Source: Candidatus Methylomirabilota bacterium (GTDB lineage: Bacteria > Methylomirabilota > Methylomirabilia > Rokubacteriales > CSP1-6). From it: DNA of 64,000 nt. Location of the stretch: the NCBI GenBank assembly GCA_046726415.1, contig JBKPAK010000015.1:14279-78278 (forward strand). The letters are read 5' to 3'. The first letter of the stretch is position 1; every line of letters begins with the position of its first letter. Position numbers and translations under genes: made by a program. The notes beneath the pieces were generated by a model. That model did not search any database, had not been told where the DNA came from, and saw nothing but the letters and a program-made list of their open reading frames with translations. Of the stretch, positions 1-64,000 are shown piece by piece.

Positions 1-1
1 C

Positions 2-235
2 GCCGTCCTCCTTCGCGCGCGGGTCGGCGCCTCACTCGAAAAGAAGCGGCTGCGCGATCAGCAGGCCCGGCACGTCCACGAGCTGGCCGAATGGAACCGG
101 CTCCTCGAGCAGCGCGTCCAGGAACAAGAGGCCCAGATGGAGCGCCTCGGCCGGCTGAAGCGATTCTTCTCGCCCCAGGTGGCACTCCCAGTCTTAGGAG
201 CCGTCGAAGAATCAAAGGGGCCCCGTGAGGCGTGA
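2..235 (+). pseudogene. 3' remnant of a response-regulator/adenylate-cyclase gene, truncated before the cyclase domain (5' part outside window)
   Basis: Frame from nt 2 reads LLRARVGASLEKKRLRD...EWNRLLEQRV...ERLGRLKRFFSPQV, the linker that normally precedes a class III cyclase domain. It then runs into a repeat element and stops at TGA 233-235. Confidence 0.6.
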
Positions 236-281
236 CGAGCGGGGGCTTGGGGGGCCCTGTCGAGGCCCCCCGTCTCCCTAG
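195..281. repeat. REP/MITE-like palindromic element
   Basis: Bounded by TAG at 195-197 and 279-281; contains hairpin GGGGGCC-CTGTCGA-GGCCCCC; related sequences at ~22590-22620 and ~60377-60415. Confidence 0.5.
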
Positions 282-440
282 TACACTAAACGGGCGCCGT
301 CCGACCATCAGCCCCAAGCGTCAGGGAGGCTACCATTCGCGGAGAGCAGGGGATCCCGGTAGGCGCCGACATCGCGGGCGCCTTCGCGCGCGACGCGCTC
401 GCGGATCTCGCTCGGGTCGTGAGGCGACGGCCGGCCGGCC

Positions 441-974
441 ATGTCTGACAGTTCGCCTGGCGACTTCGAGCGGGAAACGCTTGGCCTGCTCGACCCGCTC
501 TACCGCTTTGCTCGATGGCTCACCGGGACCGATGCCGATGCCCGCGATCTGGTGCAGGACGCGCTCCTCCTCGCCCTGCGCTCGCGCGAGCAGTTCGCGC
601 CGGGAACAAATCTACGGGCTTGGCTCTTTCGAATAGCGCGGAATCGGTATCTGGATCTGCGGCACCGGAAGCGCCGCGAACGGGTGGCCGGCCGTGACGT
701 CGCCGAGCCCGGCGAGCAGGCCGACGATGCGACGCCGTTTTTCGGCGATCAGGAACTTGGACGGATCCAGGGTCTCGTGCGCGGCGACATCACCCGCGCC
801 CTCACGGAGTTGCCGGAGCCGTACCGAACGGCAATCGTGCTCGCCGACGTGGAGGGCTGGACGTGGGAAGAGGTCGCGGCGATTCTCAGTGTGCCCATCG
901 GCACCGTGCAGTCCCGCGTCTTCCGCGGTCGGCGCGCGCTGCGGATTCTCCTGAAGGACTATGCCCCCCGATGA
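441..974 (+). CDS. ECF (sigma-70 group 4) RNA polymerase sigma factor
   Basis: DARDLVQD, NLRAWLFRIARN (region 2); LPEPYRTAIVL...EEVAAILSVPIGTVQSRVFRGR (region 4). Confidence 0.95.
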   Translation: MSDSSPGDFERETLGLLDPLYRFARWLTGTDADARDLVQDALLLALRSREQFAPGTNLRAWLFRIARNRYLDLRHRKRRERVAGRDVAEPGEQADDATPFFGDQELGRIQGLVRGDITRALTELPEPYRTAIVLADVEGWTWEEVAAILSVPIGTVQSRVFRGRRALRILLKDYAPR

Positions 975-1815
975 GACGGCCATGACGGACGACTGCGCCA
1001 ACGTCCGCTTTCGCCTCATGCTCCTGCGCCGGGGCGAACTCGACCCCGCCGAGGCAGAGGCCGTGCTCGCGCATCTGGCGCATTGCCGGGACTGCACGGC
1101 CGAGCTGGAGGCCGAGCGCGAGCTGGACCGCCGGCTGGCCGACGCCAAGCTGGCGTGGAGTGCCCCTCCGGCGCTGAGAAACGCGGCGGCTGACCTCGTG
1201 GCGCGCGAAGGCGAGTCCCCACGGCGGCGGTGGAGGCGCGCCGCGGGCCGTCTCGTGCGGCGCCCGCTCGTGGCCGCGGCCCTGGGCGCCGCCGCCACCT
1301 TGCTCGTGGTGATCGCGGCGACCTTGGTCGCTTCGCGCGCGCGTCAGCCCGACCCACTGGCCGTGCCGCTGGCCGAGGTGGTCGCGGGCTACCGCCGTTG
1401 CGCCCTGGAGCAACAAATCGTACGGCCGGGGCCGGACGACCTGAACCGGATCCTGATCGAGCTGCAGCAACGCCTGGGCGTTCCCACCACCACCGCGTTC
1501 CGCGGCGATGCGGACCTGACCCTGGTCGCGGTCGACCCGACGTACGCTCTGTCGCGCCCGGGCGCGATCCTCGTGTTCCAAGACCGCCAGGGACAGATCG
1601 TCACGTTGCAGATCGTCCGGGCGCCCGAGGTGCAGATCCCTCGGGAGCGCGGGACTCCGGTAGGAAGGTTCCGCCCGATCATCACTCGCCAGCAAGATCT
1701 CTCCACCGCGTTGTGGAAGCAGGGCAACGCCGTCTACGCCCTGTCGGCACCGGTGGACGAGGCCGCGATGGCCCGCATCTACCTGACGGTTCGTCTGGGC
1801 ACCAGCAACCCTTAG
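961..1815 (+). CDS. Zinc-binding (zf-HC2) transmembrane anti-sigma factor
   Basis: HLAHCRDC (HxxxCxxC) motif, one TM helix, overlaps the sigma gene; start could be 982. Confidence 0.9.
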   Translation: MPPDETAMTDDCANVRFRLMLLRRGELDPAEAEAVLAHLAHCRDCTAELEAERELDRRLADAKLAWSAPPALRNAAADLVAREGESPRRRWRRAAGRLVRRPLVAAALGAAATLLVVIAATLVASRARQPDPLAVPLAEVVAGYRRCALEQQIVRPGPDDLNRILIELQQRLGVPTTTAFRGDADLTLVAVDPTYALSRPGAILVFQDRQGQIVTLQIVRAPEVQIPRERGTPVGRFRPIITRQQDLSTALWKQGNAVYALSAPVDEAAMARIYLTVRLGTSNP

Positions 1816-1816
1816 G

Positions 1817-1836
1817 GGGCTGCTGAAAAGCAGCCC
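1817..1836. terminator. Hairpin between convergent genes, possible bidirectional terminator
   Basis: GGGCTGCT-GAAA-AGCAGCCC, perfect 8-bp stem; no U-tract. Confidence 0.45.
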
Positions 1837-1858
1837 GCAGTCCACCGCTTCGCGCGGC

Positions 1859-2284
1859 TCATTCGACGAGGTGGCTATGGATGCTGATCTCAGAGGACAG
1901 GGTCTGGTGGACCGGACACCGCTCGGCGATCTCTAGGAGCCGCGCTCGCTGCTCGTCGGTCAGGGCGCCCCGGAGGGTGATCTCGCGCTCGATCCGGTCG
2001 AGCTTGCCCTCCTTGGTCTCGCACTCGGCGCAGTCTGCCGCATGGATCTTCGAGTGCTGCAGGCGAACCTCCACGCCCTCCAGGAGCCACTGCTTGCGCC
2101 GTGCGTACATCGCGATGGTCATGGACGTGCACGCGCCGAGTGCGGCCAGGAGGAAGTCGTAGGGGGACGGGCCGTGGTCGGCGCCGCCGGCAGACGCCGG
2201 CTCGTCCGCCTGCAGCCGATGTTGTCCGGCCTCGATCTCCTGGGTAAATCCCCTCGCGCCGCCGCGAACGATGACCGTAGCCAT
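1859..2284 (-). CDS. OsmC family protein (YhfA-like, Cys form)
   Basis: DEP...[22 protein letters not shown] and ERCPVH motifs; ATG 2284 with GAGG upstream. Confidence 0.92.
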
Positions 2285-2342
2285 GGCCGTGCCCTCGTGT
2301 GGCCGCGGCCGCCCGGGCAATTGCGGCGGCCGCGGCTCCGGA

Positions 2343-3326
2343 TCAGCGCAGCAAGTCCAGGAGTTCGGGGACGACCGCCCGCGGACGGTCGCTGGCGGCC
2401 ACTCGCTGGATATTGTCGAAGGCGTTGCGGAAAGCTTTCGCCCAGTTCTCCCAGGTCGGCCCCGCGGTGTGGGGGGTGATGGTGACGTTCTCCAGCTTGA
2501 AGAGCGGGTGATTCGCCTTGGGCGGCTCCTCCACCATCACATCGAGCCCGGCCGCCACGATTTTCTTTCCGGTCAGCGCCTTGTACAGAGCGTCCTCATC
2601 CACCACCGGCCCCCGGCACGTGTTGATGAAGAGGGCCGTCGGCTTCATGAGCGAGAACTCGCGCGCTCCCATCATGCCGCGCGTGCGATCGGTGAGCGGC
2701 ACGTGCACGGTGACGATGTCCGAGGTGCGCAAGAGTTCCTCGAAGAGCGCGAAACGCACGCCGAGGGTGTCCTCATGGTCTTCGGTCAGGCGCACGATGT
2801 CGTAGTACTGTACCCGCATGTCGAAGCCCTGCGCCCGGCGCGCCACTTTCTTGCCGATGTTGCCGAGCCCCACGATGCCCAGCGTCTTTCCCGATACTTC
2901 GTAGAGCCGGGTCTCGGCGAAGTCCCCGACGCGCCACTTGCCGGCCACGACGTTGTTGTGCTGCCACACCAGCTTCTTGGCCACGGCCAGGATGAGCATG
3001 AGTGTGTGCTCGGCCACCGCCACCGAGTTGGCGCCGTTGTTGTTGGACACCGGGACCTTGGCCGCCCGGCACGCCTCGAGGTCGATGCGGTCATAGCCGG
3101 CGCTGATGAGCTGAATCAGCTTCAGCCTGGGCGCGGCGCGGTAGAACTCCGGGCCCATGCCGCCGCGGGCGAAACCCAGAAAGAAATCGGCATCGAGCAT
3201 GGCGGTGGCGAATTTCGGGCTGCTCTGGTCTACGATCTCTAGCTCGAAGCCCGCCGGCAGCATGGTGCGCGCGGTCTCGATGATGGGATCGGGCATCTTG
3301 GGGGACATCACGATCTTGTGGGACAC
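2343..3326 (-). CDS. D-isomer-specific 2-hydroxyacid dehydrogenase
   Basis: [30 protein letters not shown] 3326 after AAAGGAG. Confidence 0.93.
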
Positions 3327-3362
3327 GATGCGCTCCTTTCTTATGTTCGCCGGGAGTGGTCT

Positions 3363-3484
3363 TGTGCTCGCCGCCCACGGGGGACCGCAGCCCCGCGATG
3401 TCCAGCGGCTCGCACGGCCTGTTCTTCTGTTCGCCTCGGATGGCGGGGACCCGTGCCCCGAGGCATCCCGCGGCCGCACGGCCT
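3363..3484 (+). repeat. Two degenerate tandem copies of a ~60-bp intergenic repeat
   Basis: TG(C/T)TCGCC...GG(G)GACC..GCCCCG...GCACGGCCT twice; similar to the pair at 7842-7965. Confidence 0.65.
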
Positions 3485-3488
3485 GTGA

Positions 3489-4630
3489 CTAAGCGTCGCG
3501 CTGGCCCATGGGCCCCAGGACGGCGTTCGATATCACGTTGCGCAACGTCTGCACGGTGCCGCCCGCGATCGTGAACATGCGCGCATCGCGCACCATGCGC
3601 TCCAGTGGCATCTCGCGCGAGTAGCCGGTGGCCCCGAAGATCTGCAAGGCGTCGTTCGTGACTTTCAGGGCCACCTCGCTCGCCATCACTTTACACATGG
3701 CGGTCTCGGTCACATCGGGAAGCCCGTGGCCGGCATTCGTTGCTGTGCGGTAGATCATCTGGCGCACGGACTCGATCTGCATGGCCATGTCGGCGATCAG
3801 CCAGCGCAGTCCCTGGAAGCGCCCGATGGGGCGCCCGAACTGCTCCCGCTCTCCCGCGTATTTGACCGCCAGCTCGAAGGCACCCTGAGCGAGACCGAGG
3901 GCCACGGTGGCGGCGCCGAGGCGCTGACCGTTGTAGGCGGCCATCAGCCGCTTGAATCCGCCCGCCTTGACGATGAGGTTGGCGCCCGGCACCCGGCAAC
4001 CCTCGAAGACCATCTCTCCCTCAGGAATGCCGCGCATGCCCATGGCCTTTTCGCGCTTGACGACCTTGAGTCCGGGCATGCTCGCTTCTGCGATGACCGC
4101 CCCGATACCCGCCGCCCCGGCAATCCCCTCGAAGCGGCCAAAGACCACGTACGTCTGGGACACCCCGGCGCCAGTGATCCAGCGCTTCGTGCCGTTCACG
4201 ACCCAATCATCGCCCTCGGGCTCGATGGAGGTCTCCATGTCGGAGGCGGCCGACCCGGCCCGATGCTCGGTGATGGCGATCGCCGGCTTGTCCCCCTGGA
4301 CGACCTTCGTCAGGTACTTCCGCTTCTGATCCTCGGTGCCGTAGTGGACGATGCAGCCCACTGGCCCGAGGTTGGAGTCGACCAGGAGCCGGCCCGTGAT
4401 GCCGCACGTGCGCGCCACCGCTTCGATGGCCAGGATCACGTCGAGCAGGGGACGCCCCTGGCCTCCGTACGCGCGCGGAATGGCCATCCCCATGAGCCCT
4501 TCCTGCACGAGCCGCTTGACGTTGTCCCACGGGTACTCTTCGCGCTCGTCCCAGCCCGCCGCGCGCTCGCGGAACTCGCCGTCGGCCAGGGCGCGGGCGC
4601 GCATTTGAGTTCGAGCTGCTCCGCCGTCAA
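3489..4630 (-). CDS. Acyl-CoA dehydrogenase (apparent 1-nt frameshift near N-terminus at ~4605)
   Basis: AIAITEHRAGS, NGTKRWIT, REQFGRPIGRFQ, IAGGT. The typical N-terminal LTAEQLELK (TTG 4630) is in a different frame from RARALA; in-frame ATG at 4604. Confidence 0.88.
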
Positions 4631-4830
4631 CGGAAACTTCAGATCCCCCTCCGCACGTCAGAATCGTCGGCCAGGCCAGTCGACTGTTGTACGCGCCTTC
4701 AGAAAAGTCAAGGGCACCACCCACCGGTTGAGCGATCGTGACCGCCAGAACCAGTCGTGCGAGCCGCAGGACGTCGCGGGGCGGAGCTCCCGAACGAGAC
4801 TGAGAATGATCCACTCCGATCACTTCCGCC

Positions 4831-5060
4831 ATGGCCGCGCCTAGCCAGGACGGGTCGCGACTTCCCGTCACCGGCGCGCTGGCGGTGCTCCTGGTGCTCG
4901 CCGGCGCCCTCCTCATCACCCAGTTCCCCCTCGTCGGCTCCCGGCGGGAAAGTCCCGAGAAGATCCAGTCCCGCATGATCGGCCTTCAAGATACCGATGC
5001 GCGACTGTGGCAGGATCCGTTCGCCGCCGCCGATCAGCACGAGGAGCGCGAGAAGAATTG
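4831..5060 (+). pseudogene. N-terminal fragment of a membrane-anchored hypothetical protein
   Basis: ATG, hydrophobic helix (GALAVLLVLAGALLI), then DARLWQDPF; coding-like character is lost after ~5060 and the frame continues antisense to an ACAD. Confidence 0.4.
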
Positions 5061-5193
5061 GCCCCCTGCTGAAACAGGAGTTCGTGCTCGCCCTGTTGGT
5101 GCCCCTCAGCGGCGCCGGGGGGATCGCGCTGCTAGAGTACGTGATTCTGGGCCGCTGAGACGGGCGAGCCTCAGGAGCCCTCGCGTGAGTCGG

Positions 5194-6252
5194 CTATCGC
5201 GCGGTGAGATCCGTCCAGAGCTGGTCCGCACCGCGCGAGGCGACGTGGCGGCCCAGCTCGACTGCCCAATGGCTCTCCGCCCCAAACTCCGCGCGCCACG
5301 ACCACAGGCGCCGTGTCGCGAAGTGCAAACTGTGCTCGTAGGTGAATCCGATGGCGCCGTGGACCTGGTGCGCGATGCCGGCGCCGATGCCCGCCGCCTC
5401 CCCAACCCGCACCTTGGCTGCCGCCACTTCGAACGTCGGGTCGCCCCGTTCGGCCGCGCGGCAGGCATGCGCAGCAGCCAGGCCGGCGGTGGCAGCGTGC
5501 CCCGCCAGCACGGCAAGCTGATGCTGGATGGCCTGGAAGGCGCCGATGGCTCGGCCGAACTGCTTGCGCTCGGTCGCGTAGCGGACGGCCTGCGCCAGGA
5601 TCGACTCCAGCGCCCCCGCCATTTGCGCCGAGCGGGCCAGCGCGCCGTAGACCCATACCGCGCGAGGGGGCAAACCGGCCGCGGCCGGGGCCGCCGCCTC
5701 CACCGGAGTGCCCTCGAACTCGAGCGTGTCGCGCGGCTCCTGCGCGACGTTCCGATCTTCGGTGACCCGGGCGCGCCCGCCGGCCACGCGGGCGATCATC
5801 GCGCGGTCATCGACCTCGCTGGCGAATACGATCTGGCCGGCCGCCGCCCCCCACGGCACGCGAGCGACTCTTCCGGTGACGCGCCAGCCGCGATCGGCGC
5901 GCTCGAGGCGCAACCGCTCGCCGGCCTGGACGGGCGCGATGGTCAGTGGCCCGTCGGGCACGTCGAGTCCCGCCCCGGCCAGGAGCCACCCCGCGATGAT
6001 GGTCTCGGCGAGCGGCACTGGCACGGCGTGCCGTCCCATAAGTTCGAGGATGACGTGGGCGTCCCGCCATCCGAGACCGGCCCCGCCTCTCTCCTCCGGC
6101 ACCAGGGGCCGGGTGAGTCCGTTCTCCTCGAGAGCGCGCCAGAGATCCCCGGGCCAGGCGCCGCGCTCCACCGACTCGATGAGTTCCTTGCTCACGAGGT
6201 CCGCGAAGATCCGCGTGACGGTGTCGGACAGGAGCGCCCGTGTCTCGTTCAT
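5194..6252 (-). CDS. Acyl-CoA dehydrogenase family protein (short partner subunit type)
   Basis: RKQFGRAIGAFQAIQH, HQVHGAIGFTYE; 4-nt overlap with the upstream ACAD. Confidence 0.9.
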   Translation of the reverse strand: MNETRALLSDTVTRIFADLVSKELIESVERGAWPGDLWRALEENGLTRPLVPEERGGAGLGWRDAHVILELMGRHAVPVPLAETIIAGWLLAGAGLDVPDGPLTIAPVQAGERLRLERADRGWRVTGRVARVPWGAAAGQIVFASEVDDRAMIARVAGGRARVTEDRNVAQEPRDTLEFEGTPVEAAAPAAAGLPPRAVWVYGALARSAQMAGALESILAQAVRYATERKQFGRAIGAFQAIQHQLAVLAGHAATAGLAAAHACRAAERGDPTFEVAAAKVRVGEAAGIGAGIAHQVHGAIGFTYEHSLHFATRRLWSWRAEFGAESHWAVELGRHVASRGADQLWTDLTAR

Positions 6253-7397
6253 CGCAGGCCGAGCCCCCGGGCGATGATGCCGCGGAGCACCTCGCGGGTT
6301 CCGCCCCGGAGCGAGAACGATGGCGCATGCTGGGTGAGATAGGCGAGCACCCGCGAGAGCTGGGTGCCCGCGGCGACCGTCGGCTCCAGACCGAGCAACG
6401 CGTGTGCGATCTCGGGCACCGACTGCTCGAACGTAGTGCCGACGTCCTTCACCACCGCCGCCTCGAGGTTGGGATTCTCACCGGCCTGCAGCATGGCCGC
6501 CACCGAGAGCGACATCTGGCGCAAGGTGGCCAGCTGGGCGGTCAGGCGCCCGACGGTCTCCGCCGCGCGCTCCGAGGGGTCTTTCCCCACCTCCCGAATC
6601 AACTCGACGATCAACGCCATGCTGCTGAGATAGCGCTCAGGCCCGCTGCGCTCGAAGGCCAGCTCGTTCGTCACCTGCTTCCAGCCGGCCCCCTCCTCGC
6701 CCACCCGCATGCCTTCGGGGACGAAGGCGTCCTGAAAGACGACCTCGTTGAAGTGGTGCTGACCCGTCAAATCGATGATGGGGCTCATGGTGATCCCCGG
6801 CGTCTTCGTGTCCACCAGGAACTGGGAGAGCCCGGCGTGCTTGTCAGCAGGATCCACGTGGGTGCGGAGGGTGGCGATCATGTAGTCCGCGAGGTGCGCG
6901 TTGCTGGTCCAGACTTTCGTTCCGTTGACCCGGTAGCCGCCCGAGACTTTCTCAGCGCGCGTGCGGAGCGAGGCGAGATCAGAGCCGGAGTCGGGCTCGC
7001 TCATCCCGATGGCGAACGCCAGCTCGCCGCGCGCGATGCGCGGCAGGAAGCGCTGGCGCTGCTCCTCCGTGCCAAACCGCAGCAGCGTGGGTCCGCTCTG
7101 GCGGTCGGCGATCCAATGGGCCGACACCGGCGCCCCCGCGGCCAGCATCTCCTCCATGACCACGTAGCGCTCCAGCGCGCTGCGCTCGTGGCCGCCATAC
7201 TTCTTCGGCCAGGTCAGGCCGATCCAGCCCCGCGCACCCACTTTGCGCGAGAACGCGCGGTCGAAACCGCCCCACGAGGGGGCGCGGTCGAGTGCGGCGC
7301 GGTCGCCGAGCTCCTGGCGGAGGAACGCTCTGACCTCTCTGCGCAAGGTCTCCGCCTCAGGCGGGAGATCGTGCAGCTCGAAGTGAAACGTCGCCAT
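6249..7397 (-). CDS. Acyl-CoA dehydrogenase
   Basis: IGMSEPDSGSDLASL, NGTKVWTS, FNEVVF, LAFERSG, RGGTRE; ATG 7397. Confidence 0.93.
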   Translation of the reverse strand: MATFHFELHDLPPEAETLRREVRAFLRQELGDRAALDRAPSWGGFDRAFSRKVGARGWIGLTWPKKYGGHERSALERYVVMEEMLAAGAPVSAHWIADRQSGPTLLRFGTEEQRQRFLPRIARGELAFAIGMSEPDSGSDLASLRTRAEKVSGGYRVNGTKVWTSNAHLADYMIATLRTHVDPADKHAGLSQFLVDTKTPGITMSPIIDLTGQHHFNEVVFQDAFVPEGMRVGEEGAGWKQVTNELAFERSGPERYLSSMALIVELIREVGKDPSERAAETVGRLTAQLATLRQMSLSVAAMLQAGENPNLEAAVVKDVGTTFEQSVPEIAHALLGLEPTVAAGTQLSRVLAYLTQHAPSFSLRGGTREVLRGIIARGLGLR

Positions 7398-7398
7398 G

Positions 7399-7785
7399 CT
7401 AGTCGTACCTTTCCGGCTTGCGCAGCTCGACGAAGAGTCCATGCGCCTCGCGTGGATGCACCCATGCGATCTCTCCGCGCTGGTCCACCCTCGCCCCCTG
7501 TTCGCGCAGGCGCGCCACCGCGCCCGGGATGTCCTGGCAGTCGAAGCCGACGAGGTACACCCCCTCGCCATGCTTTTCCAGAAACTTTCCCACCGGCTTG
7601 GTAGGATCGGTGGGCTCCAGGAACTCGATGTGGCCGCGGCCCAGTGGCAGGATGGCGTTCTTGAACCCGAATTCCTTCGACCCTCCGCGGTGATGCACCT
7701 TCACTCCGAAGAGCTTCGCGTAGCGCTCGATGGCCGCGTCGATGTCGCGCACGACCACGGACAGCTCGATGACGTCTCCCAGCAT
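7399..7785 (-). CDS. VOC/glyoxalase family protein (methylmalonyl-CoA epimerase-like)
   Basis: VVVRDIDAA, IEFLEP, KFLEKHGEGVY, HPREAHGLFVEL. Confidence 0.85.
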   Translation of the reverse strand: MLGDVIELSVVVRDIDAAIERYAKLFGVKVHHRGGSKEFGFKNAILPLGRGHIEFLEPTDPTKPVGKFLEKHGEGVYLVGFDCQDIPGAVARLREQGARVDQRGEIAWVHPREAHGLFVELRKPERYD

Positions 7786-7841
7786 GATGGGCCTCCTAGC
7801 CCGGCCGCAGGTCTGCAGCCCAGCACCGGGGAGCATATCAC

Positions 7842-7965
7842 TCGTATGCTCGCCTCGGACGGCGGGACCCCAGCCCCGCGACGTCCTGCAGCTCGCGCGG
7901 CTATCGTATGCTCGCCTCGGACGGCGGGACCCCAGCCCCGCGACGTCCCGCAGCTCCCGCGGCAG
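7842..7965 (+). repeat. Tandem direct repeat, 2 x 62 bp
   Basis: TCGTATGCTCGCCTCGGACGGCGGGACCCCAGCCCCGCGACGTCC.GCAGCTC.CGCGGC at 7842 and 7904. Confidence 0.9.
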
Positions 7966-7995
7966 TCAACCGCAGTCTCGGGGAGGAAATGGCGA

Positions 7996-9006
7996 ATGGG
8001 TGAGAAGCGGTGGGCGCTGTCGGTGCCACTGGATGGGTTCACGCTGCCCGAGCATACGGAGATCGCGCGCGACGCGGAGCGCCTGGGCTACACCGACGCC
8101 TGGTCGTTCGAGGTGGACGGCGTGGATGGCTTCTCACCGCTCGCCGTAGTCGGCATAGCCACCGGGATGCGGGTCGGCATCGCCATCGCCAACGTCTTCA
8201 CCCGCGGCCCCGCCACGATGGCCATCACGGCCGCCGGAATCGCCGAGATCGCGCCCGGCCGCTTTTGTCTCGGCGTCGGCGCGGGGTCCGAGCCCATCGT
8301 GGAGGCCTGGAACAGCGGCCGCTTCGAGCGGCCAGCCCAGCGCGTCCGGGAGATGGTGCAGTTTCTCCGGCTGGCCCTGGCCGGAGAGCGCGTGGTCTTT
8401 CAGGGCGAGACGTTGGCGGTGGACGGTTTCCGGCTGAGCCGGCCGCTCGCGCACTCGGTTCCCATTCACGTGGCGGCGCTGCGACCCGGCATGCTCCGGA
8501 TCGCCGGGGAACTCGGCGACGGGGCTGTCCTCAACTGGCTGTCGGCCGACGACGTGCCGCAATCGGTCGCCGTGGTGCGCGAGGCCGCGTCCCGGGCCGG
8601 CCGCGATCCGAAGACCGTGGAGATCACCGCGCGTCTGCTGGTGAACCTCGACCCTCCCGGTGACGCCGCCGATACCGGGGTCCGCCGGCAGGTCACTGCC
8701 TACTTGAACGTGCCCGTCTATCGGGCCTTCCACGAATGGCTGGGGCGCGGGCGGCTGCTCCAACCGATGTGGGATGCCTGGGAGCGGGGCGACCGCAGGG
8801 CCGCCGTGGCCGCGGTACCTCCGGAGGTCGCGCATACCTTGATCCTCCGCGGTTCCATGGACGACATCCGCGCTCGTATCGAGCGCTACTTCGCCGCGGG
8901 GGTCGATACGGCGTTCCTGCAATTTTCGACGTCGGCGCTCGATACGTCGAGCCGGCGTGCGCGTATCCTCGAAGCCATCCGCGCGCTGGCGCCGAGCGCA
9001 CCCTGA
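7996..9006 (+). CDS. Luciferase-like monooxygenase (LLM) class oxidoreductase, possibly F420-dependent
   Basis: AERLGYTDAWSFE, IANVFTRGP, PGRFCLGVGAG, PGMLRIAGELGDG; GGGAGG RBS. Confidence 0.9.
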   Translation: MGEKRWALSVPLDGFTLPEHTEIARDAERLGYTDAWSFEVDGVDGFSPLAVVGIATGMRVGIAIANVFTRGPATMAITAAGIAEIAPGRFCLGVGAGSEPIVEAWNSGRFERPAQRVREMVQFLRLALAGERVVFQGETLAVDGFRLSRPLAHSVPIHVAALRPGMLRIAGELGDGAVLNWLSADDVPQSVAVVREAASRAGRDPKTVEITARLLVNLDPPGDAADTGVRRQVTAYLNVPVYRAFHEWLGRGRLLQPMWDAWERGDRRAAVAAVPPEVAHTLILRGSMDDIRARIERYFAAGVDTAFLQFSTSALDTSSRRARILEAIRALAPSAP

Positions 9007-9029
9007 CCAGTCCGCAAGAGGAGGATGCG

Positions 9030-10484
9030 ATGCGTGAGGTTCCCTTTCGCTCGGCGAAGCAGCTGGCCACGGAGATTCGCCGCAAGAAGATCGGTTGCCT
9101 GGAACTGCTCGACCTCTACCTGGCGCGGGTCGAGAGGTACAATCCGAAGCTCAACGCCATCATCGCCACCGATCTCGACGGCGCGCGCAAGCGCGCGCGG
9201 GCGGCCGACCGGGCGCTGGTCAAGGGCGAGCCGTGGGGACCGCTGCACGGCGTGCCCATGACCATCAAGGAGTCGTACGACGTGGTGGGCCTGCCGACCA
9301 CGTGGGGCGTGCCCGCGCTGCGCGAGAACTATCCAGCGCGAAATGCCCTCGCCGTCGATCGGCTGCTCGCCGCCGGCGTCGTGCTCTTTGGCAAGACCAA
9401 CGTGCCGCTCTATCTCGCCGACTACCAGAGTTACAACGACATCTACGGCACCACCAATAACCCGTGGGACGTCACCCGATCGCCCGGCGGTTCTTCGGGC
9501 GGTTCCGCCGCCGCGCTGGCTGCGGGGTTGACCGGCATCGAGGCGGGCAGCGACATCGGCTCGTCGATCCGCAACCCAGCCCACTACTGTGGCGTGTTCG
9601 GCCACAAGCCCACGTACGGTATCGTGCCGCCGCGCGGCCAGGCGCTGCCCGGGAAACTCGCTCAGGGGGACATCTCGGTGATCGGCCCGATGTCGCGCAG
9701 CGCCGACGACCTCGCCATCGGGCTCGAGGTGATGGCTGGTGCCGACGAGATCGACGCGGTGGGCTGGCAACTCCGGCTGCCTGCCCCACGACGCAAGGCG
9801 CTGCGCGAGTACAGGGTCGCCGTCATGCTGAGCGACCCGAACGCCGAGGTGGATACCGAGGTCCAGGATCGGGTACAAGCTCTCGCCGACTTCCTGGCCA
9901 GGAACAAGGCCAAGGTGAGCGACCGGGCGCGGCCCGCCATCGATACTGGCCAGGCGCATCGGGTCTACCTCCAGCTGCTGCGGGCGGCGACGTCGGGACG
10001 CCAGACCCAGGAAGAATTCCAGAAGAACCTCGCCGCCGCGCACTCCCTCGCACCAGACGACGAGAGCTACTACGCGCGCATGGTGCGCGCCAACACCCTC
10101 TTCCACCGCGACTGGCTGGCTGCCAACGAGACGCGCCACCAGCTGCGCTGGAAGTGGGCCGAGTTCTTCAAGGAGTGGGACCTGCTGCTCTGTCCGGTCG
10201 CCTCGTCCGCCGCCTTTCCCCACGACCACGCGGGAGAGCGCTACGAGCGCACCATCGCCGTCAACGGCAAAATGGTGCTCACCACCGACCAGCTCTTCTG
10301 GGCCGGGTACTCGGGCATGGCGTTTCTGCCGTCGTCGGTGGCCCCAGCCGGCCTCACGCCGGGGGGCTTGCCGGTGGGCGTCCAGATCGTGGGCCCGCAG
10401 TACGGCGACCGCGCATGCATCGCCTTCGCCCAGCTCCTCGAGCGCGAGTACCGGGCCTTCGTGCCGCCGCCCGGCTACGCATGA
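9030..10484 (+). CDS. Amidase (amidase-signature family)
   Basis: [35 protein letters not shown]. Confidence 0.95.
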
Positions 10485-10933
10485 GCCAGGCGATCGTCCG
10501 TCTCTACCGGCCTGAGGACTTCGATCCGGTCAACGACTTGTGGCGCCGTGCCCGCGTGCAGGCCTTGCCCGAGTTCCAGGCGCGCATGGGGCACACCGCC
10601 GAGGAGGACCGCGCCTATTTCCGCACGGTGGTGCTGGTCAAGAACGACGTGTGGGTCGCTGAGCTGGGCGGGCGGCCGGCCGGCTTCATGGCCATTGCCT
10701 GTGATTTCATCGACCAGCTCTACGTTGACCCGGATCATCAGCGCCGAGGCATCGGGCATACGCTGCTCGCGCACGCCAAGCAGCTCTCACCGTCCGGCCT
10801 GCGACTGTTCACCTTGCAGATCAACGCGAATGGCCGCGCCTTCTATGAGAAGGAGGGCTTCGCGGTGGTGAAGTTCGGCGTCAGCCTGCCGCCGGAGTCC
10901 GAACCGGACGTGGAGTATCGCTGGCCAGCGTGA
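10481..10933 (+). CDS. GNAT family N-acetyltransferase
   Basis: LYVDPDHQRRGIGHTLL, N..GRAFYEKEGF; ATGA overlap with the amidase. Confidence 0.9.
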   Translation: MSQAIVRLYRPEDFDPVNDLWRRARVQALPEFQARMGHTAEEDRAYFRTVVLVKNDVWVAELGGRPAGFMAIACDFIDQLYVDPDHQRRGIGHTLLAHAKQLSPSGLRLFTLQINANGRAFYEKEGFAVVKFGVSLPPESEPDVEYRWPA

Positions 10934-10993
10934 GGGAGTGGAGATCCCAGGGGCCCCACCTGCGCCGCGACGAGGACGATGCTGCCGGCCATA

Positions 10994-12103
10994 TCAGGAG
11001 AGCACGGCTGTCTTTCGGCGTTCGATAAGCGCGAAGTCGATGGCGGCGCCCAGGCCGGGTTCATTCATGGCGTGCACCATGCCCTGCGCGTCCACCTCGA
11101 TGTCTTGGGCCAGCCCGTACTTCTGGGCGCCCGCGGGCAGCAGCACCTCGAAGAACTCGCAGTTCTTGATGGCCATGATGACGTGGACATTCGCCACGTT
11201 GTTAACGGAATTGCCGCCGTGGTGCAGCTCGAAATTCATGTGGAAGGCTTCGGCGAGATGCGCCGTCTTCACCAGCGGCGTGATCCCGCCCTTTACCGCC
11301 ACGTCGCCGCGCAGGTAGTCGGTGGCGCGCGCGGTCAGCCAGGGGGCGTAGGCGGTGAAGCCGCCCGGAGTGTACTCGGTGGCCAAGATCGGGATGTGGA
11401 GTTGCTGCTTGAGCTTCACGTAGTTGTAGAGATCGTCGTCGGCCAAGGGATCCTCGTACCAGTGAAAGCCCAGCTCCTGGACGGCCTGGCCCACGCGCAG
11501 AGCCTCCGGGTACTGATAGGCCCACGTCGAGTCGAGCATCACGGTGAAGCCGTCGCCCACCGCCGCCCGCACCGCCTGGCACACTTCGATGTCCACCTTG
11601 GGATCGGTGGGTGGATGGATCTTATAGGCCGTCCAACCCTGCGACTTGAAGCGCACCGCCTCGTCGGCGTAGGCCTCCTTCGAGGCCAGCACGGCCGAGC
11701 TGGCATAGGCCGGCACGCGATCGCGATAGGAGCCGAGGAGCTTGTGGATGGGCAATCCGGCCACCTTGCCGGCGATGTCCCAGAGCGCGACGTCCATGGC
11801 GCCGATGGCGCGGAATGTCGTGTTGCGGTGGCGCGACCACAGCGCCTGCCAGAGGCGCTCGCGATCCAGCGGATCCTGCGCCATCACCATCGGCTTCAAA
11901 TAGTGGATCAGCGAGGCGCCGTCGAACTCGGCGCTGCGCATGGCCGAGCCGAGGAAGGCGTGCCCTTCCATGCCGGCGTCGGTGACCACACGGAGGAGGC
12001 CGAGCTGGCTTTGCCCCCCGAACTTGCCGGTGTGGGTGCCGTACCGGGTGGCCGGGATGTCGCTCCAGGAGAACAGTGTGAGAGTGACGTCAGTGATCTT
12101 CAT
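10994..12103 (-). CDS. Mandelate racemase/muconate lactonizing enzyme family (enolase superfamily)
   Basis: DVALWDIAGK, YKIH, MLD / WYEDP / ATE metal ligands, PGLG. Confidence 0.92.
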   Translation of the reverse strand: MKITDVTLTLFSWSDIPATRYGTHTGKFGGQSQLGLLRVVTDAGMEGHAFLGSAMRSAEFDGASLIHYLKPMVMAQDPLDRERLWQALWSRHRNTTFRAIGAMDVALWDIAGKVAGLPIHKLLGSYRDRVPAYASSAVLASKEAYADEAVRFKSQGWTAYKIHPPTDPKVDIEVCQAVRAAVGDGFTVMLDSTWAYQYPEALRVGQAVQELGFHWYEDPLADDDLYNYVKLKQQLHIPILATEYTPGGFTAYAPWLTARATDYLRGDVAVKGGITPLVKTAHLAEAFHMNFELHHGGNSVNNVANVHVIMAIKNCEFFEVLLPAGAQKYGLAQDIEVDAQGMVHAMNEPGLGAAIDFALIERRKTAVLS

Positions 12104-12519
12104 ACGTCGATGCGCTCCTCGGCGATGGGCTTCCGCGCCGTCATGTTGAAGCGGCCGTCATAGATCGGGCGACCGCCGGTGGTCGGTCCCGGGTACTGCA
12201 CGAAGAGCATGAGTCCCCCCGTCTGCGTGGACAGCGCCGCTTCGAAGTGCGGATCGGGGTAGAAGAGCATCGTCCCCGGCCCGTACATCGCGCCGCCGAT
12301 CTCGAACTGGCCTTTCAGGATGTACCAGACCTGGGCGAAGTCATGCTGGTGGTACGGGTGATGGGAGCCCGGCTCGTAGCGCACGAGCCCGGCATTGGGC
12401 TCGGTGGGGCGCTCCGGGCGCGGATGGAAGAGCATCTTGCTCCATTGTCCGGGCCAGCGCAGCGTTTCCCAGGGACGGTTGTCGACGTGGACGGCCTCGC
12501 ACGGTTGATGTTGGTTCAT
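12100..12519 (-). CDS. Cupin domain protein
   Basis: YEPGSHHPYHQHDFAQVWYILKG...GPGT...HFE; ATG 12519 with GAGGAGG RBS. Confidence 0.82.
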   Translation of the reverse strand: MNQHQPCEAVHVDNRPWETLRWPGQWSKMLFHPRPERPTEPNAGLVRYEPGSHHPYHQHDFAQVWYILKGQFEIGGAMYGPGTMLFYPDPHFEAALSTQTGGLMLFVQYPGPTTGGRPIYDGRFNMTARKPIAEERIDV

Positions 12520-12612
12520 GGTGGACCTCCTCACGGCTGGGCAGACTACCGCAGCCATCTCACCTCGACAAGGTTCGGCTAGTATGCTCGCAATGTTCGG
12601 ATGGAGGGGGCG

Positions 12613-13332
12613 ATGAGCAGACTCGACGGCAAGGTGGCGATCATCACGGGCGGGGCAGGCGCTCTGGGCGGAGCCGTGGTGTCGACCCTTCTGGAGGAGG
12701 GCGCCGCCGTCGTCGTCCCCCACCAGTTCAGCGGAGACCTCGAGAAGCTCCGCGAGCGCGCGCGCATTCCCGCCTCGGCCACCCTGAGCGGCGCCCTCCT
12801 GGAGTTGACCGACGAGCACGCCGTCACTCGCTATTACGGGGAGATCGCGCGGCAGCACTCTGGCGTCGACATCCTCGTGAACCTCGCGGGTGGCTTCGCG
12901 GGAGGCACGCCCGTCCACGAAACCCCGTGGTCGCTGTGGCAGCAGCAGCTCGACACGAATCTGAAGACGGCCGTGCTTTCGTGCGCGGCGGCGGTGCCGC
13001 ACATGCTGGCGCGCGGCGGCGGCGCCATCGTCAACGTGAGCACGCGCACGGCCACCCAGCCCGGGGCCAACCTCGCCGCGTACGCCGCCGCGAAGCGCGC
13101 CGTGCTCCAGCTCACGGAAGCGCTCGCCGCCGAGCTGCGCGAGAAGAACGTCACCGCCAATGCCATCATGCCGAGCGTGATCGACACCCCGACCAATCGC
13201 CAGGGCGATCCGCGCGGAGACTACAGCCGGTGGGTCAGGCCCGAGGAGATCGCGCGCGTCATCCTGTTCCTGGTCGGTTCCGACGCGCGCATCATCAGTG
13301 GCGCGGCCATTCCCCTCTACGGTAGGGCCTGA
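12613..13332 (+). CDS. Short-chain dehydrogenase/reductase
   Basis: TGGAGALG, YAAAK, PSVIDTP. Confidence 0.93.
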   Translation: MSRLDGKVAIITGGAGALGGAVVSTLLEEGAAVVVPHQFSGDLEKLRERARIPASATLSGALLELTDEHAVTRYYGEIARQHSGVDILVNLAGGFAGGTPVHETPWSLWQQQLDTNLKTAVLSCAAAVPHMLARGGGAIVNVSTRTATQPGANLAAYAAAKRAVLQLTEALAAELREKNVTANAIMPSVIDTPTNRQGDPRGDYSRWVRPEEIARVILFLVGSDARIISGAAIPLYGRA

Positions 13333-13446
13333 CCGCGGCGACGAACGCGCGGGGGACGACCGCCGAGGATGTCGCCCGCCTGGACGAGCGGCTGCGGTGC
13401 GGGCGGCCGCTCGGTGGACCGCCAGGCCCGGCGCGGTCAGCCCGCG

Positions 13447-14310
13447 CTACCACTCGAAGTCGTAACGGCGGCGCATGAGCTCGAGATACTCGGAGTCCGG
13501 CATGGCGCGTCCGGTGGCGACGTACTCTTCATCGGTCAGGCGCTGCCGGCCAGCCGTGAGGCGCCTAGCGTCCTCCCCCACCAGGTAGCGCAGTTTCGGT
13601 TGCGCGGTGGTGACTGCCTCGTAGATGACCTCGGCCACGTCAGACGGTTGGCTCGGCATCTTCATCTGCATCTGGTAGAAGAGCAGGAGCCGGTGCACGT
13701 GAGCGGCGTAGGGCGAGGCGGGATCGGCGAACCGCTGGGCCTTGGTGAAAATCGGCGTCACCACGACGCCGGGCTCGATGATGACCACCCGGATCCCGAA
13801 GTCCAGGACTTCCTGGGCCAGCGCCTCGCTCATCGCCTCCAGGGCATGCTTCACCGCGGAGTAGTGACCATGGCCGGCGACGGCCAGCCGGCCGGCGATG
13901 GAGCTGACGTTCACGATGGCCCCGCAGCGGCGCTCGCGCATGCCGGGAAGCACGGCCTGGATCGTGCGGATCGCGCCGAAGTAATTCGTCTCGAACAGGC
14001 CTCTGGCCCAGTCGACGGGCACCTCCTCGATGGGACCGCCCCCGCCGATTCCCGCGTTGTTGACGAGGACGTCGACTCGGCCCGCTCGATCGAGGATTTC
14101 GCCGACGCCGCGCGCGACTGATGCGGGGTCGTTCACGTCGAGCACGACCGGATAGATCGGAAGCTTCTCCGCATCGATGGCCTGCGTCAACTCGGCCGCC
14201 GTGGCCAGGGTGCGGACGCCGGCCTGAACGTCGTGGCCAAGCCGGGCAAAGTGAAGCGCCGTGGCGAGACCGATCCCGCTGCTACTGCCGGTGACGAGAA
14301 CCACGGGCAT
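13447..14310 (-). CDS. Short-chain dehydrogenase/reductase
   Basis: VLVTGSSSGIG, VNNAG, YSAVK, EPG; ATG 14310. Confidence 0.93.
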   Translation of the reverse strand: MPVVLVTGSSSGIGLATALHFARLGHDVQAGVRTLATAAELTQAIDAEKLPIYPVVLDVNDPASVARGVGEILDRAGRVDVLVNNAGIGGGGPIEEVPVDWARGLFETNYFGAIRTIQAVLPGMRERRCGAIVNVSSIAGRLAVAGHGHYSAVKHALEAMSEALAQEVLDFGIRVVIIEPGVVVTPIFTKAQRFADPASPYAAHVHRLLLFYQMQMKMPSQPSDVAEVIYEAVTTAQPKLRYLVGEDARRLTAGRQRLTDEEYVATGRAMPDSEYLELMRRRYDFEW

Positions 14311-14357
14311 GAAAACACCCCCTCGTGAGGGACCACCATCGGATGCTCCCCCTCGGT

Positions 14358-15467
14358 CTAGCGGATACGGTATCGCCGGACCATCGCCTCGTCGAGGACC
14401 AGGCCGAAGCCGGGATCCGGAGCGACGTCCATCATCCCATCCTTGATGGCCGGCCGGTTCGCCCACATCGCCTGCCATACCGGATCGCGCTCGGGATCGG
14501 CAAAGCACTCGACGCAGGTGCCGTGCGGCACCCCCGCCATCAGGTGCTGAGCGATCTGCGGTTCCTCGTGATGGGCCATCTGCACTCCGGCCGTGCCGCA
14601 CAGCGCGGCCGCCCTGCGCCACTCGGTGACCCCGCCACCTTCGGAGGCGTCGAAGTTCACGAGATCGACGGCGCGAGCCTCGACCAGTCGCCGCACGGCG
14701 TGGCTGGTGATCTCGCACTGGCCGGCGGTGATGGGAAGGCGCGTGGCCTGGCGCATCCGCGCCATCATCGCCACGTCGTCGTACCAGTGACAGGGCTCCT
14801 CGAACCAGCGGATCTCCAGATGCTCGACCAGCCGCGCGAAGCGGACGGCGTCGGTGACCGACCAGCCGCGGTTGGCATCCACTGCCAGGATGAAGTCTGC
14901 CCCGGCCGCATGGCGTGCCGCTTCCACGCGCTTGGCATCCGCTTCCGGCGTCAGTCCGCCGACTTTGAATTTGCATCCCGCCATTCCAGCCTGCCGGTAT
15001 GCCTCCATCTCGCGACCGATGTCCCCGAGCGTCTTGCCGTCCATGTAATAGCCGCCGATGGAGATGATGGGCAGGCGATGGCGGTAGCCGCCCAGCAGCG
15101 AACACACGCTCTTGCCCAGGGCCTTGCCCACCACGTCCCAGAGCGCGCAATCGACACAGGCGATGGCTTCCATCAGCGTCTTGCGATTCCGGCTCGCGTG
15201 GGTGAGCGCGAACAGGCTCTCCCAGACGCGCTCTCCCTCGAAGAGGCTCATGCCCTTGACGCGCGGGGCAAGCTCCTCCTGGATCAGCCGTACGATCTCA
15301 CGGCCGTCCTCGCGATTGTCGCCGTTGTAGACCTCGCTGACCAGGCCCTCGTCGGTGCGCAACCGGGTGATCACCGTGCATCGTTTGAGGACGGCGTAGG
15401 TGCTGCCGCCGAAGTTCTTTTTCAGGGGAATTTCGACGGGAATGGCCTCGATGCTATGGATCCGCAT
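14358..15467 (-). CDS. Mandelate racemase/muconate lactonizing enzyme family
   Basis: DCALWD, KFKVG, VDAN, WFEEP, PGFG; ATG 15467 with GGAGAGG RBS. Confidence 0.92.
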   Translation of the reverse strand: MRIHSIEAIPVEIPLKKNFGGSTYAVLKRCTVITRLRTDEGLVSEVYNGDNREDGREIVRLIQEELAPRVKGMSLFEGERVWESLFALTHASRNRKTLMEAIACVDCALWDVVGKALGKSVCSLLGGYRHRLPIISIGGYYMDGKTLGDIGREMEAYRQAGMAGCKFKVGGLTPEADAKRVEAARHAAGADFILAVDANRGWSVTDAVRFARLVEHLEIRWFEEPCHWYDDVAMMARMRQATRLPITAGQCEITSHAVRRLVEARAVDLVNFDASEGGGVTEWRRAAALCGTAGVQMAHHEEPQIAQHLMAGVPHGTCVECFADPERDPVWQAMWANRPAIKDGMMDVAPDPGFGLVLDEAMVRRYRIR

Positions 15468-15878
15468 TCGCCCTCTCCGCCATGTCGCCCTCCGTCGCAA
15501 TGGTCGCGCGGAGTGTAGCAGGCCGTCGGCCCACCATCCAGCAGGCGCCGGAGCGCCCTGGGCTTCACTCTTCGCCATCCTGGATCGCTCCACCGCGGAT
15601 GCTGACCGGGCCCAGGCCCTTGACAGCACTTCGGGCGACCTGTATCAGCAACGCATGCTGGCCCGACCCGGCGGCTCCCTCGACGGCGAGGGGATCCCGA
15701 GGGCATGGCCCCTCTCTTCTTCTACCGGCAAGACGGCGACCGAGGGGGCGCCGGGCCGCCGCAGGATCTCAAGGGCTTCCTCACCAACGATTTGATCGAC
15801 TACTGCAGCTGCCGCGACAAGGAGCGCATCCGGAAGATGGCGCGCCACTGGACGTAGCCGGCCCACTTCGACCAGTCG

Positions 15879-16594
15879 ATGTACAACGTCCAGGTCGAAT
15901 GGGGACGCGATGGTCTCGCCGCCCAGCTGAGCGGGAGTGACGTCATCGTCATCGTCGATGTGCTGTCGTTCTCGACCTGTGTCGATGTTGCGGTCGGTCG
16001 CGGGGCCGCCGTGCTTCCGTTCGGTTCGCCGGGAGCCGAGGCCGAAGCGTTCGCTCGGACCGTGGGCGCCGAATGCGCGACGGCCCGGGGGCAGGGGCAT
16101 TTATCGCTGTCCCCAGCGACGTTGGCGGATCTGGAGAGCGGGCAAAGGTTGTCCTGCCGTCGCCGAACGGCGCTGCGCTGAGCCGCCAGACGGGGCAGGT
16201 CCGTACCTTGACGGCATGCCTGCGCAACGCCGCGGCGGTGGCGCGCGCTGCCGAGCGGGCGGGGCCCCGTATCACCGTCGTGGCGGCCGGGGAGCGCTGG
16301 CCCTCGGGCGCCTTGCGACCTGCTCTGGAGGACTGGATCGGCGCCGGCGCTGTCGTGGCGGCTCTGGATGGAGTCCGGTCGCCGGAGGCGGCCGCAGCAC
16401 AGCATGCCTTCGAGGCGGTCGCTTCGCGTTTGGACTCGGCTCTTCTGGAATGCGTGTCGGGACAGGAGCTTATCGCCCGCGGGTATGAGGGCGACGTGGC
16501 GTGGGCCGCGGCGCTGAACGTGAGCGCGTGCGTCCCGCTCCTCGGCGACGGGGCTTTCATGAACGCGGCCCGTGGCGGCGAACGCGACGCCTGA
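15879..16594 (+). pseudogene. comB: 2-phosphosulfolactate phosphatase (ComB family), split by a 1-nt frameshift at ~16141
   Basis: VIVDVLSFST and SLSP in one frame; VVLPSPNG, CLRNA, RPALEDWIGAG, SGQEL in the other. Adding one G to GGG restores ESGAKVVLPSPNG. Confidence 0.8.
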
Positions 16595-16736
16595 GATTCG
16601 AGCGGTGCCTGTGCCTGGCGACACGCGCGTCGCCGAGATTGGTCCGGCGCCAACGCCGCGGGCGGAGTGCAGTCGATGCGCGAGCCACAGCCCGGGCGTG
16701 GATGTCCCCGGAGTGTCCCGCCGCTCGGGTCGTGCG

Positions 16737-17630
16737 CTACGCGCTCCCGGGCACGACTCCCGCCGGCAGCGACTCGATGTGGGCGCAGATGTCGCGCGGG
16801 CGCGTGAGCCAGATCCGGTCGCGGTGCTTGGCGATGTGCTCGAGGGCGCGCCGGAGTCGCCGGAGGCGATAGGGGCGCCCGATGACGAAGGGGTGGAGGG
16901 AGATCGGACACACCAGGGATTGGCGCTCCGACTGCTCGAGCATCTCGTCGAATTGATCGACGATCAGGTCGGCAAACTCCTCGGAGGTGTAGCGATACCA
17001 GACGATCCCGCGCGTGTCGTTCACCTCGATGGGGTACGGCATGGTCAGGATCCGACCCTTGCGCGTGCGGATCCAGATCGGCTGATCGTCCATCGTCCAG
17101 TCCATCACGTAGCGGTATCCCGCCTCCTGCAGGAGATCCATCGTGATTCCGCTGTTCGAGAGCCAGGGGCTCATCCAGCCGAGGGGCCGCGTGCCTTCGT
17201 GGCGCTCGATGGTGGCGGTGACGCGTTCGATCAGCTCGCGTTCCTCGTTCTCCGGCAGATGACCCTGTTCGTCGGAGTTCGTGACGCCGTGGCCGAGGAT
17301 CTCGTCGCCTCGCGCGCGGAGCCGGCGGGGGATGTCCGGGGCCACCTCGTAGATCGCGCTGTTCATCTGCGCCTCGGCGGGGAGCTGGAGCTGATCCAGC
17401 AGTTCGAAGAGGCGCCAGATGCCCACGCGGTTGCCGTAGTCCCGCCAGCTGTAGACGCTGTGGCTCTGGGCCTGGTCGGGTGGAGCAATGGCGGCGCCCT
17501 TGCCGACGCCGAAGCCGAACGCCTCGATGTTGAGGGCGAGGTAGACGGCCAGCCGCCGGCCTCCCGGCCAGCTGTAGTCCGGCCGCGTGGTGATGTTCGA
17601 GTACTCGTAGCGTCCATGCGTGGGGAGCAT
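16737..17630 (-). CDS. Polysaccharide deacetylase family (PuuE/allantoinase-like)
   Basis: WPGGRRLAV, WRDYGNRVGIWR, EILGHG, GWMSP, SLHPFVIGRPYR. Confidence 0.9.
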   Translation of the reverse strand: MLPTHGRYEYSNITTRPDYSWPGGRRLAVYLALNIEAFGFGVGKGAAIAPPDQAQSHSVYSWRDYGNRVGIWRLFELLDQLQLPAEAQMNSAIYEVAPDIPRRLRARGDEILGHGVTNSDEQGHLPENEERELIERVTATIERHEGTRPLGWMSPWLSNSGITMDLLQEAGYRYVMDWTMDDQPIWIRTRKGRILTMPYPIEVNDTRGIVWYRYTSEEFADLIVDQFDEMLEQSERQSLVCPISLHPFVIGRPYRLRRLRRALEHIAKHRDRIWLTRPRDICAHIESLPAGVVPGSA

Positions 17631-17704
17631 GCCTGGTCCTTTCCTGCCGCCCGCTGATCGTGGCGCCTCAGTAGCTGGAGGTCAAGCCCACGACGGCCGA
17701 GCCC

Positions 17705-18355
17705 CTAGCGCAGGGCCGCCGCCAGGAGGATCGCCCCTGTCGCGATGAGGGCGAGCGCCCAGAGGAGATCGAAGTTGATCCAGCCGCGTCGCAGAACGGC
17801 GACCCCGACCCACTCATAGACGAGGATCGCCACGAGACCCGTCGTCACGAGCATCGCGACGGTGTGCACGCCGACCGCGGCCAGCGCCCTACCGGCCGAC
17901 TCGCTCACCGCCGCCAGCTCGGCCACGTGCTGATGGCCGGCGTGACTGCCGCCGGCCGATAGCTTCAGGAGTACCGGGATCAGCATCAGCCCAGCGCCGT
18001 GGCCGCTCGCCATCAGGAACGACCACAACGTCAGGTCGGCGAATCCGACCTGCATGCCTCCGCGCGCGCGGTGCCGCGCGACCAGCCGGTAGACGCCAAA
18101 GGCGAACAGGAGCAGCGCGCTGACCGCCTGGAGCAGGCGCAGGTCGACGAGGATGCGCAGCGCGGCCAGCGCCGCCACCACGAGGGTGATCGACACGGCA
18201 TGTCCCAGGGCGATCGGCAGCAAGGCCCACAGGACGGCGGCCCGGCTTCGGCGTTGCAGTCCCAGTGCGACGGCGAAGAGCCACCCCATGGCGGGATTGA
18301 TGCCGTGAAACGCGCCCAGGCCGGCGAGGGCCAGCCAAGCCCAGGCGCCGGTCAC
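17705..18355 (-). CDS. His-containing multi-pass membrane protein, companion of SBP56
   Basis: ~6 TM helices; GAFHGINPAMGW, ALGH, SGHGAGL, HAGHQH, VHT. Confidence 0.8.
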   Translation of the reverse strand: MTGAWAWLALAGLGAFHGINPAMGWLFAVALGLQRRSRAAVLWALLPIALGHAVSITLVVAALAALRILVDLRLLQAVSALLLFAFGVYRLVARHRARGGMQVGFADLTLWSFLMASGHGAGLMLIPVLLKLSAGGSHAGHQHVAELAAVSESAGRALAAVGVHTVAMLVTTGLVAILVYEWVGVAVLRRGWINFDLLWALALIATGAILLAAALR

Positions 18356-18418
18356 GGCGAGCGGCGGGTCACGACCGGCGGCTGTCTCTGACGGCCACCG
18401 CCGGTCGCGATGCTCGCC

Positions 18419-19807
18419 TCACGGATAGCAATACGAGTCGGACGAGGAATCGCCTCCCTCGAGACGGATCTGATGCGGCCGGTAGCCTTCACCGAACTCG
18501 AGGAAGAACTTCGGATCGAGGGCAATGCCACCGCTGGGATTGACGTCGGCCTTGACCATCCAGCCTTTGATGCCTTCCGGATAGAACTGCGGGTCCACCG
18601 CACTGTAGAGCGAGTTGGTGAAGTACACGCGGCGCCCGTCGCGGCTGACCTCGACCATCTGCGGCCCGCCGTTGACCGGACCCGACGCGGGGTGCGGCGA
18701 GCGCTTCACGATGCCGCCGATGCGAAGGGAGCCCGCGAGCCTCGGATTGAAGGGATCGGAGACGTCATACTGGCGCATCTCGCCGGTGCCCCAGCAGGAG
18801 GCGTACAGGAACTTGTCGTCGAGCGACAGGTTGATGTCGGTCAGCAGTGGCGGCACCGCCTTGAATCCCTTGAGCAGCGGGGGCAGCTGATCGGGCTCGG
18901 CCGGTTCGGCCGGGATCTCGATGACCTTCTTGACCGCCCACTGCCCGTTCGGCCGGTGCCACACCCAGATCGACGAGGACAGATCTTTGAGACTGATCAC
19001 GCAGCCCGCGAACCCGTACGCCTTGCTCGGATCCCGGGCCTGCCGCAACTCGAAGACCAGCTGGTACTCCGGTCCGAGGTCGATCTCCTGCAGGTGCTTG
19101 CGCCGCCGCAGATCCCACGCATGCAGGCGGTGGCCGTACTGGCCGCCGAGCAACAGCTCCGGCACCAGGCCATTCTCGAACATCTTGGGCGTGCCCCATT
19201 CGCTGGTGATCTGCGTGTCGTGACCGAGATGCCAGGCGAAGTCGTAGGCGAAGAACTGCGGTCCGCGGTCGACCTCCCAGCGCCCGAGCACGTCGTAGCT
19301 GTCGTGATCGAGCAGGAACACGCCGCCCGGTCCATCGCCATCGGGGTTGCCCATCGCATTCAGGTAGATTCCTTCGGGCCCGCAGTGCACGGTGTGGAGC
19401 CGCGAATAGCCGGCGCGCTTGAACACGTCTTGCGGCTCGATCACCTTGACGATCTTCGGCTGGCGTGGATCCGGCCGGGTGTCGAGCACGTAGATCCGCG
19501 ATGAGCGCAGGCCGGGCACGATCAGATATCGACGCTCGACGTGCGGATGCGGTGCGTACGGGCACAGCGCCGAACTGCAGGCATTCCAGCCGAAGTGATG
19601 CAGCTCGTCGCCGATCTCGGGCATCTCGACCCGGCCCACGAGCTGCGCGTACGTCGACGAACGCGAGTCGAGATCGACCACGCCGAGCGCGTCCCCCCGC
19701 CGGCCGCCGGCGTTCAGGATGGCGACGTAGCCGAGCTTCTCGGTCGGCGCCTGCATCGCCAGGCGCGGCGAGGGATAGAACGTTGGATCAGGTGTCCAGG
19801 TCGCCAT
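18419..19807 (-). CDS. Selenium-binding protein SBP56 / methanethiol oxidase (SELENBP1) family
   Basis: [48 protein letters not shown]. Confidence 0.93.
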
Positions 19808-20014
19808 GGCATCTCCTCTCTTGGTCGAATCCCCGTGGACTGTGGACCCCTGCGAGGACTGCGGCGTGGGCCCGAGGACCCGCCACCGGTGCCTGACAGT
19901 GTGGCCAAGCGATGCGCCTTGTCAAGACTCGCGGTAGGCCGCGCCTTCGGCGCCTCGACCATTCCGACGGGGCGGCGTGGTAGTCTTGGCGTCGCGTCGC
20001 CCGCGGAGGCCGAG

Positions 20015-21010
20015 ATGAACATCGCGATTCTCGACGACTATCAGGACACCATCAGGACGCTCGACTGCTTCGGCAAGATCGCCGGCCACGAGGTGGCGAT
20101 CTGGAACGATCACACCAAGGACGTCGACCTTCTCGCCCAACGGCTCAAGAACACGGAGGCGCTGGCCCTGATCCGCGAGCGCACGCCGATCCAGGCGCCG
20201 CTGCTCGAGCGTCTCGACAAGCTCCGCCTGATCAGCCAGCTGAGCGTCTATCCGCACATCGACGTCGCCGCGTGCACGCGGCGAGGCGTCATCGTGTCGT
20301 CGTTCATGGGTGGCGGTCGGCCGTCCTACGCAACGGCTGAGCTCACGTGGGGGCTGATCATTGCCGCCTTCCGGCGCATCCCCCAGGAGATGGCCGCGCT
20401 CAAGGCCGGCAAGTGGCAGGCCCACCCCATTGGCATCGGCCTGCGCGGCAAGACGCTAGGCATTTACGGCTACGGCCGCATCGGCGCCGTCGTCGCCGGC
20501 TACGGCAAGGCGTTTGGCATGAATGTCCTCGCATGGGGCCGCGAGGGATCGCTCACCAGGGCACGCGCCGACGGATGCGCCGGCGCGCCGAGCAAGGAGG
20601 CGCTCTTCGAGCAGTCGGACGTGCTCTCCCTGCACGTGCGCCTGATCCCCGAAACGCGAGGGATGGTCACGGCGGCCGACCTCGCGCGGATGAAGCCGAC
20701 CGCGCTCTTCGTCAACACCAGCCGAGCCGGGCTGGTCGTTCCGGGCGCCCTGGAGACCGCCCTTCGCGCCGGCCGTCCAGGGATGGCCGCGGTCGACGTC
20801 TTCGAAGAAGAGCCCGTCCTCGATGGCCGCCATCCGCTCCTGGCCATGGACAACGCCATCTGTGTGCCGCACCTGGGCTACGTGGAGCGGGACGGCCTCG
20901 AGGCCATGTTCAGCGCGATCTTCGACCAGATGGTCGCATACGCCGACGGCAAGCCCATCAACGTGGTGAACCCCGAGGTCCTGGCCGGCCGCGCGCCGGT
21001 GACCAGCTGA
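20015..21010 (+). CDS. D-2-hydroxyacid dehydrogenase family protein
   Basis: [38 protein letters not shown]. Confidence 0.92.
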
Positions 21011-21021
21011 GGACGACGTCC

Positions 21022-22191
21022 ATGACGATCAAAGGGCAGGCTTACATCGCCGGGATCTACGAGCATCCGACGCGCAAGGCTGACGACAAGTCTCTGGCCC
21101 AGCTGCACGCCGAGGTCGCTCGTGGCGCACTGGAAGACGCCGGGCTCACCAAGGCCGACGTCGACGGCTACTTCTGCGCGGGCGACGCGCCCGGCCTGGG
21201 TGGGCTCTCCATGGCCGACTACATGGGGCTCACGCTGCGCCACATGGACACGACGGAGACGGGCGGATCGTCCTACGTCATCCACGTCGCGCACGCCGCG
21301 CAGGCGATCGCCGCCGCGAAGTGCGACGTGGCTCTGATCACGCTGGCCGGCCGGCCACGGTCGGAAGGAATGGCGACTGGGACGGCTCCGCGCAACTACG
21401 GGGCCGGCGTTCCGGACGTCCCCTTCGAGTTCCCTTTCGGGCCGACGGTGGTCAACCAGTACGCCATGGCTGCCATGCGGCACATGCACGAGTTCGGAAC
21501 CACCAGTGCGCAACTCGCCTGGATCAAAGTGGCCGCCTCCCACCACGCCCAGCACAACCCCCATGCCATGTTGCGGGATGTGGTCACCGTCGACGACGTC
21601 GTCAATTCGCCGATGATCTCCGATCCCCTGCACCGGCTCGATTGCTGCGTCATCAGCGATGGGGGCGGCGCCATCGTCGTCGCGCGGCCGGAGGTGGCGA
21701 AGAGTTTGAAACGCCCGCGAGTCCGCGTGCTGGGCGGGGGCGAAGCCTCCAAGCATCAGATGGGGGGCAAGGTCGATCTGACCTACTCTGGCGCCGTCTG
21801 GTCGGGACCGGCGGCCTTCGCCGAAGCCGGGGTCAAGCCGCCGGACATCAAGTACGTCTCCATCTACGACAGCTTCACCATCACGGTGCTCATCACGCTC
21901 GAGGACCTCGGCTTCTGCCCGAAGGGCCAGGGCGGCAAGTTCGTGGCCGACGGCAATCTGATCTCCGGCGTCGGCAAGTTGCCGTTCAACACCGACGGCG
22001 GCGGCCTCTGCAACAACCATCCAGCCAATCGCGGCGGCCTCACCAAGGTGGTGGAGGCCGTGCGCCAGCTTCGCGGTGAGGCGCACCCGAAGGTGCAGGT
22101 GAAGAACTGCGACGTGGCGCTGGCCCACGGTACCGGGGGATCGCTGGGCACGCGGCACGGGAGCGCCACCGTGATCATGGAGCGGGAGTGA
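21022..22191 (+). CDS. Thiolase-superfamily protein (SCPx/Ltp2-like)
   Basis: DCCVISDGGGA, IYDSFT, NTDGGGL, EAVRQLRGE. Confidence 0.9.
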   Translation: MTIKGQAYIAGIYEHPTRKADDKSLAQLHAEVARGALEDAGLTKADVDGYFCAGDAPGLGGLSMADYMGLTLRHMDTTETGGSSYVIHVAHAAQAIAAAKCDVALITLAGRPRSEGMATGTAPRNYGAGVPDVPFEFPFGPTVVNQYAMAAMRHMHEFGTTSAQLAWIKVAASHHAQHNPHAMLRDVVTVDDVVNSPMISDPLHRLDCCVISDGGGAIVVARPEVAKSLKRPRVRVLGGGEASKHQMGGKVDLTYSGAVWSGPAAFAEAGVKPPDIKYVSIYDSFTITVLITLEDLGFCPKGQGGKFVADGNLISGVGKLPFNTDGGGLCNNHPANRGGLTKVVEAVRQLRGEAHPKVQVKNCDVALAHGTGGSLGTRHGSATVIMERE

Positions 22192-22195
22192 CATC

Positions 22196-22591
22196 ATGCC
22201 TGGACCGGAGAGGACGATCCCCGCGCCTCAGCCCACGCCGGAGACCCAGCCCTTCTGGGACGCCGCCGCGCAAGGCCGACTTCTGATAAAGCGATGCACG
22301 GCGTGTGGGGAGGTGCACCACTACCCCCGCCCGCTCTGCCCGTTCTGCTTCAGCGACGCGACGGAGTGGCGGGAGAGCTCGGGCCGGGGGACGATCTATT
22401 CCTACAGCGTCATGCGGCGGGTGCCGGTGCCGTACGCGATCGCCTACGTCACGCTGGACGAAGGCGTGACGATGATGACCAACATCGTCGACTGTGACCT
22501 GAACGCGATCAAAATCGGTCAGAAGGTGAAGGTCGTGTTCAAACCGACCGAGGGCGGCCCGGCGGTCCCGACGTTCGCGCCGGCCCAGTGA
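22196..22591 (+). CDS. DUF35 Zn-ribbon/OB-fold protein
   Basis: PFWDAA, CTAC...CPFC, GTIYSYS, PYAIAYVTLDEG. Confidence 0.92.
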   Translation: MPGPERTIPAPQPTPETQPFWDAAAQGRLLIKRCTACGEVHHYPRPLCPFCFSDATEWRESSGRGTIYSYSVMRRVPVPYAIAYVTLDEGVTMMTNIVDCDLNAIKIGQKVKVVFKPTEGGPAVPTFAPAQ

Positions 22592-22632
22592 AATGGGGCC
22601 CCCACACCCCCGGCGCTCGAGGCGCTCCTCAC

Positions 22633-24384
22633 TCATTTCTCGGCGACCCGCCAGACCCGGTCCCAATCGAACGGAGGCGGGTTCGACCGCAGGAGGGCAA
22701 TTCGCCGCTCGAAGGCCTGCGCCGGCCCGTCGTCGGGCTTGCGCTCGAGGCATGCCCGAAATCCCCGCTCGGCTCGATCCCAGTCCATGTCGCGATACGC
22801 GGCCAGTCCCTCGGCGAAGAGGCCGCGCAGCTCCTCCTGCTCGGGTGACAGCTCGCCGAGGCGGGCCAGCAACTCGAACACCCGGATCGGCTCGCTCTTG
22901 CCAGCCACCGTCAGGAGGTCCAGTTCGCGCACCTCGATTGCCTGCTGAGCCAGGCGATAGGTGTCGTCGGAAATGAGGATGGCCGTCCCGTAGATTTTGT
23001 TGGCGCCCTCGAGCCGGGACGCCAGATTCACCGTGTCGCCTACGATGGTGTACGACTTCGTCTGATCCGACCCGATGGTGCCGATCACCACTTCCCCGGT
23101 GGTCAGGCCCATGCGCACGCGGAAGCCCGGCACGTTGCGGCGCAGGCCTAGCACGTCCGGCAAATCCTGTCGAAACGCCGAAATGGCCTCCTGCTGGGCG
23201 AGGGCCGCCAGACAGCCATCGGCCGCGTGGCGATCCCCGGGCGAGAAGGGCGGCGTCCAGAACGCCATCACCGCATCGCCAACGTACTTGTCGACGATGC
23301 CATGGCGATCGAGAACGGCCCTGGTGACGACGCCGAAGTAGCGGTTGAGCAAATTGACCAGAGCTCCGGCCGTCAGTTGTTCCCCCATGGCGCTGAAGGC
23401 CTCGATGTCGGAGAAGAAGACCGTCACGGTGCGGCGCTCGGCCGCCTCGGGATTCTCGCTCGAGGAGCGCAGGAGGTCGTTGACGATGCGCGGATCGAGA
23501 TACTTCCCGAAGGTGTCCTTGATGCGCTCCTTGGCCTGCAGCTCCATCACCATGTGATTGAATGACCGGGTCAGCTGACCGATCTCATCGTCGGAGGTGA
23601 TGGGCAGCTCAACAGCCAGCTGGCCCCTCTGGACGGCGCGCGTGCCGTCCAGCAGGCGGCCGAAGGCCCGGGCCAGGCGATGGGTCAGCATCCCAAACAG
23701 GATCAACCCGACGGCGGCCGCCATAACGAAGAGGACGCTGTTGAACGCGAGCACCGTGACCGTTTGTTGGCTCGTCTCGCGCGCCGAGTCCCTGGTCAGC
23801 GTCTGGATGGTTCGCCGGATCTCGGCGAGGTCGGGGCCGAACGCGGTCTCGAAAGCCGCGAACCCGGCAGCCAACCGCTGGGCCTCCGTGGGGCGCCCCT
23901 CAGCAATCGCATTCAGCACCGCCCCGCCCACCGCCGTGAAGGGCGCGACGTGACGGCGGAGCGCCCGGAAGGCTCCCTCGATGCGAGCCAGCTCGATCCG
24001 GTCCGACACGTCGTTGCGCTCGTCTCTGATGGCGGTTGCCAAGAGCGCCAAGGCCCCGTCGAATGACTGGTCGAGCCGCTCGGCGATCTCGCGCTGGCGT
24101 CGGACCGACGCGGCCAGCTGATCGGCCGGAACCGCGTCCGACTGGAGCAGACGCCGGATATTCAGCTCGTACTCGAAGGTCTCGACGTCGATGGCCGCCG
24201 CGATGTCCGAGAGCCGCAGGTGATAGTCGGCGATGCCTTCGAGCTCGGCAATGACGCGCTTGATGAAGACGGCCGACACGGCCGTGGTGACCGCGAACAC
24301 AACCAGGAGGAGGGTGGTGACCGCCAGGATTTTCAGCCGAATGCTCATGGACGGCCGGAATCGCGTCAACAGTCGCATCACCAT
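22633..24384 (-). CDS. Membrane class III adenylate/guanylate cyclase with HAMP domain and C-terminal TPR-like tail
   Basis: Two TM helices, DEIGQLTRSFNHM (HAMP), FFSDIEAFS, DKYVGDAVMAFW, GDTVNLASRLEG; exact start uncertain. Confidence 0.92.
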   Translation of the reverse strand: MVMRLLTRFRPSMSIRLKILAVTTLLLVVFAVTTAVSAVFIKRVIAELEGIADYHLRLSDIAAAIDVETFEYELNIRRLLQSDAVPADQLAASVRRQREIAERLDQSFDGALALLATAIRDERNDVSDRIELARIEGAFRALRRHVAPFTAVGGAVLNAIAEGRPTEAQRLAAGFAAFETAFGPDLAEIRRTIQTLTRDSARETSQQTVTVLAFNSVLFVMAAAVGLILFGMLTHRLARAFGRLLDGTRAVQRGQLAVELPITSDDEIGQLTRSFNHMVMELQAKERIKDTFGKYLDPRIVNDLLRSSSENPEAAERRTVTVFFSDIEAFSAMGEQLTAGALVNLLNRYFGVVTRAVLDRHGIVDKYVGDAVMAFWTPPFSPGDRHAADGCLAALAQQEAISAFRQDLPDVLGLRRNVPGFRVRMGLTTGEVVIGTIGSDQTKSYTIVGDTVNLASRLEGANKIYGTAILISDDTYRLAQQAIEVRELDLLTVAGKSEPIRVFELLARLGELSPEQEELRGLFAEGLAAYRDMDWDRAERGFRACLERKPDDGPAQAFERRIALLRSNPPPFDWDRVWRVAEK

Positions 24385-24603
24385 TGCGCGACGCCTGGCG
24401 TGACCGGGCGGGATGGGGACGGGCACCGCGGTGCTCTCTTCCAGGACGACCTCCTGGCTCGCGACGGGCGAGCGGTATTCGGCCTGGCCGAGGCTATCTG
24501 ACGCCCGATTGTGGCGTCAAGGCGGTGCCGCTGACCGGCGAGGGGAACCGCGCGCCTGGCACCTTCCCCACGATCCCGAGCCTCACGTATACTCCCGCAC
24601 GTC

Positions 24604-26961
24604 ATGAGTGAACCTATCGTCGTCGAAACGTTCGCCGTCGGGCAGTCGGTGCGGCGCCTGGAGGATCCGCGCCTCCTCCAAGGTCTCGGCCGCTATTCGG
24701 ACGACGTGAGCCTCCCGCGCGAGGTCTACGTCGTGATCGTGCGCTCGCCTCACGCGCACGCGCGCATCCGGGGCGTGGATGCCTCCGCCGCGCTGGCCGC
24801 GCCGGGCGTCCTTGCCGTCCTCACCGGCGCCGACGCCGCCGCCGACGGCCTGGGCAATCTGCCCACAGATTCCTCGCGCAAGCGGCGCGACGGGTCGCCG
24901 GCCTTCACCACGCCGCGGCCGGCGCTGGCCCGCGAGCGCGTGCGCCACGTCGGCGATCCGGTGGCCCTCGTCGTCGCCGCGACGCGGGAAGGTGCCGCCG
25001 ACGCCGCCGCCCTGGTGGCCGTCGACTATGAGCCGCTGCCTTCGGTGGCAGCGACGGCGGAGGCCAGCCGTCCTGGCGCCCCCGCCGTCTGGGACCAGGC
25101 GCCTGACAACGTGGCCTTCGTGTGGGAGGCCGGGCAACGCGACGCGGTCGCGCAGGCCTTTGAGCGGGCTGCCCATATCACCCGGCTCGACTTCGTGGTG
25201 ACCCGCGTGGCCGCCGCTCCGCTCGAGCCTCGGGCCGCCGTGGGCGAGTACGACCGGCGCACCGGTCGCTACACCTTGCACACGGGTATCCAGGCGCCCC
25301 ACGGGCTCCGGACCTTGCTCGCCGACGTCCTGCGGGTGCCGCACAGCCAGGTCCGCGTCGTGACCGGCGAGGTCGGCGGCAGCTTCGGGATGCGCAGCGG
25401 CATCTACCCGGAGATGGTGCTCGTACTATGGGCAGCCCGGCGGCTCGGCCGGCCGGTGAAGTGGACGGCGGACCGGCGTGAAGGATTCGTGACCGACGAG
25501 CACGGCCGAGACAACGTCTCGACGTCGGAGTTGGCCCTCGACCCGGACGGGAAGTTCCTGGCCCTGCGAGTGGCCATTACCCTCAACATCGGCGCGTACT
25601 TCACGCCGCGCAGCGCGGGGCCGGGCACCAACAACGTCGGCGGCATCGCCGGCGTGTACACGACGCCAGCCATTCACGTTCAGACCACAGGGGTGTACAG
25701 CAACACCACGCCCACCGGGCCATATCGCGGCGCCGGCCGTCCCGAAGCCACATACGCCATCGAGCGGGTCATCGACGTGGCCGCGCGTGAGCTGGGGCTC
25801 GATCCCCTGGAGTTGCGCCGCCGCAACCTGATCCCGGCCTCGGCTATGCCCTTCAAAACGGGTCTCATCTTCACCTACGACTGCGGCGACTTCTCCCGCA
25901 GCATGGAGATGGCCCTGACGCTTGCCGACCACACTGGTTTCGAGCAGCGGCGGAAAGAAGCCCGGGCCCGCGGCAAGCTGTTGGGGCTGGGCATCGCCAA
26001 CCCCATCGAGGTGGCCGGGGGGCCGTACACGTCCGTCAATCCGGACACCGCCCAGGTGCGCGTCAACGCCGATGGCTCGGTCTCCCTCTTCACCGGCTCG
26101 ACGTCGATGGGACAGGGCAACGAGACGGCCTTCGCCCAGATCGTCAGCGACCGGCTCGGCGTGCCGCCCGAGCGAATCCAGGTGTTCTGGGGTGACAGTG
26201 ACGCGCTCGGCGCTGGCCGCGGCAACGGTGGCTCGGGCGCGCTTACCGTGGGTGGGTCGGCCGTGATGCGGGCGACGGAGCGCGTGATCGAGCGCGGTCG
26301 CCGCATCGCCGCCCGCATGCTGGAAGCCGCGCCGGAGGACGTGGCCCTCCGCGACGGGCGCTTCACGGTGGCGGGAACCGACCGGGGAGTGACCTTCGCC
26401 AGCGTGGCCCGCACCGCCTACCAGCCGCGGCAGCTTCCCGCGGGGATGGAGCCCGGCTTCAGCGAGACGGCGGCATTTACCCCCCCCGCCGTCACCTTTC
26501 CCAACGGCTGCCAGGTGTGTGAGGTCGAGATCGACCCGGAGACGGGGGTGGTGCGCATCGTACGCCATGCCGTCGTGGACGATGTGGGCCACATGGTAAA
26601 TCCCATGTTGGTGCAGGGCCAGATCCACGGTGGTCTGGTGCAGGGCCTCGGCCAGGGGCTCTTCGAGGAACTCACCTACGACGCCGACACCGGCCAGCTC
26701 CACACGGCCTCCTTCATGGACTACGCGATGCCTCGCGCCGACGACGTGCCCGCGTTCGACGTGGACCACCACGAGGTTCCGACCAAGGTCAACCCCCTCG
26801 GCGCCAAAGGCGTGGGCGAAGCCGGCACGGTCGGAGCCCTGCCGGCTTTGCTCAACGCCGTGAACGACGCGCTGGCTCCGCTCGGGGTGCGCCACCTCGA
26901 CATGCCGGTGACGCCCGAGCGCGTCTGGCGGGCGATTCAGGACGCCCGGGCGCGCCCCTGA
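24604..26961 (+). CDS. Xanthine dehydrogenase/CoxL-family molybdopterin-binding large subunit
   Basis: RLEDPRLL, VGGSFG, PYRGAGRPE, GQGNET, GQIHGG, GAKGVGE. Confidence 0.93.
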   Translation: MSEPIVVETFAVGQSVRRLEDPRLLQGLGRYSDDVSLPREVYVVIVRSPHAHARIRGVDASAALAAPGVLAVLTGADAAADGLGNLPTDSSRKRRDGSPAFTTPRPALARERVRHVGDPVALVVAATREGAADAAALVAVDYEPLPSVAATAEASRPGAPAVWDQAPDNVAFVWEAGQRDAVAQAFERAAHITRLDFVVTRVAAAPLEPRAAVGEYDRRTGRYTLHTGIQAPHGLRTLLADVLRVPHSQVRVVTGEVGGSFGMRSGIYPEMVLVLWAARRLGRPVKWTADRREGFVTDEHGRDNVSTSELALDPDGKFLALRVAITLNIGAYFTPRSAGPGTNNVGGIAGVYTTPAIHVQTTGVYSNTTPTGPYRGAGRPEATYAIERVIDVAARELGLDPLELRRRNLIPASAMPFKTGLIFTYDCGDFSRSMEMALTLADHTGFEQRRKEARARGKLLGLGIANPIEVAGGPYTSVNPDTAQVRVNADGSVSLFTGSTSMGQGNETAFAQIVSDRLGVPPERIQVFWGDSDALGAGRGNGGSGALTVGGSAVMRATERVIERGRRIAARMLEAAPEDVALRDGRFTVAGTDRGVTFASVARTAYQPRQLPAGMEPGFSETAAFTPPAVTFPNGCQVCEVEIDPETGVVRIVRHAVVDDVGHMVNPMLVQGQIHGGLVQGLGQGLFEELTYDADTGQLHTASFMDYAMPRADDVPAFDVDHHEVPTKVNPLGAKGVGEAGTVGALPALLNAVNDALAPLGVRHLDMPVTPERVWRAIQDARARP

Positions 26962-26984
26962 CGAGCGGATCAAGAACGACGCGC

Positions 26985-28025
26985 GTGCCCCCCGCGACCG
27001 CGTTCGACCCGAGCGAGGCGGAGGCCCTCATCGCCATGCTGGCCCACCTCGAAGGGATGACGCCGCCGCTCGCCATGCCGGCGCTGCCCCGAGGCTGGAC
27101 GCTCGTCTTCGACTCTCCGGTCCTCGGCGCCTTCGATAACAAGTGGCAGCTCTGGCGCCAGGACACCGATCCGCCGCGGTTCGCGGTGGCCATCCGGGGG
27201 ACGGTGACGAAGGCGCGCAGCATCCTGGCCGACGTACTGTCCGTGATGATCCGTGGCTCGGGGTCGGTGGCGGTCGATGGCTTGAGGTTCTCGTACCGGT
27301 TCGCCACCGATCCACACGCTGCCGTGCATCTCGGCTTCGCGCTCGCCGCGCTCATCCTGCTTCACGAGCCGCGCGACGGCATCCTGCCCCAGCTCCTCGC
27401 GGCGTGCCCTCCCGGCAGCGAGGTGCTGATCTCGGGCCACAGCCAGGGAGCGGCGGTCGCCACGCTCTGCCGATCGTATCTGGAGTATGCGGAGATCGCG
27501 GGAGCGCGCTGGCGCTACCGGGCTTATCTCGTCGCCCAGCCGAAGCCCGGTAACGATCACTATGGGTACGACTTCGAACGCCTGACGAGCCAGCCACCTA
27601 GCGCGTGGCGGATCACCAATACGCTGGACTGGGTACCCCAGGTACCACTCACCTTCGAGTTCCCGGGCCAGCTCAACGAACCCAATCCGCTCGACGTGCT
27701 CACCGAGCCCGAGCGGGCCCTGGTCCACATGGCTGAGTCGGTCGTGCGCGCGCTCCACGAGCACGCGAAACGCACCCAGCTCGAGAGCGTGCAGCCGCAG
27801 GCCTCGCATCTCGCGCAGATCATGCGCGGGCAACGCTTGGTGCCGACCGCGGCGGCCGAGACCCCTTTCGACCTCGGTATCGTCTGGGACTTCAACTTCG
27901 GCGGCTGCGGGATTCCGGTCGTTCTCGAAGGCGCCCCGGCGATCAACCCGAACGACCCCCACGATGCGTTCTGGCAGCACCACGCCGCTATGTACTACGA
28001 CCTGATCCGGAGGATGTACCTGTGA
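26985..28025 (+). CDS. Lipase class 3 family alpha/beta hydrolase
   Basis: VAIRGT, VHLGF, ISGHSQGAA, QPKPGN, DWVPQVP, C-terminal His. Confidence 0.85.
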   Translation: MPPATAFDPSEAEALIAMLAHLEGMTPPLAMPALPRGWTLVFDSPVLGAFDNKWQLWRQDTDPPRFAVAIRGTVTKARSILADVLSVMIRGSGSVAVDGLRFSYRFATDPHAAVHLGFALAALILLHEPRDGILPQLLAACPPGSEVLISGHSQGAAVATLCRSYLEYAEIAGARWRYRAYLVAQPKPGNDHYGYDFERLTSQPPSAWRITNTLDWVPQVPLTFEFPGQLNEPNPLDVLTEPERALVHMAESVVRALHEHAKRTQLESVQPQASHLAQIMRGQRLVPTAAAETPFDLGIVWDFNFGGCGIPVVLEGAPAINPNDPHDAFWQHHAAMYYDLIRRMYL

Positions 28026-28055
28026 CCTTGCGGTGCGGACGGGTCGCCGTGGTGG

Positions 28056-28850
28056 TCACCGCCCCTTGAACTGGGGGCGTCGCTTTTCCGAGAAAGCCTT
28101 CACGCCCTCCTGGTAGTCCTCGCTGTTGAAGCAGTCCCCGATGAGCTTGTCCAGCAGCGCCAGGTCGCGCTGATCGGTAGGCCGCAGCAGTTGGTCCACG
28201 TTTGCTTTGGCGGAGCGCAGGGTGAGGGGAGCGTTCCGCGCCATGGTCTGTGCATAGTCGCGCGTGAAGCTCTCCAACTCCGCCTTGGGGACCACCTGGT
28301 TCACCAGCCCCATGCGGAGCGCGTCCGGGGCGCTGAAGTCGGTACGGGCCGTGAAGAACAACTCCTTGGTGTACGAGGGCCCGATCAGCTTCATCAGTTT
28401 TTCCATGCCCTTGTAGTGGTAGCCCAGGCCGAGGCGCGCAGCGGGGATCCCGAAGCGCGCGTCGTCGGCCGCGATGCGCATGTCACAGGTGATGGCGATG
28501 CTGACCCCGCCGCCGATGCAGAAGCCGTGGATCATGGCGAGGAGCGGTTTGCTCAGCGCGGCCAGCGCCTCCTGCCCGCGCGCCGAGATGCGACCGTACT
28601 CCTCCTCGTCGGCCATGTTGCGCCGCCGCTCCTTGAACTGCGAGATGTCAGCGCCGGCCACGAAGGCCTGGTCGCCGGCCCCGCGCAGGATGACGACGCG
28701 GATCGCGTCATCCGCGGTCAGCTCCTGCACGTATCCGGGCATGAGCTGCCACATCTCCTGGCTCACCGCGTTGCGCTTCTCGGGCTGGTTGAAGACGATC
28801 CAACCGATCGGTCCGTCCCTTTCCAGCAGCAGCTTCGGCGCTTCACTCAT
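28056..28850 (-). CDS. Enoyl-CoA hydratase/isomerase family
   Basis: AFVAGADIS, GFCIGGG, DYQEGVKAFSEKRRPQF. Confidence 0.93.
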   Translation of the reverse strand: MSEAPKLLLERDGPIGWIVFNQPEKRNAVSQEMWQLMPGYVQELTADDAIRVVILRGAGDQAFVAGADISQFKERRRNMADEEEYGRISARGQEALAALSKPLLAMIHGFCIGGGVSIAITCDMRIAADDARFGIPAARLGLGYHYKGMEKLMKLIGPSYTKELFFTARTDFSAPDALRMGLVNQVVPKAELESFTRDYAQTMARNAPLTLRSAKANVDQLLRPTDQRDLALLDKLIGDCFNSEDYQEGVKAFSEKRRPQFKGR

Positions 28851-29025
28851 GGTCGGTCTCCCTCGTGGCAGAACATGACGTCGAGGGACGGTGTATCGCG
28901 TCCGCGGCCCCGGCGCAAGCCCCGTCGAGGCACCGTATCCGCCCGCGCTTGCCGGGCCGACTTATGAGGACGTATTCTCCCGGCACGGTGAGGAAGCGGC
29001 CCCCCGAGCACCACGAGCGTTTCCG

Positions 29026-30276
29026 ATGACAGATATGGGACATACGGGCTCCTCGGCTGAGGCCGCGGATCCCAAGGCTCTCCAGGCGGCGCTGGTCGAA
29101 ACCCTGCGCGCGAAGGGCTGCCTCGGCTCTGCGGCGATCGCGGAGGCGTTCGCCGCGGTGCCGCGCCACCTCTTTGTTCCCGACGTGCCACTCGGGGAGG
29201 CGTATACCGACCGCTGGATTGCCACCAAACGCCTGCCCGATGGCGAAGTCGTGAGCTCCTCCTCCCAGCCCGAGATCATGGCCATCATGCTGGAGCAGCT
29301 CGACGTGCGGCCTGGCCACCGCGTCCTCGAGATTGGCGCCGGTACAGGCTACAACGCCGCCCTGCTCGCACACCTCGTGGGTGCCGGCGGATGCGTCACC
29401 GCGGTCGACATCGACGAAGACATCGTGGCCGCGGCGCGGGCGCACCTGCAGACGGTCGGCGCGACCGGTGTTCGCGTCGTGCACACAGACGGCTGGGCGG
29501 GCGAGGCCAATGGTGCTCCCTACGACCGACTGGTCCTCACCGTGGGGGCTCACGACATCTCGCCAGCCTGGCGCGCGCAGCTCGCGCCGGGCGGGCGCCT
29601 CCTCCTTCCGCTGCAGCTCCCTGCGGTACAGGCGTCAGTCGCCTTCGACGAGCGTGGCGGTGCGCTGGAAAGCGTTTCCGTTCGCCCATGCGCGTTCATG
29701 CGCCTCCGGGGCGCCTCGGCGATTCCGATGCGACCGGTCGCCGTTGGCCCTGAGCCAGCACCTGCGGTATGGCCGCGCGGGACCCATACGGTGGACGGTG
29801 AGGCCGTCCACGCGCTCCTTCAGGCCCCGGGCGACGATCTGGCCACGGCGCTGGTGGTGCCCGTGCGCTCTCTGTATGACGGGCTGATCGCGTGGCTCGG
29901 GCTCCACGAATCGACCTCGGCGTGGTTCACCGCACAGGGTGCGGCCCTGGCGGCCGGGCTCGTACCGGCCTTTGTCGGCGGCAGCGACGAGTCCGCCAGC
30001 ACCTTCGGCTTCTTCGAGTCAGACGGAGTCGGCCTGTTCGCCCGTGCCGCGGTCACGCCGGATGGCCGCGTGTCCATTGGCATCCGCGCACACGGCAATC
30101 CCCTGGTTGGCGAGCGATTGCGCGCCGCCACCTTGGCGTGGAACGAGGCCGGACGGCCGACCTTGGCGCGCCTTCGCGTCCGCGCGTATCCGATCGAGTC
30201 TCCGTACGATCCGAGAGCGGGCGACATCGCGCTCCTGCGCCCGTGCACCCGGCTTGTCCTTGACTGGCCGTCATGA
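29026..30276 (+). CDS. Protein-L-isoaspartate O-methyltransferase homolog with long C-terminal extension (FxLD/RiPP-associated type)
   Basis: VPRHLF, SSSSQP, VLEIGAGTGYNAALL, PYDRL, CAFMRLRG, plus ~170 extra C-terminal residues. Confidence 0.85.
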   Translation: MTDMGHTGSSAEAADPKALQAALVETLRAKGCLGSAAIAEAFAAVPRHLFVPDVPLGEAYTDRWIATKRLPDGEVVSSSSQPEIMAIMLEQLDVRPGHRVLEIGAGTGYNAALLAHLVGAGGCVTAVDIDEDIVAAARAHLQTVGATGVRVVHTDGWAGEANGAPYDRLVLTVGAHDISPAWRAQLAPGGRLLLPLQLPAVQASVAFDERGGALESVSVRPCAFMRLRGASAIPMRPVAVGPEPAPAVWPRGTHTVDGEAVHALLQAPGDDLATALVVPVRSLYDGLIAWLGLHESTSAWFTAQGAALAAGLVPAFVGGSDESASTFGFFESDGVGLFARAAVTPDGRVSIGIRAHGNPLVGERLRAATLAWNEAGRPTLARLRVRAYPIESPYDPRAGDIALLRPCTRLVLDWPS

Positions 30277-30312
30277 TTCACCGACTGGAGGGTGCGGGCG
30301 GTGAATGACTCC

Positions 30313-30382
30313 CAGAGTTGTCCCTGGGACGGCCGATGCCTCCCGCAGAGTTGCACCTGGGATGGCCGATGCCTCCCGCAGA
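30313..30382 (+). repeat. 33-bp tandem repeat (2+ units, each an imperfect hairpin)
   Basis: CAGAGTTG..CCTGGGA.GGCCGATGCCTCCCG at 30313 and 30346; a third CAGA at 30379. Confidence 0.85.
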
Positions 30383-30509
30383 CGGTGAGCGCGCGGCGTC
30401 GACCGTGCCCGGTCGAGGTCGCGGGGTGTCAGCCGCGCGGCTCGCGGTATGCTCGAAGGCCGGTAGGCCGCGGTGCGGCTGTCGTTGCACATGAAAGGAG
30501 CCATCGACG

Positions 30510-31472
30510 ATGAAAGCGATCCGCGTGTCCGAGTACGGCGGCCCCGCCGTCCTGAAGCTGGAGGAGCTCCCCGCGCCCCAGCCCGGCCCCAACCAGGTGC
30601 TCGTCCGGAACCACGCCGTCGGCGTGAATCCGGTCGACACCTACCTGAGGTCGAACACCGACAACCGTGGTCCGAAGCTCCCCTACACCCCCGGATCCGA
30701 CGCCGCGGGGGTCGTGGAGGCGGTCGGCGCCGGCGTCACCGCGGTCAAGGCCGGCGATCGCGTCTACATGGGCGGCACCGTCACCGGCGCTTACGCCGAG
30801 CTGTCGATCTGCGACCAGGTCCAGGTCCACTCGCTACCGGCCAACGCCAGCTTCGCGCAGGGCGCCGGGGTCAACGTGCCCTATGCCACCGCCTTCCACG
30901 CGCTCTTCCACCGCGCGCATGGTGAGTCAGGCGAGACGGTCCTGGTGCACGGCGCGAGCGGCGGCGTTGGCATCGGGGCAGTCCAGCTCGCGCGAGCGCG
31001 CGGTCTCACCGTGATCGGCACGGCCGGGACGGAGCGCGGGCGGCGGCTGGTCGCCGAGCAAGGCGCTCACCACGTGCTCGACCACAACGCGCCGGAGTAC
31101 CTGAAAGAAGTGACGGATCTCACCGGCGGGCGCGGTCCCGACGTCATTCTCGAGATGCTCGCCAACGTCAACCTCCAGAAGGATCTCGGGGTCATCGCCA
31201 TGCGCGGGCGGATCGTGGTCATCGGCAACCGCGGAAACGTCGAGATCAACGCGCGCTTGGCCATGAACAAGAACGCGGCGATCCTCGGCATGGCCCTCGG
31301 CCACGCTTCGCCGGCCCAGCTCGCAGGGATCCACGCCGCCCTCGTGGAGGGGCTTCGCAACGGGTCGCTGCGCCCCGTGGTCGGGCAGGAGCTGCCGCTC
31401 GCCCAGGCCCCTCGGGCCCACGAGACCGTGATGGAGGCAGGCCACTACGGCAAGGTCGTGCTGGTCCCCTAG
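30510..31472 (+). CDS. NADPH:quinone reductase (zeta-crystallin/MDR family)
   Basis: GVNPVDTY, PYTPGSDAAG, VHGASGGVG, GKVVL. Confidence 0.93.
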   Translation: MKAIRVSEYGGPAVLKLEELPAPQPGPNQVLVRNHAVGVNPVDTYLRSNTDNRGPKLPYTPGSDAAGVVEAVGAGVTAVKAGDRVYMGGTVTGAYAELSICDQVQVHSLPANASFAQGAGVNVPYATAFHALFHRAHGESGETVLVHGASGGVGIGAVQLARARGLTVIGTAGTERGRRLVAEQGAHHVLDHNAPEYLKEVTDLTGGRGPDVILEMLANVNLQKDLGVIAMRGRIVVIGNRGNVEINARLAMNKNAAILGMALGHASPAQLAGIHAALVEGLRNGSLRPVVGQELPLAQAPRAHETVMEAGHYGKVVLVP

Positions 31473-31492
31473 CAAGCGGGAGGCGACATCTC

Positions 31493-32416
31493 ATGAACGA
31501 CACCCACCGCATCACCGGCGCGCTGTCGCCGGTCGTCACCCCCTTCGGGGCGGATCTCGCGCCCGACGCCGAGCGCTGGATCCGCCACTGCCGGTGGCTG
31601 CTCTCGCACAATGTCGGCCTCGCTGTCTTCGGGACGAACTCGGAGGCGAACTCGCTCTCGCTCGACGAGCGGATCGAGCTGCTCGATCGGCTGGTCGGCG
31701 CGGGCATCGACCCGGCCCGCATGATGCCGGGCACGGGATGCTGCGCCCTGACTGAGTCCGTGCGCCTGACTGCGCACGCCGTGAAGCTCGGGTGCGCTGG
31801 CGTTCTGATGTTGCCGCCCTTCTACTACAAGGGCGTGTGCGACGATGGGTTGTTCCGCAACTTCGCCGAGATCATCGAGCGCGTGGGGGACGCTCGTCTG
31901 CGCGTCTATCTTTACCACATTCCGCCCGTCGCCCAAGTGTCGATCACCGTCGGGCTCGTCGAACGCCTCCTCAAGGCCTATCCGACTCAGACCGCCGGCA
32001 TGAAGGACAGCTCCGGCGACTGGAGCAATACCAAAGCCTTCCTCCAGGCATTTGCCCGCGGCGGGTTCGACGTCTTCGCCGGCTCTGAGACCTTCTTGCT
32101 CCAGAACATGCGCCACGGCGGCGCGGGGTGCATCAGCGCCACCGCTAACGTCCACCCCGGTCCCATCGCTCATCTCTGCGACACGTGGCGGGGCTCGGAC
32201 GCGGACATCCAGCAAGCCCGCCTCGACGAAATTCGCGGCGCGTTCCAGAGGTTGCCGATGATTCCCGCCCTCAAGGCGGCCATCGCGCACTACGGGGCCG
32301 ATGTGTCGTGGGCGACCGTCCGTCCGCCGCTGGTCGCCCTGACGCCGGACCAGGCGACGGCGCTGGTCAGGGATCTCGATGAACGGAAATTTGCGATGCC
32401 GGGGCTGGGGCAATGA
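31493..32416 (+). CDS. Dihydrodipicolinate synthase (DHDPS/NAL) family aldolase
   Basis: VTPF, GTNSE, PPFYYK, LYHIP, GMKDSSGD. Confidence 0.9.
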   Translation: MNDTHRITGALSPVVTPFGADLAPDAERWIRHCRWLLSHNVGLAVFGTNSEANSLSLDERIELLDRLVGAGIDPARMMPGTGCCALTESVRLTAHAVKLGCAGVLMLPPFYYKGVCDDGLFRNFAEIIERVGDARLRVYLYHIPPVAQVSITVGLVERLLKAYPTQTAGMKDSSGDWSNTKAFLQAFARGGFDVFAGSETFLLQNMRHGGAGCISATANVHPGPIAHLCDTWRGSDADIQQARLDEIRGAFQRLPMIPALKAAIAHYGADVSWATVRPPLVALTPDQATALVRDLDERKFAMPGLGQ

Positions 32417-34452
32417 CCACCCCGGCCACCGGGAAGCACCTCGTTCGCACGATGTGCCCGATGAACTGCCACCCCACCCTGTGCGGCATGCTGGTCGAGG
32501 TCGAGGATGGCCAACTCCTCCGGGTGATGGGTGACAAGGAGAACCCCGACAGCCAGGGGTTCCTGTGCATTCGCGGCCAGGCCTCGCGCGAGATCATCGG
32601 CAACCCCACGCGCTTGCTCCATCCATTGGTCCGCTCGCGACGGCGCGGCACATGGCTGCGGGCGACGTGGGACGAGGCGCTCGACCGCATCGCCGAGCGC
32701 ATGCAGGCCGCCGGTCGCGAGTCCGTGGCCGTATGGTCGGGACACGGCTTCTTCGCCAACAACTACGGCACGCGAGTCAACTCCCACCTCCTGCGCCGGT
32801 TCGCCAACATCTACGGCTGCCAGTGGTGGAATCCCACCATGATCTGCTGGGGGCTGGGCGCCTTCGGCCTCGGCCTCACGGGTGTGCTGGAGACGAACAC
32901 GAAGGAAGACATGGGAGCCCACGCATCCTTCGTACTCCTGTGGGGCGCCAACCTCGCAAGCCAACCGAACACCGGCCGCCATCTGGCCGCGGCTAAGCAT
33001 CGCGGGGCGCGGGTGGTCGCCGTCGACGTGCGGGAGACCGAGGCCACCGCGCAGGCGGACGAAACGCTGCTCGTCCGCCCCGGAACGGATGCCGCCCTCG
33101 CGCTGGCCCTCATGCACGTCATCGTCGGCGAGGAACTCTACGACCGGCAGTTCGTGAATCGACACACGGCGGGCTTCGACGAGCTCTGTGCGCACGTGAA
33201 GAACTACTCACCGGCGTGGGCAGCGGACGTGACGGGGATCCGCGCCGAGCGCATCGCAGCGCTGGCCCGAGGCTACGCCACGGCGAAGCCCGCCATGATC
33301 GTGCTAGGCGGCAGCTCGATGCACAAGGGCCCCAATGGCTGGACGGCGGCCCGCGCCATCGGGTGCCTCCCAGGGCTAACCGGCAATCTCGGGGTTCCGG
33401 GCGGGGGGTTCGGTCCGCGTCACGGCAGCTCCGCCCACGGACAGGGGCTGGCCAGCATCATCGCGCTGGAGCGCCGTCCGCCCGGCCGCTACATCGCCAA
33501 CCAGATGTCCAGCATCCTCGACGGGCTTACCGACGGTCGCGTCCGTGCGCTGCTTCTGTTCGGGACGGACATGCTCTCCTCGTTCGCCGACGCTGGACGC
33601 GTCGCCGCGGGATTGGCCCGCCAGGATCTCGTGGTGAGCTACGAGCTGTTCATGCACGACACGGCGCGGCGCTTCGCCGACATCGTCCTGCCCAGCACAT
33701 CCTGGCTCGAGGAGCTGGGGTGTAAGAGCACCAATACGCATCTGTATCTCATGCCCAAGGTGCTCGATCCGCCGGGAGAGGCGCGCTCGGGCACGTGGGT
33801 CCTGAGGGAGCTGGCTCGGCGCCTCGACCTGGAAGACTTCTATCCGTGGGCGTCCGAGGAAGGGCTCCTCGACACACTGCTCGATCATCCTTCGACGGGA
33901 CGGGCCACCGTGGCGGCCTTGCGCGCCGAGGGAGGAATGCGGGCGCTCAATATCTCCCATGTGGCGTACCCAGAGCGCGCCTTCGATACGCCATCGGGCA
34001 AGGTGGAGTTCGTCTCCGAACGCGCGCGAGCGCTCGGTCTCTCGGCCCTTCCGGGGTGGGATGCGCCTCCGCCGTCGCCCTATCCACTCACCTTTCAGCA
34101 AGGCCGCACGCTCGCCCATTTTCACAGCTTCTTCGACCACGGGCGCGCCCTCCCCTCCCTGGCCAAGGCCGATGCCGAGCCTGCCCTCTGGATCTCGCCA
34201 GCCGACGCCGAGCGGCGCGGGTTGACGCACGGCGCGACCATCTGCATCTACAACGAGCGCGGCGAGTTCCGGGCGCGCGCGCACGTCACCGACAAGATCC
34301 AGCCAGGGACGGTCTGGATGCGCGACGGTTGGGAGGGACTGAACCGCCTGACGTCGGGCGACGCCGTACTGCCCGACGAGGCCGTCGACGTCTTTCACTT
34401 CTCGGCCGGTCAGTCGACCTTCGACGCCCGCGTGGAGGTGGCGCTGGCCTGA
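32413..34452 (+). CDS. Cytoplasmic molybdopterin (bis-MGD, DMSO reductase superfamily) oxidoreductase
   Basis: N-terminal CPMNCHPTLC...LC Fe-S motif, WDEALD, WGAN, RPGTDAALA, TPSGKVEF; no Tat signal. Confidence 0.9.
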   Translation: MTTPATGKHLVRTMCPMNCHPTLCGMLVEVEDGQLLRVMGDKENPDSQGFLCIRGQASREIIGNPTRLLHPLVRSRRRGTWLRATWDEALDRIAERMQAAGRESVAVWSGHGFFANNYGTRVNSHLLRRFANIYGCQWWNPTMICWGLGAFGLGLTGVLETNTKEDMGAHASFVLLWGANLASQPNTGRHLAAAKHRGARVVAVDVRETEATAQADETLLVRPGTDAALALALMHVIVGEELYDRQFVNRHTAGFDELCAHVKNYSPAWAADVTGIRAERIAALARGYATAKPAMIVLGGSSMHKGPNGWTAARAIGCLPGLTGNLGVPGGGFGPRHGSSAHGQGLASIIALERRPPGRYIANQMSSILDGLTDGRVRALLLFGTDMLSSFADAGRVAAGLARQDLVVSYELFMHDTARRFADIVLPSTSWLEELGCKSTNTHLYLMPKVLDPPGEARSGTWVLRELARRLDLEDFYPWASEEGLLDTLLDHPSTGRATVAALRAEGGMRALNISHVAYPERAFDTPSGKVEFVSERARALGLSALPGWDAPPPSPYPLTFQQGRTLAHFHSFFDHGRALPSLAKADAEPALWISPADAERRGLTHGATICIYNERGEFRARAHVTDKIQPGTVWMRDGWEGLNRLTSGDAVLPDEAVDVFHFSAGQSTFDARVEVALA

Positions 34453-34463
34453 GCTGCGCGACC

Positions 34464-34874
34464 TCAGCGCTTGCCGCGCCAGGCGTCGACCTTCGCCTGC
34501 AATCGAGGCATGCGCATCTCGGGATCCACGATGAAGCGATCGTGACTCCCCTCTCCGACCTTCTCGACCTCGTCGTGGACCTCGAACCGGAAGGTCAGCC
34601 GGCGACGATCGACGGCCGTCAGCTCGACGGTAACGGTGACCTTCATGCCCTCGGGGGTGGCGGCCAGATGCGCGATCTCGACCTTGGTGCCCACCGTCGT
34701 CTGACCGGGTTTGAGGAGCGGCTGGACGGCCTGGATGGCCGTCTGCTCCACCAGCCGGACCATCTCCGGTGTGGCGAGAACACGGATGGGCTCCAGGCGC
34801 AGGTGGGGTGGCGTCATCTCGGTAGTGACGAGGACGGACTGCGAGTGCTTCAACCCTGGCGCAAGCTCGCTCAT
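34464..34874 (-). CDS. FlK-like hot-dog thioesterase
   Basis: VLATP.M..LVE, TTVGT, HLAATPEG, GEGSHDRFIV. Confidence 0.88.
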   Translation of the reverse strand: MSELAPGLKHSQSVLVTTEMTPPHLRLEPIRVLATPEMVRLVEQTAIQAVQPLLKPGQTTVGTKVEIAHLAATPEGMKVTVTVELTAVDRRRLTFRFEVHDEVEKVGEGSHDRFIVDPEMRMPRLQAKVDAWRGKR

Positions 34875-35020
34875 AGGCCTCCTCGATGGCGACGGACGTG
34901 GCGGCGCCCCTCAGCAAGGGAACGGGGCGCCGCCCGCTGAGCCTATCGTATCCTTTGAGGTGGCCGGCGCGCCGGTGAGGTGGCCGACGCCCCGGGAGCG
35001 AGCGGCCAGGGACGGAGAGC

Positions 35021-36109
35021 GTGGCGGGAAACAGTTTCGGAACGATTTTCCGCGTGACGACGTGGGGCGAGTCGCACGGCGCTGCCGTCGGCGTCGCGAT
35101 CGACGGCTGCCCGGCCCTCCTCGAGCTGTCCGAGGCCGACATCCAGCCGGACCTGGACCGGCGGGCGCCCGGGCAGAGCGCCATCGTCACTCAGCGCAAG
35201 GAGTCCGACACGGTGCAGATCCTCTCCGGCGTCTTCGAGGGCAAGACGCTCGGCACGCCCATCAGCCTGCTCATCCGCAACGAGGACATGCGCCCTGGTG
35301 ATTACCGGGAAGTGCAGGAAAAGTACCGCCCCAGCCACGCCGACTACACCTACGACGTGAAATACGGCATCCGCGACTGGCGCGGTGGCGGGCGCACCAG
35401 CGCGCGCGAGACGGCCGGACGGGTGGCGGCGGGGGCCATCGCGCGCAAGCTCCTGGCCGCGCGCTGGGGCGTGGAGATCGCTGCGTGGGTCTCGAAGGTG
35501 GGCCGGCTGGTCGCGGCCTGCGATGTCGAGCGCGTCACCCGCGCCGAGGTGGATCGCACGCCCATCCGCTGCCCCGATCCGACCTTGGCCAGGGAGATGA
35601 TCGCCGCCGTGGAGACCGCGCGCAAGGACGGCAATTCACTCGGCGGCACCGTAACGTGTGCCGTCCGCGGCTGTCCTCCGGGCTGGGGCGAGCCCGTCTT
35701 CGACCGGCTGGAGGCCGATCTGGCCAAAGCCGCGATGAGCCTGCCGGCCAGCAAGGGCTTCGAGATCGGCTCGGGCTTCGCCGGTACCGACCTCACCGGG
35801 CGCGAGCACAACGACGAGTTCTACATGGAGGGGGACCGCGTCCGTACCCGCACCAATCTAAGCGGCGGGGTGCAGGGCGGAATCACCAATGGCGAGACGA
35901 TTTACTTCCGCGTGGCCTTCAAGCCCACGGCGACCATCATGTCCGAGCAGCATACCGTGAGTGTGCGCCACGACGACACCACCATCGGCGGTCGCGGTCG
36001 TCACGATCCATGCGTGCTACCGCGAGCTGTGCCGATGGTCGAGGCGATGACCGCGCTGGTCGTCGCCGATCACGCCCTCCGCTACGAGGCCATCCGCTCC
36101 CGCAAGTAG
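35021..36109 (+). CDS. aroC: Chorismate synthase
   Basis: [45 protein letters not shown]. Confidence 0.97.
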
Positions 36110-36221
36110 TGCCCGTCCCGCTCCACGGCCGACGTCTGGTCGTTCAGCGGCATCCCGGAACGCGGCAGGACCAAGTGGCGGGGCGGGATCGCGCCCCCGA
36201 ACCTAGCAAACGCGACCAGCC

Positions 36222-36566
36222 TCAGCGCGGCCGGCGCGCCTCGTATCCGAAGAACCCGCCATGGGGACGGGCGTGCGCGTGGTAGTGGTCCGGGATGTTC
36301 CGCATGTGGTCGTCGACCCAGAACTCACCGAGGCGGGCCGCCGCCACCTCGCGCAGGCGCGCCCGCATGTGATCGAGATGCGACGCCGGCGGCCGCACGC
36401 CGTGAAAGCGCCAGACCACCATGGGCACGTCGCAGATATCGCATTCGGCGATCCAACAGATGTCGTCCTCGTGGTACCAGGGTGTGATGCGGGCGGCGCG
36501 GCACAGATCGCAGTCGGGGAGGCGCGCGAATGGCTGGTCGGATGTGGCCGAGGTCGTCTCGCTCAC
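36222..36566 (-). CDS. Small HIT-like/zinc-binding hypothetical protein
   Basis: CDLC, CDIC, PMVVW, IPDHYHAHAR. Confidence 0.7.
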   Translation of the reverse strand: MSETTSATSDQPFARLPDCDLCRAARITPWYHEDDICWIAECDICDVPMVVWRFHGVRPPASHLDHMRARLREVAAARLGEFWVDDHMRNIPDHYHAHARPHGGFFGYEARRPR

Positions 36567-36662
36567 GAGCCGCCAGTCTAGCGCATCCGGCGCCGAATCC
36601 GGCCCCGCGGAGGGCCGGCCGCGCCCGACGCCACCGGGGGCGACCGAGCGCGGCTGATTCCG

Positions 36663-38303
36663 TCATGACTTAAAGGTCGAGATCGAGATCTCCTTCTGCG
36701 TGATGAACTCCAGCAGGGCCGGCACGCCCTCCTGGGTCTTGACCACGGCGCGCTTGATCGCCGGCACGATCTCCCCTGGCTCCGTCACCCGCTCGCCGTA
36801 GCCGCCGAAGGCGCGGGCCATGTCGGCGTAGTGGCCGCTGATGTCGGTGCTGCGGTACTTCTCGGTGGCGACCTTCATGACGGGGATCTCGATGGCCATG
36901 GAAAAGTTGTTCAGCAGGACGGAGAGAATGGGAATGCGCTCGCGCACCGCCGTCTCGAAGTCCATGCCCGTGAAGCCGATGGCCGCATCGCCCCACACGT
37001 TGATGCAGAGCTTGTCGGGACAGGCGAGCTTGGCCCCCATGGCCAGGCCGAGGCCGTAGCCGAGCTGGGTTGTCTTGCCCCAACCGATGTAGCCGAGCGG
37101 CGCGGTGGCCTCCCAGAAGGGCGAAAGCTGATCGCGGGGGCTGCCCGCGTCGTGCGTGATGACCGTGTTGGCCACGTCTACCGTGTGCATCAGGTCCCAG
37201 ATCACCCGATACGGCGAGAGCGGAGCATCGGTCGACGTCAGCTTGGGCATCCACTGGGCCAGCCATTCCGCCTTGGTGGCCTGAATCTCTTTCTCGACGG
37301 GGGGACGGCGACCCCGGGGCTTGCCCTTCAAACGATCGCCCACCTCGGCCAGCAGCATCTCGAGCGTCAACGCCGCGTCGCCGACCAGGGCGTGCTGCGA
37401 CGCCACGTCCTTATTGAGGTCAAGGGGATCGAGGGTGGCGTGGATGATGATCTTGCCCTTGGGTATGGCCACCCCGAAGTTGGTGGTGGTGAAGCTGCAG
37501 CCGATGCCAAAGATGACGTCGGCGTTCGCCAGGAACTGGTGGACGGTCTTGGGAATGGCGCGACCACCGGAGCCCAGCGAGAGCGGGTGATTCTCGGGAA
37601 AGGCGCTCTTGCCCCCGAGGCTGGTGGTCACCGGCGCCTCCAGCAGCTCGGCCAGCGCGCGCAGCTGCGGCCACGCCTGGGCGTAATGGACGCCCTGACC
37701 CGCGTAGATGAGGGGCCGTTGGGCACCGATCAGCACCTCGGCCACCGAGGCGACCGCCTTGGGATCGGGCCCGAAGCGCGTCACCGGCGCTGGCGCATAC
37801 TCCAGCGGTTCCGCCACGTCCTCCTGGAACAGGTCGACCGGAAATTCCACCAGCACGGGCTGCGGCCGGCCGTTTCGCACCTGGGTGAATGCCCGCCGCA
37901 TGGCCTCGGGCACGGCACCGGGCACGGTGACCTGTTCGCACCATTTGGTGACGTGCTGGTAGTTCAGGAACGCACTGAAGTTCGGCGCGATGTTGGTGAT
38001 GCGCCGCGGGTAACCGCCCGGCAATACCACGATCGGCGACGAATCGCCATAGGCTTGCGCCACGCCGCCGAAGGCGTTCTCCGTCCCCGGCCCGTGCTGC
38101 ATGGCGAACACGCCGATCTGCTTGCCCGACGTCATCCGGCTCACCGCATCGGCCATGTGGAGCCCGGTGCGCTCCTGGCGGACAATGATCGTGCGAATGT
38201 CGGCCTGGGCCGCGGCCTCAATGATGTGATTGACCGGGTAGCCGATCAGGAACTTCGTGCCTTCGCGCTTCAAGATCTCCGCAACCGCGGCTGGAACCTT
38301 CAC
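36663..38303 (-). CDS. Thiamine-pyrophosphate-requiring enzyme (acetolactate synthase-like)
   Basis: RQERTG.HMAD, GPGTEN, THDAGSP, WGDAAIG...LNN; GTG 38303 overlaps the upstream stop. Confidence 0.92.
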   Translation of the reverse strand: MKVPAAVAEILKREGTKFLIGYPVNHIIEAAAQADIRTIIVRQERTGLHMADAVSRMTSGKQIGVFAMQHGPGTENAFGGVAQAYGDSSPIVVLPGGYPRRITNIAPNFSAFLNYQHVTKWCEQVTVPGAVPEAMRRAFTQVRNGRPQPVLVEFPVDLFQEDVAEPLEYAPAPVTRFGPDPKAVASVAEVLIGAQRPLIYAGQGVHYAQAWPQLRALAELLEAPVTTSLGGKSAFPENHPLSLGSGGRAIPKTVHQFLANADVIFGIGCSFTTTNFGVAIPKGKIIIHATLDPLDLNKDVASQHALVGDAALTLEMLLAEVGDRLKGKPRGRRPPVEKEIQATKAEWLAQWMPKLTSTDAPLSPYRVIWDLMHTVDVANTVITHDAGSPRDQLSPFWEATAPLGYIGWGKTTQLGYGLGLAMGAKLACPDKLCINVWGDAAIGFTGMDFETAVRERIPILSVLLNNFSMAIEIPVMKVATEKYRSTDISGHYADMARAFGGYGERVTEPGEIVPAIKRAVVKTQEGVPALLEFITQKEISISTFKS

Positions 38304-39934
38304 GATGCGCCTCCCTTGCGATTCTCGCCCTTCTGCGACTCCTGATCCCGAAGCACGCGCCGCAGGATCTTCCCGGACGGGTTCTTCGGGATCGCCTCGA
38401 CAAACTCCACTTCCTGCGGCGTCTTGTAGCCGGCCAGTCGCCCCGTGGTAAAGGCGACGACGTCCTCCGCCGTCAGCTCGGGTTGCCCGGAGCGCCGCAC
38501 CACGAAGGCCTTGGGAATCTCGCCGGCCTCCGCGTGGGCCTTGCCGATGACCGCGCAATCGGCGATGCCGGGATGCTCGAGCAGGAGCGCCTCGATCTCT
38601 GCTGGCGCGATCCCGAACCCCTTGTACTTGATCATCTCCTTCTTGCGGTCCTGCACGAAGGTGTAGCCGTGTTCGTCGACGTATCCGATGTCGCCCGTGT
38701 AGAGCCAGCCATCGCGAACCGCCGCCGCGGTGGCTTCCGGCGCCTTCCAGTAGCCCTGCATCACCTGGGGGCCGTACACACAGATCTCGCCGACCTCCCC
38801 GGGCGGGAGGATCGTCGTGCCCGTCTCGATATCGACGATCTTCTGGGTAGTATCGTGGGCCAGCAATCCCGCCGAGTCGACGACGTTGAATGTCTCGTCG
38901 TGCACCGGGTTGATGTGGGTCAGCGGGGCCGCCTCGGTGAGCCCATACCCCTGTACCACCGGCACCCCGGTCAGCTCGCGGAACCGCCGGGCGATCTCGG
39001 GGGCCACCGGCGCCGCGCCGACCATCGTGAATCGCAGACTGCTAAGGTCGTACTTCGATAGCTCGGACCATCCCGCGAGCATCAGGAGCACGGGCGGAAC
39101 CGCGAAGTAGAGCGTGATTCGGTGGCGCTCGACCAGGCGAAGCGACTCGGCGGGATCGAAGCGCTCCATCAGCACCGCGGTCGCGCCCGCGTACATGGCG
39201 CCCCCCATCAGCATAGCTCCGTAGATGTGATAGAAGGGCAGGAAGATCAGCAGTCGATCCACCTCGCGCAGGCGCAGGCACGCCACGAACTGGATGTTGT
39301 TGCACACCAGATTCCGGTGGCTCAGCATCACGCCCTTGGGCAGTCCAGTCGTTCCGCTCGAATACGGGAGGGCCACCAGATCGCGCTCGCCAATCTTCAC
39401 CGGGGGCGGGGGCGACGCGGGCTGGCCGGCGATCAGCTCGAGGACGTGGTGGGCCCGCGCCCCCGCCGCCGGCCCACCCGGCCCGATGGCAATGACGTGC
39501 CGCAGCCTGGGAGTCTGGCTCCGCACCGCTTCCACGCGCGGTACCAGATCATTGTGGACTACGACCGCCACCGCCTCGGCATCGTTCAGCTGGTACTCGA
39601 TCTCGCGCTCCCGGTAGGAGGGATTCATCGGGCTGACCACCGCGCCCACCCGCGCGATGGCGTAAAAGGCCATGATGTACTCGGGGCAGTTGGTGGTCAG
39701 CAGGCAGATCTTGTCGCCGTGTCGGATGCCAAGCTCGCGAAGCGCGTGGGCGAAGCGGTTGGTCAGTGCCTCCAGCTCTCGGAACGTGAGACTGATATCC
39801 TGGAAGATCACCGCCACGCTCTCCGGCCAGCGCTCGGCCGCGTGAGTCAGCATGTGGTCGTAGGGAATGTTCGGATAGGCGAGTGGAGGGCGGAAGAACT
39901 CGGATCGGATCGTGCTGGGTGTCGCCATCACCAA
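38300..39934 (-). CDS. AMP-dependent acyl-CoA synthetase (4CL/long-chain type)
   Basis: YSSGTTGLPKG, GYGLTE, YTGDIG, DRKKEMIK, PKNPSGKIL. Confidence 0.95.
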   Translation of the reverse strand: MVMATPSTIRSEFFRPPLAYPNIPYDHMLTHAAERWPESVAVIFQDISLTFRELEALTNRFAHALRELGIRHGDKICLLTTNCPEYIMAFYAIARVGAVVSPMNPSYREREIEYQLNDAEAVAVVVHNDLVPRVEAVRSQTPRLRHVIAIGPGGPAAGARAHHVLELIAGQPASPPPPVKIGERDLVALPYSSGTTGLPKGVMLSHRNLVCNNIQFVACLRLREVDRLLIFLPFYHIYGAMLMGGAMYAGATAVLMERFDPAESLRLVERHRITLYFAVPPVLLMLAGWSELSKYDLSSLRFTMVGAAPVAPEIARRFRELTGVPVVQGYGLTEAAPLTHINPVHDETFNVVDSAGLLAHDTTQKIVDIETGTTILPPGEVGEICVYGPQVMQGYWKAPEATAAAVRDGWLYTGDIGYVDEHGYTFVQDRKKEMIKYKGFGIAPAEIEALLLEHPGIADCAVIGKAHAEAGEIPKAFVVRRSGQPELTAEDVVAFTTGRLAGYKTPQEVEFVEAIPKNPSGKILRRVLRDQESQKGENRKGGAS

Positions 39935-40591
39935 AGCCCCCTCAGCTGCGCGCCGCCGCGGAAACGGCTCGGCGCCGCACCGGCAACCCTCGAAGAATCA
40001 CCACCAGCAGGGTCAGGGTGCCACGCGGCAGGATATCGTACATTACTCGGCCGGATAGACAACCGCGCCCTTCACGGAGCGCGTGGCGGCGAGTGCCGAT
40101 CCGGATCGGCTCATGCGTCTCGCCGCGCCGAGCACTTGATCCCTCCGGAGTCCGAGCCGTTCCAACTGGCGCGTGATTGGTTCGGCATCGCCACTCCTCA
40201 CCATGCCACCTCGAGCGGCTCCGGCGAGAGCGCTTCTCCGAGTTCCGCTCGCCGGGCCGGATTCCCCATGCCGCAACGCACCATGACCGCTTGAAGTGAC
40301 CGCGCCGCGGTGTAGCGTAAGAGGTGTCTGGGCGAGATGAAGCGACGCCAGGTCCGATGCCGTGTAGGGAACGCAACGCCCCGACCTGGCACCTCGACCA
40401 GGCCCGGCGCCGGTAATTCCAGGGTGGTGACGCCGATCACCATCGCCGGCGCCGGTCACGACATCTGATCGCGGCCTGAACATCGCCGTCGAGATCGAGC
40501 CCACCGCGTCTCGACCGCTATTGACAATCGGAGGGGGCATGCGCAAGCTTGCGCCACCTTCGCCGGCAGGGGCAGCATCGAAGTGATCGTC

Positions 40592-41264
40592 ATGGCCTCT
40601 CAGACAGGCGCGGAATTCGCCCGTCTCCTGGACGCGCTGCCGCACGGTGCGCTGATCACTCGCCCGGATGGCGTCATCCTGGCGGCGAACCACGAGGTGG
40701 CGTCGTTACTCGACGCGCGACCTGCTGACCTCGTCGGCACCCCCCTCAGCGACCTGACCAGCCGGTACACCATTCCCGAGCTCGCTCCAGCGCTCGATTG
40801 CGTCAAGACCGGATCGGCGGGCACTCGAGACTTCACGACGGCCGAGGGAAGCCGCCACCTCCGCGTGCGGGTGGCCCCGGTGAGTGGGTTGGAGAAGGCC
40901 ATCGCGCGGGCTCCGCCTCGCGATCATCGAAGGCAATCGAGATTCCCGGGAGATGCTGCGGACCGTCCTCGAGCTGCAGGGCCATCGAGTGCAGGATGCC
41001 GCGGACGGCCTCGCCGGCGTTCAGCTCGTCATCACCACCGCCCCTGACGTTGTGCTCGTGGACATCGGCCTTCCCGGTATCGACGGCTACGAGGTGGCGC
41101 GCCGACTGCGTCAGAGACTCGGCAGCGCTGTGCGCCTCATTGCCCTGACGGGCTACGGCGACCCGGATTCGAAGCAGATGACCGCCACGGCAGGGTTCGA
41201 CGACCACCTGGTCAAACCCGTCAGCCCCGAAGAGCTGGCGCGAGTCCTGGAAACGCTCGGCTAG
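40592..41264 (+). pseudogene. PAS + receiver remnant of a hybrid sensor kinase (kinase core missing, frameshifted)
   Basis: PAS-like LLDALPHGALIT.PDG.I..AN joins out of frame at ~40905 to a receiver (DIGLPGIDGYEVA, ALTGYG, GFDDHLVKP). Confidence 0.7.
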
Positions 41265-42345
41265 GAGCGGGGGGAAGCCGCGTCAGTCGGGGCGAGCACC
41301 CCCAGCACCCCGATCACCTCGCCGTCACCGTCTTTGAGCGGCGACAAGCGCATGTTGGCGTGACGGCTCTCTCCGCCCGGCAAGATGTAGGGGATGTTCG
41401 GGACGTCCTCCGGCTGGGCGGTGCGCAGCACCCGCTCGTACGCCTCACGCGCGGCCGAGGCCAGTTGCCCGAGTGGTAGGTGCCCCAGCTGGCGACCCAC
41501 GATCTGTGCGTGGCGAAGACGCCACATGCGCTCGGCAGCCTGGTTCCACGTCTCGATGGTGCCCGCCCGGTCGAGCACGATGATGCCCTGCTCGAGGCTG
41601 TTCAGAAAGCTCTGGTGGCTGACATCCATTCGGCGAAGCTCCGCCGTGCGGTGCTCTAGCTCGGTGTTGAGCGTGGCCAGCTCGGCGTTGGTCGCTCGCA
41701 GCTCTTCGACGGTGGTCTCCATTGGTCGACTGGAGCTCTTCGTTGGTGGTCTCGAGCTCCTCGTTGGTCGATTGGAGCTCTTCGTTGGTGGTCTCCAACT
41801 CTTCGTTGGTCGACTGCAATTCCTCGATGGCCGTGGCATGCTGCTCGGCGATCCGGCTCATCTGTTCCTTGAGCCGGGCGTGCTCGGTGGCCTCCAGGGC
41901 GAACACCAGGATCCCCGACGCGTGGTCGCCGTCCATGAGCGGCAGCATCGACAAGTCCACGTGCGCTAGTTCGCCGTTCCGCCGCGTGAAGGTCACGTCG
42001 TCCAGGCTAACTAACGGCGGCGTGTCCGGCCTTCACGTCCTCGATCCGCGCCCGCAGCCCTTCCACCCGATAGCTGATGTCGAGGTCACGGAACTTGTCG
42101 GCCACGGCACCGGCCATCGGGATCTCGAACAGCTGCTCGGCCGCCAGGTTCCGGGACAGGATGGTGTCGGACATGTCGATGACGACGACGCCGGCCGGCA
42201 GCACATCGACGGCGCGCTGAAGACGCGCGGCGGTGGACGCGTCGGTGCGCGCTCCATGCTCGGCCGTCAGGGCCTCGGGCGCCCGGTCGGGCAGCACGGC
42301 ACCCACGTGCTGGGCGCGGTGGTGACTCGGCGGAGCCACGCGCAT
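41261..42345 (-). pseudogene. PAS/coiled-coil protein resembling the C-terminal part of CheB/CheR fusions; two frameshifts
   Basis: Two PAS domains around EELQSTNEELETTN heptad repeats; breaks at ~42010 (4-bp duplication) and ~41720 (deletion). Confidence 0.75.
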
Positions 42346-42419
42346 CGTAGGGCGGGGTCCCTACCGTGTCAAGGACGCCTCCGACAGCGCGATCACCCGA
42401 ACGGCACGGCCGTCGGCCC

Positions 42420-42998
42420 TCAGCGGTGGGCGGCGAGCAGGTTGGCGCGCAGGCTTTCTATCTGCTGGTGGAGCGGGGCGCCGCCCCGCGCCGTCATGGG
42501 CGTCTGGTCTGCCAGCGCCGTGTGCAGTTCGACGAGGATCGGCCCCTCCTCGCTGAGGATCCGGGGCAGGCGGCGGCGAAACTCGTCGATCTCGTGAATG
42601 GCCGAGGCGCTGCGATACCCGGCCCCCTTGGCCATGGCCACGAAGTCCACGGTGAGACCGCCGGGAATCTCCTGGGCCCCCGAGGTGTGATAGACGCCGT
42701 TCTTGAACAGGAGATGGACGAGGTTGCGCGGGCGCGCTCCGGCAATGGTGGCCAGCGAGCCGAGTTGCATCAGGAGCGAGCCGTCGCCGTCGAAGACGAT
42801 GACGCGCCGCTCGGGGCGGGCCAGCGCGAGGCCGAGACCGATCGACGAGGCGCCGCCCATGAAGCCGGCGCACGTCACCGAGAGGTCGTCGGGGGCGATG
42901 GTGCGCCAGGCGGGAGCGGTGGTCATGGTGGGGACGCAGAGGGCATCGCCGCGAGCGGCGGCGATGGCCCGCAGCACGTCTTCGGGCTTCATGGCCAT
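42420..42998 (-). CDS. TPP-binding decarboxylase beta subunit (ComE/phosphonopyruvate decarboxylase-like)
   Basis: FMGGASSIGLG, DGDGSLLM, FKNG. Confidence 0.87.
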   Translation of the reverse strand: MAMKPEDVLRAIAAARGDALCVPTMTTAPAWRTIAPDDLSVTCAGFMGGASSIGLGLALARPERRVIVFDGDGSLLMQLGSLATIAGARPRNLVHLLFKNGVYHTSGAQEIPGGLTVDFVAMAKGAGYRSASAIHEIDEFRRRLPRILSEEGPILVELHTALADQTPMTARGGAPLHQQIESLRANLLAAHR

Positions 42999-42999
42999 C

Positions 43000-43560
43000 T
43001 CAGATCGTCTCCAGGCCTACCAGCACCGCCGCCGGCCCCCGCCGCTGGCGGCTGAGCCGGTAGTACTCGGGAATGAGGTGCACGTCGTTGGGACCTTCCA
43101 GCCGAGCGTGGGGCACGCCGAACGTGTCGAGCAGCGGTTCGGCGAAACGCACCATGGAATGGCGTGACTCGCGGGGGTCCTTGTCCTTCTCGCGGCTGAG
43201 GAGTCCGATCATGTAGAACATCGGGACGCGACCGTCCATGGCCACCCCTCGGAGGGTGTTGACGGACGCGTAGAGCCCTGCGTGCTGGATCATGAGGGCC
43301 ACCGGCTCCCCGCCGGTGTAGAGGCCAGCGGCGATGGCCACGGCCTCGTCCTCGGTGGCGCACGTCACTACGCGAAGGGACTGCTCCTTGTCCAGCGCCG
43401 CCAACACCGTCTTCTGATGAGTATCGGGCACGCTGAGAATCCAGCCCAAGTGGTCGTACGGTGGCTCACTCCACCCCTCGGCCGCGCGCGCTGCGCGGGC
43501 TTCCCGGAAGGTATCCTTCAGCGTATCGATGATCAGCGACGCGGGGATCGATTCCGGCAT
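43000..43560 (-). CDS. Decarboxylase alpha subunit (ComD/phosphonopyruvate decarboxylase N-terminal-like)
   Basis: [23 protein letters not shown]...N. Confidence 0.82.
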
Positions 43561-43627
43561 GCGAGCCTCCCGACCGAATATCGGATGTATCCTAATGAAA
43601 GATTCCGCCTTTCAGAAAGGGGCACTC

Positions 43628-44299
43628 ATGCTTCGGATCATCGCGTGCATCATCGCGCTTCTGACCCTCGGCGCCGCCGGCGCCGTCACAGGCCAGGAGC
43701 TGAAGACCGAGGAGCAGAAGACGTTCTACGCCCTCGGACTGGCACTCAGCCAGGGCCTCACCTCCTTCAACCTGACCGAAGCCGAGCTCGACCTGGTCAA
43801 ATCGGGCCTGACCGATGGGATCTTGAACCGACCGCGGAAGGTCGAGCTGCCGACCTACGCTCCCAAGCTGCAGGAGCTGCAGAACTCGCGCATGGCGGCG
43901 GTAGCGTCCGTCGAGAAGAAGTCCAGCCAGGCGTTCCTCGACAAGGCCGCCGCCGAGAAGGGAGCGACCAAGACGCCCTCGGGAGTGATCGTTACCACGA
44001 TCACCCCAGGTACCGGCCCCGCGCCCACGGCCAGTGACAAGGTGAAAGTGCACTACACCGGAACGCTGACCGACGGCTCCGTCTTCGACAGCTCCGTCCA
44101 GCGAGGGCAACCCGCCACGTTCCCGCTCAATGGGGTCATCAAGTGCTGGACGGAGGGGGTCGCCACCATGAAAGTCGGCGGCAAGAGTAAGTTCGTGTGC
44201 CCGGCCGACGCCGCCTACGGCGATCGCGGGGCCCCCCCGAAAATCAAGCCGGGCGCCACCCTGGTCTTCGAGGTGGAGTTGCTGGAGATCGTCAAGTAA
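43628..44299 (+). CDS. FKBP-type peptidyl-prolyl isomerase (FkpA/Mip-like) with signal peptide
   Basis: YALG N-domain, [33 protein letters not shown]. Confidence 0.95.
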
Positions 44300-45837
44300 C
44301 GCCCGCACCTCTCGCCCTCCGTCGCTACCCCGACGCGCTCCAGCAGTTCCGCTGGAGCGCGTTGTGGGAGCTGTTCGACGGCGACCGCCACCGTCTCAAC
44401 ATCGCCCACGAGTGCGTCGACCGCCATCCGGCCGAGACCACCGCGCTGCGCATCGCCGGCGCCGACGGCCGGCATCATGAAGTCAACTTCGCCGCGCTCC
44501 GCGCCTGGTCCTCGCGCTTCGCCAATTTTCTCGGCGCCGAGGGGATCGCCCCCGGCGATCGCGTGGGCATCATGCTCGAGCCCTCGCTGGCCTTCTACGG
44601 CGGGCTCTTCGGGACACTCAAGCGCGGGGCCATCGCGGTTCCCCTCTTCACCCTCTTCGGTCCCGAGGGGCTGGCTCTGCGCATTGACGACTGCCGTCCG
44701 CGCATGCTCCTGGTGGATGATCCCGATCGCTGGCGCTCGCGATTTCCCGAGGTACGCATGCTGGCCGTCGATGAGACCTTCGACGAGCGGCTGGCCCGCG
44801 AGCGCGACGACTATGTTCCGGAGACGGCTGCTGACGACCTCGCGGTTTTCCAGTACACGTCGGGGACGACACGGGCGCTGCCCGAAGCCGTGCGCCACAC
44901 CCATCGATCGGTCGTGACCTTGATGGTGGCTGCGCTCTACGGCGTGGGGCTCGAGCCGGGCGACCGCTACTTCTGCCCGTCGTCGCCCGCCTGGGGTCAC
45001 GGCTTCTGGCACGGAACGATCGCCCCGCTGGCGCTCGGCATCGCGGCCGGGGCCTCCGCGGGCCGATTCGAGGCCGAGCGGTTGCTCGCCGCGCTGGAGG
45101 CCTTCGAGATCACCAACCTCGCCGCGGCGCCCACCGTCTTTCGCCTGCTCGCGCGCGCGAAAGGCCTGGCGCGCTACCGCCTGGCCCTGCAGAAAATCTC
45201 GTTCACCGGGGAGCCCATGGACGGGCAGACCTGGGACTTCATCGAGCGCGCGTTTGGCGTCACCCCGTGCAGCATGTACGGGAGCACCGAGGTCGGCGTC
45301 GTCATCGCCAACTACCCCGGATTTCCAGGCTATGAGGTCCGGCGGGGCGCTCTCGGTCGGGCGGCGCCCGGATGGGAGGTGGCTATCGTGAATGAGGCGC
45401 GCCAGCCGCTGCCGGCCGGGTGCACCGGCGAGATCGCCGTGCGGCGCAAGGACGGCTGGTTCCTCGTGAAGGACCGCGGCCGCATGGACGCCGATGGATA
45501 CTTCTTCCTCGAGGGCCGGTCCGACGACGTCATCATCTCGGCGGGGTGGACCATGAGCGCGGTGGAGATGGAGAATGTGCTCCTGAGCCATCCCGACGTG
45601 CGAGAGGCGGCGGTGGTCGGTGTCGCCGATCCGCTGCGGGGCCAGGTTCCCAAAGCCTTCGTGGTGGCCGTCCGCCAAGGCATCGACGTCGAGCGCGAGC
45701 TTCAAAGCTACATCCGCGGGCGCCTCAGCCAGCACGAGTACCCGCGGAGCATCGAGTTCGTCGACGAGCTGCCGAAGACCCCCGCGGGCAAGGTCAATCG
45801 CAAAGCACTGCGTGACCACGCGGCGGGCGCGTCCTAG
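44296..45837 (+). CDS. Acyl-CoA synthetase (start codon uncertain)
   Basis: [36 protein letters not shown]. The expected start position holds GTA (44296); first canonical in-frame alternative is TTG 44362. Confidence 0.85.
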
Positions 45838-45843
45838 CGGGGT

Positions 45844-46920
45844 GTGGCGGTGAGCTTCCCGATCATCACGGGCGAAGCGGTGGCTGCCCTGCGCACCCTG
45901 GTCGGCCAGGAGATCCGCCGACCCGAACCGCATATCGAGGTGGCCACGCGCGACGCCATCCGCCACTGGGCGCACGGTATTGGGGATCGCAACCGCTATT
46001 GGTTGGAGTACGGGGTGGCCCCGCCGACCATCTTCTTTGCCCTGGATCGCATCGTGTCGGGCTACGTGGGTGGCCTGCCCGGCATCCACGCGATGTACGC
46101 CGGCACCGACTTCCGCTGGCGGCGACTGATCCGCGAAGGCGAACGCGTGGTCGGCCGCAGCATTCTCCTCGATCTCGAGGAGAAGCCCTCGACCTTCGCG
46201 AAGCGCGCTATCAAGCAGACGTACCGCACGACCTTCGTGGCCAATGATGGCGGGGTGATCGGCGAGGCAGACTCGTGGTGCTTCCGAACGGAGCGCGACG
46301 CCGCGCGAGAGCGGAAGAAGTATGCGCCGCGCGAGCCGTACCGCTACTCCCCTGCAGAGATGGCCCGGATCCGGGGCGCCTACGCGGAGGAGAAGATCCG
46401 CGGAGCCACCGATCGATCCTGGGAGGAGGTCGCCGTCGGCGAAACGCTGCCCGAGGTGGTCAAGGGACCGCTCACGGTGACGTCGATCATCGCCTTCGTC
46501 CAGGGCTGGGGCGGCCTGTACGTTCGCGCTCACGGCTTGGCCTTCGATCTCTTCGCGCGTCACCCGGCCCTGGGCATCCCCAACGAGTTCGGCGTGCCCG
46601 AACCGCCGGAGCGCGTGCACTGGGATCCCGCCCTCGCGCAGGCCGTGGGAGTGCCGGCACCGTACGACTACGGCCCCGAGCGGGTGGCCTGGCTGGGACA
46701 TCTGGTCACCAACTGGATGGGGGACGCCGGCTTCCTCGCTCGCCTCAATGTCCAGGTGCGGCGCCACAATCTCATTGGCGATACCACCTGGTGCCGCGGA
46801 CGAGTGGCGGCCAAGGCGATCGTCGACGGACGCAGCGAGGTGACGCTCGATCTCCAAGCCGTCAACCAGCGCGGCGAGACAATCGCCATCGGCCAGGCGG
46901 TGGTGGTCCTTCCCCGTTGA
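45844..46920 (+). CDS. Double hot-dog (MaoC/FAS1-like) dehydratase
   Basis: DAIRHWAHGIGD.N, APPT, VHWD..A..VG.P.PYD.G, IGDT. Confidence 0.85.
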   Translation: MAVSFPIITGEAVAALRTLVGQEIRRPEPHIEVATRDAIRHWAHGIGDRNRYWLEYGVAPPTIFFALDRIVSGYVGGLPGIHAMYAGTDFRWRRLIREGERVVGRSILLDLEEKPSTFAKRAIKQTYRTTFVANDGGVIGEADSWCFRTERDAARERKKYAPREPYRYSPAEMARIRGAYAEEKIRGATDRSWEEVAVGETLPEVVKGPLTVTSIIAFVQGWGGLYVRAHGLAFDLFARHPALGIPNEFGVPEPPERVHWDPALAQAVGVPAPYDYGPERVAWLGHLVTNWMGDAGFLARLNVQVRRHNLIGDTTWCRGRVAAKAIVDGRSEVTLDLQAVNQRGETIAIGQAVVVLPR

Positions 46921-46942
46921 CGTCGTCGGCGGAGCCGTCCGG

Positions 46943-47467
46943 CTAGCGCTCCAGTTCCACCCCAAGCGCCTCGTTGAAGCGGTTCGTGAAGTTGGCGGCC
47001 GCGATGGAGAGCGTGAGCTGCACGAGCCCTTCGGGCGCGAGACGCGCGCGGAGCGCCTCCACCAGAGCGGGATCGACCTGCACCGTGTCCGTCATCTCCT
47101 CGGCGTAGCGAATCACCAGCCGCTCCAGCTCCGAGAACAGCGGACTGGTCGCGGCGGCCGGCAGGTTCTCGAATTTCTCGCGTGACACGCCGGCCCTCTG
47201 ACCGAGGGCCGAGTTGTGGGTGACTCAGTACGTGCAGCCGTTGAGCTGCGAGACCCGTACGTAGGCGAGCTGGCGAAGGCCGAGATCGAGGGGGCCCTCG
47301 CGCAAGGTGGGGTACCACTGGAGAAAGCGCGGCAGCGAGCGCGCGTGATACGCCATGAGCTTGAAGATGTTGAGGACACGCCCGGATGCCTTCGCGAGGC
47401 CGTCGTAGATCGTCTGGACCTCGGCGGGCACCTCATCGCGTTCGAGATAGGGAAGTCTTGCGCTCAT
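46943..47467 (-). CDS. AhpD/carboxymuconolactone-decarboxylase family selenoprotein (CxxU; UGA at 47227-47225, codon 81)
   Basis: ORFs 47225-47548 and 46943-47188 are one frame: LRQLAYVRVSQLNGCTY*VTHN...FSELERLVIRYAEEMT...NFTNRFN. UGA replaces the second Cys of CxxC; a hairpin follows. Confidence 0.88.
47191..47211 (-). promoter_or_regulatory. Putative bacterial SECIS element
   Basis: CGGCCCUC-GGUCA-GAGGGCCG, stem starting 13 nt after the UGA, loop starts GG. Confidence 0.75.
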
Positions 47468-47595
47468 TCCGCCACCTCCTCCGTGCCGGATCCTAGCAGA
47501 CGCTCTGCCTCGCCGCCGCTTGCACGCCCCGCGGGCGTCTATGTACATTCCTGGTGCTCATGGAGGAGTCGATTTCCCTGGTACCCCTTCGTTGA

Positions 47596-48435
47596 ATGCC
47601 CGAGTTACCTGAGGTAGAGGTGGGGCGGCTCATCGCGCGTCGGGTGGCGGCCGGGCGCGTGATCATCCGGGTCCGCTGTGCGGACGATCCCATCGTCTTC
47701 GACGGCGTGACACCGGCCCGCTTCCGGCGCGCCTTGCTGGGACGGCGCGTGCAGACCGTGCGGCGGCACGGCAAGCACTTGTGGTTCGAATTGGACCGGC
47801 GGCCGTGGCCCATCCTTCATTTCGGCATGACGGGCGGCTTCCACACGCCGGGCGCCCGCGGCGTCAAGCTCGTCTCCAGCGGCGACCGCGATCCCGACGG
47901 CAGGTGGCCGCCGCGCTTCACCAGGCTCCACCTCGTCTTCGACGACGGCGGCGAGCTGGTGTTCGCCGATGCCCGGCGGCTTGGCCGGGTGCGCCTGCGC
48001 CATGATCCGCGCCGGGAGCCGCCCATCAGCCTCCTCGGCTTCGACGCCTTGCACGAGATTCCCTCGCTGGCGCAGTTCCACGGGCTGGTGAGTGCGCGCG
48101 CGACTCCGCTCAAGGCCCTCTTGCTCGACCAGTCGTTCGCCGCCGGGGTGGGCAACTGGATCGCCGATGAGGTGCTGTATCAGGCCGGGCTCGATCCGCG
48201 CCGGCCCGCACGCTCGCTCAGTCGCGAGGAAGTGGCCCGGCTCCGCGCGCGGTTACGGGCGGTAGTGGCGCGGTCCGCCCAGGTGCGCTCAGACAGCGAT
48301 CGCTATCCGCGTTCGTGGCTCTTCCACTACCGCTGGGGCAAGCGGGTCGGCGCGGTGACCGGACGCGGCGAGTCGATTCGGTACATCGTGGTGGCCGGAC
48401 GCACGACAGCGTGGGTGCCGTCGGTCCAGCGATGA
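47596..48435 (+). CDS. mutM: Fpg/Nei family DNA glycosylase/AP lyase without a zinc finger
   Basis: MPELPEVE, RHGKHLW, HFGMTG, DARRLG, LLDQ..AGVGNWIADE (H2TH); Cys-free C-terminus ending GRTTAWVP. Confidence 0.88.
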   Translation: MPELPEVEVGRLIARRVAAGRVIIRVRCADDPIVFDGVTPARFRRALLGRRVQTVRRHGKHLWFELDRRPWPILHFGMTGGFHTPGARGVKLVSSGDRDPDGRWPPRFTRLHLVFDDGGELVFADARRLGRVRLRHDPRREPPISLLGFDALHEIPSLAQFHGLVSARATPLKALLLDQSFAAGVGNWIADEVLYQAGLDPRRPARSLSREEVARLRARLRAVVARSAQVRSDSDRYPRSWLFHYRWGKRVGAVTGRGESIRYIVVAGRTTAWVPSVQR

Positions 48436-48491
48436 GCACAGTGAGCTGGAACACCGCGGGTCCGGTGCGGTGCCCGAGAGGAGAACCTGCG

Positions 48492-48790
48492 ATGTCACTG
48501 GCCTTGCGCAAGCTGCATCCGACCTTCGGCGTCGAGATCCTCGGGGTTGATGTCAGAGGCGTGGACGACGCCGTCTTCAAGGAGATCGTCGACGCCTTCA
48601 ACGATCACTCCGTGTTGCTCTTCCGCGGCCAGACGTTGACCGACGAGGAACAGATCTCCAACGGGCGGGTGACCTCGTCATGTGGGACAACCGCTGCATG
48701 CTGCACCGCGGCCGCCCGTGGAACGAGTCGAAGTATCGGCGAGTCATGCACCGGACGACTGTGGCCGGCGACGGGCCCACCGCCCCTGAA
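48492..48790 (+). pseudogene. TauD/TfdA dioxygenase with a large internal deletion
   Basis: N-terminus LHPTFGVEILGVD...VLLFRGQTLTDEEQI joined out of frame to C-terminus GDLVMWDNRCMLHR...RRVMHRTTVAG; the HxD core is absent. Confidence 0.8.
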
Positions 48791-49027
48791 GATAGTCCTG
48801 GTCGTGAGGTCTCGCCCGCGCGCGACGATCTAGAAAAAGAGCCACCTCAGTCGCTGTTCGCGAGCGGCGTCGCTATCCGGGTCGGCGCCGCGGCCGGTCG
48901 ACGTACCGCGTGGGCCGCTCGAACGGCCAGGCATCGCGAGCAGGAGTCCACCCGGTTCGCCCGGCGCACGCGGGGCGAGCCGTCGATCGCCCGCGCCCAA
49001 CGTCAGGAACCTTCGACACCAGGATGC

Positions 49028-49573
49028 TCAGTCCTGGCGCACCGCCGCGATGACGAGGGAGATGTGGACGCGATCGCCCAGGTACATCCCGCCGCCCTCG
49101 ATCGCCGCGTTGAAGGTCACCCCGAAGTCGCGGCGATCGATTGTGGTCTCCGCCTGGAAGGCCGCCAGCGTCTTTCCCGAGACGGGGTGCGTGCCTTGCC
49201 CCTTGAAGTGGGCGTCCAGGACGGCCGCGCGGGTGACGCCATGGATGGTCAGATCCCCCGAGATCTTCCAGTGCCTCGCGTCGACCGGCTCGACCCGGGT
49301 GCTCTGGAATGTGATGGTGGGGTGATCCTTCCCGCCGAGGAGATCTGCATCCATCAGCCGGCCCATGAGCCGCTCGTTAGTGACGTCGACGCTCGCCACC
49401 GGTATCGAAGCGCTCACGGCCGCGTCCGCCGGTCGGGTCGGATCGTAGCGCAAGGTGCCCTCGAGCGTACGGAAGCCGGTCCGGTAGACGGACATGCCCA
49501 TGTACTCGAGCGAGAACTCCACGCTCGAGTGCACCGGATCGATGGTCCAGGTCGGAAGCGTCTCTGTCGTCAT
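49028..49573 (-). CDS. YceI family lipid/polyisoprenoid-binding protein
   Basis: WTIDPVHSSVEF, P.ITFQST, GDLTIHGVT, IDRRDFG. Confidence 0.92.
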   Translation of the reverse strand: MTTETLPTWTIDPVHSSVEFSLEYMGMSVYRTGFRTLEGTLRYDPTRPADAAVSASIPVASVDVTNERLMGRLMDADLLGGKDHPTITFQSTRVEPVDARHWKISGDLTIHGVTRAAVLDAHFKGQGTHPVSGKTLAAFQAETTIDRRDFGVTFNAAIEGGGMYLGDRVHISLVIAAVRQD

Positions 49574-49583
49574 GGCCGAGTCG

Positions 49584-50678
49584 CTAGTTGAAGACCACCA
49601 CGCCGCGGGCGACCTGCCCGCTCGTCAGGAGCCTGAAGCCCTCGTTGATGTCGGCCAGGGCGTAGGTCCGACTGACGAGCTCGTCGATCTTCAGCCGGCC
49701 GTCCATGTACAGATTCACCAGGCGGGGAAAGTCGATGTTCGGCCGCACCGAGCCGTACATCGTGCCTTTGATGCACTTCTCCTGCAGGGCCATCGTGTAG
49801 GGCGTGATGGGCGCCCGCACGCTCATCGCGGCCATGCCGACAATGACCGCCGTGCCGCCCGGGCGGATGGCGTCGAGGATCTGCAAGGTGGTGGCTTCGC
49901 CGCCGATGGCGTCGAAGGCGTAGTCGACGCCACGCCCACCGGTGAGCTTGCGGACCTCCTCCACCACATTCTCGCGCGAGGCGTTCACCGTGTGGCTGGC
50001 TCCGAACTCCTTGGCGTAGGCGAGCTTGTTGTCGAGAAGGTCGGCGGCGATAATCTTCTCCGCCCCCACCAGCTTCCCGCCCTGCACGACATTGAGTCCG
50101 ACGCCGCCGCAGCCGACGACGAGCATGGACGCGCCGGCCTCCACTTTCGCGCAGCTCATGACGGCGCCGACGCCGGTCGGCACGCAGCACCCGGTGAGCG
50201 CCGCCTGGGGCCACGGCATGTCCTGACGGATGGGCACCAGCATCTCCGCCGGGCACACCACCGACTCGGCAAACGTCCCGATGCGCGCCATCTGTCTCAG
50301 ATCCTCGCCGTTGCGGCGCATGCGGCAGGTGCCGTCGAGCAGGCCCCACCGCGGCGAGCTGTAGCCATCACACAGGATGGAGCGACCGATGGAGCAGTAG
50401 AGGCAGCGCCCGCAGTGCGGGCGGAAGGAGAAGATGACGTGGTCGCCCGCCTTGACGTTGGTGACGCCGGCTCCGACCTCGTCCACGATGCCCGCCGCCT
50501 CGTGGCCGAGCACCATGGGAAGCGGCAGCGGCCAGTCGCCGTTCATGATGTGCCAGTCGCTGTGGCAGATGCCGGCAGCCTTGACCTTCACCCGCGCCTC
50601 TCCGGCGCGCGGCCCTTCCTGCTGAACGTCGACGACCTGGAGCGGCTCGTTGGCCTTGTAGAGGACGGCTGCCTTCAT
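49584..50678 (-). CDS. Zinc-dependent alcohol dehydrogenase
   Basis: GICHSD, LGHEAAG, CGRCLYC...C, GCGGVG. Confidence 0.95.
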
Positions 50679-50889
50679 CCGGATGCCTCCATACCGACAG
50701 GCTCTGATCGGGGCCCATGGGGCGGTTATTCATGCCGAGGGCGCGATCATGCGGGGGCGCCGCCGGGGTGTCAAGAGGTCGCGGACGAGGTCCAGCGAAA
50801 GGATGTCCCGCTTGACGCCTGTCGCGTCGAGGCGGCATCATCGTCCCGTCATCACGCGACGGTCGACCCGCTCGCGCGAGGAGGAGACC

Positions 50890-51312
50890 ATGAGCAGCGA
50901 CGACAAGATCGATAGCATTCGATCGTCCAGCAGCGGCACCGTAGGGCGTGCGGTGAGTCGGGTGCGGGACGCGCGCCTCACCCTCGATTCGTCGTCCCGG
51001 CCCCAGGCCGACGTCCTAACCAACAGCGAGGCCTTCCTGGCCGGCATCTCGTCGTGCGGCGTCACCCTCATCGAGGCCTATGCCCAGGAGACCAACGTCC
51101 CCTTGAAGGGGATGGACGTTACCATCGAAGGCATCCGCACGGCAAGCGAGCCCAACCGGTTCGCGGGCGTGACGATGCGCTTCCAGCTGGGAGGGGTGAG
51201 CCAAGCGCAGGCGGAGCATCTCGTCGAGACTTACAAGGGTCGCTGACCCCTCTACCGCACGGTCGCGGCCGCGACCGCAGTGAAGATCGACGTCACCACC
51301 GTCCATGCGTGA
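50890..51312 (+). CDS. OsmC family selenoprotein (UGA at 51244-51246, codon 119)
   Basis: GAGGAG RBS; EAFLAGISSCGVT...HLVETYKGR*PLYRTVAAATAVKIDV. UGA aligns with the Cys of the family's RCPV motif (ERCPVHQTL in 1859-2284); a hairpin follows. Confidence 0.87.
51260..51277 (+). promoter_or_regulatory. Putative bacterial SECIS element
   Basis: CGGUCGC-GGCC-GCGACCG, stem starting 13 nt after the UGA, loop starts GG. Confidence 0.75.
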
Positions 51313-51386
51313 CTCTGGATTCGCGATGGACATGGCCATGAGCTCGCTCACCTGGAGGGCGGCGCCCTAGCCACACGCCCGACGGA

Positions 51387-51545
51387 TCAGCGACGGCCGG
51401 CCTCGAGGCGGAAGCGGACACCCGGCCGGGCTCGACCGCCGCTGACGCCGATCGGCGTACCGTCCGCTCTCCAGCAGGCGGCACCCGTGAGGTCGCCATC
51501 GATCCCGATGGCGTTCATGCCGCCCAGCATCTCGGCCCCGCCGCG
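51387..51545 (-). pseudogene. C-terminal remnant of a gamma-glutamyltransferase-family gene
   Basis: GGMNAIGIDGDLTGAACWRADGTP, resembling the terminal GaaDpR.dG motif; no upstream body. Confidence 0.55.
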
Positions 51546-51693
51546 GAGCCGAGTGGGTGATTGGTCACCACCATGCCGCGCGACGCCGTGGCCGGCCGGT
51601 TCTCCGCCGTGACGGGAGTGCCCGCTCGCGTGGGCCAGCCGTCTGCGGTCATCGGAATCCTCCAACCGGGGATACCGCTAGAATCAAGGGCGT

Positions 51694-52818
51694 ATGGGCG
51701 AGGGCCGGCTCGTTTCCCTCGATGTGTTCCGAGGGCTGACCATCGCGGGCATGATTCTCGTCAACAACCCCGGGAGCTGGAGCGCCGTCCATCGGCCCCT
51801 CACCCACGCCGAGTGGCATGGCTGGACGCCCACCGATCTGATCTTCCCCTTCTTCCTGTTCGCCGTGGGCGTGTCCATCACCCTCGCTCTGGCACCACGA
51901 CTGGAGCGCGGCGAGCCGCGCGCCCGCCTGATGGTGAGAATCGTGGGCCGGTCAGCCTTTCTTTTCGCGCTCGGCCTCTTCCTGGCCGGGTTCCCATCCT
52001 TTGACTTTGCCGCGATTCGAATTCCCGGAGTGCTGCAACGGATTGCCGTGTGCTATCTCGCGGCCGCTCTGCTCTTTCTCGCGACGTGGCCCCGGCACCA
52101 GGTGGCCATCATGGGGGCGTCGGCCGCAAGCCTCCTCCTCGGATACTGGGCACTCATGATGTTGGTGCCGGTGCCGGGATTCGGGGCCGGCAACCTCGGC
52201 AAGGAGGGCAACCTCGCGGCGTACATCGACCGGGCCGTCCTCGGTCCGCATATCTGGCGAGCGGCGAAGGTGTACGACCCCGAGGGAATCCTCAGCAGTC
52301 TTCCCGCCATCGCTACCACTCTGGGCGGCGTGCTCACCGGCCAGTGGCTTCGCTCCTCGCGGCCGCACGTCAGGCAGGCGGTCGGCATGGCGGGCGCCGG
52401 TGTCGCGGCCGGCGCCATCGGATTCACGTGGGGCCGGTGGTTTCCCATCAACAAGGCGCTGTGGACCAGTTCGTACGTCGTCTTCGCGGCGGGCGCCGCG
52501 CTCGTGGTCCTGGCGGCCTGTTACTGGCTGGTCGAGATCAGGCGATGGACGCGCTGGGCGACGCCGTTCGTCATCTTCGGCACCAACGCCATTGCCGCCT
52601 TCGTGCTCTCCACGTTCGTCGCCCGCCTACTGATCCTCGCGAAGGTCGCCGACGGCGAACGAGGGTCAGTGAGTCTGCACCGATGGATCTACACGCACCT
52701 ATTCGCCCCATGGGCAGAGCCGGTCAACGCCTCGCTGTTCTTCGCGCTCGCCTATGTCCTCCTCTGGCTCGGCGTGATGAGTGTGCTCCACCGCCGGCAC
52801 ATCTTCATTCGCGTGTAG
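51694..52818 (+). CDS. HGSNAT/NagX-like (DUF5009/DUF1624) membrane acyltransferase
   Basis: RLVSLDVFRG, ILVNNPG, HAEWHG.TPTDLIFPFFLF, GVLQRI, DPEG, PINKALWT. Confidence 0.9.
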   Translation: MGEGRLVSLDVFRGLTIAGMILVNNPGSWSAVHRPLTHAEWHGWTPTDLIFPFFLFAVGVSITLALAPRLERGEPRARLMVRIVGRSAFLFALGLFLAGFPSFDFAAIRIPGVLQRIAVCYLAAALLFLATWPRHQVAIMGASAASLLLGYWALMMLVPVPGFGAGNLGKEGNLAAYIDRAVLGPHIWRAAKVYDPEGILSSLPAIATTLGGVLTGQWLRSSRPHVRQAVGMAGAGVAAGAIGFTWGRWFPINKALWTSSYVVFAAGAALVVLAACYWLVEIRRWTRWATPFVIFGTNAIAAFVLSTFVARLLILAKVADGERGSVSLHRWIYTHLFAPWAEPVNASLFFALAYVLLWLGVMSVLHRRHIFIRV

Positions 52819-53707
52819 GGCGAAGGCCCTGGAGGATCGGCTTGGCCTCTTTGAAGGCCGAGCGAATCCACTCGATCCCCAGCCTGACTCGGGGGACCGC
52901 CTTGAGGTCGGGATGGACCAGCAACCAGTAGTCGGCGCTCAGCTCGGCCACCGGCGCGGTCAGGCGCACGAGCGTCGCGTCGGCGTCACCGACGAAGCAT
53001 GGCAAGACGCCGAGCCCGGCGCCAGCCCGGATCGCCTCGACCTGCAGGCCGAACCGCGAGGCGCGGATCCGCGGCGGCCGATCACCAGTGCGCTCGGCAA
53101 GCCATGCCATCGAACGGAAGTATTCGTGGGGTGCATCGTAGGCCACCCACGGACAGTCGCGCCAGCGAGCGTCGGTCCGCGCGGCAGGCTGGGCTTCGAC
53201 CAGGTGCTTCGCGCCGTACACCGACGCGGCCATGCTCCCCAGGCCGAGCCGGACCAAGTGTCCTCGGGCCGGCAGGCCGTGCCGAACGAAGAGATCCGCC
53301 GCGCGCCGACCGAGATCGGGCTCCAGGTGCGTCTCATCCAGCTCGACTGTGAGGTCGCTGTGTCGGTCGGCAAACCTCGCCAGCCGGGGCGCCAGGAATC
53401 GGGCCGGCCACTCACCGGCCGCGACGCGGACGACGCCCCTGGCCTCGTCGGCAAAGGCCACCCGCCGGCGGTCGATGGTGGTGGCGGTTTCCGCCATGCT
53501 CTGGGCCATCGGCAGCAGATCCTGCCCCCCGCGAGTCAGCCGATGCCCATCCGGCGTGCGTTCGAAGAGGCGCGCGCCGAGGGACTGCTCGAGGTGTCTG
53601 AGGCGCCGGACAACGGTGGGCTGACCAAGCCCCAGCGCGCGGGCTGCGCGCCGCAGGCTTCCGGCCTGGGCGACGGCGAGAAAGATTCGCAGGTCGTCCC
53701 ACTGCAT
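52805..53707 (-). CDS. LysR family transcriptional regulator
   Basis: WDDLRIFLAVA..GS...AA..LG..QPTV.RR...LE..LG..LFER. Confidence 0.95.
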   Translation of the reverse strand: MQWDDLRIFLAVAQAGSLRRAARALGLGQPTVVRRLRHLEQSLGARLFERTPDGHRLTRGGQDLLPMAQSMAETATTIDRRRVAFADEARGVVRVAAGEWPARFLAPRLARFADRHSDLTVELDETHLEPDLGRRAADLFVRHGLPARGHLVRLGLGSMAASVYGAKHLVEAQPAARTDARWRDCPWVAYDAPHEYFRSMAWLAERTGDRPPRIRASRFGLQVEAIRAGAGLGVLPCFVGDADATLVRLTAPVAELSADYWLLVHPDLKAVPRVRLGIEWIRSAFKEAKPILQGLRPTRE

Positions 53708-53837
53708 GCCGTGAGGGTAGCAACATCATCGGGGTTGGAGGCGCTTCGAATCCGGAGCGGGGTGATCCACCCCTGACGGCTCCCGCACCCGAGCCGCATG
53801 TGGTGCACTAGCCTGGACCTTCCGAAGGAGGCCCGGC

Positions 53838-54029
53838 ATGGGTGAGAGCGAGTATTTCATGCAGTACGTCGTGGCGGAGCGGCTCCGTGAGGCCCGCGCG
53901 ACGCATCAGGCGGTGTGCGGGCAGGTGCGGCAAGGCCGTCGCGCGGTCTTTGCCATCCTGGCCAATATTGTCGAGAATGCAGGGTCGGGGCTCATGAACA
54001 TGTACCGGCGGGCAATCTTCGAGGGCTGA
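53838..54029 (+). CDS. Small hypothetical protein
   Basis: AAGGAGG RBS, 63 aa, divergent from LysR and directly upstream of the ABC gene. Confidence 0.55.
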   Translation: MGESEYFMQYVVAERLREARATHQAVCGQVRQGRRAVFAILANIVENAGSGLMNMYRRAIFEG

Positions 54030-54034
54030 GGCTC

Positions 54035-57643
<3,609 letters not shown>

Positions 57644-57711
57644 GAGTCCGGGCCCCGCCTCGGGCAATTCCTCGGCAGGAGACCGAGGAGACCGCCGCCG
57701 CCCCGCTCAGT

Positions 57712-57845
57712 CTACGTGCAGCGGCGCGGGCGCGCTTTCCCCACGCGGGGAGGGCTTCTTGGCCGGCTCCACGCGCACGCGGGTGAGCAAAGGCAGCAGC
57801 AGGAGCGTCACGCAGAACACGGCGAAGAGGAGCCAGAAGTCGTTG
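57712..57845 (-). pseudogene. Probable C-terminal remnant of a DHA2 (EmrB-type) MFS transporter
   Basis: NDFWLLFAVFCVTLLLLPLL followed by a basic tail; no start or gene body. Confidence 0.4.
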
Positions 57846-57889
57846 CTCTGCCGACCGCGCCACCCTCGACACCGGCGGGCTCGCGTCGA

Positions 57890-58624
57890 CTACGGACGAC
57901 GTAGGAGGGAGCCGTACCCCGCGATGGGGACGACCAGCCCGACCATCCGGAGAGCGCGCCACAGCGAGGCCTGGTTGCTGCTGAGGACCGGCTTGCCGAG
58001 CTCCCGCTCGAGGTCTTCGAGAACGCCGACGGTCGGCAGCCCCGTTCCACTCAGCAGCACCGCCTGCGCCCTCGCCACATCGGCCCGCCGCGCCAGCTCG
58101 GCGGCCCGCGACTCCGGCTCAGCGTAGATATTCGCGCTGGCCAGGCGATGAAAGCCGACCACGCGCAGTCCGGCGGCCTCCCAATAGGCACGCGCCTGCT
58201 CGCTGATCGTTTCCGGATACGGCGTGCCGAGGGCCAGCCTCTCGATCCCCAAGTGCTGCACGGCGGCGAGGACGGCTCGGGCCGCCGTGAGAGCGGGCGC
58301 TCCGGCCAGTCTGCCCAGCCGGGCCTCGAGACCCGGCTCGTTTGCGAATCCCGTGAGGTAGCTCGACGAGGTGTGGGCGAGAACGACGACGGCCGGTTCT
58401 ACCGCGCCAAGGGCCGTGGCGGGGCCAGCCAGCGCATCGAGGTAGGCTCGCGTGCGCGCCTCCATTCCGTCGGGGCCGCCATGCGCGCGGGTCGACGGCC
58501 CGACCTCCATTCGCGCGAAATGAATGGTGACGCCCGGCGGAGCCATCCGGTAGAGCTCAGGCTCGATGGTCGGATTGCCCGGCGGAACGAGCACGCCGAT
58601 GCGAATGGGGCGACCGGCGGTCAT
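57890..58624 (-). CDS. Asp/Glu racemase superfamily (maleate isomerase/AMDase-like), lacking catalytic Cys
   Basis: RIGVLVP.GNPTIEPE, HFARM, LGTPY, GKPVLSSNQA; AHTS and SGTGL at the Cys positions. Confidence 0.88.
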   Translation of the reverse strand: MTAGRPIRIGVLVPPGNPTIEPELYRMAPPGVTIHFARMEVGPSTRAHGGPDGMEARTRAYLDALAGPATALGAVEPAVVVLAHTSSSYLTGFANEPGLEARLGRLAGAPALTAARAVLAAVQHLGIERLALGTPYPETISEQARAYWEAAGLRVVGFHRLASANIYAEPESRAAELARRADVARAQAVLLSGTGLPTVGVLEDLERELGKPVLSSNQASLWRALRMVGLVVPIAGYGSLLRRP

Positions 58625-58667
58625 CGATGAGCCATTCCCGGCGTAGACGCGGCTGTCGCCGCCCGCC

Positions 58668-59747
58668 TCACCCCAGCCGGTATTTCTGCTCGGCGCCCGG
58701 CGCGAGGGCCATGCCGTGACCGGGACGGTCGGGGATGCGGAAGGAGCCGCCTTCGCAGCGCGGCATCTCGGCGAAGAGATCCGCCGGCGTCCAGTCGATG
58801 AACTCCACCAGGAAGGCGTTGCTGAGGGCGCCCGCCACGTGCAGCGACAGCTCGTGGACGACGTGGGGCGAGACGAGCACCCCATGGGCTGCGGCCAGGC
58901 GGGCGATCCTGAGCGTCTCGCTGAAGCCGTTGGCCCGGCACACGTCGGGCATCAGGTAGCGCGCGGCGCGCCGCTCGATCAACTCCCGGAACTCGAAGCG
59001 CGAGTAGTTGTTCTCGCCGGTGGCCACCGGAATCCGGATGGCGTGGGCCACCTCTGCGCAGGCCGCGAGGTCATCGGCCAGCACGGGCTCCTCGTACCAG
59101 ACGAGGTCGAACTCCTCGAGGAGGGCCGCCTGGCGGATATTGCTCAGCACGTCGAGCTTCTGGTTGACGTCGACCATCAGCCGCACGCCAGCCCCCAGCG
59201 CCTCGCGCACGGCCTTCACCCGCTCGCGATTCACCCGCGGATCGGGGTCGTGGATCTTCATCTTGTAGTGGCGGCAGCCCATCGCCGCGTAGCGCTCCGC
59301 CTCGGCCACGAGATCGGCCACCGCATAGTCGCCCCAGCCTCCGCTGCCGTAGGTCGGGATGCGGTCGGTGACCGCGCCCCACAGCTTGAAGAGCGGCAGG
59401 CGCGCGGCCTTGCCCACGAGATCCCAGAGCCCGATGTCGAGAGCGCTCAACGCGTAGGCCGCCAGGCCCTGGCGCTTGATCCCGCGGTCGGCGCGAAACA
59501 TCTTCTCCCACAGCCGCTCGACGAAGAGCGGATCCTCCCCGACGAGCAGCGGCGCCAGGCGCGACGTCACGTAGGCCAGGACCGCCTCCGAGCCACTACT
59601 GCCGAAGACCAGGGTATAGCCGAGCCCGCTGAGGCCCTCGTCGGTCCGGATGGCCGTGACCACCAGGTCGTGCGTGGGCAGGGAGAGGGCGATGGGCTTG
59701 CTCATGGGAATGCGCAGGATGAGACTGTCGATGGCGGTGATCTTCAT
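58668..59747 (-). CDS. Mandelate racemase/muconate lactonizing enzyme family
   Basis: DIGLWD, KMKI, MVDVN, WYEEP, ATGEN, PGHG. Confidence 0.93.
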   Translation of the reverse strand: MKITAIDSLILRIPMSKPIALSLPTHDLVVTAIRTDEGLSGLGYTLVFGSSGSEAVLAYVTSRLAPLLVGEDPLFVERLWEKMFRADRGIKRQGLAAYALSALDIGLWDLVGKAARLPLFKLWGAVTDRIPTYGSGGWGDYAVADLVAEAERYAAMGCRHYKMKIHDPDPRVNRERVKAVREALGAGVRLMVDVNQKLDVLSNIRQAALLEEFDLVWYEEPVLADDLAACAEVAHAIRIPVATGENNYSRFEFRELIERRAARYLMPDVCRANGFSETLRIARLAAAHGVLVSPHVVHELSLHVAGALSNAFLVEFIDWTPADLFAEMPRCEGGSFRIPDRPGHGMALAPGAEQKYRLG

Positions 59748-59883
59748 GAGCTCCTCTCCGCGAGGTGGACGAGCGGCGGAATTGGCGCCAGGGGCATGAT
59801 GCTCGGATTATAGTGCGGGGCGGTGAGGTGGCACTCCTCAATCGGGACGCCGCCTCGGAGGACACACGACTCATGATCGAGCC

Positions 59884-60375
59884 ATGATCGAGAACGAGAT
59901 CGAGGCGCGCGTGCGTCAGGCCCTCGACGCGCTCGGCCTTCTCTATGAGCTGATGCCTATCGACCCGGCCTATGCCGACACGGCCCTCTTTTGTGCCCAC
60001 TATGGGGTGCCGCTGGACCATTCGGCAAACACCATCATCGTGGCCTCGAAGAAGGAGCCCAAACAGTATGCGGCCTGCGCGGTCAAGGCCACCACTCGTC
60101 TCGACGTGAACCACGCCGTCCGCGGGCTCATGGGCGTCTCACGGCTGTCCTTCGCGTCCGCCGAGGAGACGCGGGACGTGACGGGCATGATGATCGGCGG
60201 CGTGACTCTCCTCGCCTTGCCGGAGTCTCTTCCGATCTTCGTCGACGACAAACTGATGCCGCTCGAATACGTGGTGCTGGGCAGTGGCAGCCGCTCGTCG
60301 AAGATCCGCACCACACCCGAGATCTTCAAGCGCGTTCCCAACGCGCGGATCGTGGCGGGACTGAGCGTGGAGTAG
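59884..60375 (+). CDS. YbaK/EbsC aminoacyl-tRNA editing family protein
   Basis: SFASAEE..TGMMIGGV, GSGSRSSKI. Confidence 0.87.
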   Translation: MIENEIEARVRQALDALGLLYELMPIDPAYADTALFCAHYGVPLDHSANTIIVASKKEPKQYAACAVKATTRLDVNHAVRGLMGVSRLSFASAEETRDVTGMMIGGVTLLALPESLPIFVDDKLMPLEYVVLGSGSRSSKIRTTPEIFKRVPNARIVAGLSVE

Positions 60376-60615
60376 CGAGATGGGGGCCTCGAAAGGTCTC
60401 CTCGGCAACCCCGTGGGTCGGAAGGATCTCTCTATCCATTCAGTCTCCGCTCTGCGACGGCACACCACTGCAGTGTCCCTACTGTGATCGGGCGATCTAA
60501 GAAACCCATGAACGGGGGATGAGAAAAGAAGCGTCCACGCTCGCGCGGGGCACGGGCGCGGGATCTTCTCACACCGCACCGAGATTTGGGCTACCCTCGC
60601 CCGGAGGTGACGACG

Positions 60616-61113
60616 ATGAACGATCTCAGTTCGATGGGCAGTGGAGTCGGCGGGCTGCTCATGGCTCGGCACGAGACGGTGGCGGTCGCCGAATCTTCGG
60701 CGGGAGGCCTGATCTCGGCGGCGTTGCTCGCCGTCCCGGGCGCCTCCGCGTACTTCCTCGGTGGGGCCGTGATCTACACCCAAGCGGCGCGGCGGGCTCT
60801 GCTGCGCGTCCCCGACGAGGGCGTGGCGGGCATGCGCTCCAGCTCGGAGCCCTACGCCCTCCTGAAGGCCCGGTCCGTGCGCGAGCTCCTCGGCACCACC
60901 TGGGGCCTGAGCGAGACGGGTGCCACCGGGCCAACCGGCAACCGTTACGGCGACGCCGCCGGCCACGCTTGCCTCGCCGTAGCCGGGCCCGTCGAGCGCG
61001 TCATCACGCTGGAGACCGGAGCGGCGGATCGCATCGCGAACATGTGGAGGTTCGCGCAGGCCGCGCTCGCGTTGCTCGCAGACTGCATCGGCGCCGCCGG
61101 CCCACGTCGATGA
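60616..61113 (+). CDS. CinA C-terminal / PncC (NMN deamidase) family
   Basis: TVAVAESSAGGLI, PGASAYF.GG..Y, ETGATGP. Confidence 0.88.
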   Translation: MNDLSSMGSGVGGLLMARHETVAVAESSAGGLISAALLAVPGASAYFLGGAVIYTQAARRALLRVPDEGVAGMRSSSEPYALLKARSVRELLGTTWGLSETGATGPTGNRYGDAAGHACLAVAGPVERVITLETGAADRIANMWRFAQAALALLADCIGAAGPRR

Positions 61114-61201
61114 TTCGTGAACACTGGCGAGCGCGAGTCGGCCGGGGTGGCGCGCTGGGACGGCAGAAGAGCCCGCCGGACCCGAAAGAACCCGCCGTCC
61201 G

Positions 61202-62602
61202 CTAGGCGGCACCGCCGATTGGGATGGTGATCATCACGCAGCAGCCACGCTCTCGCCCATTCAGGATGGTCGCCGCCTCGATAGCGATGGCGCCGCCATG
61301 CACCTCCGCCACTCGACGGGCGAGGGTGAGTCCCAGGCCGACACCGCGCGAGCGCTCGCCGGAGGCGCCGGGAGTGCGGGCCGTGTCCAGACGCACGAAC
61401 GGGGCGAGCACGCGCTCCCGGTCGGCCGACGCGATCCCCGGTCCCTCGTCGCAGACGCTCAGCCGAGCCTGATCGCCCTCGCGCGCAGCCGCCAGAGTGA
61501 CGGGCGGCGCGCCGTACTTGGCCGCGTTCTCGACGAGATTCCACAGCGCGCGGCGCAGAAGCGTCTCGTCCGCCATCACGCGGATGTCCGGCCCCGGGAG
61601 GACGCGGATGTCGACGGGTGCGGTCACCAGATCGCGGCGCGCGCGCTCGGCAATGTCCTCGAGAATCCTCGGCAGACGCACCTCACCGAGGTGCGTGGGG
61701 AGTCCGGTGGCTTCCAGACGCGCCGTGGTCAGCACATCGTCGATGAGGCGCTCGAGCTCGGCGAGGTCGCGCTCCACGTCCTCCAGGCGCGCGGCGGCCG
61801 CCGCGTCCCGAGGGAGCAGCTCCAGGGCCATGCGAATCCGAGTGAGCGGCGACCGCAGTTCGTGCGACACATTCGCCAGCAACTCCCGCTGGCCGCGGAC
61901 GGTGCGTTGGACGCGCTCGGCCATGTCGTTGAAGGCGTGGGTGAGCTGGGTCAGCTCGTCGTCGCTGGATCGGTGTCCCACACGCCACCACCGGCGCGTC
62001 CGCTCGGCCGGGGGCACGCGATAGCCGAGCTCTCCCCGGCCCAACCGGCGAGCGCCCTCCGTCAGTCGCTCGAGAGGCCGCGCGATGCGGCGGGCCAGGG
62101 GACGCGTGGCGAGGGCGACGACCAGGAGCACTACCGTCACCGCGAGGACCGGCTGGAACAGGTTCGGCGGCCCGAACCGCCGTGGCCTCGAGGCCTGCAG
62201 ACTCCCCACGATGCGCCCCGACCCGGGCTCGCGAACGGCGACGGCGGCAAACCGGATGGGGCGATGGGTCACGATCACGCGCCCTTCACTCACCTCGCGA
62301 GCCTCGGCCGGCGTGAGCGCAGGGAGCGTCCGACCCAGCTTGGCCACCACCCGCCCGTCGATCTCACGAACCAGGAGATCAGCCTCGAACGTGTCGTGGA
62401 GCTGCTGCAGTCGGCGGGCCAGCGCGTCCGGATCGCCCCATACCTCGCCGACCAGCGAGGCGACGTGGCGGACGACGAGCTCGGCCACTTGGCGCCAGGG
62501 GGCGTCGCGGGTGCCGAGAGCGAAGACGATCGTGGCGGCCAGGCCCGCCACGAGAAGCACGCCCAGGAAATGCACGTAGACGCGCGCGTGGAGCGACCTC
62601 AC
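61202..62602 (-). CDS. HAMP sensor histidine kinase (CpxA/RstB-like)
   Basis: 2 TM, HAMP, VSHELRSPL, NLVENAAKY, DEGPG, GLGL. Confidence 0.94.
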   Translation of the reverse strand: MRSLHARVYVHFLGVLLVAGLAATIVFALGTRDAPWRQVAELVVRHVASLVGEVWGDPDALARRLQQLHDTFEADLLVREIDGRVVAKLGRTLPALTPAEAREVSEGRVIVTHRPIRFAAVAVREPGSGRIVGSLQASRPRRFGPPNLFQPVLAVTVVLLVVALATRPLARRIARPLERLTEGARRLGRGELGYRVPPAERTRRWWRVGHRSSDDELTQLTHAFNDMAERVQRTVRGQRELLANVSHELRSPLTRIRMALELLPRDAAAAARLEDVERDLAELERLIDDVLTTARLEATGLPTHLGEVRLPRILEDIAERARRDLVTAPVDIRVLPGPDIRVMADETLLRRALWNLVENAAKYGAPPVTLAAAREGDQARLSVCDEGPGIASADRERVLAPFVRLDTARTPGASGERSRGVGLGLTLARRVAEVHGGAIAIEAATILNGRERGCCVMITIPIGGAA

Positions 62603-63312
62603 CCGTCACCTCCATCGCGCAGCAGCACGTAACCGACGCCTCGGACCGTCTTGATGGAACGAGGATCCTTCGGATTTCGCTCGAGCTTGGCGCGCAGCCG
62701 GGAGATGTGGACGTCGATGGAGCGGTCGAAGCTCTCGTAGTCCTGTCCCTTGAGGGCGTCCAGAATTTGCTCGCGCGAGAGCACGCGGCCGGCCGCGCGG
62801 GCGAGCAGCGCGAGCAGCTCGAACTCGTAGTGGGTAAGATTCACCCGCCGGCCGCTGGCCACCACCTCGCGCGCATCGAGGTCGATTTCCATGCCCCGCA
62901 CGCGCAGACGCCGCCCGCGGGCGGGCGAGGCGGGGGTCGCGCGGCGCAGGATCGCGCGGATGCGGGCGAGCAGCTCTCGCGGGTTGAAGGGCTTGGCCAG
63001 GTAGTCGTCGGCACCCAGCTCGAGGCCGATGATGCGGTCGACGTCCTCGCCCCGGGCGGTGAGCATCAGCACGGGAATCGTGGCGCCCTCGGCCGTGGTG
63101 CGGAGGCGGCGGCACACCTCGAAGCCGTCCATCTCCGGCAGCATGACGTCCAGCAGCACCACGTCGAAGTTCCGGCCGGCGAGCGCCGCGAGGCCGCGCT
63201 CCCCGTCGGCGGCGACGGTGACCTCGATCCCATGGGGGCCGAGATACTCGGCCACCATGGCGCCCAGGCGCGCATCGTCGTCGATGAGGAGCGCGGCCAC
63301 GGGGCTCGCCAT
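62599..63312 (-). CDS. OmpR/CpxR family response regulator
   Basis: DVMLP, MLTARG, GADDYLAKPF, DRSIDVHISRLR, TVRGVGY. Confidence 0.95.
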   Translation of the reverse strand: MASPVAALLIDDDARLGAMVAEYLGPHGIEVTVAADGERGLAALAGRNFDVVLLDVMLPEMDGFEVCRRLRTTAEGATIPVLMLTARGEDVDRIIGLELGADDYLAKPFNPRELLARIRAILRRATPASPARGRRLRVRGMEIDLDAREVVASGRRVNLTHYEFELLALLARAAGRVLSREQILDALKGQDYESFDRSIDVHISRLRAKLERNPKDPRSIKTVRGVGYVLLRDGGDG

Positions 63313-63324
63313 GCCGGTACGGTA

Positions 63325-63795
63325 TCAGTTCATGCGGCGCCCATCAGTGCATGCGGTCCGATGGTGCGAGCGGACGTAGTCCGCGACCACCTTGCGCTGA
63401 GCAGGAGTCAGCACATCGTGCACCTCCACGAGAGCCTGCTGAACCGTATCGGCCAGCTGCTGGTGCTCATCTTCCCGGGCCTGGCGCAGGGCCGCCACGT
63501 GGGCGAGATCGATCTGATCGGCCTCGAAGAGCCGAAGGGCCTCCTCCATCCGGCCGCCCCGCGATTGCCAGTGCTGCTCCACCGCCGCGAACACGCGGTC
63601 GCGCGCGGCATAAACGGCGGTTCGTTGGGTGGGGGTCACGCTGGCCTTATCCAGCGCGTCGTCGATGGTCGCCGACGCGAAACGCTTCATCACCCCGTAC
63701 CGATGGGATGGCCCACCGAAGGCCAGCACCGTGGCCCCCGTCAGGAGGCCACCCGTCAACACCGCCAGCACGCCAATGATCGCGCGTCGCTTCAT
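63325..63795 (-). CDS. Spy/CpxP (LTXXQ) family periplasmic protein
   Basis: Signal peptide, VTPTQR and LTPAQR motifs, upstream of the two-component pair. Confidence 0.85.
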   Translation of the reverse strand: MKRRAIIGVLAVLTGGLLTGATVLAFGGPSHRYGVMKRFASATIDDALDKASVTPTQRTAVYAARDRVFAAVEQHWQSRGGRMEEALRLFEADQIDLAHVAALRQAREDEHQQLADTVQQALVEVHDVLTPAQRKVVADYVRSHHRTACTDGRRMN

Positions 63796-63885
63796 AGAAC
63801 TCCTCCTTCACTCGTGGTGACGGGCGCGCCGGCCCGCCTACTCTGCGAGGATGAGGGGCCCCTGTGAAAGGCGTATGTGTCCGGG

Positions 63886-63900
63886 ATAAAGTTCTGTGAA
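63886..63900. promoter_or_regulatory. Possible CpxR-type box
   Basis: ATAAA-N5-GTGAA vs consensus GTAAA-N5-GTAAA, upstream of the spy/cpxP-like gene. Confidence 0.35.
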
Positions 63901-63943
63901 GGGCCACCGGGACGAGAGATTCGCAATCAAGGAGAGGGCTGCG

Positions 63944-64000
63944 ATGACGACGATAGGATTGCTGCATCCAGGTGAAATGGGAAGCTCCGTGGGCGCCGCC
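63944..64000 (+). CDS. N-terminus of an NAD(P)-dependent oxidoreductase (6PGD/HIBADH-like), partial
   Basis: AAGGAG RBS; MTTIGLLHPGEMGSSVGAA Rossmann start; runs off the window. Confidence 0.75.
   Translation, partial: MTTIGLLHPGEMGSSVGAA

Follow-up and report, generated by a model that had tools for sequence, protein, structure and literature searches.

Two in-frame UGA codons in a Rokubacteria genome are predicted to encode selenocysteine, each with an ordinary bacterial SECIS element

The window analyzed here is a 64,000-nucleotide stretch of a soil-type Rokubacteria (Methylomirabilota) genome assembled in 352 contigs (67.5% G+C, 4.66% estimated contamination). It carries two genes on opposite strands and of unrelated families, as the original prediction had it, each containing an in-frame TGA. 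On the minus strand, an AhpD/CMD-like gene at 46943..47467 (read from 47467 to 46943) encodes 174 residues followed by a TAG stop when TGA is translated as selenocysteine (U). Its UGA, codon 81 (47225..47227), completes the motif NGC-T-Y-U, a CxxU in which U81 occupies the second Cys of CxxC. The protein exceeds the cutoffs of PF02627 (CMD/AhpD; 48.5 bits against 23) and TIGR00778 (34.9 bits against 27.8), shares an MxARLPY start with its orthologs, and aligns U81 opposite the second Cys of NGCAYC in the solved CMD-family proteins 7xw1 and 2ijc. On the plus strand, translation of an OsmC-like gene at 50890..51312 (terminal TGA at 51310..51312) yields 140 residues including C56 and U119, the latter from the UGA at 51244..51246 within the motif R-U-P-L-Y. 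This protein scores 45.5 bits against PF02566 (OsmC; cutoff 27.5), and alignment places C56 and U119 opposite the two conserved Cys residues of the solved Ohr proteins 9jx6 and 9jxc, with U119 at the C-terminal one. In Ohr/OsmC proteins the C-terminal Cys is the resolving Cys. The window also contains one decayed gene, a TauD remnant.

Downstream of both codons lies the layout originally described, a 13-nt spacer, a G+C-rich stem of 7 to 8 bp, and a loop beginning GG. The AhpD-like hairpin (47191..47211, minus strand), identified by folding and by a hairpin scan, pairs the 5′ arm CGGCCCUC (47211..47204) with the 3′ arm GAGGGCCG (47198..47191) around the loop GGUCA (47203..47199); to this 8-bp stem a U.G at 47212/47190 may add a ninth pair. 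The OsmC-like hairpin (51260..51277, plus strand), identified by folding, has a 7-bp stem formed by CGGUCGC (51260..51266) and GCGACCG (51271..51277) around the loop GGCC (51267..51270). The stems start 13 nt past the UGA in both genes, and the loops start 21 nt (AhpD-like) and 20 nt (OsmC-like) past it. A search of positions 46800-51700 against Rfam with E values up to 1 returned a sole match, a chance microRNA below threshold; bacterial SECIS elements of this type are not represented by any Rfam family.

Folding energy alone is unremarkable for DNA of 67.5% G+C, with z scores of −1.93 and −0.21 for the two elements against shuffled sequences. The frequency of the geometry was examined with a strict pattern (a stem of 7 bp or more and a 4- to 5-nt loop that begins, with GG, 19 to 22 nt past the TGA), which occurs at 201 of the 179,577 TGA trinucleotides in the whole genome. 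Terminal TGAs show it once in 3,475. When downstream 60-mers were shuffled with their dinucleotides preserved, 14 of 14,400 shuffles contained it; shuffles of the two focal sequences gave it once in 5,000 and not at all in 5,000. Of the 439 TGAs that have coding signal both before and after them, three show the pattern, two of these being the focal AhpD-like and OsmC-like codons.

AhpD-like orthologs exist in two forms. Searching 251 genomes of the phylum yielded 52 matches, half with one TGA (26) and half with none (26), and of the 38 loci fetched, 19 have TGA at the aligned position and the other 19 a Cys codon (TGC or TGT). The hairpin is kept in 19/19 Sec forms, with six or more of the 8 pairs and the loop GG[U/G]C[A/U], and is lost in 17 of the 19 Cys forms, all 17 of which have TGC, 0 to 2 contiguous pairs, and a different peptide in that region. 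The remaining two Cys forms retain the hairpin, and their codon, TGT, is one base from TGA. This Sec/Cys comparison is a clean natural experiment, built on few independent events, as one genus supplies 15 of the 19 Cys forms. It indicates that the hairpin decays after Sec-to-Cys replacement, that the TGT forms are fresh intermediates, and that the protein sequence is under constraint from the RNA hairpin, the peptide ALGQR persisting only alongside UGA. Across orthologs 93.1% of cells in the hairpin are paired, compared with 29 to 58% when partners are slid; the 93.1% is reached by 111 of 500 shuffles. One pair appears as G-C, G.U, and A-U and another changes from C-G to U-A; covariation is nonetheless weak, since two pairs changed on both sides and 18 of 500 shuffles reached the same count. 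Within the same genome, which has five more CMD-family Sec genes, the paralogs place TGA (three), Cys (one), and Val (one) opposite U81. With loose filters this paralog test gave many spurious alignments to antisense or off-frame open reading frames (ORFs), showing W, R, or S opposite TGA, and these were removed by coding-score filters and by the fraction of C or stop opposite TGA.

For the OsmC-like gene, a search with the single protein as query found no ortholog loci; they were recovered with an ortholog alignment as query. The relatives are labeled Rokubacteria, Rokuibacteriota, or Methylomirabilota, and the aligned codon is TGA in 108/108 loci, representing 88 distinct sequences. Among these 88, the 5′ arm of the stem is identical in 86 and the 3′ arm in 78, and the loop begins GG in 83 while its positions 3 and 4 vary. 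The stem codons are frozen synonymously, with third-position entropies of 0.00 to 0.37 bit against roughly 0.4 to 1.5 bit (mostly about 1) for equally conserved residues outside the stem. So invariant a stem gives zero covariation signal.

The expectation of a large selenoproteome was borne out. Genome wide, 48 Sec-UGA genes were accepted on the basis of a family domain and a further 4 on paralogy, a count that is a lower bound from a home-made screen, neither deep-Sep nor bSECISearch. A first set of 75 candidates was scanned with Pfam; 48 were rejected, as neighboring genes in the same frame (ABC permeases, Tct transporters, toxin-antitoxin pairs, and others), C-terminal extensions, or ORFs without a family, and two (L208 and L226) were left uncertain. 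L226, elsewhere in the genome, is a degenerate copy of a CMD selenoprotein gene. From a second set, 24 ORFs in which inspection of the translations and U contexts showed a redox motif near U were also scanned, and the other 50 of the 69 candidates in this set were dismissed by eye without a Pfam scan, so that the count of 48 may miss some genes.

Since the hairpins of these genes differ in spacer, stem, and loop length, a MAFFT alignment would have left them out of register for a covariance model, and we instead scanned the whole genome in Python with a wider descriptor (perfect stem of 6 bp or more, loop start 16 to 22 nt past the UGA, loop N?G[G/U]). It matched 32 of 43 Sec-UGAs that had been found without any hairpin criterion, compared with 123 of 3461 terminal TGAs, confirming the enrichment over true stops, and 406 of 14,400 dinucleotide shuffles. 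With the descriptor moved to 26 to 32 nt, the counts were 1 of 43 and 133 of 3461. The loop N?G[G/U] at 16 to 22 nt is thus about 20-fold enriched at Sec codons and could flag Sec genes in relatives. A fitting hairpin is absent at 11 of the 48 accepted Sec-UGAs. The 37 matching hairpins have spacers of 8 to 15 nt (mode 11), loops of 3 to 6 nt, and stems of 6 to 10 bp; loop starts in the genome's Sec genes cluster 16 to 23 nt past the UGA, with peaks at 18 and 20.

The original prediction saw in the shared geometry a lineage-specific SECIS pattern, which would mean that selenocysteine is inserted by a diverged SelB reading its own class of element. We consider this improbable. As summarized in PMC13188914, the general bacterial model (bSECISearch) places the hairpin just 3′ of the UGA, within the reading frame, and allows a loop of 3 to 9 nt, an upper stem of 4 to 16 bp, and a UGA-to-loop distance of 16 to 37 nt. 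The first or second loop base is G, in most cases with G or U next, and the minimum free energy is at most −7.5 kcal/mol. The AhpD-like and OsmC-like elements fall within all four structural constraints of that model, with loops of 5 and 4 nt, stems of 8 (9 with the U.G pair) and 7 bp, and distances of 21 and 20 nt. Both loops begin GG, as do those of 19/19 Sec-form AhpD and 83/88 OsmC orthologs, and the energies lie well below the limit (−18.3 kcal/mol for the AhpD-like hairpin-only centroid, −17.2 kcal/mol for the 55-nt OsmC-like segment that includes the hairpin). The loop-start range of 16 to 23 nt, taken from this one genome, is narrower than the 16 to 37 nt that the model permits and would fit a lineage-specific class; spacers, loops, and stems nevertheless vary from gene to gene, the CGG...CCG stem ends recur in only 3 of 37 hairpins, and the SelB of this genome aligns with the general selB model over its full length (374 bits against a cutoff of 242, profile positions 1-580 of 581). 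We find no structural difference from the consensus model, and the claim of a lineage-specific pattern is not supported.

The remaining components of the Sec-decoding trait are also in place. Besides selB, the genome encodes selA (592 bits), selD (336 bits, with one in-frame TGA of its own, hence Sec containing), and tRNA-Sec (71 bits against 47), all over curated cutoffs; tRNA-Sec adjoins selA and selB on contig C313. True stops are most often TGA, which ends 1507 of 2334 long high-GC3 ORFs, and therefore the code is not reassigned; genome-wide reassignment was rejected on this count. A rival explanation is that the two UGAs are read through without selenocysteine, by near-cognate Trp, Cys, or Arg insertion or by local reassignment, the hairpin acting as a generic stimulator. 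In other systems, hairpins located downstream are known to promote read-through. This explanation is very unlikely given the complete Sec pathway, the position of each UGA exactly at a redox Cys, the alternation of Sec and Cys among AhpD orthologs, and the use of TGA as the main stop codon of the genome. Moreover, the G[G/U] of the loop lies at the distance demanded by the published SECIS model (PMC13188914).

Still less credible is the notion that the genes are pseudogenes in which each TGA arose independently, by nonsense mutation or assembly error, and is followed by a chance hairpin of G+C-rich DNA: decayed sequences do occur (the TauD remnant and the degenerate L226) and the folding energies are ordinary against shuffles, but TGA is conserved in 108/108 OsmC orthologs and alternates 19 to 19 with Cys in AhpD orthologs, coding signal runs on past both TGAs, a single Pfam domain spans each of them, and the strict pattern is as rare at terminal TGAs and in shuffles as reported above.

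From the codons, hairpins, conservation, enrichment over true stops, and Sec machinery genes observed here, we conclude with high confidence that both in-frame UGAs are selenocysteine codons, each probably served by an ordinary bacterial SECIS element; the original conclusion against two nonsense mutations is thereby supported. In the mechanism we propose, a ribosome arriving at the UGA would meet SelB with Sec-tRNA(Sec) held by the apical loop (G, then G or U, about 20 nt downstream), and selenocysteine delivered by SelB would pre-empt release factor. The hairpin would then open and be read as codons +5 to +11. Both predicted products are thiol/selenol redox proteins, one AhpD/CMD-like with its CxxC motif as CxxU, the other OsmC/Ohr-like with Sec in place of the C-terminal conserved Cys. 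The shared spacing would reflect a geometric demand of SelB on the ribosome and appears to hold for most of the roughly 50 selenoprotein genes. The known workings of bacterial Sec insertion are unchanged by these findings. In practical terms, gene callers that stop at UGA lose the catalytic residue from predicted proteomes unless Sec is modeled, a loss that concerns about fifty redox proteins here and their orthologs across Rokubacteria.

A broader reading that joins these results is tentative, and we place it somewhat short of probable. The OsmC-like gene may represent a phylum-wide subfamily with Sec at the C-terminal, resolving Cys and a SECIS stem frozen across 108 orthologs, absent from the 2026 catalogue table consulted and from the curated NCBIfam selenoprotein model; the genome, in which peroxiredoxin, AhpD, OsmC, UGSC, and GrdB-like expansions predominate among 52 or more predicted Sec genes, may hold one of the three largest bacterial selenoproteomes, although its lineage is not known to be strictly anaerobic.

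The phylum is already known from the literature to include a large selenoproteome: PMC13188914 reports a Methylomirabilota metagenome-assembled genome (MAG) with 63 predicted selenoprotein genes, for which the primary paper is Deng et al. (2026, Cell Rep), and also at least 57 selenoproteins in the Olavius algarvensis Delta 1 symbiont. On those figures our 48 plus 4 genes belong to the same phylum and the same order of count as the 63-gene MAG, ours being a lower bound from a different, home-made screen. A literature search combining Rokubacteria and selenoprotein found nothing relevant, and the text of BSepDB makes no mention of an OsmC family or Methylomirabilota.

At the level of single families, a table in PMC2398784 lists “AhpD-like 2” selenoproteins (PF02627, CxxU) from the GOS survey, also listed in PMC13188914. 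Our AhpD-like protein shares their Pfam family, their CxxU motif, and Sec at the second Cys. It falls short of the curated NCBIfam selenoprotein equivalogs NF053654 (YciW-related (seleno)protein; 77.8 bits against 310), NF041238 (22.4 against 175), and TIGR01926 (50.2 against 81.8), and therefore forms a separate subfamily; its paralogs L166 (239 bits) and L285 (158 bits) are likewise under the NF053654 cutoff of 310. An OsmC-like selenoprotein (PF02566, UxxT) is known from the Sargasso Sea and GOS surveys, according to the same table of PMC2398784, and is modeled by NF041052. With that model, L205 (ALAF-U-LMT), a different OsmC-like gene in this genome, reaches 163 bits; the protein described here, which has Sec in UPLY and no N-terminal UxxT, scores 23 bits against its cutoff of 95. 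The known selenoprotein and ours share a fold family, and in each Sec occupies a conserved redox Cys, which in the known selenoprotein is the N-terminal Cys, in UxxT, and here is the C-terminal Cys, in R-U-P-L-Y.

Each of two genes in the window carries one in-frame TGA predicted to encode selenocysteine (Sec, U) ahead of its terminal stop codon. The first belongs to the CMD/AhpD family (Pfam PF02627; here AhpD-like) and runs on the minus strand from an ATG at 47467 to a TAG at 46943, giving 174 residues when its TGA (47227..47225) is read as U within the motif NGC-T-Y-U-VTH. The second, an OsmC-family gene (PF02566; here OsmC-like), runs on the plus strand from an ATG at 50890 to a terminal TGA at 51310..51312; its 140 residues include C56 and, at the internal TGA (51244..51246), U119 (R-U-P-L-Y). 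In alignments with solved homologs, U81 of the AhpD-like protein falls on the NGCAYC motif of CMD-family proteins, at its second Cys, and C56 and U119 are opposite the first and second (VCP) conserved Cys of Ohr proteins. A perfect, G+C-rich hairpin starts 13 nt past each in-frame TGA: CGGCCCUC, loop GGUCA, GAGGGCCG on the minus strand (47211..47191) and CGGUCGC, loop GGCC, GCGACCG on the plus strand (51260..51277). The original prediction had described this layout, with its TGA, 13-nt spacer, and 7- to 8-bp stem in unrelated families on opposite strands, and was correct to the base.

One explanation for internal TGAs is codon reassignment. TGA ends 1507 of 2334 long, high-GC3 open reading frames (ORFs) in the genome and is therefore a normal stop codon, which rules reassignment out. 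The genome encodes a full selenocysteine pathway. The genes for selB (374 bits; cutoff, 242), selA (592 bits), and tRNA-Sec (71 bits; cutoff, 47) adjoin on one contig (C313:28622-32915; loci L001, L009, and L016). selD lies away from this cluster (C223:11973-13040; L310) and has its own in-frame TGA, so that its product is itself a selenoprotein, with a predicted U at SCAG-U-ASK.

A second explanation is that the hairpins follow the TGAs by chance. We scanned the genome (7.6 Mb, 352 contigs, 67.5% G+C) for downstream hairpins at all 179,577 TGA trinucleotides on both strands, with a strict pattern defined as a stem of at least 7 bp and a 4- to 5-nt loop beginning GG and starting 19 to 22 nt past the TGA. 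The pattern occurred at 201 of these TGAs, at 1 of 3,475 that close a coding frame and are followed by no further coding signal, and at 3 of 439 flanked on both sides by codon-usage signal, the focal TGAs being two of the three. It appeared in 14 of 14,400 dinucleotide-preserving shuffles and, when the two focal downstream sequences were shuffled, in 1 of 5,000 and 0 of 5,000. Because the pattern is rare at terminal TGAs and in shuffled sequence, the prospect that it is equally common in those settings can be set aside. Folding energy alone was unremarkable (z = −1.93 and −0.21 for the two focal hairpins); what sets them apart is where they sit and how their loops read, rather than how stable they are.

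The same geometry was sought across the Sec codons of the genome with a looser descriptor (perfect stem of at least 6 bp; loop of the form N?G[G/U] starting 16 to 22 nt past the UGA). It was satisfied at 32 of 43 Sec-UGAs found without any hairpin criterion (37 of all 48 accepted) and at 123 of 3461 terminal TGAs (3.6%), an enrichment over true stops. With the loop-start range shifted to 26 to 32 nt, the counts were 1 of 43 and 133 of 3461. The 37 matching hairpins have spacers of 8 to 15 nt (mode, 11), loops of 3 to 6 nt starting 16 to 22 nt past the UGA (peaks at 18 and 20), and stems of 6 to 10 bp, and only 3 of the 37 have CGG...CCG ends. The common feature of the two focal genes is thus how far a G-first loop lies from the UGA, rather than a spacer of exactly 13 nt or ends of CGG and CCG.

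Relatives of the OsmC-like gene come almost entirely from metagenome-assembled genomes (MAGs) titled Candidatus Rokubacteria, Rokuibacteriota, or Methylomirabilota. After one locus belonging to an unpublished genome was set aside, the ortholog set comprised 108 loci with 88 distinct sequences among them; the codon aligned to U119 is TGA at every one of the 108. Of the 88 distinct sequences, 86 have CGGTCGC as the 5′ arm and 78 have GCGACCG as the 3′ arm; the loop begins GG in 83, with its third and fourth bases variable. Third-position entropies of the five stem codons are 0.18, 0.00, 0.37, 0.09, and 0.00 bit, against mostly about 1 bit (range, about 0.4 to 1.5) for equally conserved residues outside the stem. 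Because these third positions are nearly invariant, the conservation of the stem reflects selection on RNA, not on protein.

The AhpD-like gene has 52 close matches in 251 genomes of the phylum (one unpublished genome counted), 26 with one TGA and 26 with none. We compared 38 loci, 19 Sec forms and 19 Cys forms. In all 19 Sec forms the hairpin is retained in register, with no fewer than 6 of its 8 pairs, a GG[T/G]C[A/T] loop, and the peptide A-L-G-Q/L-R. The 17 Cys forms with TGC have 0 to 2 contiguous pairs (2 to 6 of 8 overall) and different peptides over the hairpin site (AAGRR, AAARR, and similar). The other two Cys forms, from the same order (L029 in genome G052 and L030 in G050), have TGT, one base from TGA, and retain the hairpin with 7 of 8 and 8 of 8 pairs, respectively; their sequences suggest that Sec was recently converted to Cys in these genes, leaving a fossil SECIS behind. 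The comparison is a natural experiment on hairpin retention, though independent Sec/Cys events are few, since 15 of the 19 Cys forms come from one genus. Among the Sec forms, 93.1% of cells are paired, against 29 to 58% with slid partners. Pair changes comprise one G-C, G.U, A-U series and one C-G to U-A, and because two pairs altered on both sides are also attained by 18 of 500 shuffles, covariation alone is weak support. We conclude that the focal UGAs are very probably decoded as Sec through canonical SECIS hairpins.

Between the focal genes lie genes for an Fpg/Nei DNA glycosylase (47596..48435), a YceI-like protein (49028..49573, minus strand), and a zinc alcohol dehydrogenase (49584..50678, minus strand), together with a TauD/TfdA-family dioxygenase remnant (48492-48859). 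In the remnant, profile positions 3 to 57 and 236 to 267 of 267 are matched, each in its own frame, which implies a deletion of about 180 positions. No operon link between the two selenoprotein genes was seen among the intervening genes. The sole Rfam match in the region, to a microRNA family inside the YceI-like gene (49092-49146), was dismissed as chance (29.3 bits; gathering score, 70).

A large selenoproteome had also been suggested. In a hairpin-free search, 1,241 TGAs flanked on both sides by coding signal supplied read-through peptide windows (X at the TGA), which were searched against their own genome; for 61, Cys or another TGA accounted for at least half of the paralog residues opposite X. 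We added 83 candidates on the basis of a hairpin 15 to 22 nt downstream and screened 222 N-terminal cases likewise. Family scans of read-through ORFs accepted 25 of 75 in a first batch and 23 of 24 chosen by eye in a second, whose remaining 50 candidates were rejected by eye, outside the family scan. The resulting 48 genes comprise 15 AhpC-TSA/redoxin (UxxC, PGUT, and similar; one fused to NHL repeats), 6 CMD/AhpD, 6 UGSC, 5 OsmC, 4 GrdB, 2 rhodanese, 2 glutaredoxin, 2 Rdx/SelW-like, and 1 each of PrdB-like, MoeB, DsbA, PDO/thioredoxin, DsrE, and SelD. At most three are near-identical copies (91 to 97.5%), which could represent co-assembled strains. A second round with the 48 as queries yielded four extra TGA-aligned paralogs, and the expectation was borne out, with at least 52 predicted Sec genes in the genome.

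An adjacent pair of selenoprotein genes, AhpC-TSA (W-U-P-Y-C) and then OsmC-like (ALAF-U-LMT), was found three times (C156:53841-55366, L204/L205; C257:11598-12973, L253/L254; C193:23201-24488, L224/L223). Windows around U are 91 to 97.5% identical among L205, L223, and L254 and between L204 and L253; the three copies are either genuine paralogous operons with two Sec genes each or the product of co-assembled strains. A cytochrome c-like ORF (L208; C156:71640-72188) has an in-frame TGA at residue 130, within a weak Cytochrom_C match (residues 63 to 157; E = 3.4e-5), and may be either an unusual selenoprotein or a broken gene. A degenerate copy (L226; C193:39721-40827) of the CMD selenoprotein gene L225 is probably a pseudogene, because the C-H-Y preceding U is deleted and downstream similarity is partly gone. 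A full-length TauD-family ORF (L304; C94:7799-8749) has an in-frame TGA (AYTV-TGA-WEGL) followed by a hairpin; Sec was rejected at this non-redox position, and the TGA was taken as a candidate nonsense change. In a rhodanese-MoeB fusion (L165; C103:56376-57659), U replaces the Cys of PS-C-AEAGVLG (PRK08762, 537 bits); MoeB is already listed among selenoprotein families, though rare.

As given in a 2026 review (PMC13188914), the consensus bacterial SECIS has a 3- to 9-nt loop with a G, usually followed by G or U, within its first two positions, a 4- to 16-bp stem, a UGA-to-loop distance of 16 to 37 nt, and a minimum free energy of at most −7.5 kcal/mol. Both focal hairpins satisfy every structural item of that consensus; the pattern is therefore canonical, and the lineage-specific SECIS originally proposed was not borne out. 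The large selenoproteome is likewise not new, being already in print for the phylum: the same review gives 63 predicted selenoprotein genes for a Methylomirabilota MAG, the earlier record being 57. AhpD-like (CxxU) and OsmC-like (UxxT) selenoproteins are already catalogued in the GOS survey (PMC2398784) and in the review. The focal AhpD-like gene belongs with the former, while scoring under curated NCBIfam equivalog cutoffs. Unlike the known UxxT proteins, the focal OsmC-like protein has Sec at the C-terminal Cys (UPLY), and it scores only 23 bits against the OsmC-like selenoprotein model NF041052 (cutoff, 95), whereas another OsmC-like gene of the genome (ALAF-U-LMT) scores 163. The table of selenoprotein families in the 2026 review has no entry for Sec at this C-terminal position. 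A C-terminal-Sec OsmC subfamily with a frozen SECIS is thus mildly new, as is the AhpD-like Sec/Cys natural experiment.

Follow-up and report, generated by a model that had tools for sequence, protein, structure and literature searches.

A second form of OsmC-like selenoprotein, with predicted selenocysteine at the Cys-Pro site, widespread in soil bacteria

The gene at positions 50890-51312 of the 64,000-nucleotide stretch of Candidatus Methylomirabilota DNA analysed here (the window) is a second form of OsmC-like selenoprotein, widespread in soil bacteria and absent from the accessible parts of the selenoprotein catalogues examined. On comparative evidence its codon 119, UGA, is almost certainly recoded as selenocysteine (Sec), and there is equally little doubt that the gene, as judged from its sequence and that of its relatives, is a real and intact selenoprotein. 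Sec-containing OsmC-like proteins have been known since 2005 and only the position of the Sec is new.

OsmC-like selenoproteins were first reported with the motif UxxT (Zhang, Fomenko and Gladyshev, 2005; PMC1088965), and in their accessible text a 2008 survey and a 2022 review list them once, as UxxT. A 2026 catalogue of 119 families (PMC13188914) likewise has, in the parts available, a single OsmC-like entry, UxxT; forms that differ in the position of Sec count there as separate subfamilies. Deng et al. (2026; via PMC13188914) described 63 selenoprotein genes in a Methylomirabilota genome, together with new candidates. A term search of SelCysML gave no mention of OsmC. No paper on a second-site OsmC/Ohr selenoprotein was found in the literature searched, most subscription papers lying outside that search, and recent catalogues could list one.

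Gene, reading frame and predicted product

Translation of the plus strand from 50890 reads MSSDDK...FLAGISSCGVT...ETYKGR-(TGA)-PLYRTVAAATAVKIDVTTVHA-(stop). The SSCG motif occupies residues 54-57 and places Cys56 at the first active-site position. The TGA is codon 119, at the Cys-Pro site 63 residues C-terminal of Cys56, and 21 codons separate it from the stop. Two redox residues about 60 apart, the hallmark of the OsmC/Ohr superfamily, are thus present as Cys56 and Sec119. The features of the locus are as follows.

50812..50841, plus strand: promoter-like site TTGACG-18-CATCAT, 9/12 (consensus match only)
50879..50884, plus strand: Shine-Dalgarno-like AGGAGG, 5 nt 5' of the ATG (sequence)
50890..51312, plus strand: coding sequence of the predicted OsmC/Ohr-like selenoprotein, 140 residues, Sec119 (translation, Pfam match, orthologues, model)
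51055..51057, plus strand: Cys56 (TGC), first active-site position, CxxT motif (161/161 Sec sequences)
51244..51246, plus strand: in-frame TGA, predicted Sec119, within R-U-P-L-Y where the last helix begins (orthologues, model)
51247..51309, plus strand: 21 codons 3' of the TGA, forming the last helix (120-128) and last strand (130-138) (model, orthologues)
51310..51312, plus strand: true stop, TGA; TGA or another stop in orthologues (orthologue DNA)

The promoter survey placed sigma-70-like sites at 50746-50841 (two found, 0.1 expected in shuffles). A second match, on the minus strand, lies back to back with 50812-50841 and is oriented for the divergent Zn-dependent dehydrogenase gene at 49584-50678. 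No terminator-like site was found.

With the TGA read as Cys, the product matched Pfam OsmC (PF02566; cut-off 27.5) at 45.5 bits over model positions 9-99 of 100; when the product was stopped at the TGA the score fell to 28.3 bits and the match ended at model position 80. A monomer model built from a 32-row alignment (pLDDT 88, pTM 0.81) has the OsmC fold. Residue 119 lies between helices 105-118 and 120-128, and the final strand, 130-138, is supplied only by read-through. An earlier note on this DNA had read the frame as an OsmC-family gene with a Sec codon at the R-C-P position, and had taken the 21 codons past the TGA as the closing helix and strand of the fold; the translation and the gain in Pfam score bear out the former and the model the latter. 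Four DNA sequencing runs agree, in the listed letters only, at 51244-51246; among the runs listed as containing the sequence none was of RNA. Since near-identical contigs end at most 24 bases past the codon and one run is possibly the source, this agreement was kept out of the support.

Orthologues in Rokubacteriales

When 200 genomes of the phylum were searched with a profile, the gene was recovered in 94 of the 145 genomes of the window's order and in none of the 55 outside it, 54 of which carry selA. One TGA was present in 94 of the 96 match rows, the remaining two being fragments that end before the site. Record labels of the relatives were mostly Rokubacteria or Methylomirabilota (best 80 of 107 confirmed); eight of the 80 were labelled otherwise (Binatia 2, Acidoferrum 2, Dormiibacterota, Vicinamibacterales, Enterobacteriaceae and Nitrosotalea) and no evidence of range was drawn from them. 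TGA occupied the site in all of the best 80 loci, in 78 by script, in L126 by hand, and in L134 with the frame broken two codons later.

When 130 loci were pooled and L082 (frameshift), L126 (missed by the pattern) and L134 (broken) were set aside, 91 distinct sequences were obtained. All 91 have the TGA and Cys56, followed by an open tail of 19-25 codons, so that the 21 downstream codons are conserved, as the earlier reading requires. The Pro, Leu and Tyr just 3' of the TGA never change, although their codons do (CCC 47, CCG 41; TAC 73, TAT 18), and in the last strand the Val pattern is kept with synonymous variation. Invariant residues combined with synonymous variation indicate that the tail is under selection at the protein level. 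The terminal stop varies among the orthologues; the codon at the Sec site is always TGA.

Two loci are pseudogenes or assembly errors: L082 (G043:C43), with a frameshift before the second site, and L134, in which TAA two codons past the TGA is followed by unrelated sequence. One genome (G015; contigs C148 and C285) holds two divergent second-site copies, with TGA in both.

Selenocysteine machinery

The genome carries the Sec machinery on which the earlier note had made its reading depend. Contig C313 carries selA (592 bits), selB (374 bits) and a tRNA-Sec (anticodon UCA) in a stretch of about 4.3 kb; selD, on contig C223, has an in-frame TGA of its own. Other genes of the same genome end normally at TGA. 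Among the 94 gene-bearing genomes a selA match was absent in 10, nine of which have tRNA-Sec or a TGA-containing selD; the other, G049 (89% complete), has the gene and gave no match to selA, tRNA-Sec or a TGA-containing selD.

SECIS-like hairpin

51260..51277, plus strand: bacterial SECIS-like hairpin, GGTCGC/GCGACC stem, 4-nt loop, invariant G at +22 (51268) (covariation)

The hairpin, C-GGTCGC-GGCC-GCGACC-G, extends from +14 to +31 after a 13-nt spacer from the TGA, exactly the spacing reported earlier. Its stability was not higher than that of shuffles of this GC-rich DNA (z +0.36, -0.49 and -0.62); stability was dropped as evidence and comparative tests were used, on which the reality of the hairpin rests.

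In Rokubacteriales the stem codons are ACG (90/91), GTC (91/91), GCG (86/91), GCG (91/91) and ACC (89/89), that is, 95-100% one codon, compared with 38-93% for 36 other conserved degenerate codons. The loop codon specifies Ala, Gly, Val or Asp, amino acids whose codons all begin with G, so that the loop keeps its G at +22 whichever of them is encoded. Bacterial SECIS elements are described as having a small apical loop with a G (PMC1088965).

In a second soil clade, described below, the stem shows compensatory changes. The outer pair +15:+30 is G-C in 53 sequences, C-G in 15 and A-U in one, the switch entailing replacement of Thr by Ser; the pair +21:+24, which closes the loop, is A-U in 43 and G-C in 27. 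All six stem pairs were kept in 159 of 161 Sec sequences compared with one of four Cys sequences. In 60 of 131 distinct 39-nt segments, hand-picked to include variants and with relatedness not controlled, 98.6% of cells pair and covariation was 0.255, carried by two pairs only; shuffling gave 0.097, with none of 500 shuffles reaching the observed value, and slid registers gave at most 0.079. Taken together, the comparisons support a covarying SECIS as the putative target of SelB.

A search of the genome for TGA plus the exact stem gave 13 matches, among which only the OsmC-like gene is in a plausible coding frame. Rfam returned two chance-level matches only, under the gathering score. A motif-plus-hairpin survey of the window produced 14 rows, and only the OsmC-like gene and an AhpD-like gene were credible.

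That AhpD/CMD-family gene lies at 46943-47470 on the minus strand. Its TGA (47227-47225) falls in the motif C-T-Y-U (CxxU) and is followed by a strong hairpin; read-through yields a 171-residue CMD match, which standard calling splits into two ORFs. By its sequence the gene is a predicted second selenoprotein of the window, of a known kind.

A second clade, the wider family and database entries

The second soil clade is 34-43% identical to the window protein. Its DNA was taken from the 80 top-ranking of 426 metagenome loci, the ranking being by match to a Cys-type query. Of these 80 loci 77 were parsed; the site is TGA in 73 and TGC or TGT in four. Over all 168 parsed DNA sequences the codon is TGA or Cys and never TAA or TAG. 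The TGA/Cys column looked for in the homologue alignment is therefore present, with Cys in those four loci and Cys-Pro in database relatives. A profile of this clade gave no match at E 1e-40 in 251 genomes of the phylum, in a search run without a positive control, and the plasmid collection gave none.

The loop preceding helix 1 holds, in this clade (L163-L242), a third Cys within N-G-C-P-G-E, present in 70/70 Sec and 4/4 Cys sequences. It is a possible relay cysteine and is missing from the Rokubacteriales clade.

Database entries systematically lose the part of the protein past the TGA. Of 1199 homologues, the best 120 include 118 that span only 80-84% of the query, their annotation stopping at this codon, and four fetched entries, including GenBank MGH7331572.1, end at the Arg before the site. 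These ends at KGR are not genuine, orthologue DNA having the TGA followed by an open tail. The best 150 of 482 cluster representatives comprise 55 that, judged from protein sequences, end just before the second site, 72 that span it and 23 fragments; nearly all of the 72 have Cys-Pro there. The short look-alike clusters are commonest in Myxococcota, Vulcanimicrobiota and Acidobacteriota (few labelled members), and one has a Dehalococcoidia member; both serve as leads on range only.

A quick tree of 111 rows put all 19 DNA-verified Sec rows and all 41 short rows in one group, with weak SH-aLRT support of 80. Within it 25 Cys rows are scattered, and 26 Cys-only rows fall outside. The tree, unrooted and poorly resolved, fits a single old gain of Sec with repeated reversion to Cys.

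Several relatives (P0124, P0146, P0150, P0157, P0161 and similar) are long proteins of two to four tandem Cys-type domains with signal-peptide-like acidic N-termini, some with extra C-terminal domains, and are possibly exported OsmC-fold enzymes. Single proteins of the close clade (P0037, P0255 and P0017) have Arg, Trp or Cys at the Sec position; these variants, some with other odd substitutions, may be sequencing errors.

Relation to known OsmC-fold proteins

The published OsmC-like selenoprotein family (NF041052) has in common with the window protein an OsmC/COG1765-type fold, one Sec plus one Cys, and a SECIS after the UGA. Its representative MCS5647933.1 has U first (GFULLT) and Cys second (KKGCF), whereas the window protein has the reverse arrangement and scored 23 bits against a cut-off of 95. 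The first site was TGC or TGT in 161/161 Sec sequences, so the UxxT of the published family is absent. None of the NCBIfam models was passed by the product.

Ohr and OsmC use the first Cys as peroxidatic and the second as resolving residue and depend on an Arg-Glu pair, which is missing from a third, Ohr-like group described as poorly characterised (PMC5384416, PMC5962072). The proteins of the Ohr-like/YhfA third group (1lql from Mycoplasma pneumoniae, 2egt from Aquifex, 2onf from Thermoplasma and 2pn2 from Psychrobacter) resemble the window protein in having two redox sites about 60 apart and an acidic residue at -9. The best structural match was 1lql, the Mycoplasma OsmC-like protein (E 8.4e-8, TM about 0.63), which has R-C-P at the second site, with Cys in place of Sec; 2opl, a solved Ohr-like protein, has Ser there. 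Identity to the group is only 12-18%, and the window protein has its own Gly-Arg and P-L-Y-x-T-V-A motifs.

Ohr from Xylella, Pseudomonas and Acinetobacter shares the fold and the two-site layout, with weak sequence matches. The Ohr model TIGR03561 gave 25.5 bits against 88.85, the VCPY motif is absent, the catalytic Glu (at -10 in Ohr) is out of register, and the first-loop Arg appears to be so in a weak alignment. For OsmC proper (E. coli OsmC, TIGR03562) the fold is common (1nye and 1qwi were matched), but there was no TIGR03562 match at E 0.1, and the OsmC-type Arg of the loop before helix 1 is represented only by Arg37 in 57/91 sequences and by Cys in the second clade. Because the Ohr/OsmC Arg-Glu register is absent and the Glu lies at -9, the protein is placed, by sequence comparison, with the Ohr-like third group. 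A homodimer with shared active sites is expected by analogy. All functionally named structural neighbours are hydroperoxide-resistance proteins.

Paralogues and gene neighbourhood

Seven OsmC-fold genes were found in the genome (G000): five with Sec at the first site, one with two Cys, and the second-site gene at 50890-51312.

1859..2284, minus strand: two-Cys OsmC/YhfA-type paralogue, outside the locus (translation, Pfam)
C156:55007-55312, C257:12614-12919, C193:23237-23545, C152:4317-4586 and C193:40977-41252: first-site TGA OsmC-fold genes (L025-L028 and L030)

Three of the five first-site genes pass NF041052; the two that fail, with the motifs GAUKLS and AGUMYG, may represent further unlisted first-site subfamilies. 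The gene at 1859-2284 had been proposed as the internal Cys counterpart of the Sec gene. Its Cys motif is as read, but it is a distant paralogue (9/32 identities, over a short stretch only) and much closer Cys counterparts exist.

No conserved neighbours were found: with gene-overlapping ORFs excluded, the largest clusters covered 14/79 loci in Rokubacteriales and 5/77 in the second clade. The neighbourhood thus gives no hint of substrate or reductant.

Active-site residues and proposed mechanism

50947..50949, plus strand: Arg20, of the Gly-Arg pair conserved where strand 2 begins; a candidate for the active-site Arg, apparently outside the Ohr register (160/161 Sec sequences)
51028..51030, plus strand: Glu47, nine residues before Cys56, an Ohr-like spacing (ten in Ohr) (161/161 Sec sequences)

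The Ohr Arg aligned with residues 15-17, and Arg20 lies 3-5 residues later, in an alignment that is weak because loop alignments at about 20% identity are unreliable. In the model Arg20 closes the strand 1-2 loop, where Ohr has its Arg. The acidic residue at -9 is shared with the Ohr-like structures 2opl, 2pn2 and 9wo1. Arg118, in 160/161 Sec sequences, precedes residue 119 at the junction before helix 120-128; R precedes the second Cys in 22/49 Cys forms.

In the mechanism we propose, SelB, on the hairpin at +14 to +31, almost certainly directs the reading of UGA119 as Sec. The full-length product would then be an OsmC/Ohr-fold redox enzyme in which, judging from the fold and the invariance of both residues, Cys56 and Sec119 cycle between thiol/selenol and an Se-S bond. 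This two-residue cycle is the natural reading, as all 161 Sec sequences keep Cys56 and none has Sec in its place. The Sec119 selenolate, self-ionised and at a helix N-terminus beside Arg118, would attack the oxidant, probably an organic hydroperoxide; Cys56 would condense with the resulting selenenic acid; and a dithiol, for example a lipoyl arm, may re-reduce the bond. Seven biotin/lipoyl-domain matches, of a generic kind, occur in the genome, and the literature gave no match on which Ohr cysteine is attacked by dihydrolipoamide.

A selenolate next to an unactivated thiol is expected to react first. Cys/Sec pairs, moreover, mark catalytic redox residues (PMC2673044). As Cys56 has no clear activation and Sec normally marks the catalytic residue, we favour an order in which the selenolate attacks and Cys56 resolves, the roles being swapped relative to Ohr, and give this order an even chance of being correct. 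The earlier note had placed Sec at the nominally resolving site, kept the first Cys, and suggested an unusual mechanism. The machinery, the conservation, the Sec/Cys pairs and the covarying SECIS all support a predicted Sec at the second (Cys-Pro) site alongside a conserved Cys56. The assignment of roles, by comparison, had been borrowed from Ohr/OsmC, while this protein falls in the Ohr-like group; with the Arg-Glu register absent, the label "resolving site" may mislead, and the mechanism is one that we infer.

Alternative readings

That the TGA is a true stop, leaving a 118-residue protein or a pseudogene, or that it encodes Trp or Cys under another code, is very improbable. The best database homologues do end at the TGA (118/120), the hairpin, taken by itself, does not exceed shuffles in stability, and 10 gene-bearing genomes lack a selA match; against this, nine of those 10 assemblies have tRNA-Sec or a TGA-containing selD, and a tail outside the stem that varies synonymously, is conserved as protein and supplies the last helix and strand is not that of a terminated gene. 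Nor would a stop be confined to TGA or Cys at this site while the terminal stop varies, and the use of TGA as a normal stop by other genes of the genome also speaks against this alternative.

For a real selenoprotein, the Ohr roles may have been kept: Cys56, activated by Arg20 and Glu47, would be peroxidatic, and Sec119 would resolve fast, limit over-oxidation and ease reduction by the dithiol. We consider this unlikely, though it has to be taken seriously. In its favour, and as the main argument against swapped roles, stand the first-site Sec genes of the same Ohr-like group, both published and the five of this genome, which indicate that the first site can be the nucleophile in this scaffold. 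It agrees as well with the established order in Ohr, and the near-invariant Arg20 and Glu47, the former closing the strand 1-2 loop, could still activate Cys56 from shifted positions. In Ohr itself Arg19 and Glu51 are needed to bring the first Cys to a pKa of 5.9, and mutants (8.1 and 7.2) retain no more than residual activity (PMC5962072). In the window protein, by contrast, the Glu and, as far as the weak alignment shows, the Arg lie outside the Ohr/OsmC register, and the usual coincidence of Sec with the catalytic residue (PMC2673044), together with the greater readiness of a selenolate beside an unactivated thiol, opposes this assignment. Less probable still is that the selenoprotein is no hydroperoxide peroxidase and, on the Ohr-like fold, catalyses Se/S exchange or transfer with a disulfide, persulfide, sulfoxide or electrophile. 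The catalytic Arg and Glu are missing from Ohr-like proteins, one of which showed no peroxidase activity in one laboratory, but activity was detected by another. The third invariant Cys of the second clade (70/70) suggests relay chemistry, the distant Cys relatives are tandem repeats in long proteins, and seven full OsmC-fold genes in one genome suggest specialisation; the functionally named structural neighbours are nevertheless all hydroperoxide-resistance proteins, and the operon context points to no other pathway. Swapped roles are retained as the favoured reading.

Significance

The gene adds a second form to the OsmC-like selenoproteins and corrects a systematic shortening in the databases. 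It also opens a way into the Ohr-like proteins, which are uncharacterised, and into the use of selenium by a soil lineage that is abundant and uncultured. Natural U/C, C/U and C/C versions of a small soluble fold, two of them in one genome, provide a test of selenium use, in which selenium as attacking nucleophile can be compared with selenium as resolving or electrophilic partner. We tentatively suggest, at somewhat below even confidence, a widespread soil family in which selenium at the resolving position is the nucleophile and replaces the Arg-Glu activation of Ohr, within a genome that holds both mirror-image forms (U/C and C/U). If the roles are indeed swapped, the presence of both forms in one genome would amount to a natural experiment on the placement of selenium in enzymes and the reasons for it.
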